A stretch of DNA of 63,834 bases, filler included, from Ministeria vibrans ATCC 50519 (taxonomy: Eukaryota > Protista > Filasterea), in the NCBI GenBank assembly GCA_943704425.1. It is 6 parts of 6 records of this genome, joined end to end, with 100 filler letters (N's around TTAATTAATTAA, not from the genome) between each part and the next. Parts side by side here need not be neighbours in the genome. Positions count along the whole stretch, not along the records: positions 1 to 11,417 come from CALSCP010000324.1; 5 more parts are not named here. The stretch is one strand, 5' to 3'. Numbering within the stretch: the stretch's first letter is position 1; each line of letters opens with the position of its first letter. Below are positions 1-63,834 of the stretch, one piece after another. Under the pieces are notes generated by a model. It saw only the letters and a list, made by a program, of their open reading frames with translations. It was not told where the DNA came from and ran no database searches. The position numbers were made by a program, and so were the translations under genes.

Positions 1-3000
1 ACGTGCCAGGACACCGTTAACGGCTATACGTGCGTGTGTGCGTGTGGCTATGAGGGCGTGCATTGTGCGACGGACACCAATGAGTGTGCGAGCAATCCAT
101 GCACGAACGGCGGCACGTGTGTCAATGAGGTGTGCTCGTTCTGGTGCTCGTGTCCCGTTGGGTTCACCGGTCTGTACTGTCAAACGAACATCAACGAGTG
201 CGCGTCAAACCCGTGCGCCAACGGCGGAACCTGTGTTGATCAGGTCAACGGCTACACCTGTACGTGCGACTGCGGCTGGGCCGGCACACACTGCACGACC
301 AACATCAACGAATGTGCCTCGACACCGTGTCAAAATGGCGCGACGTGCGTCGACAAGACGTGTGGTTTCACGTGTACATGTCCGCCGGGCTACCACGGCG
401 CCCTCTGCGAGACAAATACAAACGAGTGCTTCTCCAACCCATGTGCCAATGGCGGTACATGCGTTGACACGGTCAGTGGGTACACTTGTACGTGTCGCTG
501 TGGGTACGAAGGGACGCACTGTGAGATGGAGACGAACGAGTGTGCGTCGAACCCGTGTTCGAATGGCGGCACGTGCTTTGACGAGGTGTGCTCGTTCTGG
601 TGCTCGTGCAGTCCTGGGTTCACTGGCGTACATTGTCAGACACAGATCGACGAGTGTGCATCGAATCCGTGTGCCAATGGTGCGACGTGTGTCGATGGAG
701 TCAACGGGTTCTCGTGTGATTGCGCGTGTGGCTGGCAGGGTGCACTGTGCACTGTGAACATCAACGAGTGTGCGTCGACGCCGTGTCAGCATGGCGGCAC
801 GTGCACAGACGGCACATGTGGATTCACGTGTGCGTGTGCGCCGGGCTACTATGGACCGTTTTGTCAAACGGATGTGGACGAGTGCGGGAGCAGTCCGTGC
901 CAGAACGGTGCGACGTGCCAGGACACCGTTAACGGCTATACGTGCGTGTGTGCGTGTGGCTATGAGGGCGTGCATTGTGCCGCCAACACAAACGAATGCG
1001 CATCGGACCCGTGTCAGAATGGCGGTACGTGCGCTGATGGCGAGTGTGGCTACACGTGTGCGTGCAAGTACGGGTTTACTGGCGCTATGTGCGAGACCAA
1101 CATTGACGAGTGTGCGTCGAATCCGTGTGCAAACGGTGCATCGTGCGCCGACGTCGTCAATGGATACACGTGCTCGTGCGCATGCGGCTGGGCCGGCACA
1201 CACTGCACCACCAACATCAACGAATGTGCCTCGATGCCGTGTGAACATGGCGGTGCCTGCGTCGACAAGACGTGTGGCTACACGTGCCAGTGCCCGACGG
1301 GATACCATGGTGCGAATTGCGAGACGGATACAAACGAGTGCGCCAGCAACCCCTGTCTCAATGGAGCAACTTGTATGGACATTGTTGGTGGGTTTACATG
1401 CTTCTGCTCTTGTGGTTATGAAGGTGCGCACTGTGGCATGAATGTCAACGAGTGTGCGAGCGACCCATGTAACAATGGCGGCACGTGTACGGATGACTCA
1501 TGTGGGTACACGTGTACTTGCCAGTTAGGTTTCACTGGCGTTAGTTGCGAGACTGATATTGATGAGTGTGCTTCAAGCCCGTGTGCTAATGGAGCCACTT
1601 GTTTGGATGGAGTCGACAGCTACACGTGTAATTGTGGATGTGGATGGGAAGCAACTCACTGCTCAATCAATGTCGATGAGTGCTCTTCAAGTCCCTGTCA
1701 GAATCACGGCGTGTGTGTGGACGGCACGTGTGGATTTGTCTGCGTGTGTAAGCCTGGATATTATGGTCTGTTGTGCCAAGCAGACGTTGACGAGTGCGCC
1801 TCGTCGCCCTGCGAGAACGGCGGTAGCTGTCTTGATACTGTTGGTGGATACACCTGCAATTGTCGATGTGGCTATACGGGCACGCACTGCGAGAGCGACA
1901 TTGACGAGTGTGCCTCGTCACCCTGTCTTAATGAGGCCTCGTGTTTCAACGAGATCTGTGGCATCTGGTGCATGTGTACACCCGGTTATACCGGCTTCCA
2001 CTGCGAAACTAACGTCGACGAGTGCGCCTCAAACCCCTGTGCGAATGGTGCGACCTGCACTGACGGCATCAATGGACACACATGCGAGTGTGCCTGCGGA
2101 TGGGCTGGTCCGCAATGCACACACAACCTGGACGAGTGTGCTTCGAGCCCCTGCCAGAATGGCGCGACTTGTGTTGACGAAACGTGCGGCTATAAATGCG
2201 CCTGCTCTCCTGGCTACCACGGCGACCACTGCGAGACCGACATTAACGAGTGTGAAAGCAGTCCTTGCCAACATGGTGCTTCGTGTGTCGAGGCTGCCAA
2301 TGGCTACTCCTGTGTGTGTGGTTCGGGTCTGACGGGTACCTTGTGTGAATCCAAAATTGACGAATGTGCCTCGTCGCCGTGTCAACACTACGGTACTTGC
2401 GTCGACTACCTTGACCATTACGTGTGCCAGTGCGTGCCCGGCTACACCGGTTCCGAATGTGAGAGCAACATTGACGAGTGTGCCTCGTCGCCGTGTGCTT
2501 CGGGTGGTACCTGTGTGGACAAAATTGATCGCTACGAGTGTCTATGCCGTGATGGACACGCGGGGACCCGCTGTGAGACAGACGTCGACGAGTGTGCTTC
2601 GTCGCCATGTGTTAATGGAGGAACCTGTTTTAACTTGCTGGGTTCGTTCACGTGCCACTGCGTTGACGGTCTCACGGGTGTTCTGTGTGAGTCGGCAATC
2701 GACGAGTGCGCGTCTAGTCCCTGCGAGCATGGTGGCACCTGTGTCGACAAGGCGTCAGCTCACACGTGTATTTGTGCGGACGGTTACCAGGGAGCTCAGT
2801 GTGAGACGGACGTGGACGAGTGCGCCTCGTCGCCATGTGGCGATGGTGGTACGTGTACTGATGGCGTTGCAAGTTTTGTGTGCACCTGTGCGGTTGGTCG
2901 TGTTGGCGACCACTGTGAGACGGACGTGGACGAGTGTGCCTCATCACCGTGTCACAATGGCGCCACCTGCTTGAATTTGTCCGGTGTGTATGAGTGCACC

Positions 3001-5595
3001 TGCGTCGAGGGCTTTGTAGGTAATCAGTGTGAGACGGATGTCGACGAGTGCGCATCCAACCCTTGCCTCAATGGTGCGTCGTGTCTCGATCAGGCTGGAC
3101 GCCCCCATTGCGAGTGTCTGAGCGGCTTCACAGGCGACGAGTGCGAGAGCAAGATTGACCCATGCGCATCGTCGCCCTGTCTGCAAACAGGCACGTGTGT
3201 TATCACGTCGTACGAGCCCGCGGATTATGCTTGTTCTTGTGATAACGGATTTACTGGCGCTTACTGCGAGTCGGAGATTGCGGAGTGTCTCTCGTCGCCG
3301 TGCGTCAACGGCGGTAACTGCAGCGAGGGCACTGCGCCCGGCGCGTTCGTGTGCGCATGTCCGCCCGAGTACACGGGCGTCTCTTGCGAGACACTCTACG
3401 AGTGTGCCTCGGCACCATGTCACAACAACAGCTCGTGTGTCGACGGCGATAATGCCTACTCGTGTGTGTGTCTCCCGGGATTCACCGGCTACGATTGCGA
3501 ATCTGAGGTCGATGAGTGCGTGTCGAGTCCATGCAAGGTCGGTGCAACATGCCGCGACATGCTCAACGGGTACATTTGCACGTGCTTCTCAGGCTGGGTG
3601 GGCACGCACTGCGACGAGGTCGATCCATGTCTGTCGTCGCCCTGTGCAAACGGTACCGAGTACTGCCATGGCTCGAGTGCCGCAAGCTACTCATGTACTC
3701 CTGTGTGCGACCCGTCACCGTGTCTCAATGGCGCCACTTGTGTTGCCGGCGACGGTTTTGACGTATGCATGTGTCCCACAGGCTTTACAGGAGACGCGTG
3801 CGAGACTGCCGTTGATGCGTGCGACAGCAGTCCGTGCGAGAATGGCGGAACATGTGTGCAGGGGACAACGCATGTGCTCTACAACTGCACCTGTGTGGTC
3901 GGCTACAACGGTACTCACTGCGATGTACTTGTGGACGGTGGCAGTAGTAGCGAGAGTTCGTTTACCAACGTGGGAGGAGCACCGGGCTGGCTTATTATTG
4001 TGCTGATTTTGTCGCTAGTGGCGTTGCTTGCCTTTATTGCCATGTTTGCGTACATGCGCAAGCGCAAGGACCCCAGCGCCGTCGAAGTCAATGTGCTGAC
4101 GGCTCATCCGGTGGGACAGCCCAAGGAGTGGCGTACGGGAGCGCTCTACCAGCCCGATGGTGTGTTCGCGTCGTCAGTTGGCTCGCGCAGCACATCGTCG
4201 CACGCCGGCTCGAGTGACACAGAACACGACGATCACTACTCGTCGAGTCTGGGTGGCATGGCTCGTCGCTCGTCGGTGGCTCCATCGCCGGCAACGGGTC
4301 TCATGAGTGGACATGGTGGTGGTGCGGGCCAGACACCACTGGCGGCAACACCTGCAGGAGTGGGCTCTCGACAGACGAGCTTCTTGACGGGACTGCGCGG
4401 TGACGGACCGAGCAATGCGAAAGCCAACAGTGGTTTGCGGGCTCCGGCCGGGCGTCGACCAAGTATGGCACCTCTACTGAGTGGCGAGGGTGAAGTGGTC
4501 ACGACGGCGAGCGGCGAGTCGTCGCGTCGTGGCTCGAACGCACACATGGGCGCAATGGCTGCGGCAATGGCAGGACTCTCGGAGGGCCTTCCCGACTGGA
4601 TTGGTGAGGGTGGCGAGACTATGAACGGCAGCAGTCGAAATGCGAATATGTTTGCAGATGAGTCTGAGCTGGCCATTGCGGAGATGCAGATGATCTCGGG
4701 TCGCGGTGGCAGCTGGATGGATGCGAGTCGCGTGGCGGAGACGGACGCAGGACACCATATGGGCAGCACGGGCGCCATTGGCAGTTGGGTGTCTACAAGT
4801 CAGTCGACGATGCGCCGACGAGGCAGTCGGTCGAGCAGCCGCGAAGGAGGTGCGTCATCGTCGACGACGACGCACGAGCGTCCTTGGCTCAACGACAGCA
4901 GCTGGGTGCCCAACCAGAGTAGTGGGGCCGACACTACGCGCTACGACACCGATTTGGCTTACGTCACCTCGACGTCCCGTCCTTCGTCGGCGCAGGGCGG
5001 CAGCACCCTGCGCCGTCGCAATCGCACACCAGTGACAGCGTCCGCCGAGGCGAGCAGCAGCCAAGCGAGGGCGTCAATGGATTTGATGCTTGCGCTTGCA
5101 GGTGCTTCGGGCGGAGCGGGTGACGGTCGTGCGGGTCATGCGGGAATGGGTCGCCAGCGATCGTTTCAGCCGTCCCTCGACGCCGTAGCCCGTTCCAGCA
5201 ACAGTGCTGCGGCGACAGCGACCAAAACGGAGCGCAACACGTCGTACACAGAGCGTCCCCTTGAGCGCGAGGTGCATGTCCTTGACGATGGTACCGAGGA
5301 GATTGTGGAGACGAGCGAGGAGATCGCCACGACCACCACGACCACAACAACGGAACTTGTGCAGTCGTCGAGTGCCGCTGTGGCCAGAGCACGCGTGGGT
5401 TCGCCGTTGTCGTCGTCGGGCCACAGCACGCTGCGTCGTCGCGCCTCGGCGACACTTGCTGCGCGCGCCATCACGCCTCTCGACGACGATGATGTCTACC
5501 AAGACCAGTTTCCTCTGCCTAACCGTGGATCGCAGCTTCCCAATGCAATTGGGGACGAGTCTGAGGACGACGATATGAACGAGACATACATTTGA
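1..5595 (+). CDS. Single-pass membrane protein with at least 35 tandem EGF repeats (mostly calcium-binding, Notch/fibropellin-type), a TM helix, a long disordered cytoplasmic tail and a C-terminal PDZ-binding motif; 5' truncated by the window edge
   Basis: Frame is open from base 1. Repeating 38-aa units (D/N-x-D/N-E-C-A-S-x-P-C-x-N-G-G/A-T-C). Hydrophobic [23 protein letters not shown] followed by RKRK at about 3988-4068. Ends ETYI*. No LNR/NOD/ankyrin repeats, so not Notch itself. Confidence 0.93.
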
Positions 5596-6075
5596 GAGAG
5601 TCATGATCACGAGAGGAGAGTGTTTTCGTGAGAGAGAGAGATATATTGTACGCGAGAGAAACAATGAAATAAAAATATTATTACTATTATAATATTGTTT
5701 GAATGTTGCACTGAGACTTCTGTTGAAAGAATTCGGAAAGGATTTGAGATAATTATTATTAAATATAAGAATATTTAAAAGAGACTCGAGAGACGTTGTA
5801 CTCAATAAAATTGTGACTTTATTAAACGTAGACACAACAAGACAATATTAATATACAAAACAAAGAACATGCAGCACAATACGTCATAATATATTATTCT
5901 TAATTTCTTATGGTTTCACAGTTTTGTCTTGATTTGAGCGATCTAATCTATTTATTTTCTCTTATTCGTATCATTATTAACCAACGATTGCAAGGACTGG
6001 TCACTGAAGGAGTGAAGGACGTGGTGCCACATACATATTGTTGCTGTTGCTCATCTCGCGCGCGGTGAATGACCA

Positions 6076-9000
6076 ATGACCTCTTTGCGAGACACGCTCA
6101 GAGAAAAACGGGCGTCGTCGCGCGCCTCATTGCTTGCGTCGCCAAGACAACGTGAAACCCTTCCTCAAGGGGTGGGTGCCGCCGATGCAGCCGCAAGGCT
6201 AGCCCATCGCCAGTGGTCCCGACAGGGATTAATGCCAACGAGCGGGGCCCAGAGCCTCACAATGTTGGAGTTGCAAGGTTCGCCAGAGTGAGACATTGAC
6301 AGAGAGAGAGAAGCCGTTTGTATTTTTTTGAAAACGTAAAAGCACATTCGGCACACACGCATTTGCCTTTGTATTCTTGAGTTTGATTGATAGCCATTTG
6401 TTCACCTGCAGACGTTGTCAAACTGGAGCGCAATGCGCTCACTTTCTCACGTCAAAAAAGTTGACACTGATTGTATTTTTTTTTTTTGAATTCGTTGCAG
6501 ACGTAACAAACAACAGATCCTCTATGCGCGCTCGTATTGCCGAGGCTGCTCGTTCTGACCGACAGGCTGCTGCAACGGAGGAAACTTCAAGTGGGAGGCC
6601 GTTGGGCCACCATGTTCAGACGCCGGCGTGCTCAGACGCGTCAGCCGTTGCCGAGCGACCACCAATCGACTCGACAATGCTTTCTGACGAACTCGAGACA
6701 GGTGCTCCACCACTGCGTGTGCCAAGCACGTCCAATTCCTGTTTAAAGACCTCCAGTGATACTGGCGACACCGACAGCGATGTGTCGGTCGCGATTGAGC
6801 CTGACGAGGGTGCACCACCACCAACGTTAGCGTTTGTCCAGACGGCTGCTGTGGACACGACGCCCGCCTCCAATGACGAAGCATTTTCTTTCTTTACGAC
6901 GGGTGTTGCTGTGACCACCGACCATGACGATCGTGAGGAGGGCGAGCGAGCGACGCAGGCAGAGCCCGAGTTGGAAGCGTTGACTGAGTATGCGGGTGCA
7001 CACCATGCCGATGGCCTGAATGCAACCATCAATGGGATTGTCGAGGGACACTTGGGTGCGGACTGGAAGTCGCAGTTTGCAATGGAGGGCAAGTGGAGAT
7101 ATGTACCGTGGCGCGAGCGACGTGAAGCGGAAACACAACGCCATGTGTATGTGAGCAGTCTGGAGGCACACTCGGCGGAGGAGCGTGTTGTGGATGGAGA
7201 CCACCAGCCTCGCTTTATTGAGGACGAAGGCTTCTTTGTGGGTCGCGGACCAGCGATGAAAGTTGCCTGGTGGAATCGCAATCGAGCGGAAAACCGCATT
7301 CTTGTGAGTGCGGATGAGCGTCGAGCCGACTGGTTTGGACCGGACGGCCACCTGGCTGGCAGTCAGGCCAATCCACTGCGCGCCCTGCCCCATCGACTGG
7401 CGCGCATGCATGACTCAGACTACGACGATGACAACGACGGTCGACGCGTAGACGAGTTGGAGGCGCAGGCGCCTGGAGCGCTACGGGTGGTGGTGCATCG
7501 ACCTGTACGGAGTGTCGTGTTGGATGAGAGAGGACTCAACGTAGATCAAACAGTGTCGCTCGATGCGACTGCTGGCGGAGAAGGCGACTACCGGCTGTGC
7601 GTGGACCTTTCCGAGGTGCGTTTTCTGCAGCATCCACTCCAAACACGCGAGCATGCACTCGCTAACGAGATCACCGTGCTAGCGAAACGACTGCGCGAGT
7701 GGTCCCAGCGCAACCGACTCGCATTCTTGAACGATCGACTGCGTGCGCTACGTGATGCCGTTCAGCGTCTGGCCAGCGACGACCCCGCAGCGTCGTTGCG
7801 CCAGTCAACGGCATTGCGTCTCGGCAGCAACTCGGTGGTGCGGAGCCATTCGACTGCGTCGGTGCGTAGACGAACGCTCGCACAAAAGTACCGACTGGAG
7901 ATTCGTCAGGTGCGCACCCAACGGGACGCCGAGCAACGCGTGCCTGAGCAGCTTACCGAGGAGATGATGCGCGTGTGGCGTCAGTTGAAGCAGCTACGGG
8001 TGCAGCAGGGCTTCTGCTCGACAAGTGTGCGAGTGCAGGTGCGGGAAGAGACGCACGATATGGCACAGGACCGTGAGAGGCTGGAAAGGATTGTCCGTGA
8101 CGAGGTGGAAGATGAGCGTGCCGAGTACGATGCGTGGTTTGCAGAGCAGTTGGACGCGTGGGAGTTGGAGCAACACGGCGACGCACCAATGCATGCATTT
8201 GACGAAGGGGCCGTTCTCAGTCGCGTAGTCACTCGCATTGCGCGTGTGTACCGTGAACCAGGGCGAAGTGTGTACCACCCCGATGTCACGCCGTCAGTGG
8301 TGATGACACCCGATGCAGAGTGTCCGCGTGTGGAACGAGACCGGCGCGAGGCACTGCACCAGACCGCCGTGTACGCTGTATTCCGCTTCAATGGACGCGA
8401 TGTCGATCGCACGAGTCCACGTCCGCTCGCTCGTGACTTCCATGTGTACTTTGGCGACATTGTCGAATTAAATGTGCGACGTGCTCCCGACTCCCTGTCC
8501 CTCCAACTGTGGCAGGTGGGTGGTGTGCGCAATACCATGCTGTGCGAAGTGCCACTTGGCGTACCTCCACCGGGCGTTACACTCGCTACCACAGGCGCTT
8601 CTCATGAGACATATCCATTCTCCACTGAGAGCGCTGTAGCCGTCCTAGGCGTCGATAACAACTCTTTTACTAATGCTCGCAACGACGGTGTCACTAGCGA
8701 CGTCGATGCAAATGGTGGAGCTCCCACGATGCTGCCGAGCTCGGTGTTTGATGGGCAGCTGGGTCGCACACAGGGGGTGGTGACAGGAGCGCGACGAGAG
8801 AGCGTGGCGTCGCTGTCTCGACGTCGGTCGCTCCCGCGAGTCCCTGCAGGAGCGGGCACGTCGTCGTTGACGACGCCGCTGGTGTCATCGCTATCAGGCG
8901 AGCTCTATGCACGCACAGGTTGGGGTGTGTCCGAGCAGACAGGACATGTACTATCTCCACCAAAAAGTACCGGCAGCAACAGTACTAGCAAGGGTATCAG

Positions 9001-11196
9001 CTTGAGCGGGGGTACTGAGGCAGATGCCAGCGACGTACTGACGCACACTGGGATGATGAGTGCACGACGGGTTGCGGAGTGGATTGAACAACGTCATTTG
9101 GATCCCAACGACCCACGCAACGCAGCACTGCTGACGTTTGCCCGACTGCATGGCAATGCGGGAGTAGAGATGTCTGCGCCGACGGGCTACTTTCGTCTGC
9201 AAGTGCCCTTGAATGGACTGGCACTAGTACTGGACGACGGAATGGAGACGGCAACAGTGGTGGAGCAGCGGCGTGAGCGATTATTGCAACTGCGAGATGG
9301 AGGACACACGCACTATCGTCAGATTGAAATGGTTCCGCTCGATGGCGCTCAGATCGACGAGGGAATCTTTGCGGTGGCGGACGAGGAGGCACGTCAAGAA
9401 CGCCTGCGCAAGCAGAGCCTTGATCCATTTGAGGGATACGTGGATGGCGCAGTCGATAGCGATCTTCGAGGTCTGAATGAGACAACGGGGCCTCACGTGA
9501 CTTTGTCGCTGGAGCAAGAGCGACCGCGTTTTCTCGACCGACTGCGCGCGACTGCACTGGTGCGACAGCGTCGGGGTCAACAGGTGCGCACTGTGCTGGA
9601 GGACGTTGTCTCGGAAGAGCCGCTGCCGACGATGCAGGTACTCTGGTCGACGGTGCGCCAGGTGTTTGCACGCCGCCATCCACTGGCGCCGACACGCCGA
9701 GAGCGACGCATGGTCGAAGTGGCTGGTCCGGTGCAAGAGGATATTTCTATAATTGTGCGCATTGTACGTGTGCACAACGCTCCCGTGCGGCTGGAGGCGC
9801 GCGAGCGAGCCCAACGCGAGCAGCAAGAAAAGCGAGAGGCAGAACAGGCACTGGAACTGCAACGTCAGCTTGACCAAAGAGAAGCTGGTACGGCACCGTC
9901 GTCGAGTGGGGCCATTCTCGAACGGACTGCGGCCACGCGAGCATCGCGCAAACGGGATCGTCGCGAGAGCATCGCTATGCTTGCAGCTTCCGGCTCCGTC
10001 TCAGACCTGCTGGCGAGAGCCAACATTGCAGTGCGACCACAGTTGAGCGCCACGGGCGCCCAGGCGGCTGCTATGCAGCGACAGCAGAGTCAGCAAGTAG
10101 TGGGCATTGACTCGGTAAATGCAGAGGAGGAGCTGGGTCTGGAGGCGAGTCGGGCGGACGCCAGTGAGCTTGGTAGTGCCTACCGTGCGGCCACGGCGCT
10201 TGTGTCGCGTGAGATTCTCGGACATGTTGGACACCGTGACGTGCGGCCGTTTGTCGAAGTACGCTTTCAACGGGCGGACCAGCGCACGCGCACTTCAGCG
10301 GGTCGCAATGCACAGTTCAACGAGGAGATGACTCTGCCCTTTCGCAGCCCCACCGGCGAATACACTCCGACTGCGTTGCAATCGGTGGACGATTCGATTT
10401 TCATCAATCTCTTTGACGAGGTTGTTGTCGATGCGCTTGTGGACGAGCGCGATCGTGAGGCGCAGATCCAGCAGCGACTCGAACGTCGCTGGCTCGGCAC
10501 TCTCACGCTTCCTTTCTCGACACTCTACCTGAACAACCGCATTGAAGGAACCTTCCGGCTCGAGACTCCGCCCGTGCTGCTGGGCTATGCGCAAGAAGGA
10601 AGTGGCAGCGCGGTGATGATGAGTGGTGGCAAGGCGGCGGCCGGCCAAGCAGGTGGGGATGTCGATTGTGACTCTGGGCGATGCGACACGCATGTGACGC
10701 TGTTTCTGACGATTGAGCCTCCCTTGAGACCACTCGCGCCGCTGCACCCAAACCTGGAGAGCAGCGAAGACCCGCGTTTACTGTCGTACGCGGAACACTG
10801 GTCAAGCACACTGCGACGGCCCTTTGACACACTGGTGATGGACATCAACGGCAAGGCGGTTTTTATGACACGCTTCCTCACGGCTCAGCAGCCGCCAGTG
10901 GAGCTGTTGATGGACGACGGCCGTGACAATGGTGTGGGCTCGAGTTCTAATAGAAGTGGCACTGCAGTCGGCGCTCCACGTCTGTCGCTCATGGACACGC
11001 TGACACGACTGCTCTGCTTTGTGCGTGCCATTCCATTTGTCGGGGATGCCGTAGCGTTTAGTGGCAAGTGCGACTTATGGAGCACGAGCGAGGAGTTCCT
11101 TCAGATTTTGGCGGGTGACGAAGAAGAGCACGCCATTCTGCTGTGCAACTTTTTCCTTGCGCTTGGCCTCGATGCCTATCTTGTCTTAGGCACAGG
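6076..11196 (+). CDS. CC2D2A: Ciliary transition-zone protein CC2D2A/MKS6; 3' truncated at the contig end
   Basis: Motifs PRFIEDEGFFVG, FLQHPLQTREH, LDPNDPRNA; C2 domain VRPFVEVRFQ...FNEEMTLPF; DLWSTSEEFLQILAGDEEEHAILLCNFFL. Probable first exon 6076-6277 spliced to about 6501; donor GTGAGT at 11197. Confidence 0.9.
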
Positions 11197-11321
11197 TGAG
11201 TGATATGTGAAAGAAATCAAAGAATTGTGCACCACTGTTGCAGTGTACCTAAGAATTATTCATCGTGATCAACATCGAGTTTATGTATAATAGGTTATTA
11301 TTATGAATAATAATAATAATA

Positions 11322-11414
<93 letters not shown>

Positions 11415-11417
11415 TTT

Positions 11418-11517
11418 NNNNNNNNNNNNNNNNNNNNNNNNNNNNNNNNNNNNNNNNNNNNTTAATTAATTAANNNNNNNNNNNNNNNNNNNNNNNNNNN
11501 NNNNNNNNNNNNNNNNN
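11418..11517. other. Artificial contig spacer (44 N + TTAATTAATTAA + 44 N)
   Basis: Identical 100-nt construct occurs five times in the window; the linker carries stop codons in all six frames. Confidence 0.97.
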
Positions 11518-11518
11518 C

Positions 11519-11621
<103 letters not shown>

Positions 11622-11663
11622 ACCATAAAAAACAAAAGATATAATAATCAACTTGAATTATAC

Positions 11664-14609
11664 CGTTCAACGTCATATTGAAACCCAGAAACGCACAGCG
11701 AACCAAGCACAGAACCAGATACAAAATCCGGCGCAAATTGAGAGTCCCGCGCAATCATGTCTGCTGGTTTATCATCAAACATAATGTAAGCACCGCCTGC
11801 AACAGACAAATCTATTGACTTTTAGGGAACATAGTTACATTTGAAAGGCATTATTTTGACCTGTTGCGTTTGTGTATGAGCCCATCTGATGCTCAATAGT
11901 GATATTCTGCTCGCTTTCTTTGTCAAATATCGCTTTCAATTCACCAAATCTACAAAAAAAATAACAATAATACAAATTGAAAAAGTAATAATAATAATAA
12001 TAATAATTATTATTATTATTATTTATTACGATTATTATCATTATAGTATGATGTTGATTATTCTTATTGTTATTCAGTGTGTTTGTTAAACTTACCGATT
12101 GAAATAGACAGTCAAGTGAGAATTATCAAGCTGGTACGAATCACTCTCTTCTCTTTTGCCATGGGCTGTTTTGGATTGTGTTGAGGGGTGTTGAGATGAA
12201 AAGGAGAGACCACAGAGTGCAACTCCGAGCGAAGGAATTTGAGTGAGAAATAAGACTACAAAGACAAAAAAGAATAGTTCAATTGCACAAGACATGGTCG
12301 ATGGGGAAGAAGAACGGACGCTACATATTACATTACACCGTTAAGGTTATATGAAGGTTATACAGGGTTAGAATGAAGTTGGAATTCGACTTGGCATTAG
12401 AGTTAAGGAGTATGGAATTAAAGTGTACGTAGGATTAGGATTAGGGTTACAGCTGACGTTAGGGTGTTGCATTTGAGGTAAATGAGGTTAGACTTAGGGT
12501 TATTTTAAGGTTTTATAACTTTCGGGTGACAGATACGCATTAGTACGTTCGAAGGGAAACGCCTCAGACAATGCACTACGGAAACTGTTAATAAATAGGT
12601 CAACTTACTTGACTGAGAATCAAAAGGATCGGTTTGAAAGGGCACAGGCTCATTGTGAGCGTTCACAATGGTAAGTGTTTCCGGTGAAAGAGACGGATCA
12701 ATCTTCAGAGTGACAATACGCTTTTCTTCCGAGAGTGACACCGGATTGAAAATAAGCAGAGTGGACTCGGAATGAGCAATGGGAAGAGAATACGCGGGCG
12801 AGTCACACACGTATAGTTGCGAGGGATCGACTGGCACACGAGGAGTCATATAACGGTCAATGAGACGCGAGAGGGCAGACGGGATGAGAGAGTGCACAGA
12901 GAGACGCACTGCGTCTGACAAGTGCTGCTGGTAGTCGGACAGCACATCTTCATTGCCAATGTAAAACGTGGTGTTGCTAGAGACCGAGGTGCGCATGGTG
13001 CCCGGAACGCTGTCATGATGCTACAAAGCAGTGGTAGAAAGAGCAATTTTAATTGTGTGGCACAGTCGCATTTTTCTCTTACCTGGACCAGCGCGAGTGC
13101 CTGATGAACGTGTGTCAACTGGTTGCAATCGGTGGGGGTAAGAGTGTCAGTGATGAAGGCAAGGAGGGCATCTGTGGCGCGCATGAGAGCCGCACAGGCG
13201 CGCACACGTTGCTTGTACTGCGGCCATGATGACGCAGTACCAGTCTGGTACGTCAGTGGGGCACTGTAGCCCGAGATTTTGTGTGGCCAGCCTAGCTCAA
13301 AGTTCACGTTGTTGTGAACAAGAGGAAATGGAGTAGAGGAGGAGGAGTGGAGTGCGTTGAAGTATTCGGTGGCTGTGCTATAGCGCACGCGAAGACCGTA
13401 CGTCGCAGGGTGCGCGTTGATTTCACGCACGAGCGCGCTCATGTTGCCAAACTGGACGGGGGAGTTGTGAAAGTGAAAGTCTGCGCCCCAGAGCAGCATA
13501 AAGGGCGGGCCGCGATACGACTGTGCCTGTGCACGAATGTACGCAGAGAAGAGTGTCGCGCGTGATTGGACATTGTCGGGAGTCACAGGGGGATTCTTGG
13601 TCGTATTGGGGTGTTCCCAGTCAAACCCCTGGCCGCACAGATCGCCGTAGTTGCCGTTAATGACATGGGCAAAGATGGACGAGCGATTGTAGCTGAGCGA
13701 ACCGCTGGCGTGCCAGACGTACTCAAAGTGACGTGCGGCTTCCCATTGGGCGCGCATTGTCGCGTTTCCCTCGTAGCGCAGAACCATTTCACTGTAACCA
13801 GCCATAGCCCACAGAGACGGAGTGACGCTGCTGTAGCCCGCAAACATGTCAAGCTGCCAGCCAATGCGCGGCCGGACATTAAATTCCCGAAGAAGGAACT
13901 ATAATAATGATGAATAAAAAGAATAAGAATAATAATATTATTAGATTATTGATTAGTGCAGCGTTTACAGTCGTGTTAGAGCCTGTGATCGAGTACTTAC
14001 TTCGTGTCCCGCAGTCGTTTGCTCAACTACATCGGTGTAGGGAATGTTCACTTCGTCGTTTTGAACCCAACCTGGATCGGCAAGAGGGCGCTCAGAGACG
14101 TGAGGGGGGAGAGGGAAGGCATTGTTGACATTTGAACGAACCTCCACCCACAAATTCGAGTTGGCCATTGTCAACGAGTCGGCGAAAGCGCGCTTTCACT
14201 TCGTCAGACTGGAGCGGCCACCACTTTGCAAGCCATATGGTCTCGGCCCAGACAAACCTGGCGGGAGAAATGAGTGTACGGCTTCAAGTTCAGTGTCCAA
14301 AGCAAAACAAACCTCAGACTCGGATCAGCGGTGAGCGTGTCGGTAATCGTGTCAAGGGCACGTCGAACACTGCCCCCGGCCCCCTGGTGCGCGGGTCCGA
14401 CAGCGGGCCAGTCGTAGGAGAAGTACGTTTCGTCCGTGAGAAGCCATCTGAGCAAAACAACCGTTGGGAGTTGTCAACACCAATTACTTGCTCTCTAACC
14501 CGGCATCACAGTGGGAGTGTGGCACTAAGTAAAGATCAACAAGATCGTAGCTGTTTTTGGCAGCGCAGAAGACTGCGCAAGAAGCGATGAGTGTGACAAG
14601 CAATCTCAT
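11664..14609 (-). CDS. GH38 alpha-mannosidase (lysosomal MAN2B-like), multi-exon; 3' truncated
   Basis: Signal peptide MRLLVTLIASCAVFCA; Zn motif VPHSHCDAG|W; GQLEFVGGG..WVQNDE; nucleophile region GWQLDMFAG; WGADF; Q|HHDSVPGT; GAYIMF. Confidence 0.88.
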
Positions 14610-15401
14610 GAATAATTTTAAAAAAAAATAGTATATGAATATGATTAAAATTAAATTTGCGTGGATGAATAGCAAGAGACTCCAGACGAGAAAAGCACAC
14701 CACGTCAAGTCGTTAACAGACAATAAATCAATAATATTGTGAGCATCGACAGAGTCCAGAGCCCTTTCCAACACGACATGAAGGAGGGTCCGCAAAATGA
14801 CATGACTGGTGACTTCATCAGCAATGGTTTCAAGAACGTACTCACTTGTAGCCACGCCCATGACGATAGACAGCGTCGCATCCCCTGACTATCCGTGTGA
14901 CGTCTCCTTGGTCCCGGGCAATTGAACAACATGGCTGCTGTGTTTCAAGTGCTCTTGTGCACTCTTTGTGACCATCGCGTTTTCTTCGCTCAACTCGCCC
15001 GCACACCACCCAAACGCGCAGCGCCATTTCCTGCCCCTCCCCCACCCCCCTCATTCACATTTCCTTTTCAATCTCAATGTAACATCTGTTATAGCGCTGT
15101 ATTTCGATTAGGTCCCGTTCGTATCCATCTTTTAAGATTTCTTCCACTTCTGGAATTTGATCCTAAAAAAGACAAAAAAAAAAAAAGCCCACACAAACGT
15201 AAGAAGCGTAAGAAAGACACGTCGCGACCCACAGCAACGCCCTCTAACACAATCATTTCATATTATGCAAATCCCAAACATAATAATAATAATTATTATC
15301 ATAAAATATGAACGCACGAAACCCGCTCCGTGGTTGACCCAACCCCCTCAACTCACACCGCCCTGCCATATGGCAGCAGCTAGCTCACAATAAGTGAAGG
15401 A

Positions 15402-15717
15402 ATGAGCCGAAAATTTGACCCAAAGCGATTTCTCACACAATCAACCAAACGGCAATACAACGACGAAAGGCATCAGGATCACGGCGGCACGGCCTTCAAC
15501 CGCAGAGGCAAGCGACCCAGGCTCAACCCCAGGCATGGTTTAATATGTGCGACGGACGTAACGAGAGGCAAAAACGCATTCAGGAGAGTCTTTGGCTTAC
15601 ACAAAGATCGGCAGGCTCAGTCCAAGGCCGAAGTAGCCAAACACCTTGAAGGCAAGACCCACTGTGTTGTCGGTGCTAAACGGCAACGACTACAAGCGCA
15701 CGACAGAGACGTGAGGT

Positions 15718-15764
<47 letters not shown>

Positions 15765-16680
15765 GATGCCAACGGCACTCGCCTCGATGCTCAACCTGCG
15801 TGCCCAATGCCCCCTTGTAGATTGCGGGAAACCAACTGGACGGTGTCGAAGACAACACGCAGCTGCAAGACCTGCACGACGGTTCACTCCTCTTCAACAT
15901 CCAGATCAGGTTGGGACACAAAATGACTTAATAATAGCTGACTGTTCTGACATGGACCGCTCTCTTTTAGATACAAGAAAGAGGCCATGTACACGTACAC
16001 GGGTAACATTCTTGTCGCGGTCAATCCCTACCAGGTGTGCAGAGATACCTCAAAAGCAAAAATCACACACTCACTCACACCCTGACACACTCTTCCATCC
16101 TTCTTCTTTTACTTGTCGTGTAGGTGTACCCCATCTACGACTTGGATCACGTGCGCAAGTACCGAAAGGCACTCCTTGGTGACCTACCTCCTCATATCTT
16201 TGCCATTGCCAATGCTGCCTACACACAGATGCGCAACAAGCACAGAAACCAAGTATGGAGCAAGAAGAGAGACAAAAAATATATAATAATGATAACAATA
16301 GAAGAGTTGTTGAGAGTGGGGGATAAGAATAGTGAGACTCTCTTATTATTTGTAGTAAAGCAATTACATTAACTGGCTTGTTCTTTTTTTCTTTTTTAAA
16401 GGTGGTCATCATTTCCGGCGAGTCAGGCGCAGGCAAGACCGAGTCCACCAAGCTGATCAACAAGTACCTGGCAGCTGTCAACACAGAGCAGAGCATGGTC
16501 GCCGAGCAGGTTCTCGAGTCGTCGCCCATTATGGAGAGCTTTGGCAACGCCAAGACGGTTCGCAACAACAACTCGTCGCGCTTTGGAAAGTACATGGAAA
16601 TGCAGTTTGGCGAGGGTGGTCAGATCATCGGCGCGGAGACAAACGAGTATCTCCTCGAAAAGTCTCGTGTCGTCTTCCAG

Positions 16681-16735
<55 letters not shown>

Positions 16736-18471
16736 AACATATATTATAATAATTACAATTAAATGTATTGTAATGATTGTTATGCCTATATTTCTTCTCT
16801 AATCGCTGCTGTGTGTGTTTTTAAGGCTTCTGGCGAACGAAACTACCATATTTTCTACGAGATGCTGATTGGACTGAGTGCCGAGGAGCGTCAACTGTGG
16901 CGTCTGCAGTCGTGGGACAAGTACAAGTACCTCGAACAAGGTGGCTCTGAGAAGGTCTGTGTCGTGCCCTGTCCATCACAATTCTATTGCTGACATCTTT
17001 CTACTTTCTTGCTCATGATTAGGCTGGTCACAAGGACGATGCGGAAGACTACTTTCTGTGCTCGCGTGCGTTGGAAGTGATGGGATTCAAGATCAAGGAG
17101 ATTGAGACTATCTTCCGCCTGCTGGCAGGCATTTTGCACTTGGGCAACGTGGCGTATGCCGAGAGCGAACAGGACGGCATGGAGGCGGCGACCATCACCA
17201 ATGTGGACCTTGTCAACTTTGTCGCTGGTCTCTTTAACTTGCCTCCGCAAGTTCTCCGCACCTCGCTCGAGTGCAAGACAACCATTACGGCCGGCGAGAA
17301 CTTTGTCAAGCCACTGAGTGTTGGCCAGGCCGTCGACAAGCGCGATGCCCTTGCCAAGACCATCTACGCGCGTCTTTTCTCCTGGCTCGTTCTCCGCATC
17401 AATGAGATCACCTGCCGTCCCGCTTGCAAGAACACCATTGGTGTCCTCGACATTTTTGGCTTTGAGGACTTCCAGAACAACTCCTTTGAGCAGGTACATC
17501 CGGAGAAAAGAATGACTGCTTACTTTGATTGTTACGATCATCATTAATCACCATTATTTTTCCTTCTCATTTCCTGTAGCTGTGTATTAACTTTGCCAAC
17601 GAGCGACTGCAGTTCTACTTCAACCAGCACATCTTCAAACTGGAGCAGGAGGAGTACTCAAAGGAGGGCATTGGCTGGGAGAACATTGCGTTTGTCGACA
17701 ACCAGGGCTGTCTCGACCTCATCATCAAGCGCCCTATTGGCATTTTTGTCATGCTCGACGATGAGTGCAACTTCCCCAAGGGCTCCGACGAGTCCTTCCT
17801 TAACAAGATCCACAACCAGCACGCCACCAATGACTATTACGAAAAGGTTTGCTTTTGAATTTACTTCACTCTTATTTTCTATTCAAGTGGTGAAGTATGA
17901 ACCTTTGTGTGCGTGTATGCTTTTTCTTCTTCTTTTTTTTATAGCCCAAGGTCAACACTCCCAGCTTCGGCGTGTATCACTACGCCGGCAAGGTCGAGTA
18001 CGAAGTCAGCGGTTTCCTTGAGCGTAACAAGGACATGCTCCATGAAGATCTCATCCGTGTCATTCTTGCGTCGCCTGACGAGTTCCTTAAAAACCTCTTT
18101 GCAGTAAGGATCAACGATGCGAAACAAAAAGACATTGAAATACTAAATCTTTTCCGGTGAAATTAGCCACTGCAAGCGCAACTGGAAGTGGCGGCGGGTG
18201 CAAAGAAGAAGAAGGTGCCGTCGTTGGCGTCGCAGTTTGCCGAGCAGCTGGGCGACCTTGTGTCGACTATGCAGCAGTGCAACCCCTTCTTTGTGCGCTG
18301 CATCAAGCCCAACACGGTCAAGAAGCCCGGCGTGTTTGACAACTCGCTGGTCCTTGAACAGCTCCGCTACTCGGGTATGCTCGAGACCATCCGCATTCGT
18401 CGCATGGGTTTTCCCGTTCGTCTCTCCTTTGAAGACTTTGAGTTTCGCTACCGTTCACTCTTTGGCAGCTT

Positions 18472-18515
<44 letters not shown>

Positions 18516-21500
18516 AGAAAGGTTCTGATTGTCTCTGTGCCTCCATTTTTATAGCGCGGCCCGGACCCAAAATCATCGTGCCAGGCACTGATGGGCTCTC
18601 TGGCGGCCGAACACCACGGCATGTTCCAGATTGGAGTGAGTAAGGTGTTTATGCGTGAGGGTGTGGAACGTCACCTTGAGTCGATGCGTGGCCAGCGCCT
18701 GCGTGGCTCGGTGCTCACCATGCAACGCTGGGTGCGTGGCTACCTTGCGCGCATCAAATACCGTCGTCTGCGCTACACCATTCTCCACCTGCAGAAGCTG
18801 GCGCGTGGTCAGATAGAGCGCATGCGCTATCGCAAGGCGATACGCGGCATTGCACGCATGCAGGCGTGGGGTCGCATGCTGCCGGTGCGTCGCAAGTACA
18901 TCAAGATGCGCGACGAAGCGCGCAAGAAGAAGGTAGCCAAGCCCAAGAAGGACAAGGTTGAGGAGACGAAACGCAAGGGTGGTGAGCCCATTGCCGCGGG
19001 CGTCAACCTGCCCCCTATGGTTTTGGCCGCGCTCCAGGCGCTCGGTCTCTTCAAGCCCCCCTACCCCATCGAGAAGTCCACAAGCAAGCACAAGGGCGAA
19101 GTGCCGCGCACCAAGTACCCTATCGCGCCGACACCCGCCGATCTCGACTCGTATGCTTTCAGCAAGTATGCCGCGACTTTCTTTGCCGCGAGTGCCGAGT
19201 GGAGTTACTCCAAGGACAGCATCGAGCGTCCCTTCACCAAGGTCGACGCCCAGTACGCGGAGGCCGCCCGCTCGCTCTTTGACACCATCCTCAAGTACAC
19301 GTCGGACACCAAAATGGCCGTGGGCAGCAAGGAAGACATGGTCTTGCCTCTCTACCTTGCCCTTGAGGGTCTCTCGCAGCCCGCGCTCCGCGACGAAATC
19401 TACGTGCAGCTCATCAACCAGACACACGAGTGCCCCTCGTCGGCCGTCGAACAGCGCGTCTGGCATCTTCTTGCCGTCGTCTCGACCGTGTTCCCTCCCT
19501 CACAGAAACTCTATCCCTACGTTTTGCGTCGCATTGCCAAGGCTGGTCCCAGCGGTGCAGTGAGCGACTTTGCGCGCTATGCATTGCAGCGATGCGTCGC
19601 CAATAAGGCACGCGAACGTCCCCCTAGCATGCTCGAGTGGCACGCCCTGCGTGACTATTCACCCATGGTCATCACCGTCGAGTACCAGGACGGCAAGACG
19701 ACCACGCTTCCCATTGACTCGTCGACGACATCGCGCGAATTGGCTCGCGCGGCCCTCGAGGACCGCTACAAAGAGCGCGCCTCCGACATTGGCGGAGGCT
19801 GGACCGTGGCATTCGTGCTTGACGGCAAGGAGGCCGAATTTGACTTGGACGAACATGTGATGGATCGTGTGAGCTCCCACGAGCGTTGGTCGTCCATCTT
19901 CGACAAGATGAGCTTGCCCACCATCAAGGACCTGTCGAGTTCGCGCGACGAGTCGCTCACCTCTTCGCCCACCGTGCGCCGTGCCGGCACCTTCTCGCGT
20001 ATGGACCCAAGTGCAAACGCCGCGCGCGCCGCCGCTGCCACCGCCGCTGCTTCCGCACTTCGTCCCGAGCGAATCCCGCCCCGCCCCAAGGGCAGCGCGC
20101 CCCCGCCACCGTTGCCGCCCAAGACCAAGCCCGCATCGTCGGGTCTCGTGCCCGACGCGCCGCCCGCTCTTGAGGCTGCCGAGGATGACGGTCCACCGGC
20201 CCTCGAGGACTTTGGTGACGAGGAGACAGTGCAAAAGGTTCAGGCGGTGCGTCGTCGTTCGAGTCTCGCAGCCGAGCGTGACGCCGCCCTCGAGAACCAG
20301 CTCGACGACATGTTTAACGACGTGCTCGGCGACTACAATGGCGATGACAACGAGAACATGATGGAGCTAGTGTCGCGCATCAAGGGCGGTGCCAGTCAGC
20401 TGGGCTCCGGAGGCACCATCTTGGGCGAGGCGCAACTGCGTCGTCTCACCGAGCTCATGGGTCGTCTGCGTGGTGGCGGCAGTGCCTTCGATAACAACGC
20501 ATCGATCGTGTCGCTTTCGCAGACGTCCGGTGTCGCCGAGAGGGTGCCGCCGCCCAAGGGCACTCCTATCATGTACACTAATGTGCCATGGAAGTTGCGC
20601 CTGCGCAAGGTCGGTCTGTCGCCGGGCGAGCGCCTCTCGCGCGACCCGGCCTTCGACCTGGTCTACGCCCAGATTGTCCGTGACACGGGTGATGGTCACT
20701 CGACACGCATGCAGTCGAAGGAGCGCAACGAAGTGCGATCGTGGCTCGACGCGGCTAAGTGCAAGGCGGCGGACATGTCCGAGGCGTTGCGCGACGATCT
20801 TATTGCACTTGTCAAGTCTCTGCCCATCTACTTCTGTCGCATGTTCGAGGCGGAGCAGATCTCGGGCAAGAAGCGCATGGCGGGCGCACGCAACTTTGTG
20901 GGTATCAGCCACGAGGGATTGCAGCTGCTTGAGCAGGATCAGGATGGCAAGTTAAAGAAGCCGCTGCTTAAGGTGATGCTCAGCGAGGTGTCGAGCGTCT
21001 CGTCGGAGCACGGCCAGGTGCGATTCAATCTTGGCTCTGAACCCTACGTATTTGGCGTGCGTCGCCCCAAGGCCCTCGAGAAGTTTATTGAGGCGTACGC
21101 GGCGTCGTCGGAGACGGACGCGAAGTTCGTCTATGCAGCTATGGACTACATGGTGGCGGACGAGACGCTTCTGTCGTTCAAGCAGGGTGACGTCATTCAG
21201 CTGTCGAAGCGCGAGGGCCAGGAGGAAGGTTGGCTCTTTGGTGTGTTGCGCGACAGCAGCGGCTGGTTCCCGGCCGAGCGCATTGTGGCTATTATGGGCG
21301 ACAAGCCCGACAAGGCCGCCATTGAGGATGCAAAGAAGCGCGCCATTGTACGTCGCTCGTCGGTCATCTCCTCGACGGAGAACCTGCCCCCGGGTGTGTC
21401 GGCCAACGATGCGGCCACGCCCCAGGGTGTGCAGTCGTCAGAGGGTCGCTACAGCATGATGGAGTGGGCACGTCAGTACTACCGCCATGGCGCGGAGCAA

Positions 21501-22773
21501 ATGAAGATGCTGCGCAGCAACAAGGGCTCCATTCGTGGCACGCTTAAGTTCCTGACGGGCAAGAAGAAGAAGAAGGGACCAGTGACGGAGGAAGAGGCGG
21601 CGGTTGCCGAAGAGCAATGGACGTGGAACGAACTGTCACGTCTCGTCAAGTACCAGAAACAGCCCATTCCCGCCTCCCTTAACGCGTTGCCACCGGAGGA
21701 TGCGGCCACCAACAAGGTAAAAATTAATAATAATTATTATTATTATTAAAGACGTTTTCGATAATAAAAAACATTAAACCTTTTTCTTTTTCTTTTTTCC
21801 TCCCCTACAGTTGGCTCTTGAAGGCTTTGTGACAATCATGCGCTACATGGGTGACTACCCGGCCAAGAACCGAACGGACATTGAGCTGGTGCAGTGGTTG
21901 TTGCGCTGTGCTATGCAGAATGATTTCTTGCGCGATGAAATCTACTGCCAGATCATCAAACAGCTGACGGCGAACAAGAGCAAGAAGGAGGCGGGCGAGC
22001 AGCGCGGTTGGCAGATTATGCTGCTGCTGACTGCATTCGTCAAGCCCACAGACGAGTTTGAGCCGTACCTGCGTGGCTTCATTCGTTCGTACACGAGTGA
22101 TTCTCAGAAGAATTTTTCGAATGTCGCATCGCTCTGCGATCGCTACCTCTCCAAGACAATTCGTTGCGGTGGACGCAAGATCATGCCAAGCGCGCCGGAA
22201 CTGGAGGCGCTCAAGCTGAACCGCAACACGAAGATTCAGCGTATCTTCTTGCCGGGTGACCACACCAAGAGCATCAAGGTGAACGCAGTGACGGTGGTGC
22301 TCGACGTTGTCAAGGACATCTGCACCAAGATGGGTGTCGCCAACTTTGACGAGTACGGCGTCTTTATCAACACGGGCCCCGAGCAGTCGACACCCCTTCA
22401 ATCGTACGACTACATGCTCGACACGACGACCATCCTAGAGCGTCGAAAGATCCCCTACCGCATCTACGTCAAGAAGACTCTTTGGTTTGCTCCCATCACA
22501 CTGGAGAACCCGCTCCACACTAGTCTCCTTTACGAGCAGGTACAAAAAGATACAGAGAGTGTGTGTGGAGCATTACATTACTAATGTGTGTGTGTTTTTT
22601 TTTCTAGGTCCTGTTCGACTACCTGTGTGGTAATCTGCTTAACATGTCTATGGGCACTGTGCCTGCGACGTGGCTCAAGAACGACATTGCTCTTTTGGCA
22701 GCCCTCCAACACCAGGTATGATCATATTAACACTGCGTGCATGTGTGTATGTTGGTCGTCTCATATAGTTCTC

Positions 22774-22806
<33 letters not shown>

Positions 22807-22876
22807 CTCGCTGTGGCTCTTACGCCTCCAGGTTGCTGGTGGTTGTGGCCATGGCCGTGTCTCAACTGCATCCTAA
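15402..22876 (+). CDS. MYO15: Unconventional myosin class XV (motor-IQ-MyTH4-FERM-like-SH3-MyTH4-partial FERM), multi-exon; 3' end uncertain
   Basis: Motor motifs [23 protein letters not shown]; IQ motifs; two MyTH4 domains ([18 protein letters not shown]); SH3 (YAAMDY...EGWLFG...GWFP); MYO15-type LDxxFxxVL...RxKGG segment. Confidence 0.85.
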
Positions 22877-23211
22877 GCGACGACGCGCCGATGCGGGTGG
22901 TGGAGCGCGCAAGAACGTTCAGCATAGTGTGAGGCTGTGAAAAATTATTATAATATTATTCAAGCAAAATTCTGCTTTTGAGGTTTGATCATTGATGAGG
23001 CGCTTATTTATATTCACAGCACACATAATGCATAGGTGTATTCTTCTTCTTCTAATACATATAACAATTAACAAAGTCTACAGCGGAAGTATTGGGCCGC
23101 TCTTTGTTAAGGATATAGTTTATTTATCATACATACGACTGATAACATAATTATATTATTAGTTTATATTATTAATAATAATTATTATTATTTTTCGCTC
23201 TGCTCTTTTGA

Positions 23212-23922
23212 ATGAAGAAGCGCCGATTGCCTACGGAGTCGTTGAATCGAAGACAATGGCTGTATATTATATTTTTGCAGACGATTGGGGCGTGTGTGGT
23301 GAACGCAGTCGTGAACGGACTCGTCGCCTGGCTGCAGTACCGCTCCCTGCAGGTCGTGGAGCTGTTTGCCTGGCCCGACACGCTTGCCGGAGACATTGTG
23401 GTGACAACGTTTGTCGAGGGTTCGCTCACGTGGATGCTTCAAGGGGCTTTTGTCCTGCGCGACATTCGCATTGGAACGGTCAATCCTTTGATCGCCAAGG
23501 ACGACGCACCGGAGAAGCGCACACGATGCAACCGCTTTCAAAGCTTCTTCCGATGCCGGGATCTTGTCTGTTGGCGAGTCGTGCGAGAGGACGTGCGAGC
23601 CTGGCTGCGTCTGGCGGCAGGCGCCCTCCTTCGCGGTCTCTGCCTCTCGCTCCTTCTCTTTGCCGTCTACTCCCTTCCAATTCTCCTTATTCTTGTCGGC
23701 GTCCAAGAAGGCTCCAAGCCCATCAGTGCTGTCCCGGGCGCTATCGTTTTCAAAGCGCTTTTCGGCGGCGCAATGGCTCTTTTAATGGCTCCGTACATTT
23801 GCATTCGCGCTCTCACCGACTCAACTGCCCAATATGACTCACACATTCCTTCGCGATCCGAATCGACGGTCGAAGTGGTCCTCAATCCGGAAACAGAGGA
23901 CGATTCTGTCGTCATGCAATAG
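23212..23922 (+). CDS. Intronless multi-pass membrane protein of unknown function (resembles a fungal uncharacterised family, possibly DUF2456)
   Basis: 236-aa ORF with about 4 hydrophobic helices; motif LFAWPDTLAGDIVVTTF. Family recalled from memory, not verified. Confidence 0.65.
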   Translation: MKKRRLPTESLNRRQWLYIIFLQTIGACVVNAVVNGLVAWLQYRSLQVVELFAWPDTLAGDIVVTTFVEGSLTWMLQGAFVLRDIRIGTVNPLIAKDDAPEKRTRCNRFQSFFRCRDLVCWRVVREDVRAWLRLAAGALLRGLCLSLLLFAVYSLPILLILVGVQEGSKPISAVPGAIVFKALFGGAMALLMAPYICIRALTDSTAQYDSHIPSRSESTVEVVLNPETEDDSVVMQ

Positions 23923-24560
23923 ACAACTCTGTGTATTTTATACTGTATTATATTGTGCATTGTACATTTCAGTCATTTTCATTACTATTGTGCACTAAAG
24001 TTTGTCAGACAAAAAAGAGAGAAACAAAAACAAATTGTCAGAAAAGGAGAGAAAAAGGTCAAATAAAAAGAACATAGAGGTGTAGTTATTCAGGAAACCA
24101 AAAAGGAATAAACACTCTTTCGTTTCTATCCCCCAAAAATGAACCAATCGAAATTGAGTTCTGTCGTCCTTTGAAACTCACACACAAACCACACGCAAAC
24201 ACACACACGCACACACAAGAAATACACACAGACCCAAGCACTCACTCACTCACTCACTCAATTCACAATGTAAACATACTCTAAACTCGCAATCTTAAAA
24301 AGAGAGAGAAAGAGAGAGAGAGAAGAGAGAGAACAATGAGAAAGTAAGAGAAGAGTGAGAAAGAAAATTGAATGCGATGCGATTTCTGCGTATGTGTGTG
24401 TGCGTGCGTACGCGTGACTTTTGAGAGAATCATAACAGCGCAAGGATAAATTTCATCATTATAACCAATTATGGTGTGTGAATGTGAGTGAGTGAAAGTG
24501 AAATTACTTGTTTTTGGTGCGGTTGTGTCCTCCTCTGCAGCGTGTCCTCCTCTGCAGCTT

Positions 24561-26833
24561 TTACGAGGGTAAAAGAGAAACGCGGTCATAGAGCGACTGA
24601 CAAAGTTCGTGAGCCATTTTGATATGAGCAAGAACACGTTTGAGCTGAGGGAGAGCCAACGGGAGCTCAATGATATCAGTAACCTGTAAGAGCCGACCGG
24701 CACTCTCACTACAGCAAGAGACAGGAGAAGGGAGTGAGAGATAGAGAGAAGGAAAAAGAAACAAAGAGAAGAAGAGCGGGGAGAAAGAAGGAGATAGAGA
24801 GAGAGGAGAAAGAAAGTCAGAGAGAGAGACAAAGTCAGAGAGAGAGAAACAAAGTGATTGAGAGAGAAAAAAAAATAACAATTGTCCAATAATGCGTGAC
24901 TATCACATACCAAGTCTGACCCAACAATGCACTGCGCGTGGCCGACGCCATAGTCGGATGCGCCGCAACCGCTTGCATACCACCACCGCCACTTCCCCCA
25001 CCACTGCCACTTCCACCACTGCCACCGCTCTTCTTGCTATGCTTCTCCTTGCTCGTTCCATTCACACCATCACTGCTCCTTCCACTATTCATCCCATCCA
25101 CACGCGAATAATGTGTCTCCGTCATTGCGTACAGCAGTACTTGCAGTTGGCCATAGCTCACGTGTGTGTCAAAAATAACAGTGCGTGGCAGAGCCGGTTG
25201 CCATAACTATAGAAAATCAATACCATCATTAATAATTATTTTATCCACCTCTTAGCTTTTGTGTTTTGTGTTTTGTGCGTATATGTGTGTGTGTGTGTTT
25301 GTCTTTTTGACGTGTGGGTGAGAATGTATATATGTATGTGTGTACGAGTGAGGATTCGTAGACTCTGGACGGAAGAGTCACCGATGAGACAGTCAATTGT
25401 TCTTTGGCTTTGCGAAGAAACAAGATGACACGCTCAGTTACCTAAAAAAACAAGGCACAGAGAGATAATTCAGATAAAAGAAAGAAAGAGACAAACAAAA
25501 AGAGTGATAGGTTGGACTTACGTGTCGCACTTGCTCTCTTGTGTGAAAGAGACCTTGTTGAAGTGAGCTGTTGTTAATGTCAGTCAAGGCCAAATGGAGG
25601 TAATTTCCACAGTCTTGAAACTACAAAATGAATTATTAGCAATACAATATGCCTGCTACTACTACTCTACTCGTGTACCTGTTGAATGACAATGGGAGTG
25701 GCAATGTTGACTTTGCATGAGGGAAAGCGAGACGTCTTGGGATTGAAGCGCAGTGTGAGCTCGCCCGAGACCAAGAGACAGCCGTCGAGTGAGAGCGCAC
25801 CACTGACTGTGTGAGGAGGCGGTGTGTGAATGGGGATCAGTTCGGATGTCAGTGATGCAGACGGGGCCCCTTGGAACTTCTTCCAGCAGTCCTATCACAA
25901 AAAAAAATGAGAATCAATCACGTCAAAAAATATTATGAATCATCTCCATTACTTTGATGATAATTCCTAATTGCATAAACACATCAGGCACTTCTTCGCG
26001 CAGAACCCAATCAAGTTCCACCTGGAGCTGCTTGAGTTCGGCAACAACATCGGGATCCGTTGGCTAAAGCCACAACGATAACTCGTCGGTACGGTGGAGC
26101 GTGCGGGCTTTGCCGTCGACACGGNNNNNNNNNNACATCGGGATCCGTTGGCTAAAGCCACAACGAAAAAAAAAAAAGACGAAGTACATGAAATAAGTGT
26201 GTAAGAAAGCTCAGAAAAACGACTTGTCTTACTATGACTGTGGGAGGTAAAGCGGAACGTCTCCTTGTTGAGGGCGCAGCGGGCGGTGGATCGTTGGCCT
26301 TGGCTGTGGGTGTGGCGGTGTCGGCGCGGGGCAGCTGTGCGGCGACAGGCGGTGGAGAGGCGGAAGACAGAGCGGAGCGCGAGCGAAACATAAAAAGACG
26401 GTTTCCCTTGTCTGCAAGCGAGATGACGTCGCCATCGCGCAGGTGCACGCCCTGGACAACACACACACACACATATGCAGAGCGTCGGATGAGAGGCAAC
26501 GCCGACGGCTCGCCCTACCTTTCCCGGCTGGAGTCGGCGCGAGTTGACAAACGTGCCGTTGGACGACTGGTCCATCAGCAGGGCCGGCCGCGGCGCCGTT
26601 CCTTTCTCAATGTAGCAGTGGAACTCGCTCATCTTCTGGTCGTTGCACGTCCAGTTGCACTGCGGCGATCGTCCAAGCGTGAAACGACGCCCGTGAAGTT
26701 CTGCAAAGGAGTCATCCGTTTGGTAAGACCGAACCCATCTTATACTGCGTCACACTTGAAACCTACCTAGCTTCCGCGATGAACTGATCGGCAACAAGGT
26801 GCCCCACACCGCGTTGTCGTCATCCGCCGACAT
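24561..26833 (-). CDS. FHA domain fused to a ROGDI/Rav2-like (Rogdi leucine zipper) domain, multi-exon
   Basis: FHA motifs FTLGRS, MSEFHC, SSNGTFVN, LRDGDVI. ROGDI-like segments ELDWVLREEVPDVFMQL, VSGALSLDG, IQQ|FQDCGNYL, LRKAKEQLT, WQPALP, HELCQSLYDRVSLL*. Splice phases checked for the FHA and first ROGDI exons are compatible. Confidence 0.8.
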
Positions 26834-26950
26834 CGCAAAAAAAAATAAATATTAATTAATATTATAATCAATTCTATAATATCTGTCCCAAACAAAACTG
26901 AAACTCCCAAAGAGTATCACTTTTCTCCTTTAGTCTTTTCTTTGTCTACA

Positions 26951-28797
26951 ATGCGAGTTGGAATGCTTCTTGTAGCACTCTTGGCGACCGTCCTTGCGGC
27001 GCCCATCAGCCCCCATGAGGTAGCGTGCGCCCCCTTGCGTCCCTCTCTCTCTCTCTCTCTCTCGTTCTCTCCTCGTTCTCGTCCTCTTTCGCGCCTTTTC
27101 CGGCACCCTGCCCACCCCTTGTGCCAGTGGCTGCTGTGCGCCACGCAATAGCATCGTTCTTGCGTGTTCACCGGCGCAAGAAAGACTTTTTTTGGACTGG
27201 AGAGTATTTCAAGAGCCGTGCGACTCACCAGCGACGTCTGCGTCCGCTTTTCTTCCTCTCTAGGCTACCCCCCTTGGCGAGCGTACCCTGCGCAACTCGA
27301 ATGACAATGGTAAGTGTGTCTTTCTTTTTTTTGGTTTCGTTTTTTCTTCATTAAAACTCTCTATAGATTTGTTTGAGGACCCCACTCAGGCTGACATTGG
27401 CGCCCTTGACACTGACAACCTGTCCGATGAGGAGGTATCGTCTCCCCTTTTCTTCTTTTACTTCTTCTTATTGTTCTTTTTTTTGAACTTCCGTCTTTGT
27501 CTGTATCACTTTCACACTTTCCCTCTCTCAAACTCAAACTCTCTCTTCTCGACAGTACATGTCGATGATGGCCGCCAGCAAGTCGGACGACGCCAGCACC
27601 GAAGTTGACCTTGCTGCGTTTGCCGAGGAGCACGACCTCACGGCGGATCAGATGACGCGCATTGTTGCGCTGGCGGAGGCGAAGGGCTTTTCGGCATCGG
27701 ACGTGCACGATCTGCTTGCCGCAGCCAAGGAGCAGGGTCTCACGGCCGAGGATATCATTGCCATGGCCGATGATGACGATGACAACGACAAGGTCGTTGT
27801 TAATGAGAGTAACAATGTTGCTGACAGCAACAACGACGATGAGGTCATTGTCGATGAGAGTAACAATGTTGCCAACACCAACAACAACAACCAGGTTATT
27901 GTCGATGATGTTGCCGACAGCACCGACCTTGCCGCCTTTGCCGACAGCACCTACCTTGCCGCCTTTGCCGAGGAGCACGACCTTACCGCCGACCAGATGG
28001 CCACTATTGCGGCCATTGCCGAGTCAAAGGGCCTCAGCGCTGCCCAAGTGCATACGCTTCTTGTTGCGGCCAAGGACCAGGGACTCTCCGTCGACAGTTT
28101 CATTGCTGCCGCAGACGAAGACAACAACGGCGACGAGAAGAACAACGAACCCACTGTCGACGAGGACGACCACGATGAGATCATTGTCGATGAGAGTAAC
28201 AATGTTGCCGACAGCAACAACAACGACGACGAGGTCATTGTCGATGGTGTTGCCGACAGCAACAACAACAACGATGAGGTCATCGATGAAAGTAACAATG
28301 TTGCCGACAGCAACAACAACGACGACGAGGTCATTGTCGATGGTGTTGCCGACAGCAACAACAACAACGATGAGGTCATTGTTGATGAAAGTAACAATGT
28401 TGCCGACATCAACAACAACAGCGATGAGGTCATTGTAGATGATGTTGCCGACAGCAACAACAACAACGACGAGGTCATTGTCGATGAAAGTAACAACGTT
28501 GCCGACAGCAACAACGACGACGACGAGCTCATTGTCGACAGCAACAACAACGACGACAAGGTCGTTGTCGATGAGGGTAGCAATGTTGCCGATACTCTTG
28601 TCGAGGACTCGGACTACGTGACCAACGACGCGTCTGTCAACAACGTGGCCGACTCAGATGAGTTTATTAACGACGAAGTTGACATGGTTGTCGGTGAGCT
28701 TGACGACGCGCAAGTCGAGGAGGTGGTCAACATGGAGGAGGAGAACGACTCGACTGCCAATGCGGGTGCGGATGAGTGGGACATGCGTAAGAAGTAG
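26951..28797 (+). CDS. Secreted, highly acidic Asp/Asn/Val-rich repeat protein (4 exons)
   Basis: Signal peptide MRVGMLLVALLATVLA; three GT-AG introns; duplicated helical module DLAAFAEEHDLTADQM; about 10 VIVDESNNVADSNNNDDE-type repeats. Confidence 0.8.
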
Positions 28798-28832
28798 GAG
28801 TAAAGTGAGAATTCCTTTTTTATTTATTGGGA

Positions 28833-31129
28833 TCAGAGATCGTTTTGGTCGTGGCCTGAGAAGACGGGAAGATTGTCTTCGGTGCCGTAGAAGGCATCAA
28901 GGAAGGAAACAACCTTGTCTTCGTCATAGACCCCGTCCACTTGGCAGTCGGGGCACTGCTCACTCGTTGGAAATTGCGACTGAGACACACAGAGAGGTAG
29001 CGGGAGACAAAAAAAAGATGATCATTATCAAGGTGGCACACATTGAAAGGGGTACCTTTGGGAAGGCAGGGTCGAAAGAGAAGGAGCCAGCTTCGTCCTT
29101 GGCAAGACGCTTGTTAACTTCATTGTGGATGCGCCAGAACCAGAGCATGACGTCACGTCGCGAGTGGATCTTGTCCTCTTCGCCCACACTGTGCTTGAGG
29201 AAGTGCTCGCGACACTCGTCGCAGTGGAAGTGGATGTCGATAAAGGAGCGCACAACGACAAGCAGACGCGCCGCATCCACGTCATTGACACGCGTCGTCA
29301 GCGAATGGATGAGCCACCACAATCCGCACGAGTAGCCTCGCGTGTACGGGTAAGAGCCCTTTAAGCGCAACACAGTGAGTACACACACACACACACAGAC
29401 TGGCACTTCCTGTTTCTCTCTATCGCCTTCTTTCTTTCTCCTCCTTCTCTCTCTTTCTATATCACTGTTGCTTCTTTCCCCCTTCGTTCCCTCTCTCTGT
29501 CCGTTCTTTCTTCACCTCGTCTTTCTTTCTCTCTCTATCACTTTGCTACTTTCTCCCTCCTCACTGACCTGACAACCGTGCCAGCCCTGACTGAAATCCT
29601 CCCACTGATGACCCGCCAGCGTCCACAGTTCGCGGTGCTTCTCTGGCCCGTAGTAGGTCACGTTAATGCCCTTGGCTGCATCGTACTGCGGCCAGAACTT
29701 CTTGGTCTTGGTGGCGAGCGCAGCAAAGGACGCACGACCCTTGGCAGACGGGTAGTAGTGCGCAAGGAAGGTAATCCAGTGCGTGTAAAAGTCACGCTTG
29801 GCCGGCGTCAGCGGCTTGCCGTAGCGCGGCTGTCCGCTGAACATAAAGTTGAACATGAGCGCCACAGCCGTGTCCACATCCCACACGTCCAACTTGGTCG
29901 CACTCGCACGCGCCTAACACAAAGACAGTGTGTGTGTGTGTGCGTGTACGTGAGTGTGTGTGTGTGTATACGTGTATGTGTGAGTATGTGATACCAACCA
30001 TAAGAGTGCTATACACCCATTCTTACCCCATCAACCTTGGATGCAACCGCCGGATGCGCTGCGAGGCGCTTGGCAAACTCGGTGCGCTCCGTCAGCTGCA
30101 AATTATAGCCCGTCTTCTTGTTCATCTCCTCGACAATCTTCTCTGAGCGCCATGGGTACACAAAAAGTCGTTCCGGTGCACTTGCACCGTCTTCAAACAG
30201 AAACTGTGCCTTTTCACCAAAGTACACGCGTGGGAATCCATTCACACCTATCCCCAAGAACACACATCTCAACGTCGTTGGGATTCTCCTTCTTCCTCTC
30301 CCTCTCCCTTCCCTTCCCTTACCCAGTCGCTTGCACACAATCCAGTCGTCTCGCTCACAATCAAGCTTGCCAATCAGCACTTTCGACCCTTCGCGGTTCA
30401 GCGCCTCAGCGAGTCGCTCCACTTCGGGTGTCAGCACTTTGCATTTCGGGCACTACACACAATCATAACAATGAGTATACACAAAAAAAAAATCAATTGT
30501 TTCAAAAGCGTCCGTTTCAAAACATAAAACAACGTGTGTACATAGGAGTGGAAGCATAAAAATACCTCAACATGCTCAAAAAAAATGAGAGACGATACGA
30601 AAAGAAGAAAAAAAAAAGAAGAAAAAAAAATTGTCATCACATCACATACTCACACAGACAACCCAACTACGCCCAAGAATGAAGAGGGGGGCGTCGAGTG
30701 GATTGAAACCGACAGCGGGGCGTAACGGTGCGTGAAAGATCGCGAAGAAAATCCACGTCACCAGAGTCTGATGCATTCCGTAAAACAGCCCCAATCTTAC
30801 CCATTCGGCGTAGCACTCGACCAGAACATGGGTGCCCGTGAAGTCTTGGATGGTCTTGTTGAAGTTGCTCTCGTTGAAATCCTATAGTGCGCCAACAGAA
30901 TAATTATCATATTTTGAAACCATCTTGGAAACCATCTTTGTGTTAACCTCAGCGAAAATATGAGGGAAGCCGGTGGGAGAAGGGCCAAAGCCGGTAGCTT
31001 TCATCACCTACGCAAGGAGAGCCAAGAGGACGACGTGTGGGTGAATCAGCGAGAACGTTTGACGTGTACCATTTTTGCGTCGCAAAGAGCGACTGCGACC
31101 GCGACAAGCGCAAGCACAATTATCCGCAT
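28833..31129 (-). CDS. QSOX: Quiescin sulfhydryl oxidase (single Trx + helix-rich region + Erv/ALR), multi-exon
   Basis: Signal peptide; Trx YAEW|CPKC; RGYSCGLWWLIHSL; Erv CDEC; WFWRIHNEVNKRL; DPAFPK|SQFP..CPDC. Confidence 0.9.
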
Positions 31130-31330
31130 AGGAATAGTGACTAAGAAGCGCAGGGTAAAGTAGAGAGAGGGAAGAAATATTATGAAAAATAATTATCAAT
31201 ATTATTAATGATCGTTTTTCAGTCATTTTTTCTGCTATCTGAAATCACAAATTATTTACGATTTACATTTCTTTTTGTGTTTCTGTTGGGACTATTGAAT
31301 AGTATTTGAGTGTACCGCGAGGCACCAGCT

Positions 31331-31912
31331 ATGAGTGAATATACAATTCTTGAAAACGCTTTGGGTATATATATATACATATATATATATATTATAATAT
31401 AACAAGTTCGTCTTCTCACTCATACACGTAGAACGCGTGGTTGCCGCGACGTCTCAACTGTCGGAAAGGCATGGCCAAGTGCTGCTGCACAATGCTCGCG
31501 TTGCGTCTCTCGCAGATACGGTGCAGGGAACGATGGAAGGGATGGTCGATGCGACGCAGACCAACCCCACGCAACGCAGCTTGCACCAGGCGGCCGCCGA
31601 GTCCTCGTGGTCTACCGACGTCAGACAGTACGGGGTGCGTCCTCAGGACCAGACGCTCTAGTCGAGTGACTCTCTTTCTCTCTCTCTCTCTCTATCACTT
31701 TGTCTCTCTCTCCCTCTCTCTGTACTGTATCATTGTATTTCAATCTCATTCATTGTTCACTGCACAGATTGCTCAAAGAACATGCTACCCTAACACCCAG
31801 CAAGCTTGACAAACCTACTCGTCAACGTTCAAAGAAAGGAAGGATTACTGGATTAGTTGACTGGATCGCAATGTTTACTTTGAGAATGAATCAATCAAAA
31901 TTAAAAAAATGA
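31331..31912 (+). CDS. Small hypothetical helical protein (weak Dam1/DASH-like pattern), 2-3 exons
   Basis: MSEYTILENAL|ERVVAATSQLSERHGQVLLHNARVASLADTVQGTMEGM with a canonical intron; third exon tentative. Confidence 0.4.
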
Positions 31913-31954
31913 CGACGACGACGACGACGACGATGACGACTTGGACGCCGCCTG

Positions 31955-32054
31955 NNNNNNNNNNNNNNNNNNNNNNNNNNNNNNNNNNNNNNNNNNNNTT
32001 AATTAATTAANNNNNNNNNNNNNNNNNNNNNNNNNNNNNNNNNNNNNNNNNNNN
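31955..32054. other. Artificial contig spacer
   Basis: 44 N + TTAATTAATTAA + 44 N. Confidence 0.97.
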
Positions 32055-32184
<130 letters not shown>

Positions 32185-32225
32185 TTCCCTTCTCATTTCA
32201 TTCTCTCTCTTCTTTCTCTCTCTAG

Positions 32226-33365
32226 CTGGCAGCCGTTCACTTAATTGATTCTCACTACTGTACGGAACCCACGAAATTCATTTCAGCCGTAGGAATTAAA
32301 AACCAAAAAGAGAATCACAATAACACCTTGAGTAGGTTTTGACGTCACTCTCCGCAATGATTCGTCTTGAACTCCCGCACGTAAACGTTCTCTCGAAAAC
32401 GGACCTTCTTCCTCAAATCTCAAAAGATCTCCGTACGAACCACGAATGACTCAACGTGACTCAATGACACAATCATGATTATTTGTAGAGTCTGGTCTCT
32501 CAACGTATTTGGATGTGGATCAACCCGAACGTCTTTTGATTGGGCTCTCTGACAGTCAATCTCAATTTGGTCTCTTTGCCGGAAAATACGAGAAGCTCAA
32601 TCGAGTGCTCTGCTCTCTCATTTCCGATTACTCGTACGGAAATCTTTCGAAAATGACTTTTGGCTCTTCATTGGCTTATTGATCAATGTAGGTTAGTGCA
32701 GTTCCAGCCGCTGAGCATTGGAGAACCAGTGAGTGTGGAGAAACTGGCGCGGCTGATTGACAAGGCAAATGGGTACATTTACGGAGGACTGGAGACAGGT
32801 AAGGAACGCGCAATGGGTATCACTCTCTTACTCAATTCTGTTTGGGCTCTGTTCACTCACTCGAACTCAAATTTTCTCTATCACTATCACTTCTGTTTCT
32901 TTCTCCCTTCGTTCTCCCTTCTTTCTCTTTCTTTTTGAGAGAGAGGGCGGGAGAAGCAAAGTGATAGAGAGAGAGAGAGAGAGAGACTGATGGGATTCTG
33001 TTCACATACTCTTATATGATGATACTATTCAGTCTTTTACTCATTCTCAGTCGCTCACTCCTCTGCCTGTTATCCACCTCTCTCTATCTCCCCATGCATT
33101 AGGTAACGAGAGCATCATGGCTGCAGCAACCGGCGCCACATTCAACTACACTCGCGGGCTGGACCTCCAAGACGAATGGGATGTTGCAAGCGACGACGAC
33201 AGTAGCACTAGTGACGACCTGCGCACCACGTCTACAACTACTAATACTACTGATAATCCCTATGACTTTGACTGGTCTCCCTCTCAGTCTGATAAGGTTC
33301 CCTCTTCCGTTCTCCCCTCACAACAGACTCACGCCACAATTTTCCTCAATGACGATGAATCATAA
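32226..33365 (+). CDS. GPN2: GPN-loop GTPase 2, C-terminal exons; 5' part missing
   Basis: AVHLIDSHYCTEPTKFISA|VLTSLSAMIRLELPHVNVLSKTDLL; DYS|LVQFQPL; IDKANGY. Confidence 0.85.
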
Positions 33366-33500
33366 AACTAATAATATTATTATACTGTAAAATATAAGAA
33401 AAAATTCGTTTTTAAATTTTCATTTTTGGCTTTTCAGCGAAATAAATAATAATAATAAATCGGCTCACTCACGCACACTATCACTCACTCAGTCATTCGT

Positions 33501-36500
33501 TCAGTCGTCCTCATCATCATCGCCTGCATCGCCCACTGGCATCGACTGCATTGTGCGCAGTCGCGTGCGCAGTGCGTCGCACTCACGCTGCAAATCATCC
33601 GCTCGCTCAATCTCTTCCTCCAATTCGCTCTTCAACAGTTTCATCTAAACCAAACATTCAAACCAATCAGTCTCCACACACACACACACACTATTAAATA
33701 AAATTATAAACTAACCTTCTTGTCGTGGGCAGTCTGGAGCGACAGCTCGTGCTCAGTCGAGTCTGCGCGCACCTGCTTGTTGGTCGAACGTGCAACCGAC
33801 AGCTGCTCCTGCAGACGATCGTTGGCACGTCGCTCGTCCTCCATCTGTGCCATGAGCTCCTTCAGCTTCTTCTCTGCCTTCTTGCTCGCTTTGCTCGCGT
33901 CCGCCGCCTGCTTCGTCGTCGCATCCAAATCACCCTGCAGTCCGCGAACCTTGGTCTCCAGTGCAGCCACCGCGCGCTTTCCTCCCGCCCGTCCCTGTCC
34001 GTCCATCTCCTCCAGGCGCGACTTCAGGTCCGCCACCTCCTTCTCAAGCGTCTTCTTTTGCTTCTCCACACGCGCGTGATCCATGCGCTCCGTGTCCATG
34101 TCCGACTCAAGGCGAGCCATTGCTTCCGCAGAGCGAGCCGCACGCTCGCGCGCCGTCTCCGTTTCCGTCTGCTCGTCCTCCAATTCGTCCTGCAGGTTCG
34201 CAATCTCCGTCTCAAGACGTCGCTTCGTGTCGGCAAGTGTGTCCGCCGCCTTCACCTTGTCCTCGAGCTGATCCTCAACATCCTGCAATGCAATCTCGGC
34301 CGCCTTGCGTGCCTTCTCCGAACTGTCTAGGTCCGCCTGCGCTCGCTGAAGATCCGACTGAAGCTCCGCAACCAGCTTGTCATGCTTAGCCTGGAGCTCA
34401 CGCGTCACCTCGCGTGTGCGACTCGTGTCGTCTGCCGCCGCGAGCGCCTCCTTCAGCTGCGTCTGATACTTCTTCGCCTGCTTCTGCGCCTCCGTTGTCT
34501 GTCTCAGCATCACGTCCGTGTTCGCCTCCAGCTCGGCAATCTGCGCCTCAAGACGCTTCTTGGCCTTGGCAGCCTCGGAACGGCCGCGCTGCTCGTGCTC
34601 GAGTGACTCCTGCGCCGCATCCAACTGACGCTGCAGACTCTTGCGTGTGTCCTCAAACTTCTCATCCTTCTCCTGCAGACGACGCTCCAGATCTGACTTG
34701 GTGTGAGTCAGATCCACCTGCAGACGCACATTGGTACTCTCCGCCACCTGCAGCTCATCCTCAAGCTCCTCGAGACGCGCCTTCAGCTCTTCGTGCTCCA
34801 GCTCCAGATTGCGCTTTGCCTTGTCCGTCTCGTGCTTGCTCTTGCCTCCCGCACCCAACTGCTCTGTCAGATCCTCAATCTCGTTCTCCAAATGGCGCTA
34901 CCAAGAATATAATTATCATGGCATTGTGAGTTGAATAAAAACACAACGAGAAAGAAAATAATGTGATTACCTTATCCTTCTTGAGCTGATCCAACTGCTC
35001 CTGCGTGTCGGAATGATCACTCTTGGTCGCGTAGAGCTGGGCGGCCGAGGCACGCGCCTGAGCAAGAGCATCGTCGCGCTCCTTCTCAAGCTCCTCCACT
35101 TTGCGCTTCTGCTCCGCCAACGATGCATCAAACTTCTTCTGCTTCTTCTCCAGTTGCGTCGACTGCAACTGGAGCTGCTCCGTCAACAGCGTCGCATCTT
35201 CGACCTCGCCAGCAAGACGCTTGCGCGTGCGCTCGCTCGTCGCCAGCTTCTTGCGTGTCTCCTCCAACGTGCTGTTAAGGTCCGCCATCTCGCCCTGCAT
35301 CTTCTTGCGCTGCGTCTCAATCTCCTCCACCTTGGCCACAACGTCCACTTCATACTTGTTTTTCCACGACGTAAGCTCTTGTTGTGCCGACGACAACTGT
35401 GCTTGCAGCGCCGAGCGCGCCTCTTCCTCCTCCTCCACTTGATCTTGCACACCGGCAAGTTGCGTCTCAAGACGCTTCACCTTGCCCAACGTCTCCAAAC
35501 GGCTCTTGCTGTCATCCTCAAAGGCGCGCTTCATCTCTTCCACGTCGTCCTCGAGCGCCGCACGCGCCTTAGATGAAGCGCCCAGCTTGCTCTCGGCGTC
35601 GAGCAGCTGCGCCGACAAGTCGGCTACTTCGGCGCGCAGCTTGCTGAGTGCCGCCTCCTTGCTAGCCGTGTCGTCACCGAGTGCGTCCGCACGCATCTTG
35701 GTGTCGTCCAACTGCTGCTGCAGCGCCTTAGCCTGCTTCTCAAACTTGGCCTTGGCTTTGGACGCGTCGTCGAGTTGGCCGGCCAGGTCGACCGTCTCGC
35801 CCTCGAGGTCGCTCTTGATCTTCTCGAGTTGCGACTTGGCCTGCGACAAACTTGCAATCTTGTCGGCTGCCTCGTCAGCGGCCGCCGCCATCTTCTTACG
35901 CAGACCCGCCTTTTCCGTCTCGTTGCGAGTGCTCAGGTCGTCGAATTCGCTCTTGAGACGCGCAATTTCGTCTTCGCGCTTCTTTGTGAGCTCTTGCGTT
36001 GCCTTCTTGGCGCCGCCCTCCTCCTCAAGCTGGTTCGAGATGTCGTTCAGCTCGTTGCTCAGGTCGCTCGCGTTCTTCTCGGCCTTCTTGCGGGCCGCGC
36101 GCTCCGTCTCGAGGTCATCTTCAAGCTCGTCGATGCGCGCCTTGAGACGTGTAATCTCCTTTTGCAGCGCCAAAATCTGGTCGGTGGAATCTTCGCCGGA
36201 GAGCGACAACTGTGCCACTTCGGCGTCCTTGCGCTTCACGGCGTCCTCCAAGTCCTGCTTGGCGTGCACCAAGTCATCAATTTCGTCGAGCGCATCCTTG
36301 AGACTCGTCTCGGCGGTACGTCGCTTCTGATCGATTGCCGAGCGTTCCTTCTTCTCTTCCTCCAGCGACTTCTCCGTGTCGTTGAGCGACGACTCAAGCT
36401 TGGCCGCCTTCTTGGTCAGCGAGTTCACCGAGTCCTCCTCTTTTTGCAAACGCTCCGTCGTCTCCGCCAGACGCTCGTCAACGTGACGCTTCTCCTTGGT

Positions 36501-37905
36501 CATCTTGGCAAGTGCGTCTGTCAGACGGCGCAGCTCCTCCTCAATGCTCGACAGATTTGACTCAGTCGAGAGCTTGTCCTGACCGAGCTTCTCTGCGAGG
36601 CGTCGCTCAGTCTCAATGTTGGTACGCAAGTCTTCAAGCTCCGCCTCGAGGCGCTTGCGGTTCTTGACGTGTCCCACATTGAGGTCTTCCTCCTCCTCAA
36701 GTTGACGCTCCAGCTCCATGAGCTGCTTCTCGAGCGCGAGCTTTGCAGCTTCAAGGCGCTCGGCGCGCGCGTCTGACTCGGCCGCGTCCTGTCGCTCGGC
36801 ATTAAGATCGTCATAGAGCGCCTGTTTCTCCTCCAGGTTCTTGGCGAGCTGTGCCTCGAGATCCTTGCGGAAGCGCTCCTCTTCGGCGGCCCGTTCAATG
36901 GCACGCTCCAGCTCCTCCTCCTTGAAGCGCATCTCGTCCTCTTGACGCGCCATGTTAAGCAAGGGCTTCACCTTGGTGAAGAGACGCCACCAAGGCCAGT
37001 TGCGCACCGCCAGATGGTTGCGAATGTTTCGCTGGATGACGCGAATGGCCACGCGCTGTTGCGTCAATTTGTGGTAGATGCGTCGTGCAAGGTAGCCACG
37101 ACAGCGAGCCTGGAAGCCAGCCATGACGGCCGAGAGCATCTCGTCGCGACGGTCCTCAAGCGTCGCAAGCACGCCGGCACGGAAAAAGATCTTCGTGTGG
37201 CCAATGCGGTACTCGCTCTTGTCGAGCTCGCACGCCTCAACCAGCTTAGTAGCGGCGACACGACCGTCCATAAAGCCGCGGGGGATGATGCCAGGCGCGA
37301 GAATTTCGTAGCGCTGGCGGAACTCCTGGAAGATGATGCGGTTGGGAAAACCCTGGCGACAGATACGGATGCCTTCGAGGACACCGTTGCAGCGCAGCTG
37401 ATGCAGCACAAGGTTGGCGTCGATGAGGCCCGCCTTCTTTTGCTCGTTGGGAATGATGCAGCGCACAAAGTGGGGGGTGGTGTTGGTGAGCGTCGTCATG
37501 AGGACGGTGAGGCCCTCCTTGTGGACCTGGCCCACAAAGCGGAACTGAGCACCCTTCTTGCGCTTGGTGTCGCCGTCGGTGACGCGGTCCGACCAGATCT
37601 TCTGCACGATGGGATCGGAGCTTTTCTTGAGCAGATCCACGATGTTGTCGTTGAGCGGGTCGCGGTTTTTGTCGAGCCACTGGGCCACCGTGTAGTTGAC
37701 AGTGCCGGCGTAGTGCACGACAAAGAACTCCTCGCGTTGGGCGCCACTCTTGAACGCCGGCTTGCCAAACTTGGGTGACTTGTTGAGGTGCGTGTCGCAC
37801 AACTTGGTCAGCAACGACGTGTCCGTCGACTTGGGGAACAAGCACGCCTCGTCGAGCAGTTCGAGGATGCCCATTTTCTACAACAAAAAGAATAAAAAAT
37901 TTAAG

Positions 37906-37998
<93 letters not shown>

Positions 37999-39056
37999 GA
38001 TGGTAAAATAAAAATAAAATCGTTTACCTTCTCGATGAGGTCGATGGTGCCTTGGAGATCAAGACCAAAATCGATAAAGTTCCACTCGATGCCCTCCTTG
38101 CGGTACTCTTGCTGTTCCAGCTCAAACATGTGGTGGTTGAAAAACTGCTGCAGCTTCTCGTTGGTGTGGTTGATGCACAGCTGCTCAAACGAGTTCTCCT
38201 GGAAAATCTCAAAGCCAGAGATGTCCAGGACACCAATAAAGTTCTGGCGACGGTTGCGCGTCTCGAGCGTCTTGTTGATGCGCGTGACAAGCCAGCGAAA
38301 GACTCGATCGTAGAGTGCTTTGGAGAGTGCGTCAATTCCGTGTTCGACCTATGTATGAGTTGCGATGTGAGTCGGTGCTGTATTGCGTTGGCGTTTCTTC
38401 TTTCTTCTTCTTTTTACCTGCTCGACAGTCTGCTGCAAAGTGATCCACTCAGAACCGGCGCGAGTGCGAGGCTTGAGCAGCGCCGGTATGAATTCCTTAA
38501 GAGGAATGCCAAGAAGATGACACACACGCTCAGCAGCTGTGCAAAAAGCAGCATAGATGAAGAAGAAAAAAAACACGAAGGATTAGGAGTCACGTTATTT
38601 TTTGTTTGTATGTACCGGAAGTCTCTGGCATCGAGGCCTGCTCGCCGACACCATGGGAAGTAGTGGTGACGTTTCCAAAGTGGAGGACAGACGCGACGGT
38701 GCGCCAGAGGAAGCTGGTCTCGTCGTGAGAGAAGGCCATGACGTTGAGAGCGTCAACAACAAGTGCGTACTCGTCGGCATCGTCGACACCGTCGACAAGG
38801 TGGTCACCGTTCTTGAGATACTTGTAGTCATCAAAGGTGCCGCCAAGCACCAGAGCATCTAAAGGAAGAATGGAAAGAGTCAAAGATTTGTTAGTACATT
38901 ACCCATTATTATTGCAATTATTTAATGTACCTTTGAATGCCTGATTGGCCGACATCAAGTGATAGAAGATGTGATAATTTCGCTCTCCTCGGCTCTGCTT
39001 GACCACACGAGACTTCTCCAGCAGGTCTAACAAAATTGAAACAGAAAGACGGTCAG

Positions 39057-39152
<96 letters not shown>

Positions 39153-39168
39153 CTTTGTTTCTTTCTCC

Positions 39169-39208
<40 letters not shown>

Positions 39209-39306
39209 NNNNNNNNNNNNNNNNNNNNNNNNNNNNNNNNNNNNNNNNNNNNNNNNNNNNNNNNNNNNNNNNNNNNNNNNNNNNNNNNNNNNNNNNNNNN
39301 NNNNNN

Positions 39307-39384
<78 letters not shown>

Positions 39385-40958
39385 ACCTCTCTCGACCTCT
39401 CTCGACCTCTCTCTCGACCTCTCTCTCGACCTCTCTCTCGACCTCTCTCTCGACCTCTCTCTCGACCTCTCTCGACCTCTCTCTCTCTCGACCTCTCTCT
39501 CTCTCTCTCTCTCGTGCGTGTGTTGCAATCAATCGTACAGTGCTCAATGTCGGCACCAGCAATAAAGCCGTGCGTGTCAAAGTGGACACGGATGAATTTG
39601 CCCTGGAGAAGAAGAATGAGTCAGATATGATGATCGTTTTGTGGCGACTTACGAAACGAGACGAGTTGTCGTTACGAATGGTCTTGGCATTTCCAAACGC
39701 TTCCAGGATGGGATTCGCCTGGACAATCTGGTCTTCGAGGTTGCCACCTGCTTGCTGCTGGCTGCTTCCCTGTGTTGTGAAAAAGTGGGAGTGAATGAGA
39801 TTTGATATTGTTCGCGGCTGACTTCCTTACCTTCTTGGTGGGTGCCACAGCCGCAAAGTACTGGATGACTTTCTTGGTGTTCTCCGTCTTGCCTGCACCG
39901 GATTCGCCGCTGTAGAAGATGCAACATGAGCGCTTTTGCTCTGGTTCGAAAAACAACGTACGTAATTAGGATGGACTGATCCGCTCGCTCCTGGAGCATG
40001 TCTTGGTAGCCATTGTCGGTGATGGAGTACACATCTGTTTGCACGAGGAAAGGAGAAGAAGAACACATTAATGATTTAAAACGTTGCAAAAAAAATGATG
40101 ACTGTTTTCTTACGAGGAGGGCAGTCGTCGCGACGCTTTCCTTTGTACATCTCAATGACAGGCTTGGTGTAGATGGGAAGGCGACGATAGGGGTTGATGA
40201 CGACGCAGAACAGACCTGAGTACGTCTGTGGGTTGCGAAGAGAAGGGGAGTTAGTGCACAGCCAATTGGGTGTCTCTCTCTCTCTCTTCTTACGTAGATC
40301 AGTCCTGAGTAGTAACGAGTGCGCAGGTTGTGCAACACGCTGGCTTCGTTGAGATGACCCAACGCAGCCATGTCTTCGCACTTCTCGAACTTGGCAGGGT
40401 TCATCTTTTGCGCGTCATCCTTGTTGATGGTGCGCTGCAAAACCAATCAGATTGTCGGACGAGTTTAGCAAGCCATAAAAATCAACGACTCGTAAACGGG
40501 ATGCAACGCAACAGAGCATGTTTCAATTGAGCTTTGGAGGTGCGCACACAGCGAAGCACATACTTGAAAAACACCAAACAGACAAAAGAATTGTCGCAAT
40601 TTGTTTTTCTCATTGGCCCTCGAAATCAACGCAACGTGGTTTTCAAGCAAACATATGAGTGCTAAGGGGTTACAGGAATGTCTCAAACAAACATACGTGG
40701 ATCGTTTTGGCATCCCCAAAGCAAAAAAAAGAGAAGAAGAGAAAAAAAAGAAAAAATATATTATAGAGTGCTCTGTACCTGAGAGCCGTTCACGTCAACG
40801 GTGTACGAGTCTGCGGTTTCGCTGATGATGGAGCCCTCGACGAAGCCCTCGTGCTTGTCGGCCACCCAAACCCACTTTTTGTCGCCGAGAAACTTCAGAC
40901 GGTCCAGATCGGCATGTCCGCCCTTGCTGCTGAGGTACTTGTCTGCATCTTCGGCCAT
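33501..40958 (-). CDS. MYH: Myosin II heavy chain, multi-exon
   Basis: N-terminal KKWVWV; [13 protein letters not shown]; [17 protein letters not shown]; [20 protein letters not shown]; [14 protein letters not shown]; roughly 1100-aa coiled-coil tail. Confidence 0.95.
39381..39495. repeat. Compound minisatellite (CTCTCTCGAC-type, 10-12 nt units) embedded in a (CT)n tract in a myosin II intron
   Basis: About 10 tandem CTCGAC-containing units, visible directly. Confidence 0.85.
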
Positions 40959-41994
40959 GGCGGAGATCGTCTGCTTTGCTGCGACAAATGCGGTCGATTA
41001 ACTCCACGATGTGGTTTTATCGTTTCTGTGAAACGGAAAAAAAATTTGATGACGAAAAAGTTTTTTTTTTTTTGCGAAACAGCACTGCAAATCACTGTGT
41101 TGCGGAGGAATCGCGACGGGGATGTGCGGCTTGCAGGGCTAATAGGGCGTGTTGTGGTGCGGCTGGATGCTCAGCACGCCCAGGGACAGTTTGCGCAGCG
41201 AACAACGGTTTTTTTTCTTCTCATTTGCAGAGGGGCAAACGAGCGAAAAGAGAGCAGAGCGAGACTGAAGAGCAGAGCAGGCAGTCACAACGCACTGTGC
41301 GAAGGTTGATCGTGCCGATTAGAGGGCGGGCGGGCGCACGCAAGGCGACTGATGACTTACAGTTCAAAAAGCTCTTTTTCTTGTACGTCACAGATATGAC
41401 GAAAAAGAAAAGCGAAAAAATTGATTCAAAAATCACAATAATTATTTCAAATTATTCGCTGGAATTCCAAGTCAGTCGATCGCGAACTTAGCAAGGATGA
41501 GTAGTCCAAGTCTTCTATATGAGTGAGTGAGTGAGTGAGTGATATGACAATTGATTTGTTTGATAGCAACTAGCAAGTAGGCACTAGACAGTAGCCACGA
41601 CTGACAGAGAGCAGTGTCTAAGTGATAATGCATTTCTTTAGCAATCGAAAAGAGACAAGACAAACAGCTCAGAACCACTTTCAAAATTCAAAGTTCTATA
41701 AGCTTCTCAGCTACTCAGCTACTCAGCTTGAATAAATGCTTGATGAGATTTGAGACTCTTAAAAAGAAGCAAATTAAACAAGAAAAATTACGTCTTTATT
41801 GTCTTTGGACATCATAAGTATTACAAACACAACCACAAGAAAGACGTAATAATTTATTAATAATTTAATTTATTAAATTAATACTATACTAATAAGAAAT
41901 TTGCTTAAGTATCGCCGTTTTTCTCGTTCCACGCAAGTCAGTAGCAGATTATTGATTCAACAAAAGCACAGTCATATTTTATATTCATTATTCA

Positions 41995-43138
41995 TTATAG
42001 TTTACAGTTTGCAATGAGACGCTCAGTGTCACTCCAGAGGCGCTCGGCCACCGCGGGATCGCATGCGTCGTCTCGGGGCCGGGTGCGAGTGAGCATGTAG
42101 AAGTAAGCGCCGGAAAAGGAGGAAGAGGGAGAGAGAGAAGGGTCAAGGAGGAGACGAACGACGGGGAGTGCGGCGGAGGAAGGCGACTTGAAGAAGAGGT
42201 TGAAAAAGATAGCAGTAAAGGGCCGGAAATACCAAGGCTGGTGGCGGGCAATGTTGGTTGCCATAGCACCTGGACAAATGCTGAAGACTGTGGTGGCCGG
42301 GTGGCGTCGGGCGAGTTCACACGCGAAGGTGGTCAGGCACAGTTTGTTGTGTGCGTACTCATGCATAGCCGACGCAACGCCAAACGCGTGAGGTGTGCCC
42401 AGCTCGACGGAAGAGAGTGGTGCTGCCATTTGATGTGCTTGGGATGATATTATGACAATGCGACTGGCACTCTGGGTAGTGTCGACATCGAGTGTAAGAA
42501 ATGAATGAATAGTGCATGGAAAGTCACCTTCAAAAGGTTTGCCCGAATCATTCGGGTGAGCAAATAGAAATGCCCGAGATAGTTGACGGCAAAGCCCATT
42601 TCAAACCCTTGCTTGGAGAGTTGGAGACTCGCCTGTATCAGAATAAAAATGCGCACGGTGAGAGAGAGCGCGGTGGAGGACAGTCGCTGGGCGTACCATA
42701 CACACTCCCGCATTGCAAACGACCCGGTCCACTTGAATGTTTCTTCTGGCAAGCTGGCCAATCGCACAGTCAATCTGTTCCAGGTCCGCCAGGTCCAATT
42801 CGACCGCTTCAACCTCCAGTTTGGGGTAGAGACGACGCAAACGTTCGACCGCCATTTCCGGCGACTTCTCGCCTGGAATTCCCGACTTACACGCCAAAAT
42901 GAGACGTGCTCCGCGCTTTCCAAGTGCTTTGGCCGTCTCCAGCCCGAGTCCGGAGTTGCCTCCAGTAATCTACAGGAGTCGAAGAGGAAGGACGAGCGCA
43001 CAAACGAAAGCAACGCACCAGAACTGTTTTGTTGACAATTGGCTCTTCAGGGAACGAGACAAACTTCCATGACAGATGGTACAGGCAGGATCCAATAAGA
43101 GCACCACACACTACAGCCCCGGCAGCTTGTACGAGCAT
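41995..43138 (-). CDS. Short-chain dehydrogenase/reductase (RDH11-14/WWOX-like) with N-terminal membrane anchor
   Basis: VL|ITGGNSGLG; ELDLAD; VCNAG; FEMGFAVNYLGHFYL; catalytic YAHNK; AERLWSDTE. Confidence 0.88.
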
Positions 43139-43256
43139 GGTTAGACAAAACAAAAAAATTGTGTGTGTGTGAAATGCTAATCATTTATCAGACGCCGATC
43201 ACAAATTGAAGGAAAAATTGACATTTGACAATCACAAAAAAAAGTATCTATCGAAT

Positions 43257-45372
43257 ATGCTCATTGGTCTAGATGTTGGTTTAACCAATGCTCGCGTTGC
43301 CATCTATCGAGCGGACGGCATTGTACGCCATCCTGAGTCTGTTTTTTTTGTCGTACACACCTCTCATGTTCAAAAACTCATCGCCTCTCCTTTGCTTGTA
43401 GGAAATTCTCGCCAACGAGGGCGGAACCCGAACTGCCCCGGCCTGTGTGACTGTCCACGAGGATGGCTCATTGAGTGTTCTTGATGGGGTATCGCGACGA
43501 CGCGCCAAGGGCGCTGTACGAGCGGTTTTGCAGTCCGATGATTCAAACGAGATATCGCTCGTCACCACGCCACTCGTGCGTACGGCTCTCGACACGGCCG
43601 GCGACACAACCACCGATCCTACAGGGGCAAACGCTTCGAGTATCGTTGTCGTAGCCACGCCCGAGGGCCACAAAACACAGGAAGAGACGCTTCGCAGTGC
43701 GATTTCGCGCGCGTTCGACGATCGCGACGAGGAAGTCACCATTTTTTTGGTGCCCGCCTCGCTTGCGGCCATTACCGCCGCCGCCACAACACCGGGAGAA
43801 ACAACAACAAGAAGCGATTCGTCTGCGGGACCACCGGCCCCCCAATATCTTGTGATTGACGTGGGCGGCACCGCCACCACTCTGACGCTGGTCGAGCGTG
43901 TCAAAGGCGACGATGATGCCACAGACATCGATCACGACAGCACCGCAGTAGTACCCTGGCGTGCGGTGCGAAGCAAGCAAATCAACGAAGTGAGTGGCGC
44001 TGCCGTGGACGAGCGCCTTGTGTCGTTTCTCGAGCGCACCTTTGCGTCGTCGTGGGGCGGTGTGTTGAACGAGTCGTCGCGTCGCAGATTGCGCGAGGCG
44101 GCGTGTCAAGCCAAAGAGTCGCTGAGTAATGTCAATGAGTGCACTATTGAGGTGGAGTGCCTGGGCGATCGACAATTTGATTTGCGCACCAATTTATCGC
44201 GTGCGCGCTTTGGCTATCTCTGCGCGGACGTTGCAACCCAGCTCGTAAGTGCATGTGATGCGTTTCTGACGACTGCTGCTGACGGATCGACGACCACTGC
44301 GCCCAATTTGTTGGGAGTTGTGTTGGTGGGCGGACCCGCTCACATGCAAGCAGTGCAGTCGGCAGTGGCGACGCGCTTTGCGGGTCTGCTCTGTCGTGCG
44401 CTCGGATGCACGCCGAGCGAGACGGTCGCGCACGGATGTGTTTGTATTGCGCAACGAGCGGAGCGCGCTGCCCGACTGTTTGGCGGCGCGGCGGGTACCA
44501 CGGGGGCTTCGGCTGCTGCAGCGGCTACGGCTGTGATGGGTAGTAACAGTGGTGGAAGTGCACTAGCGCGTCGATCGATTGGAATTGCAAGTGAAGGAGG
44601 TCGTTTTGAGGTGCTGGTGCAACAGGGAGCCGCCTTGCCCGTGAGCGTACGGCGCGTCTTGTCGACGGCACGCGATGACCAGCGGCTCATTGTGGTAGAG
44701 GTGTACGAGGGCACGCAGCCCAGGGCACGCGACAACACGCTGATGGGGCGCATGCTGCTAACGGGGATTGCGCCGGCGCAGCGCAGGGGCACTGTACGTG
44801 TGACGGTCACCTTGGAGTGTGCCGCCAATGGCGATGTCAAGGCAAGCGTGGCCACCGACGATGCGCGCGTGCCCGAGCACACGTTGGTATTTGCGTCGAG
44901 CCGCTTTACAGACGAGCCGTCACTGTCGCTTGCCGATGCCCTGTACGAGGCGAGTGATGCCGAGACCATAGCAACGGTCCGTCGACTCAGCTTGCGTGCC
45001 AAACTCGTCTCGCTTGCCTTTGGTCTGCGGAATGCTGTCGACGACGCGCGCGTCACATCGCTCCTTGGCGCCGAAGGGATACGTATGCTTCGTGACGACG
45101 TTGCCGCCGCCATTGGCGCTCTTGCTGCCGTTGCCACGGACAGAAACAACCACAGCAGCAACGACAACGACGATGAGCGCGTCTATGAGCAACACCTGGC
45201 TCACTTGCAGGCTCGCTGTCGTGCCGTTGTCGCCTACGCCGCCGGCGACTTGCGCTCGCCCTTCCCCGGTCTCTCCGACGGCGGTTTCCCTGGCGACGGC
45301 ACGTTTCCCTTGCATGACGATCCCTCTGACATCATGCAGTTTACTGGCGTGGGTGCCCCATTTTCAGTATGA
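43257..45372 (+). CDS. Highly divergent Hsp70-family protein, probably ATPase-deficient (2 exons)
   Basis: IGLDVG..., ILANEGGTRTAPA, IDVGG, VVLVGG; substrate-binding domain STARDDQ..VYEG..ARDNTLMG..LTGIAPA; intron 43323-43400. Confidence 0.82.
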
Positions 45373-46039
45373 ACCACTCAGTTCATGAGTCAACTCTAAG
45401 ACCAGATTGAGACGTTCANNNNNNNNNNCCCCCCCCCCCCCCCCAAGTACAACTATTTGTTTAAATCAAGCGGATGACCAACGACGGCATTAAATATATT
45501 GCTCGCTACCTAGTACCTACGGAGTGCGGAGTAGTTGGTACTTACTACAACCGTTAGACTGTGAAGTACACTGTTTTGATCGAACTGATTGTACATTTGA
45601 ATACGCAAAACTCTTGGCGTTTTGATTTGATCAACCAAGGTCGCAAGGCGTGACTCATCAGGCATCACTCATACCGGCATACGTGACTAAATTGACTTGC
45701 TGCTGAGTTTCGCGACAGGATTTTTGTCGCATGACTAAAGCCCGACTGACTGAAAGTCATTCTGCAACCGTTTGAAAAAATTTATATTAGGCATTTAGGC
45801 ACAGGACTCTTTTATTGCTCATTTAAACGTCGCGCGCGTCCGGTAAGCCGAACCGGATCCCCTTGCTCGTTGCCCGTGCCCCTGCTTGGATCCGCTTGCG
45901 ACCTCACAAACGCCCTCTGTGTGCGCCCCGCCGACTCTTTTGCAATTTGCGAAGGCCGAACGTCCCCACAGATTCGCCGATTGAAAAAAAGCAGAGAAAA
46001 AAAACACCCCCCCGCGCCGGCAGCCGACCAGTATACGCA

Positions 46040-46248
46040 ATGGCGCACCCCGGAGGACAGATTCCCGCACAATACCAGGTAGGCGAAAGGGATTGTCGTG
46101 CGATCTCTCATTTTTCGCGTCGCAGCCTCAGCAGCAGCCGCAGCAGCAGCAGCAGCAGCCGCAAGCAGGCCAGCCGACCGCCGCTGGCGGTGCTGCTATG
46201 GCGTCCGTTCGATTTACCGTCTTCGAGGCCGCCGACCGGATCAAAGAC
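46040..46248 (+). CDS. TLE: Groucho/TLE co-repressor, N-terminal two exons; truncated at the contig end
   Basis: MAHPGGQIPAQYQ|PQQQ...VRFTVFEAADRIKD| matches the start of the TLE Q-domain (F-T-x-x-E-x-x-D-R-I-K-D/E); canonical GT-AG intron 46079-46125. Confidence 0.7.
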
Positions 46249-46321
46249 GTTAGTTTCATCCTTTCGTCTATCCTCATCTCTCACTTTTTTTTTTTTTCTC
46301 TCTCTCTCTCTGGCTCTTTTT

Positions 46322-46421
46322 NNNNNNNNNNNNNNNNNNNNNNNNNNNNNNNNNNNNNNNNNNNNTTAATTAATTAANNNNNNNNNNNNNNNNNNNNNNN
46401 NNNNNNNNNNNNNNNNNNNNN
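46322..46421. other. Artificial contig spacer
   Basis: 44 N + TTAATTAATTAA + 44 N. Confidence 0.97.
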
Positions 46422-46512
<91 letters not shown>

Positions 46513-46513
46513 C

Positions 46514-49500
46514 TTACTCATCGGTGAAAGAGAAGGAGTTTGGCGGATCGGCACGGAAGCGCGACTGAATGCGCTCGAGGTTCTCGTCCGAGTCCTTGCG
46601 ACGGACCCATTCGTTGACCGAGACGGCCAGGTCCTCACTCAACTGCGTGGCCTCGAGCATAGCGGCGGCGTCGGGGTGTTCGGCGGGGGTCAGATGGAGA
46701 ATTTGGCGCAACAGCAGGGGATACTTGGTGATGCGCTGCATGGGCTTGAGCAAGAATGCCGACAGAGGCATGTGGCCCGTGCGCGGGTCGCGCGCACACT
46801 GCTTGACAAACTTGTTGAAGGCCACCGTGTTCTTCTGGCCCAGTGCGCGCAGTGCGTCCCGTTGGCCACAGCAAAAGTCGACGTAGCCACCGAGATGCGG
46901 AAAGTGCTCGCGGACAATGTCGCCAATGCCTGAAAGAGTCGCGGTAGGTCCACCATCGCGCGCCTGTCGCTCCTCGAGCGCCTTCAAGAACGCCTGTTGC
47001 GCCGGTAACAACTCCTTCCAGTTGATGAACATCGTCTTGAGCTCGTCCTTGGTCAAAATTGCCTTCTTCTCCAGCGGCAAGTAGAACACATCAACGACCA
47101 TGGCCAAGTCAGACACATACGATTTCTCTGTGCGAATCAGCTCGTGCAACAGCTCCTGTCGCTTCACATCCTCGCGTGACAGCTGACTCACCACAGAGAA
47201 TGAAGCTGATTTTTGCCAGTTGGACGCCGGTACCTCGTCGTTCTCGTTTGTGTTCTCGCGTTGCACCACAACGCCCAACGTGAACGACTGCGACCCTGAG
47301 AGTGGCGTTGCAGGCAAAGAAGAAGGAGATGCAGCAACAGGAGCACCACTACTACCACCACCATTGTCACTTGAAGCGACTACTTCGCGCTCCTCTGGGT
47401 GTTCCGTGTCCACATAGGTCACCGGGAAGAGACCCGTTTCGCCCGCGAGCTCACCGCGCCACCACTCCTGCTCGCTCTGCTCGTCATCAGCCTCGCAAAG
47501 GCGAATCAGCTCGCCGGCACTAAACGACAGCTCGTCACCATTGGCCGCCGTGTAGTCGTAGAGGGTGCGAAAGAAGCGCGCCTTCACCATAGTTGCCTCG
47601 GGAATGGTAAACGGCGCAGGTTTGGGCGGCGCCGCTGTAGACGGCGGTGTTGCCTCAGCCATACTGGCCGAACTACCGCCACTGGAGCGTCGTGACGCGA
47701 GCGTCGACGTGGACGTGTTGACAGACTTGTTCGCGCCCATGAGCATCACATGCGAGGCAGGAAAACGACCTGTCTGCTTGCCACGACCACGCACTGCGAC
47801 AGTGCCCTCCCACCAGTCACCGTCCATGGACACCACTTGCACCAGCTGGTTCGCCTTGAGTGCCACTTCACCCACTGCACCCTCGGGCGGCGTGTACGGC
47901 GTGGTACAGCGAGCAACGATCGCTGGTTTCACTGACACACCCGAGAGGCGCCGTGGCACTGCATCCAACTGCGCAACACTCTTCGTCTTCGTCTCCAACA
48001 CCTTCTTTGGCGCCTCGTCGGTCGGCCGCGGCGGCTTGGGCGGTCCATTGTGATGCTCGTGCTGCTGTGCGTCCGTTGGCGGCTGAGACACAGGTTCGAC
48101 GCGGTTGGCCGGGAACCAGCCACGCTCGCCGTCGCAAATACCCTCCCACCAGCCATCTTCGCGACGTGTGACGACATAGATGCCGTCGCCCTCGCGTATG
48201 GTCAAGTCGCCCGACTCGGCACCTTCAAAATAGTGCACTGCCGTGTGCGTGCGGCGTTCGTCCGACAGTCGCTTCAGGTACGACGCTGGAAACACACCAG
48301 AGCGTCCCTCACTCGTGCGCACCAGGCTCCATCCTTCATCTTGCTGCTCCTCGAGAAACACCACAGTGCCCTCTTCGAGGCTCAGCGCCATGGGATCCTC
48401 GCCCGCCTCGTACGCATAAATCACAACGCACGCTGTCGGATCCGACGCCACAGGATCCACCGTAGCGCCTTCAGACTGTCCTTTCGCCGCAGCTTTCGCT
48501 TCCGCTTCAGCAGCAGCCGTCGCAGCAGCAGCAGCAGCAGCCTCAGCGTCAACTTTGGCCTTGGCGGCCGCTTCAGCCTCCAATCGCTCGATTCGCTCAC
48601 GTTCTGCTTCTGCGCGAACTCGCGCCGCCTCAGCCTCCGCTTCATCCGCCTGTCTCTTGGCATCCACCGCCGCTCGCACCGCCTCCTGCTCGGCAAGCTT
48701 GGCAGCGTCGTCAGCCGCATCGTACAGCTCAACGTAGTTGGATGGGAACATGCCCTCGACACCATTGAGGCGTCCGCGCCACCAGTCACCGTGTCGCTCC
48801 ACCACCTCAATCTTGTCGTCCACCTCCAACGAAAGCTCGTCATCCTTGGTGGCCGCGTACGCAAAGATTGCCGTGCACATTTCGGTGGGACGAGCTGGCT
48901 TGGGAGGCGCCGGTTTGGGCGGTGCAGCCACTGTCTTGGCAACCGACGCAGGCGAAAGTAAGCGAGCCGCCTCCTCGGCATCGGGCTTGGCCGGCTTCGG
49001 TGGCGGACCAGCACTTGTCTCTGCTGCGCCACTCCGAGCGGCTACGGCGGCAGCGGCAACCGCGAGACTCGTCGGAGCTGTGCGCAACTTCTTCTTCTCC
49101 TCCTCCATCGTCTTGCGACGTTGCACTTCGCTTTCCTCAAAGGCCCGACGCATCTCATTCTCGCGTTCAACCTTTTCGCGTGCCTCGCGCTCCAGTCGCT
49201 CCTTCTCAGCCTGCTCCCGTTCCCGCTCAATCTTTTTGGCCATCTCCTCTTGACGTCGAGCACGCGCGGCCGCCGCCTTGCGACGCACCTCTTCCATTTT
49301 GGATTTTTTGTCGTTGACAACGCGTTTGCGTGCCTCACGTTCCTGCTCGGCAACTCGCAAATTCTCTCGTGTACTACGCAGCGTCAGCTCGAGATCCTGT
49401 CGCTGTGTCTGAAGTGTCTGCAAACGACGGCGCTCCGCATCGCACTGCTTCTTGTCGTGTCGCGTGAACTGCAACAGATCCGCATTACGCACGCGTGCCT

Positions 49501-52398
49501 GCGCAATCTTCTCGGAGAGCGCACTGGCGGACGCGTCAAGTTTGGGCGCCGATGAAGCACTCAAGCGCTGCTCAAGCTGAGCGCGTTCCTTCTGCAACGC
49601 CTGCGTCGCCCGTAGCTGCTCTTGCATGCGCGAGTGGGCGGTTGAGCCAGAAAGTCGCATACGCTCGAGACGGCGACAGCCCTCACGGTGGGCGGCTCGA
49701 TGGCCATCACGTACTTCGCGCACACTGTGCAATTCGTCTTGCAAGTCGACCACACGTGCGTGTAGAGTGCGCTCCTGCGACACGAGTTCCTGCACACGTG
49801 CTTGCTCAGTCTCCATTTCGCGTTGTGTGTTGATCAGCTCGTCCTCAAGGAAGAGCTTTGAGCGCGTGACAAACCCAAGCCAGATCTCGGCGACTTGACG
49901 TTGTTCTGCCTCGTACTGACGCCGTGCTTCGGCTTCGCGTCGCTGCATTTCCAACTCGAGCAACCGTCGTCGTTGACGCTCCTCCTCCTGACGAGCCATT
50001 TCAATGCGTTCTAGTCGCTCGCGTTCGCGTTGCTGTCGCGCCTGCTCTGCCTCCTCAATCTGTCGCTGTTCAGCCTCTTGAGCCTCGCGACGACGACGCT
50101 CCAACTCTTCACGGCCCTGATCAAAGTTGGCGCGACGACGGTCCTCAAAGTCCATGGGACGCTGAGGTGGCAGTGGGGCAGCCATAGTAGGCGGAGCGGC
50201 GCTCATGCTGACGGACGAGCGATGGGCGATGGAGGTGGGAACGGCGACAGGCTGAACAATGGTTGGCTGAGGGACGGATGTGGAGGAAGAGGGAGCAAAA
50301 CCGGTCGTTTGGCGCTGTTGTTGTTGTTGTTGCTGCTGCTGCTGTTGTTGTTGAAGGTACATTTGTTGTTGGTATTGTTGGTATTGCAGTTGTTGTTGTT
50401 GTTGTTGTAGTTGTTGTTGTTGGGCAAACGAGGCGAGTGGCTGCGACATGGACTGACGGTGCTGCTGTTGTTGCTGGTCAAAGAGGGATGGCTGTTGGAG
50501 CTGCGAGAAGGCAGTGGACGTCGAGGCGCTCTGAGTTTGCTGTTGCATTTGTAGTTGTTCTTGACGTTTGCGTTCGCGCTCTGCTGCCTCAACCTGCTCT
50601 TGGTGTTGCCGCATGAGCTGGCGCTGTTCCTGCTCGAGTGCCATACGGGCGCGTCGAGGGAGGAGCTCGGGAGGAAGTTGGGAGGGCAAGGATCGGCCCT
50701 TGAGAGATTCCTGACAGAGATGCATGGCAATAGCAAACTCGTCGGAGGTGAGCCGGCCGTCACGGTCGACATCAGCAAGCTGCCAGATGTGCCCAAGGGT
50801 CTGGTAAGGGACGTGGGTGGCCATGAGAGCTGATTTGGCGGAGGTGCTGTCAAGGAAGCCAGAGCGAGCAGGGTCCATTTGGTTGAATCGAAGGTTGTAC
50901 TTGCGACGATCGCTCGCAGGGATTTCCCAGGGCCCAGTGGTGGGGAGAGGTGTGAAGGTGGGAGCGGTGACCCGAGGAGCAGTGGTGGTGGGGGGAGGGG
51001 GCGCAGATTGTGTTGGAGTGAGAGTGGAGGGGGTGATAGAGGAGGTCCAAGTAGACGTGGGAGCAAATGATGTGAGGGAGGAAGAATGAGAGGTGTTCAT
51101 ATTGAGTGCAGCGGGTTGTTGGAGCGTTGAGCTGTTTCGATGTTGTGCTGGAGGAGTGTTGTGGGCCGAGACGGACGGGGCGGGGGTGGGTGTCATGGTG
51201 CGATGTTGCGTTGGAAGTGTTGGGTGTTGTTGTGGTGTGATCTGAGCGGAAGTTGTTGTTGTGCTCTGCACTGAGGAACGTGGAGTGCTCTGAGCGGAGG
51301 TCGTGCTCTGAACTGAGGGACGCGGTGTGGTCTCAGCGGAGGTCGTGCTTTGCACCGAGGGACGCGGGGTCGTGCTTTGCACCGAGGGACGCGGTGTGGT
51401 CTGAGCGGAGGTTGTGCTTTGAATTGACGCACGAGGTGTGGCAATGGGACTCGACTGGGTCATTGGAGTGCCTGGTGTGCTTGTTGGCAAGGAGGAACGC
51501 CCGGCAGAAGCGCCGTTTGCTCCAGCGAGGAGGGTCGACGGTAAAGTGGTTGGCAAGGTTCGACCACGTTTCACCCCATTGACCATGTTCATGGCAGCTG
51601 CAAATTCGTCAGCATCGATCATGCCATCGCTGTCGCGATCCACCAGGCTCCTACACAAAGACTGATGAGTCAATCGCTGAAAGTGTCGCCAAAAAAAAGA
51701 AACAACGGTTACCAGATGGCGCCCAGTGTGGCGTCTGGAAGCTTGGAATGCATGAAAAAGGTCTTGGCCGACGATCCTACAACAGAAGAGAGAAATAAAG
51801 TTTGAGAGTTTAAGAGAGAGAGAGAGAGAGAAACAAAGTGGAAAGCAAAAGTTGACAAGACGATTGTTAGAGGATCGCTGATAGAAAGAGAGAGAGAGAG
51901 AGAGAAGAAAGGGAGCCCATAGAGGCGAACCAAGAGTGAGCTGTGTAGCATCAACAAAGAAGAATAGCGTGCAGAGGGACGGAAGGAGCGAGACGAGTGT
52001 GTCGAGGAGACGGCGGAAACGGTCATGAAGAAGAAGAGTGCTGTGGCGCCATAGACGGGTCTACGGCTCGAAGACGCCTTGGGAAGGAGCTTCAATCGTG
52101 GCATGGCATCGGGTAATGGGCATTTGTGGGCCATAGGACGCACAGGATGTGGCAGAGAGAGAGAGAGAGAGCAAAAAAAAGGAGAAAAAAAACAACAAAG
52201 GGTCGCTGGAGCAGTCCAGACAAGCGCGATGACGATCAGCAGAGTGATCCAAGGCAGAGCAATGGGTAAGGAAGCATGGGGCTGCAGGAGCGAGTGGGTT
52301 GTACCAGAGACTTTGCCGTCTGGAGACGGACTAAGAGTTTTGAACATTTTCTTGTGCCGCTCAAGCTCTGAGCTGGACATGGACCATGACGAAGCCAT
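46514..52398 (-). CDS. ITSN: Intersectin, long form (EH-EH-coiled coil-5xSH3-DH); 3' truncated
   Basis: Two EH domains (IW|SLVDRDSDG..DEF; IWQLADVDRDGRLTSDEF); FEDRRRANFDQGREELERRR; five SH3 domains; DH domain (ELIRTEKSYV, LLKPMQRITKYPLLL). Confidence 0.92.
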
Positions 52399-52582
52399 CG
52401 TCGTCGAGTGAGGTATGGGGATATCTCGGGTCGACAAGTCACACGACCGCAAAGGCACACGAGAATGAAACAAGCCAAAAAAAAAGTGATCAAAATAATT
52501 TCATTTTTGATTTTTCAAATTGGTTTCAGACTTTCAGACTTTCAGTTTTTTAAGAGAGAGCTTTATTTTCTTTTCTCTTCAA

Positions 52583-53515
52583 ATGCCCACCTACCGCAAG
52601 TACTTTGAGGACACCTACCGATTTGAAGACACTGCGCAGGTGGTGTCGTCGACAATCAACGACGAGGCGCAAGTCGATGTGATTGTTGACGAGACAATCT
52701 TCCACCCGCAAGGAGGTACGTGGGCGCCCTTGGCTGCTCCTTGACCGACCATACCCCCCTTCCTTTTCCCGGTTCTCCAGGCGGCCAGCCGAGCGATGTG
52801 GGCGTGATGAGAAACAGTCAGGGCGAAACACTCCTGACGATTGCGTCGCTGTCAGTGGACGCCAACGGCGATGTGGTGCACCGCGGGACGCTGGCCGAGG
52901 GCGTTGCCATAGAGCAGCTGGCTGCGGGCACAGCGGTGACCATGGTGGTGGACGAGGCGGCTCGACGCGCTCACGCTCGTCTCCACAGTGCCGGTACACA
53001 GTGTGTAACCCTAACCCTAACCCTAACCCTAACCCAGTCTGATGATTGTGTCGTTTTGCATCACTCATTAGGCCATTTGCTTGATGCTGCGATGCGAGAC
53101 ATTGGGCGAACAGACCTTCAACCTTCGAAGGGAAATCACTTTCCCGACAACCCTGCTGTGGAGTATGAGGGTGTAGTTGACGCGGCCGATCGCGAGCCAC
53201 TCGTCGCGCAGCTCAACGATCAGATTAGCGTTCTCCTTGAGCGTGGTGGACCCGTGCAGGTTTCGTACGAAGACGACGAAGGCAATGCTTGTGATAGTAG
53301 AGCGGCGAAAGGTCCGAGGGATCATCTCACACTAACCCTAACCCGCTACCGCCATTGTTTGTTCTGTAGCCATTCGCGTGCTTAACATTGGGGGTGTCTC
53401 GTGTCCATGCGGCGGCACTCATGTCCCCAACCTGGAAGACTTGAGGCCCGGCATTGTCGTTACCAAAGTGAAAAAGAAGGGTTCAGGTGTGAGAGTGTCT
53501 TACAAAATGAAATGA
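52583..53515 (+). CDS. Free-standing AlaX tRNA-editing deacylase (4 exons)
   Basis: DETIFHPQGG|GQPSD; HSA|GH Zn motif; CPCGGTH. Confidence 0.88.
53006..53035 (+). repeat. Interstitial telomeric-type (CCCTAA)n repeat within AlaX intron 2
   Basis: TAACCC repeated five times; a shorter copy lies near 53332-53344. Confidence 0.85.
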
Positions 53516-53601
53516 ATAATGATCTTCCTTGTTAATTAAGTGATTCAAGTCTTAACTTTTTTTTTTGCCCTGTTTTCTGTCTGTTTGAAACCTCCATTGC
53601 T

Positions 53602-53796
53602 ATGACGGAACGAGGCCTGACAAACGGGCGCGGGGAGAACAACTGTTTTCTCAATTCGGTGACTCAGGCACTGTACCACGTCAAGGCCTTCCGGCGCGAG
53701 TTTGACCGTGACCCTGACCATACCTGCGCCAATCAAGACCCCTCCACTCCCGCAAACTGCGTCTTTTGCGCTCTTAAGGTGTGAACTCAAGAAGAG

Positions 53797-53838
<42 letters not shown>

Positions 53839-54873
53839 GCCATTGAAGTTCTCGTTTGTCAGATTCTCTTTACGCAAATGGACCACAGTGCGGAGTCAGC
53901 GGTGTCGCCCGAGGTGCTTCGTTCGGCACTAGCCTCGCTGTACGAGCCATCGCATCGCTTCCAACTCAACGAAATGAGCGACGCGGCGGAATGTTTTGAC
54001 GCCGTCCTGCGCTGTCTTCATCGCGAACTTGGACGCGTCTCAGACGACGACCGGCCGTGCGCGCCGACCTGCACTGCCCACACAGTCTTTGGATTTACCA
54101 TGGTCGACCAGATCACCTGTGCTGCGTGCAAGGCGACCTCAGAGCCCGTCATTTTCCAACAGTATGCGCAGTATCTCTCGGCGACTCTTCTGCGGTATGG
54201 ACGATGAGGCGTATTAATTTGTTTGCTTGTTTGCTTTTCTTTGTGTGTTTGTCACTCATCTCCCTCTTCCCACCCTTCTTATAGTGAGGGACACAAGAAG
54301 AACGAATCAATGCGTACCGTATGGCAACGGTCGCTCGCTGACTCAGGCTTCTCCTGCCCATCCTCGTGCGCGTCAGCCGCATCGAAATTGGGCACAAGTC
54401 GTCGCTCGCTCATCAGCGCACCAAAGGTCCATCACACAACATTACAAGCATTGTTATGATCATCATTGTCTTACTCTCCCTCTTTCACTTTGTCTCTCTC
54501 TATTCCTTTGTTTCTCTCTCTCTCTCTATTCTTTCGTTTTTTAACCATTATCTTTCTCACTCTCTCTCTCACACACCCTCTCACTGCCCCGTCAGGTGTT
54601 CACTTTGGGACTCATCTGGGAGAGCAACCAGAGCTCCGTCACTGACATTGTGGGCACACTTGAGGCCATTGAGCCGTGTCTGGACGTCAAGAGCATTTTC
54701 AGTGATGAACCTCCTTCCTCTTCCTCTTATTCCTCCTCTGACATGTACAGTGTGGAGGTGGTCGTCTGCTACTATGGTTTGCACTACGTTGCCTTCTTCT
54801 ACAGCCACGCAAAACGCCGTTGGGTCCTTGTCGACGACGCAATGGTCGTTCCTGTAAGCGAAAAAAGAAAGAC

Positions 54874-54918
<45 letters not shown>

Positions 54919-56050
54919 AAGGAGGGAGAGAGAAACAAAGTGATACTGAAAAAAAGAAGGAAAAGAAAGAGAGAGAGAGAGAGGGAGAAAGATACAAAAT
55001 GATAGAGAGAAACAAAGCAATGGAGAGAAGGAACAAAAAAAGAACAACGTGATTAAGAGAGTTGTGTGTGTGTGACAGAGACAGATAATGTATGTTTCTA
55101 TGTGTTGTGTTTGTGCACTGACAACGACTCAAAATCAAGATCAGAGCACTTTTTTTACTCAACAAATCATCTTATTCCTTCTCTTTTCTCTTCAGCCCAA
55201 TATTCTTAACAAATTGAAACACACACAATCACACACCACTTTCTTTTACTTATACGCTGGTTTTGTTCTACAGTGTAATCGAACGTGGCTGGGACTACTG
55301 AAAGAGCTCGCAAAAGCGCACTACCAGCCCCTCCTGCTCATGTACAGTGTTGGCAAACACGACGGTGCCGACGCAAACGCCCCCATTGCCTATTCTTCTT
55401 CTTCGCGTCGTCGTTATGCTGCTCCCCAGGACACGTATGGTTCCTCTTCATCTTCCTCTTCTGGGTGGGGTATGTCTCGCCTCGGTTCAATAGTCTCCTC
55501 TGCGCGATCATCGTCTCAGCCACTGACAAGCACTGTGTATCCGGTTGTGAGTGGCAGTGACCGTCAGCACATTACCGACACGTACACATCGAGTGCATCC
55601 ACACACCACGACGACGACCGCAGCAACAGTCGCTCGTCGCAGCGTCCTCTTTTCCCCACCATGGACACTCCACTCTACTGCAGCGAAGACGAAGACGAAG
55701 ACGAAGATGAGCAAGACGAAAGGCAATCAGTCACCGTCACCGCCACATCCTCGATCCGTCCTGTCCCGTACCGCTCTGTTCTGAGCATGTCTGAACGGCC
55801 ACCACCATCATCAGCATCATCATCGACGTCATTGATCCACTCGCGCAACACAATGAAACTGAGCCAACTCCTCTCGCACAACCGTCAATCTATGCCATCT
55901 CTTCCCTCTCCCGCTTCTTCCTCCTCCCCGTCTGACTCTCTCCGTCGTGGTGGCTGCCCTCACAGCTCCCACGCCGCCTGTGCTGTCTGCTGGGCGAACA
56001 CTCTAAATAAATCTTCTCGCTCTCCTCTCCGCTCAGCGTATCATCTGTAA
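53602..56050 (+). CDS. USP53/USP54-family deubiquitinase, multi-exon
   Basis: GLTNGRGENNCFLNS; CVFCALK; RFQLNEMSDAAECF; CYYGLHYVAF..WVLVDDA; HYQPLLLMY; Ser-rich tail. Confidence 0.88.
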
Positions 56051-56177
56051 AAGTAAAAAAAAAGCATTCTGTCACACATACACAAATGACCAATTAATGC
56101 TGTCATTCGATATTAAAGGAAGAAAGTGCTAGGGAGTCGGAGAAAAACATGAGAGAGAATGACGACGACGAAACCAT

Positions 56178-56265
<88 letters not shown>

Positions 56266-56365
56266 NNNNNNNNNNNNNNNNNNNNNNNNNNNNNNNNNNN
56301 NNNNNNNNNTTAATTAATTAANNNNNNNNNNNNNNNNNNNNNNNNNNNNNNNNNNNNNNNNNNNN
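56266..56365. other. Artificial contig spacer
   Basis: 44 N + TTAATTAATTAA + 44 N. Confidence 0.97.
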
Positions 56366-56552
56366 GCGGGGATGGACAGGGAGGGGGCGGGGAAGGGGCA
56401 GGCAGGGTTGGGGAGGGAGGAGAGGGGAGGCGGGGTGGCGTGGAGGGAGAGGGACGAGGAGGGACGGCGTGAGTGGGGGTTTGGGCAAGGTCATCCCGTG
56501 GGGGCGAACGCGTTGCCGGCCAGCGCACCTTGAAGTTAGGGGGCGTCGACAT
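56366..56552 (-). CDS. Possible Pro-rich N-terminus of a gene truncated by the contig end
   Basis: ATG-initiated Pro/Ser-rich ORF running into the N-run, head-to-head with RPA12; no recognisable homology. Confidence 0.3.
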
Positions 56553-56736
56553 GGTGTGTATTTTAGGTTTGGTAGAGGGGTTGTATATAAAAGTAATTTT
56601 TATTTAACATTTTCCCTTTTTTTTTACTTTTTCTGATCAGTTTTGGAGTCATAGATTTAACTTTTTTGTACTGCTTTCTACTACCTTGACCTTTCTGTCA
56701 CCAACTTGGTCTTCTCTTTGCGCTTGACACTGCACG

Positions 56737-57418
56737 ATGACTTCAGGTAGCACAGAGTGTGTTGCACAGAGTGCCATACGATTGTTGCAAGGGGACATGC
56801 TTCATCTCACGTCGTATCGAGTAGAGCACGCTGTATCGCTTGCCGCGCAGTTCTGCTCGGCATGCGGGGCCTTGAGCATAAACCCAGGGACATGCCACGA
56901 GTGTGGCACCACGAGAAACCCCGACAGTACGGCCGTTTAAGGGGTTTCTGTCGCATCTGCTGATCCGCCGTGCTTTGTAGCGCTCACGCAGACACCCATC
57001 ACGTCACACAGCCACCCGTTTGCCTTCCAGAAGAGGAAATACGAGACGAGCGTGCAAGGAATGGATTCGAGTGGACAAGTGGTAATGAGTTGACTTGTGT
57101 TATGTCATGTCGAGAGAGAGAGTCTCTCTCTTCATGTCCGTTCCTTCATCAGTCCCTCACTACACTTAAATCCTCTCCCGAACCGACACGAAATGCAGAC
57201 ATTGAAGCACGCATTGTCTGGATATTAGGCTCCGTTTTGAGTGTGCAGTTCGTATGATTATACTAACTTGTGTTCATTCTTAGATTCAAGAAGAATGCCC
57301 TTCTTGCGGAAACCCTGAGATGATGTATACAACGGCACAGCTTCGAAGTGCCGACGAAGGTCAGACCATCTTTTACACTTGTCCCAAGTGTCGTCACAAA
57401 TTGACGCTCAATTCATAA
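56737..57418 (+). CDS. POLR1H: RNA polymerase I subunit RPA12 (4 exons)
   Basis: FCSACGAL..CHECG Zn ribbon; CPSCG...QLRSADEGQTIFYTCPKC. Confidence 0.9.
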
Positions 57419-57734
57419 ATCTGTAATAAAAATAATATGAATTTTATTGTACTAATACTAATTGGACGATAGTTCAGTCTTTGAGAGTGACTGTCTTTCA
57501 ATCCTTTCAGGCGTAAATCAGACTGCACGTGAGTGCACACTGACAAATACAAATTGTTTTTCTGCAGTCTTGACAGTGAATTAACACTCTACTTCCAATT
57601 CCCAGGTTCCAAATCAAATTATTTTTATTCAATTCACATTTCAATTTTCACAGTTCACACACACAAATTTCTTTTAATTTTTCAATCTCCACACGGTCGG
57701 TACTTGTTGAAACGACATATATTGGCTGATCGAG

Positions 57735-58828
57735 ATGGACGCGGGGCTCAGCTTCAAATATATCTTAGTGGGTACTCAAAATTGAGCTTTTCTCTTGACG
57801 CCCAGCGCCGAGCCCAACCTCTAACTTTTTTTGTTCCCAAGGCGATGCTGGAGTCGGAAAATCATGCCTGCAGCATCAGTTTGTGAAAAGAGAATGTATC
57901 TGGGCGCGTGTGGGCGACGACTGTTTTGACTCACCTCCTTCTCGTTAGTTGCGCCCGACCTGCAGCCGACGCTGGCTGCCGATGTGCACAGAATGGATCT
58001 TCACATGTCGGGACAGCGGGTACGGCTTGAAATCTGGGATACGGTGGGGCAGGAGACGTACAGGGCTCTCACCAAGAAGTACTATCGCGACGCAGTCGGT
58101 AACTCACACTCACTCATCGCTGAAGGGACCAGTCGAGTCGATCTCTCACACGAACTCCTTTCCCGTCTCACCGCAGTGGTGTTTCTCGTCTACGACACGA
58201 CACAACGGTCTTCATTCAATCACATATCATCGTGGCTCGTGGATGCGCGCAGTCTCGCACACGAAAAGGTCGTCGAGAACTCAAAAATTCTACAAAATTG
58301 ATTGATAATAATTATTATTTTATTTCTTATCGATTATATTGATTGTTTCAGGCCATCATCGGGCTGGTTGGGAATAAGAGCGATATGGAAAGACAGCGAG
58401 ACGTTACGTTTGAAGAAGCATCACTCTTCGCGGAGGAGAACCAACTGCCCTTCTTGGAGACGAGTGCCAAGACGGGCGAGCAGGTGCAGGAGCTCTTCAT
58501 GAATGCCGCCAAGTCGGTCTTTGCTGCTGTCAAAAATGGAAGGTAGAGTGCACAAGTATGTGTGTGTGAATTGATCTACTAAGGCTCTTATATTACTTTT
58601 GCCTTGTAGCATCCGCCTGAGTTCGCCACAAAGACAATCAGGTAAGAGAATGCCACCTATCAACGTGACTTCTAATCACTATTATTTTGGTCTTTCAGGT
58701 GCAACTGCTCAAAGAGGGGCACACACAAGTGGTGGGGGAAATAGCAGTGGTGGCTATGGGGGAGGAGGAGAGACCATTCATGTGGGGGCGGGAATGGACG
58801 CTGCTCCCGACACAAAAGGCTGTCCATG

Positions 58829-58832
<4 letters not shown>
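57735..58832 (+). CDS. Rab GTPase, divergent Rab14-like (Rab2/4/14 group), multi-exon
   Basis: FKYILV|[10 protein letters not shown]; WDTVGQE; [11 protein letters not shown]; GNKSD; ETSAK; C-terminal CPC prenylation motif. Confidence 0.85.
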
Positions 58833-58882
<50 letters not shown>

Positions 58883-59057
58883 GCCTCAAAATTTGTATCA
58901 TATTAACTTCTGGAAATAACTTTTCTTTCTCTCTGGTTTTGGTTTAATTGAGGTATTATCTACTCTTCTCTCTCCCTCCCTCCCCATATCTCTTTGCTTG
59001 TTATTGGCGTGTTCGGGGGGAGAAAGAGGGCAAGAGCGCTACTGCCCCACCACCTTC

Positions 59058-61071
59058 TCAATCATCATTGTCGTCATCATCATCGTCGTCGTCGTATTGT
59101 GCGGTGAAAGGTACACGACGGAGAGGGGTGCTGAGGGATGGAGTGGGAAGGAGACGGACGGGGGTACGACACACTCTGGCGGCAGCGGTGGTGGGAGTAG
59201 AGGGAAGCGAAACGTGTGTGTTGCTCAGAAGAGTGCTGATCGCTTGCACGGGACTCTCTGGCGGTACAACTTCTGATGATGATTGGTGGAAGGCAGATCG
59301 GATGGGGTGGTGGCGGTGAGGGGTGGTGGGGTGCACGGGAGAATCGAGGGCAGCGGCAATGACAGCCGCCGGGACCACGTCGGTACCACGTAGCGCCTCG
59401 TTTGGGGCATAGTCGTAGTCGGCAGCGCCCAGGGCAGTTGCCGCCGTGCGCAGAGTCGTCTCAATCGAGGCATTGCGCGTAGAGCGACGCACTGGAGTCG
59501 CAATGGTGGTGGAGGGAAGGTCGTTGACGCGTCGCGCTGTCTTACGTGTGCGCACCGGCGAGAGTACTGTGACCGACGATGGAATGCCCTCCGAGGGACA
59601 ACTGCTGTGCAGTGCATGTGCTCCACCGGCTGCCGACGGACCCGCAAAGATCTTCACATCGCCACTACTACTACCACCGGCGCTCGCACTTTCTGCATTG
59701 GCGGCCTTCATGCGTGCCTTAGTTTCCTGCAGACGCTTCTTGCGCGCCGCCTCGCGTGCCACAGCCGCCGCGGTCGCTGTAGCAGACTTGGCACCCGCCG
59801 CACTGCCCTTCTTCTTTGCAGCCTTGGCCGACGACCCTCCCGCCCGTGCACCCACCGCCACGCGCTTTGGCTTGATCTCCTCACTCTGGGGCTCCTGCCA
59901 CGCATTGCTCTTGATTTCTTCGAGCATGGCAAAGCGTCCATACACATCGGACACCTGGAACATGATGACCTCCCAGAAGCCCGCCAGGTCGTTCGCCTTA
60001 GCCTTGAGCGTTGCCTGCTTCTCCTTGCTCAAGTCGCACAACTCACCGTACTGCTTGAACCGCTTGCGCACCAGCAACTGAGCCTGCCCAATCGCCGATC
60101 GGATGTGACCACAGGCGCTGTCAGGCACGTTGTTGTCGTCGTCGTCGTCGTCTGTCGCATTATCCTCGCCCTGTTCCCTCCCCTCCTTCTTCTCCTCGGC
60201 CTGCGCCAGCACCGCCTCCCATTTGCCGCTTAGCTCTAGCAACTTGGACTTTTCCGTCTCCATCGTCGCACGCCAGTGGTTCGAGTCCTTTTCCGTGTCG
60301 CTGGCGTCGCTCTCGTTGGCCTCGTCCGTTTCGCTATTCTTGCGCGACGCCAGTCGAGTCGCTGGCTCACTGGCCGTGCCCACAATCGATGTGGCGGCAA
60401 TGGCCGTCACAAGCTCGTCCACATCAATCTTGAGTGGATCCCCGCTCGTTGCTTTGCTCTTCCTCTTGGTCGTTGTCGTTGTCGACGATGACGATGATGT
60501 TGTTGTCGTCGTCGTGCTAGAGGCCGACGTTGCTGCGCTCTCGCTCGTTCTGTCCGCCTCTGATTTGCCCTTGTTTTCCTCCTCCTCCTTCTCCTGCCCC
60601 TCTTGCTTCTGCTTGGCTTCGTCGCCTCCCGATCCGGCCGCAGCAGTGCGTCTGCTCGACCTCGTCGCTGGCACACTGCTTGGTGTCTTTGTCTTGGCCG
60701 GTCTCGTCTTGGCATTGGGCGGCGAATTGCCGTCGCTCGGCGCTCTTGACTGTGCCGTCGGTGTCTGTTCGTGCGTTTTGAGTTGTTTCTCGCGCTTGGC
60801 GCGTGTCGAGCGTGTCGACTCAGCTGTCGAAGCACAACTTGGCGTTTTGGCGGACCGTGTCGCTCTCCTTGCGACAACTACGGGCCCTCCAGCCTCTTCT
60901 GCTGTCGCAAGTGCCGGAGAATTTTCCTTGGTGCGAGACCTCAGTTGTCGAGTCGCCTACCAAAGTGTCAATTGAATGTGGTTGAGCGCGAAACCTTTTT
61001 TTTTCCTTCTTCGTCTTTTTTTTTTTTTTCAAAAGTTCCCTTTTCGGCATTTTATCAGCATAACGTACCAT
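59058..61071 (-). CDS. GKAP-domain protein (DLGAP5/HURP-like); first coding exon is only ATG
   Basis: GKAP core IRSAIGQAQLLVRKRFKQYGELC...DLAGFWEVIMFQVSDV..F..L; ATG|GTACGT...TTGGTAG|GCG intron; KEN box near the N-terminus. Confidence 0.82.
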
Positions 61072-62103
61072 TGCACTCACTGGTAGATGTACTGTTAAAG
61101 AATTAGAAGTATTGCTAGTGGTCGCGTGACGAGCTACGCAAAGAAGAAAAAGATAGAGAGAGAGAGAGAGAAGTTAGTTTGACAAGTGAATTTTTGAACA
61201 GCTTTTGTCTCCTGGCGAGTCACATTGTAGACAAACACGAACATTGACGGCGCGAACCACATTTGATGCACATACACCAGTCAATGAAGCGTGCCGACAC
61301 GTGAAATTCACACGTACGGCGAAAGGTGTTGGTTTATTGTTTGCCATAACGACACAAAAAAAAATATACAGGACACAACAAAAAACGACGATAGACTGTA
61401 GAGCAAAGTGGCACCGTACCTCTCACAGATGAAAAAAAAAAAGGATGATCAAAGAAAGAGGTTGAAAAAATGAATAAAGAAAAATTGGGTCGAATTGGAA
61501 TTGTTTGTCTCTTTCGCTCTCGTCTCGACACTCAGTCCCTCACGGACCACGGCCTTCACTGTTTTTTGGTGCCTCTTTGCGATCTGAAAAAAGTGAAAAA
61601 AATGCGACGGGAGCACGTCAGCCTTTGCTGTGCTCATCTTTGAAATTTGAGGGTGAGACTGACATACCCTCCTCCCCTCCTCATGGCCCCGTCCGCAGTC
61701 AAGATGCGCTCTGCAGCAACCCACCCAAGGTCACACTAGCTGACACTGCGATGGGTCATGGGAGACGTCGGAGATGCCTCAGCGCTGTTCAGACAACTGG
61801 CTGAGACCAACGTACGTCAGCTTGTCCAGCACGAGACGGCACGGGGACCCTCCCGCAAGTGCAAAGTCATTCGAAGGAGATCTATTAAGCACCACGATAT
61901 TCTTGAGGGCTACTTGCAGGTTGCAATGAAATACACACAAGGCGGTGCGGATGATCAAAAGGAGTCCAAGGGGCACTCGGTGAGACGCAGCAGAATGAGC
62001 GGATGTGACGCGCGAGTATGTCTGAGGAAATATCACATCACTGAGTGACAAATTAAAGTCAGAATAAAGTCAGAAGCACACAAAAATGAAGGAATGGAAC
62101 GCA

Positions 62104-62201
62104 TAATAATAACAATAATAATAATAATAACAACAACAATAATAATAATAATAACAATAATAATAATAATAATAATAATACGAATAATAATACTACTACT
62201 G

Positions 62202-62242
<41 letters not shown>

Positions 62243-62360
62243 AATAATACTACTACTAATAATACTACTACTAATAATAATACTACTAATAATAATACTA
62301 ATACTAATAATACTAATGATAATACAACTAGTAATAATAATAATAACAATAATAATAATA
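62104..62360. repeat. Imperfect (AAT/ACT/AAC)n microsatellite
   Basis: Visible trinucleotide tract. Confidence 0.9.
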
Positions 62361-62368
62361 GGTTCACT

Positions 62369-62605
62369 TCATTCAAAAAAGTACTTCTGCTCCTCCTGCT
62401 CACGCAGAGCTGCCTCGTCCACCACCTCAACCGGTCGAACTATGGCAGGCGGTTGTGATCGGAACATCAGTGGCTTACCCGTGTGAGTCTTTCGTGGTGG
62501 CTCTCGAGCACGCTCCACTGCTCTGCGCACTCGCTCCTCCTGAGCCTGCTTCTCCTCCGCCGCCTTTTCCTCTCGCCTTACGCGTCGTCGCTCCTTCTCC
62601 TTGCC
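62369..62605 (-). CDS. Last exon of a CFAP100/CCDC37 or CCDC38-family motile-cilium protein
   Basis: KEKERRRVRREEK...QEERVRRAVERA...GKPLMFRSQPP...EEQKYFFE* matches the characteristic family C-terminus; acceptor TTTAG; not in the ORF track because it lacks a start codon. Confidence 0.75.
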   Translation of the reverse strand, partial: GKEKERRRVRREEKAAEEKQAQEERVRRAVERAREPPRKTHTGKPLMFRSQPPAIVRPVEVVDEAALREQEEQKYFFE

Positions 62606-62616
62606 CTAAACATTTG

Positions 62617-62708
<92 letters not shown>

Positions 62709-62808
62709 NNNNNNNNNNNNNNNNNNNNNNNNNNNNNNNNNNNNNNNNNNNNTTAATTAATTAANNNNNNNNNNNNNNNNNNNNNNNNNNNNNNNNNNNN
62801 NNNNNNNN
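62709..62808. other. Artificial contig spacer
   Basis: 44 N + TTAATTAATTAA + 44 N. Confidence 0.97.
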
Positions 62809-62997
62809 CTGTTGTTCCAGGTCCCTAATCTTATGTTTGTACCGTATTCTTTTTGTTTTTGAGTGAACCTTTTTCTTGTGAGACTGGTAAATCTATTCCA
62901 ACGTTAGTATGATATCTCCTAAGGCGTCATTTCACTTGTCATTGTCATTTTCTCTAACTACAGTCACAAACGAAAAGGTCGTCAGACGTACAATAAT

Positions 62998-63352
62998 TTA
63001 CACAGACACGACAATTGCGCTGGTGTGAATGACACCAATTTGAGCATTTGAACGAAAGCCTCTCGCACACATTTGTGGCGAATCCAGATCAGTCTGGCGG
63101 ATTTGGCGGTGCGAATGGTACGCGGAAAGACCAACGCCGACATAGTACGGCACACCGAGCCCTAAACAACCAAGCACACAGTCAATTGATCTCGTTTCAA
63201 AGACAGGTCTTATGACATTTTACCCGCATTATCCGGTGAGTATGAGACGCGACACCATTGCAACTGCAAAGCCCGACAAATACGTTTTTGTATCGTCTCC
63301 AAACCCTAACGTCACACACACACACACACACACAGACACACACACACACACA

Positions 63353-63427
<75 letters not shown>

Positions 63428-63834
63428 CAGAAAGCACAGGATGTGTGTTGGACACACAATTGCAACTGGAGGGTGTTACGGAGTGCGGTTGAGCGCACAC
63501 CGACTTTGACGTCGTCGCGCTTGTCCTGATGCGCATAGATGGTGTCGTAGAAGAGGGTCCAGGCGAGGGCAGCGGACTGAGCGGCGTAGAGAGGGGCGGC
63601 AATGGGAAGGGAAAGGGCGCCGGTGGCGGCAGCATAGCCCATGTGGGGATGCGCATGTTGAAGGTGAGCGCCAGGACCGCTTGGGGGAAGTCTGTGAGGC
63701 GTTTGGCCAGGGGGTACAGCGTGATGGGGATCATTGAGGCGACGCCAAGGGCAATGGCGGTGGGGTGGAGTTGCACGAGGATCGCAAGGCCCACTGACAG
63801 TTGCGCGGCGAGCCATGCCATGGCAAGGGGAACG
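62998..63834 (-). pseudogene. COQ2: COQ2 4-hydroxybenzoate polyprenyltransferase, 3' part, with two frameshifts (pseudogene, sequence error or recoding)
   Basis: YPLAKRLTDFPQAVLALTFN in one frame; WTLFYDTIYAHQDKRDDVKVGVRSTAL|RFG in another; in-frame TAA at 63229-63231; final exon PYY..H..QI...C..F.SN. Confidence 0.75.

What the first reader, a model, noticed from the sequence alone, without database searches (positions are those of the whole stretch)
1..2250. Strictly alternating 7-cysteine EGF repeats predicting disulfide-stapled EGF pairs
Seen: the first 20 EGF repeats each carry one extra Cys and alternate perfectly. Type A has it two residues after C5 (C5-x-C-G-[YW], e.g. CTCDCGWAG). The next repeat, type B, has it in the C3-C4 hairpin turn ([DN]-x-x-C-[GS]-[FYI]-x-C4, e.g. 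CVDKTCGF). There are ten A-B pairs with no exception; the more membrane-proximal repeats lack the extra Cys. Known: in calcium-binding EGF tandems (Notch, fibrillin) the post-C5 loop of domain n packs on the C3-C4 hairpin of domain n+1, and unpaired cysteines in EGF arrays are usually harmful (CADASIL-type NOTCH3 mutations). Inference: the two extra cysteines form an inter-domain disulfide, making a covalently rigid 76-aa two-EGF module. This would be a new rod-building unit for a cell-surface adhesion or mechanosensing receptor in a unicellular relative of animals. I do not recognise this architecture from any described family.
Basis: partly seen in the sequence, partly recalled or inferred. 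Interest (0 to 1): 0.88.

Follow-up and report, generated by a model that had tools for sequence, protein, structure and literature searches.

The report
Disulfide-stapled EGF domain pairs
A cell-surface protein of a single-celled relative of animals has a long stalk of EGF domains in which each neighbouring pair carries two extra cysteines, placed where the two domains touch; they most likely form a covalent bridge between domains, which I found described nowhere.

Summary
Frame +1 of nt 1-2238 encodes 20 calcium-binding-type EGF repeats of 38 aa with 7 cysteines each. They alternate strictly between type A (extra Cys at C5+2) and type B (extra Cys at C3+5). Twelve normal EGFs, a transmembrane helix and a long tail follow.

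The inter-domain disulfide A(n)-B(n+1) was not measured, because the tools gave no model coordinates. Five independent lines support it:
- In 889 EGFs sampled from this genome, A is followed by B 37 times out of 37. A is never followed by a normal domain, and B never follows one. Isolated A-B pairs sit among normal EGFs. Another gene has 44 consecutive pairs.
- The A-B units are old (third codon positions 41% identical), yet every extra Cys is kept, with both TGT and TGC codons.
- The two sites map onto the published cbEGF interface.
- In about 3,260 ordinary EGF tandems, these two positions are the strongest co-varying inter-domain pair of 1,444.
- Rare A-B pairs recur in other organisms, including a ctenophore (p = 3e-9).

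The AlphaFold2 model (pLDDT 95.5) superposes on Notch EGF11-13. Upstream, the gene carries a VWA domain inserted into an EGF hairpin. Literature searches found no description. Verdict: a new variant of a known kind.

The parts
1..72 (+). C-terminal two-thirds of a type A EGF, cut by the piece edge and a scaffold gap. Extra Cys codon at nt 43-45.
73..2238 (+). 19 complete 38-aa cbEGF repeats with 7 Cys each, in the order B,A,B,A ... A,B. With the partial first A this makes ten A-B pairs of 76 aa. A extra-Cys codons start at nt 271, 499, 727, 955, 1183, 1411, 1639, 1867 and 2095. B extra-Cys codons start at nt 133, 361, 589, 817, 1045, 1273, 1501, 1729, 1957 and 2185.
   Evidence: (Pfam EGF 1e-105, EGF_CA 2e-40)
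2239..3615 (+). 12 canonical 6-Cys EGF repeats (37-41 aa), most with the calcium-binding consensus.
3616..3987 (+). Irregular membrane-proximal Cys-rich EGF-like region followed by a short Ser-rich linker.
3988..4056 (+). Transmembrane helix (aa 1330-1352), followed by the basic stop-transfer residues RKRK.
   Evidence: a TM in the same position aligns with the upstream paralogue
4057..5595 (+). Cytoplasmic tail of about 510 aa. It is Ser/Ala/Thr/Gly-rich and has no Pfam domain. It shares a short motif R-Q-x-S-F-Q-P-[SG]-L-D-A with the paralogue (aa 1718, nt 5152) and ends in -E-T-Y-I. The stop codon is at nt 5593-5595.
6377..11203 (+). Neighbouring gene, not part of the feature: a CC2D2A-like ciliary transition-zone protein. 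Used here only to place the organism.

Best explanation
The window holds the 3' part of a gene for a type-I membrane protein. Its layout is: signal peptide, an EGF domain with a MIDAS-type VWA domain inserted in its hairpin, then at least 35 (probably about 48) seven-cysteine cbEGF domains, 12-14 ordinary EGFs, a TM helix and a long disordered tail.

In the seven-cysteine part, each type A domain keeps its three normal disulfides and adds a Cys at C5+2. That is two residues before the aromatic that packs on the next domain. The following type B domain adds a Cys at C3+5, in the beta-turn that receives that aromatic. The two thiols form a seventh, inter-domain disulfide, which locks the A-B interface covalently. 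B-A interfaces remain ordinary calcium-dependent cbEGF junctions. The result is a rod of rigid 76-aa two-domain links that holds the VWA head far from the membrane.

Shown: the sequence pattern, the order rule, purifying selection, the canonical rod-like predicted fold, contact of the two positions inferred from covariation, and probable transcription. Inferred: the disulfide itself, the gain in rigidity or stability, and the adhesive role.
For: 1. Order rule. An HMM segmentation of 889 EGFs from 22 loci of this genome gives 38 A, 38 B and 813 normal domains. Transitions are A->B 37, A->normal 0, normal->B 0, A->A 0, B->B 0, normal->A 10 and B->normal 10. On contig C1379, isolated A-B pairs are each flanked by normal EGFs. 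The finding's own array starts with A after a normal EGF and ends with B. Contig C159 has 45 A and 44 B in strict alternation, starting with A.
2. Selection. A-B units are 55-78% identical at DNA level and 41% at third positions, yet all 14 Cys are kept. Both TGT and TGC occur at the extra-Cys codons in every gene.
3. Geometry. PMC4826273 places the packing aromatic at C5+4 of domain n against the major beta-turn of domain n+1. Alignment to human Notch1 EGF12-13 puts the A Cys at the C5+2 site and the B Cys at the C3+5 turn site. The AF2 model of A-B-A-B has pLDDT 95.5 and superposes on Notch EGF11-13 at 1.3-2.0 A rmsd.
4. Covariation. In ordinary tandems with A and B excluded, site 29 of domain n and site 21 of domain n+1 rank 1 of 1,444 inter-domain pairs in 2,599 pairs from other organisms, and rank 2 in 661 pairs from this genome. 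In the n->n+2 control they rank 1113 and 380. The residue preferences show charge and size complementarity.
5. Recurrence. Among 5,395 EGFs of 255 proteins from other organisms, A and B are each under 0.4% of domains, yet 4 of 9 A are followed directly by B (Fisher p = 3e-9). One case belongs to a ctenophore (Bolinopsis) protein cluster. In P0066 both Cys are present, while its homologue P0097 lacks an A-B pair.
6. Junction tuning. At the A-B junction, Trp occupies C5+4 in 57% of A domains against 8% of normal ones. The residue after C6 of A is T/A/S instead of E, and B starts N-I-N.
Against: No coordinates were returned, so the SG-SG distance was never measured, and no chemical evidence for the bond exists. 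About 1% of normal EGFs here (8 of 813) carry a lone seventh Cys elsewhere, so odd cysteines are tolerated in this organism. A few type A-like domains in other organisms have no B partner (P0004, P0088, P0123). Covariation can reflect subfamily structure rather than contact, although the n->n+2 control argues against this. The arrays arose by duplication, so the many copies are not independent events. The independent ones are the roughly 20 array boundaries and the 4-5 cases in other organisms.
Confidence: 0.8

Rival explanations
1. The extra cysteines make intermolecular disulfides, as in the teneurin-type dimer, a zipper between parallel stalks, or cross-links into a cell coat. They would not link neighbouring domains of one chain.
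For: Teneurin EGF2 and EGF5, which have an odd number of cysteines, mediate covalent dimerisation (PMC2185078). The window's EGFs also hit the Pfam Teneurin EGF model. Nothing here excludes higher-order assembly.
Against: Intermolecular bonding would not require A to be followed immediately by B (37 of 37 here; p = 3e-9 elsewhere). It also would not require isolated pairs always to be A then B. Both sites lie in the buried inter-domain interface and co-vary as a contact pair in ordinary tandems. Teneurin's odd EGFs are not adjacent.
Confidence: 0.08
2. The two cysteines stay reduced or reversibly oxidised. They would be a redox-sensitive or metal-binding thiol pair at the interface, or a labile 'allosteric' disulfide that switches the stalk between stiff and flexible.
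For: They would be close in space. Lone seventh cysteines are tolerated in about 1% of this genome's EGFs.
Against: These are extracellular, oxidatively folded domains in which every other Cys is disulfide-bonded. Hundreds of thiol pairs per protein would be very reactive. There is no His or Asp pattern suggesting a metal site.
Confidence: 0.07
3. The pattern has no function. A chance Cys pair in one two-EGF unit was simply copied by tandem duplication.
For: The arrays are products of unit duplication, with a 4-EGF super-period. The family is hugely amplified in this genome.
Against: Third codon positions are near saturation (41% identity), yet all extra Cys are kept, with synonymous codon changes. 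Pairs persist in at least four genes on four contigs, including isolated pairs. The same two sites were hit in unrelated organisms.
Confidence: 0.03
4. The extra Cys re-wires disulfides within each domain, giving an alternative intradomain connectivity and leaving a different Cys free.
For: None specific. In principle, seven Cys allow isomers.
Against: All six canonical Cys, their spacing and the cbEGF consensus are intact. AF2 predicts canonical EGF folds at pLDDT 95. An odd count per domain would still leave one thiol unpaired.
Confidence: 0.02

Closest known systems
Tandem calcium-binding EGF domains of Notch (EGF11-13) and fibrillin-1
   Same: The 38-aa repeat has six canonical Cys and the D/N-x-D/N-E ... 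D/N ... Y/F calcium consensus. It also has O-glucose-like (C1-x-S-x-P-C2) and O-fucose-like (C2-x4-T-C3) motifs. The AF2 model superposes on Notch EGF11-13 at 1.3-2.0 A, and the aromatic-on-beta-turn interface is the same.
   Different: Every second interface carries a Cys pair at C5+2 of domain n and C3+5 of domain n+1. None of the aligned solved Notch chains has Cys there. The protein has no LNR, ankyrin, TB or hybrid domains. The interface would be held covalently as well as by calcium and packing.
Teneurin (Ten-m/Odz) EGF repeats 2 and 5
   Same: [quoted passage not shown] The Pfam Teneurin-EGF model also hits the window.
   Different: In teneurin the odd repeats are not adjacent and the bond joins two chains to make a dimer. 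Here the odd repeats are always adjacent in a fixed order, and their sites lie at the cis interface. Teneurins are type II proteins with YD-repeat shells; this is a type I protein with a VWA head.
Eight-cysteine EGF variants (laminin-type LE, integrin beta I-EGF)
   Same: These are EGF-derived rod-building modules with an additional disulfide relative to the six-Cys core (general knowledge, not tested here).
   Different: Their extra disulfide lies within one module, which has 8 Cys. Here each module has 7 Cys and the extra bond would bridge two modules. The loop lengths here are those of classical cbEGF.
Inserted VWA/I-domain adhesion receptors (integrin alpha I and beta I-like domains)
   Same: A MIDAS-bearing VWA domain (D-x-S-x-S, T, D) is inserted into a loop of another extracellular domain at the far end of a stalk.
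   Different: The host domain here is an EGF, split at its C3-C4 turn, and the stalk is an EGF array. There is no sequence relationship to integrins beyond the VWA fold. Ligand binding is untested.

Membership tests
Calcium-binding EGF domain (Pfam EGF PF00008 / EGF_CA PF07645) | Six cysteines in the C1..C6 spacing with C4-x-C5 | tested here: met
   All 20 repeats keep Cys at model positions 5, 10, 16, 25, 27 and 36. Pfam EGF E = 1e-105 with 19 stretches.
Calcium-binding EGF domain (Pfam EGF PF00008 / EGF_CA PF07645) | Calcium consensus D/N-x-D/N-E/Q before C1, D/N after C3, and Y/F before C4 | tested here: met
   Column profile: positions 1 and 3 are N/D, position 4 is E in 89-94%, position 18 is D in 78-89%, and position 23 is Y/F in about 90% of both A and B. 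EGF_CA E = 2e-40. Calcium binding itself was not measured.
Calcium-binding EGF domain (Pfam EGF PF00008 / EGF_CA PF07645) | EGF fold and rod-like tandem arrangement | tested here: met
   The AF2 model has pLDDT 95.5. Foldseek matches Notch2 EGF11-13 (5mwb) at rmsd 1.3 A and TM 0.91, and Notch1 EGF11-13 (2vj3) at 1.9 A. This is a prediction, not an experiment.
Notch receptor | LNR repeats, heterodimerisation domain, and intracellular RAM/ankyrin repeats | tested here: not met
   Pfam finds only EGF-type models in the ectodomain and nothing in the 564-aa C-terminal part. The upstream part carries VWA, not MNNL/DSL.
Teneurin-type odd-cysteine EGF (intermolecular dimerisation) | Non-adjacent odd-Cys EGFs in an 8-EGF block of a type II protein with a YD shell; the bond joins two chains | tested here: not met
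   The odd-Cys EGFs here are always adjacent in A-B order. The protein is type I, with an upstream signal peptide and a C-terminal TM, and has no YD or NHL domains. Chain-to-chain bonding is not testable with these tools.
Laminin-type EGF / integrin I-EGF (8-Cys modules) | Eight cysteines per module, with the fourth disulfide inside the module | tested here: not met
   There are seven Cys per module (36 of 38 A and 36 of 38 B; the rest are truncated). No Laminin_EGF or I-EGF Pfam hit was found.
Proposed new unit: disulfide-stapled A-B EGF pair | A (Cys at C5+2) is immediately followed by B (Cys at C3+5), and neither occurs alone | tested here: met
   A->B 37 of 37 in the genome sample, plus 44 pairs on C159. 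A->normal and normal->B are both 0.
Proposed new unit: disulfide-stapled A-B EGF pair | The two extra cysteines are within bonding distance and oxidised to a disulfide | not testable with these tools
Indirect support comes from interface mapping and top-ranked covariation of the two sites.

The most novel reading that the evidence does not exclude
The A-B pair is a natural inter-domain disulfide staple invented at the one inter-EGF contact that tolerates it. A unicellular holozoan lineage amplified it to hundreds of copies (at least 44 consecutive pairs in one gene). This would build covalently stiffened stalks, by rough estimate over 100 nm long, that present a MIDAS VWA head inserted into an EGF hairpin. 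That would be an adhesion-receptor design not found in the literature searches here. The same two sites (C5+2 of domain n and C3+5 of domain n+1) would then be a general, transferable position for engineering rigid EGF tandems such as Notch or fibrillin fragments.
Probability: 0.5. Interest if true: 0.72.

Novelty: new variant of a known kind. Interest (0 to 1): 0.62.

Why it matters
Tandem cbEGF rods (Notch, fibrillin, many matrix and adhesion proteins) are understood to be stiffened only by calcium and one hydrophobic contact. Odd cysteines in them are best known from disease (CADASIL) or from chain dimerisation (teneurin). A conserved, heavily amplified, naturally stapled EGF pair would be a third solution. 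It would show where two consecutive EGFs can be bridged covalently, and it offers a simple test system: a 76-aa module. It would also add a distinctive VWA-on-EGF-stalk surface receptor to the adhesion repertoire of animals' unicellular relatives. Finally, the covariation result is general. It pinpoints a contact pair in ordinary EGF tandems that could help interpret variants at these positions in human EGF proteins.

Tried and rejected
- Measuring SG-SG in the model: structure prediction returned only pLDDT and DSSP, and no coordinate file appeared in /data.
It gives no verdict.
- Tandem Repeats Finder found nothing, because the repeats are too diverged at DNA level.
Only the separate motif counts are available. 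The A motif gives 932 against 330 for the control, and the B motif 307 against 56. The A count is inflated by TG-rich simple repeats.
- Naming the organism: the sequencing-run names are coded. The CC2D2A search gave only relatives at 43-48% identity. The last protein search, with an integrin-beta ORF, returned nothing, probably because Cys-rich words swamped the candidate list. A photosynthetic alga was considered because the DNA turns up in algal metagenomes. This was rejected: no LHC family hit, and T-box, integrin-beta and cadherin are present.
- B(n)-A(n+1) pairing was rejected because of the array ends, the isolated A-B pairs and the low covariation rank of the reverse site pair (142 and 647).
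- Searches of PDB sequences and of 255 top homologues for long A-B arrays elsewhere found only single pairs.
- A regex for VWA-in-EGF insertions in those homologues found none. P0066 and P0097 have VWA, but it is not inserted in an EGF.
- Five literature searches for inter-EGF disulfides or seven-cysteine EGF pairs found nothing relevant.
Full report
WHAT IS THERE. Frame +1 of the window is open from nt 1 to the stop at 5593-5595. Segmentation gives one truncated and 19 complete 38-aa EGF repeats in aa 1-746. Each complete repeat has seven cysteines. They are followed by 12 regular six-Cys EGFs (nt 2239-3615) and an irregular Cys-rich membrane-proximal piece. Next come a TM helix (aa 1330-1352, nt 3988-4056) and a low-complexity tail of about 510 aa with no Pfam domain. 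Pfam calls the repeats EGF (1e-105), hEGF and EGF_CA.

The seven-Cys repeats alternate without exception:
- Type A has C4-x-C5-x-C*-G-[YW].
- Type B has C3-x-[DN]-x-x-C*-[GS]-[FYI]-x-C4.

The extra cysteines lie 30 aa apart from A to B and 46 aa apart from B to the next A, in all ten pairs. One addition: there is a four-EGF super-period.

THE REST OF THE GENE. The window is G000:C324:9638-21110. Directly upstream lies a 1505-N scaffold gap. Beyond it, in the same frame, are 15 more A/B repeats. These are preceded by one normal EGF, so the array starts with A. Further upstream lie three features:
- an exon with a signal peptide;
- an EGF whose C3-C4 hairpin is interrupted by a VWA domain with a D-x-S-x-S MIDAS motif;
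- an intron with GT..AG ends.

Pfam supports VWA in this region. The upstream fragments of the finding's own gene score below Pfam's cut-off. The equivalent region of the C159 gene scores above it.

The protein is therefore: signal peptide, EGF with inserted VWA, at least 35 seven-Cys EGFs, 12-14 normal EGFs, TM, tail. A paralogue immediately upstream (C324:1-4551) has the same plan, and its A-B pairs are interrupted by normal EGFs.

IS IT REAL AND EXPRESSED? Contigs of independent public runs reproduce the array. One contig covers nt 192-2491 with 4 differences. In runs guessed to be RNA, contigs stop 40-60 nt after the stop codon and give no depth over the intergenic nt 5801-6000, whereas DNA runs continue. 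This is consistent with transcription, but the RNA label of those runs is only a guess.

THE ORDER RULE. I built an HMM from the window's repeats and segmented 889 EGFs from 22 loci of the same genome. The sample holds 813 normal, 38 A and 38 B domains.

| Transition | Count |
|---|---|
| A -> B | 37 |
| A -> normal | 0 |
| normal -> B | 0 |
| A -> A | 0 |
| B -> B | 0 |
| normal -> A | 10 |
| B -> normal | 10 |
| B -> A | 25 |

The only A without a B is cut by the N gap. On contig C1379, at least seven isolated A-B pairs each sit between normal EGFs. On contig C159, one open frame has VWA, three normal EGFs and an EGF split by a second VWA. It then has 45 A and 44 B in strict alternation up to the contig end. 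So the unit is A followed by B, never B followed by A.

Motif counts suggest hundreds of such domains in the genome, and many tiny contigs look like collapsed A-B repeats.

NOT A DUPLICATION ARTEFACT. The nine complete A-B units in the window are 55-78% identical in DNA and 49-79% in protein. Their third codon positions are only 41% identical, and TRF sees no repeat. Yet all 14 Cys per unit are kept, and both TGT and TGC are used at the extra-Cys codons in every gene. That is purifying selection on both extra cysteines.

STRUCTURAL PLAUSIBILITY. [quoted passage not shown] An alignment of an A-B pair to human Notch1 EGF12-13 (2vj3) shows two things:
- The A Cys occupies C5+2, the Pro of C-M-P-G-Y, two residues before the packing Tyr.
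- The B Cys occupies C3+5, in the turn of the next domain.

None of the aligned solved chains has Cys at either site. AF2 on window nt 187-642 (A-B-A-B), with a 100-row in-register alignment, gave pLDDT 95.5. The model superposes on Notch2 and Notch1 EGF11-13 at 1.3-2.0 A, so both junction types are predicted to be canonical rods.

INDEPENDENT CONTACT EVIDENCE. I took only ordinary adjacent EGF pairs, with A and B excluded. I computed APC-corrected mutual information for all 38 x 38 inter-domain column pairs.

| Data set | Rank of site 29(n) x site 21(n+1), of 1,444 |
|---|---|
| 2,599 unique pairs from 255 proteins of other organisms, mostly animals | 1 |
| 661 pairs from this genome | 2 |
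| Control n -> n+2, other organisms | 1113 |
| Control n -> n+2, this genome | 380 |
| Reverse site pair (21 -> 29'), other organisms | 142 |
| Reverse site pair (21 -> 29'), this genome | 647 |

The other top pairs (30-4', 30-20', 30-18', 31-20', 32-2') all fall in the published interface. Residue preferences at 29/21' show charge complementarity: R or K with D is enriched 1.9-2.4-fold, and D-D is halved. They also show size complementarity: bulky residues pair with Gly, Ala pairs with Asn, and Ala-Gly is depleted. The two extra cysteines therefore sit on the pair of positions that behaves most like a direct side-chain contact between consecutive EGFs.

RECURRENCE ELSEWHERE. Two large protein searches returned only generic EGF arrays. 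There was no self hit and no long A-B array. Among 5,395 EGFs in those 255 proteins, 11 are A-like and 18 B-like. Even so, 4 of the 9 A that have a scored neighbour are followed directly by B (Fisher p = 3e-9).
- One case lies in a cluster containing a Bolinopsis (ctenophore) protein.
- In P0066 both Cys are present, and no A-B pair was detected in its homologue P0097.
- A few A-like domains lack a partner (P0004, P0088, P0123).

The pair has thus arisen or been kept several times. Only this genome has amplified it.

WHOSE GENOME? The assembly is 29.7 Mb in 2,860 contigs.
- It has no LHC family hit.
- It has two T-box loci, three integrin-beta genes and many cadherin repeats.
- The neighbouring CC2D2A-like gene is closest to animals and to the filasterean labelled Opistho-2, at 43-48% identity. 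Reading Opistho-2 as Pigoraptor is from my own knowledge.
- The DNA also turns up in seawater and algal-culture metagenomes.

A marine unicellular holozoan fits best. The species was not identified.

MECHANISM AND RIVALS. The best reading (0.8) is an intramolecular A(C5+2)-B(C3+5) disulfide that makes a covalently locked 76-aa two-EGF link. B-A junctions remain calcium-dependent, since both types keep the calcium consensus. The A-B junction is further specialised: Trp at the packing site in 57% of A against 8% of normal domains, no Glu after C6 of A, and N-I-N at the start of B. The rivals are:
- Intermolecular bonding as in teneurin (PMC2185078). This does not explain obligatory adjacency and order.
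- A reduced thiol pair. This is unlikely for an oxidatively folded extracellular array.
- A neutral hitch-hiker of duplication. Selection contradicts this.
- Re-wired intradomain bonds. The canonical Cys and the predicted fold are intact.

That the rod serves adhesion is inferred from the distal MIDAS VWA domain. Mechanosensing is speculation.

NOVELTY. Five full-text searches found no description of an inter-EGF disulfide or a paired seven-Cys EGF module. The library lacks most subscription journals, so this is absence of evidence only. I rate it a new variant of a known kind (the cbEGF tandem), with moderate to high interest. The decisive measurement, distance in the model or crystal plus disulfide mapping, is simple and still to be done.

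Noticed in passing
L030:8829-9731 (G000:C159:62828-63730) and L009:5375-6400 (G000:C324): A complete VWA domain with a D-x-S-x-S MIDAS motif is inserted into the C3-C4 hairpin turn of an EGF domain. The N-half of the EGF runs C1..C3 plus a few residues, then comes about 240 aa of VWA, then the C-half x-C4-x-C5-x-x-G-Y-T-G-x-x-C6. The insertion is present in at least two genes, and C159 has two VWA domains. It was not seen in 300 homologues from other organisms by a simple regex.
   Followed up: partly
G000:C159:61811-73822 (L030+L031), frame 2: An open frame of 4,004 aa runs to the contig end. It holds VWA, 3 normal EGFs and an EGF split by VWA, then 45 A and 44 B EGFs in perfect alternation. 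This is the longest stapled array seen.
   Followed up: yes
G000:C324:8133-9637 (just upstream of window nt 1); G000:C1692; many contigs under 500 nt (C51, C57, C64, C114 ...): The gene is broken by a 1505-N scaffold gap. C1692 is 100% identical to window nt 713-900. Dozens of tiny contigs carry A or B motifs. The assembly is evidently fragmented by this repeat family, so copy numbers are lower bounds.
   Followed up: partly
window 1-3615, all EGF repeats: Nearly every repeat carries Notch-type O-glucose (C1-A-S-x-P-C2; Ser 88-94%, Pro 92-94%) and O-fucose (C2-x4-T-C3; Thr 61-84%) consensus sites. The genome has hits to the GT90 (POGLUT-like), O-FucT and Asp/Asn beta-hydroxylase Pfam families. 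Assignment is at family level only.
   Followed up: partly
ordinary EGF tandems in P0001-P0255 and G000 loci: This is a general result, not specific to this gene. Column C5+2 of EGF n and column C3+5 of EGF n+1 are the strongest co-varying inter-domain pair in ordinary 6-Cys tandems, with charge and size complementarity.
   Followed up: yes
window 5152-5184 and 5581-5592; L009 about 4440-4475: The cytoplasmic tails of the two neighbouring paralogues share little beyond the TM. They do share a short motif, R-Q-x-S-F-Q-P-[SG]-L-D-A, and an acidic D-D-D-[VW]-Y stretch. The window protein ends in -E-T-Y-I, which resembles a class I PDZ ligand (inference only).
   Followed up: no
L013, L022, L024, L028 (e.g. 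G000:C1379): Eight of 813 normal EGFs carry a lone seventh Cys at other positions, such as C3+3 in C-L-D-C-L-G-S-W, with no partner in neighbouring domains. Unpaired cysteines are therefore occasionally tolerated, or these are errors.
   Followed up: no
window 476, 480 (also 972, 978, 1233, 3235, 3693): Public runs, including the probable source run, read A instead of G at nt 476 and 480. The change at 476 turns Ser159 into Asn, which is the usual residue at that EGF position. This is likely an assembly error or strain variation. No cysteine is affected.
   Followed up: no
window 6377-11203 (+): This is a CC2D2A-like gene (CC2D2A N-terminal C2 domain, DUF5523, start of the CEP76 peptidase-like domain). 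Its best relatives are animals and a filasterean at 43-48% identity, which implies that the organism builds a cilium or flagellum.
   Followed up: partly
window 5596-6376: The intergenic region is AT-rich (GC 0.42-0.49, against 0.58-0.64 in coding sequence). RNA-like runs give no depth over nt 5801-6000, whereas DNA runs do.
   Followed up: no
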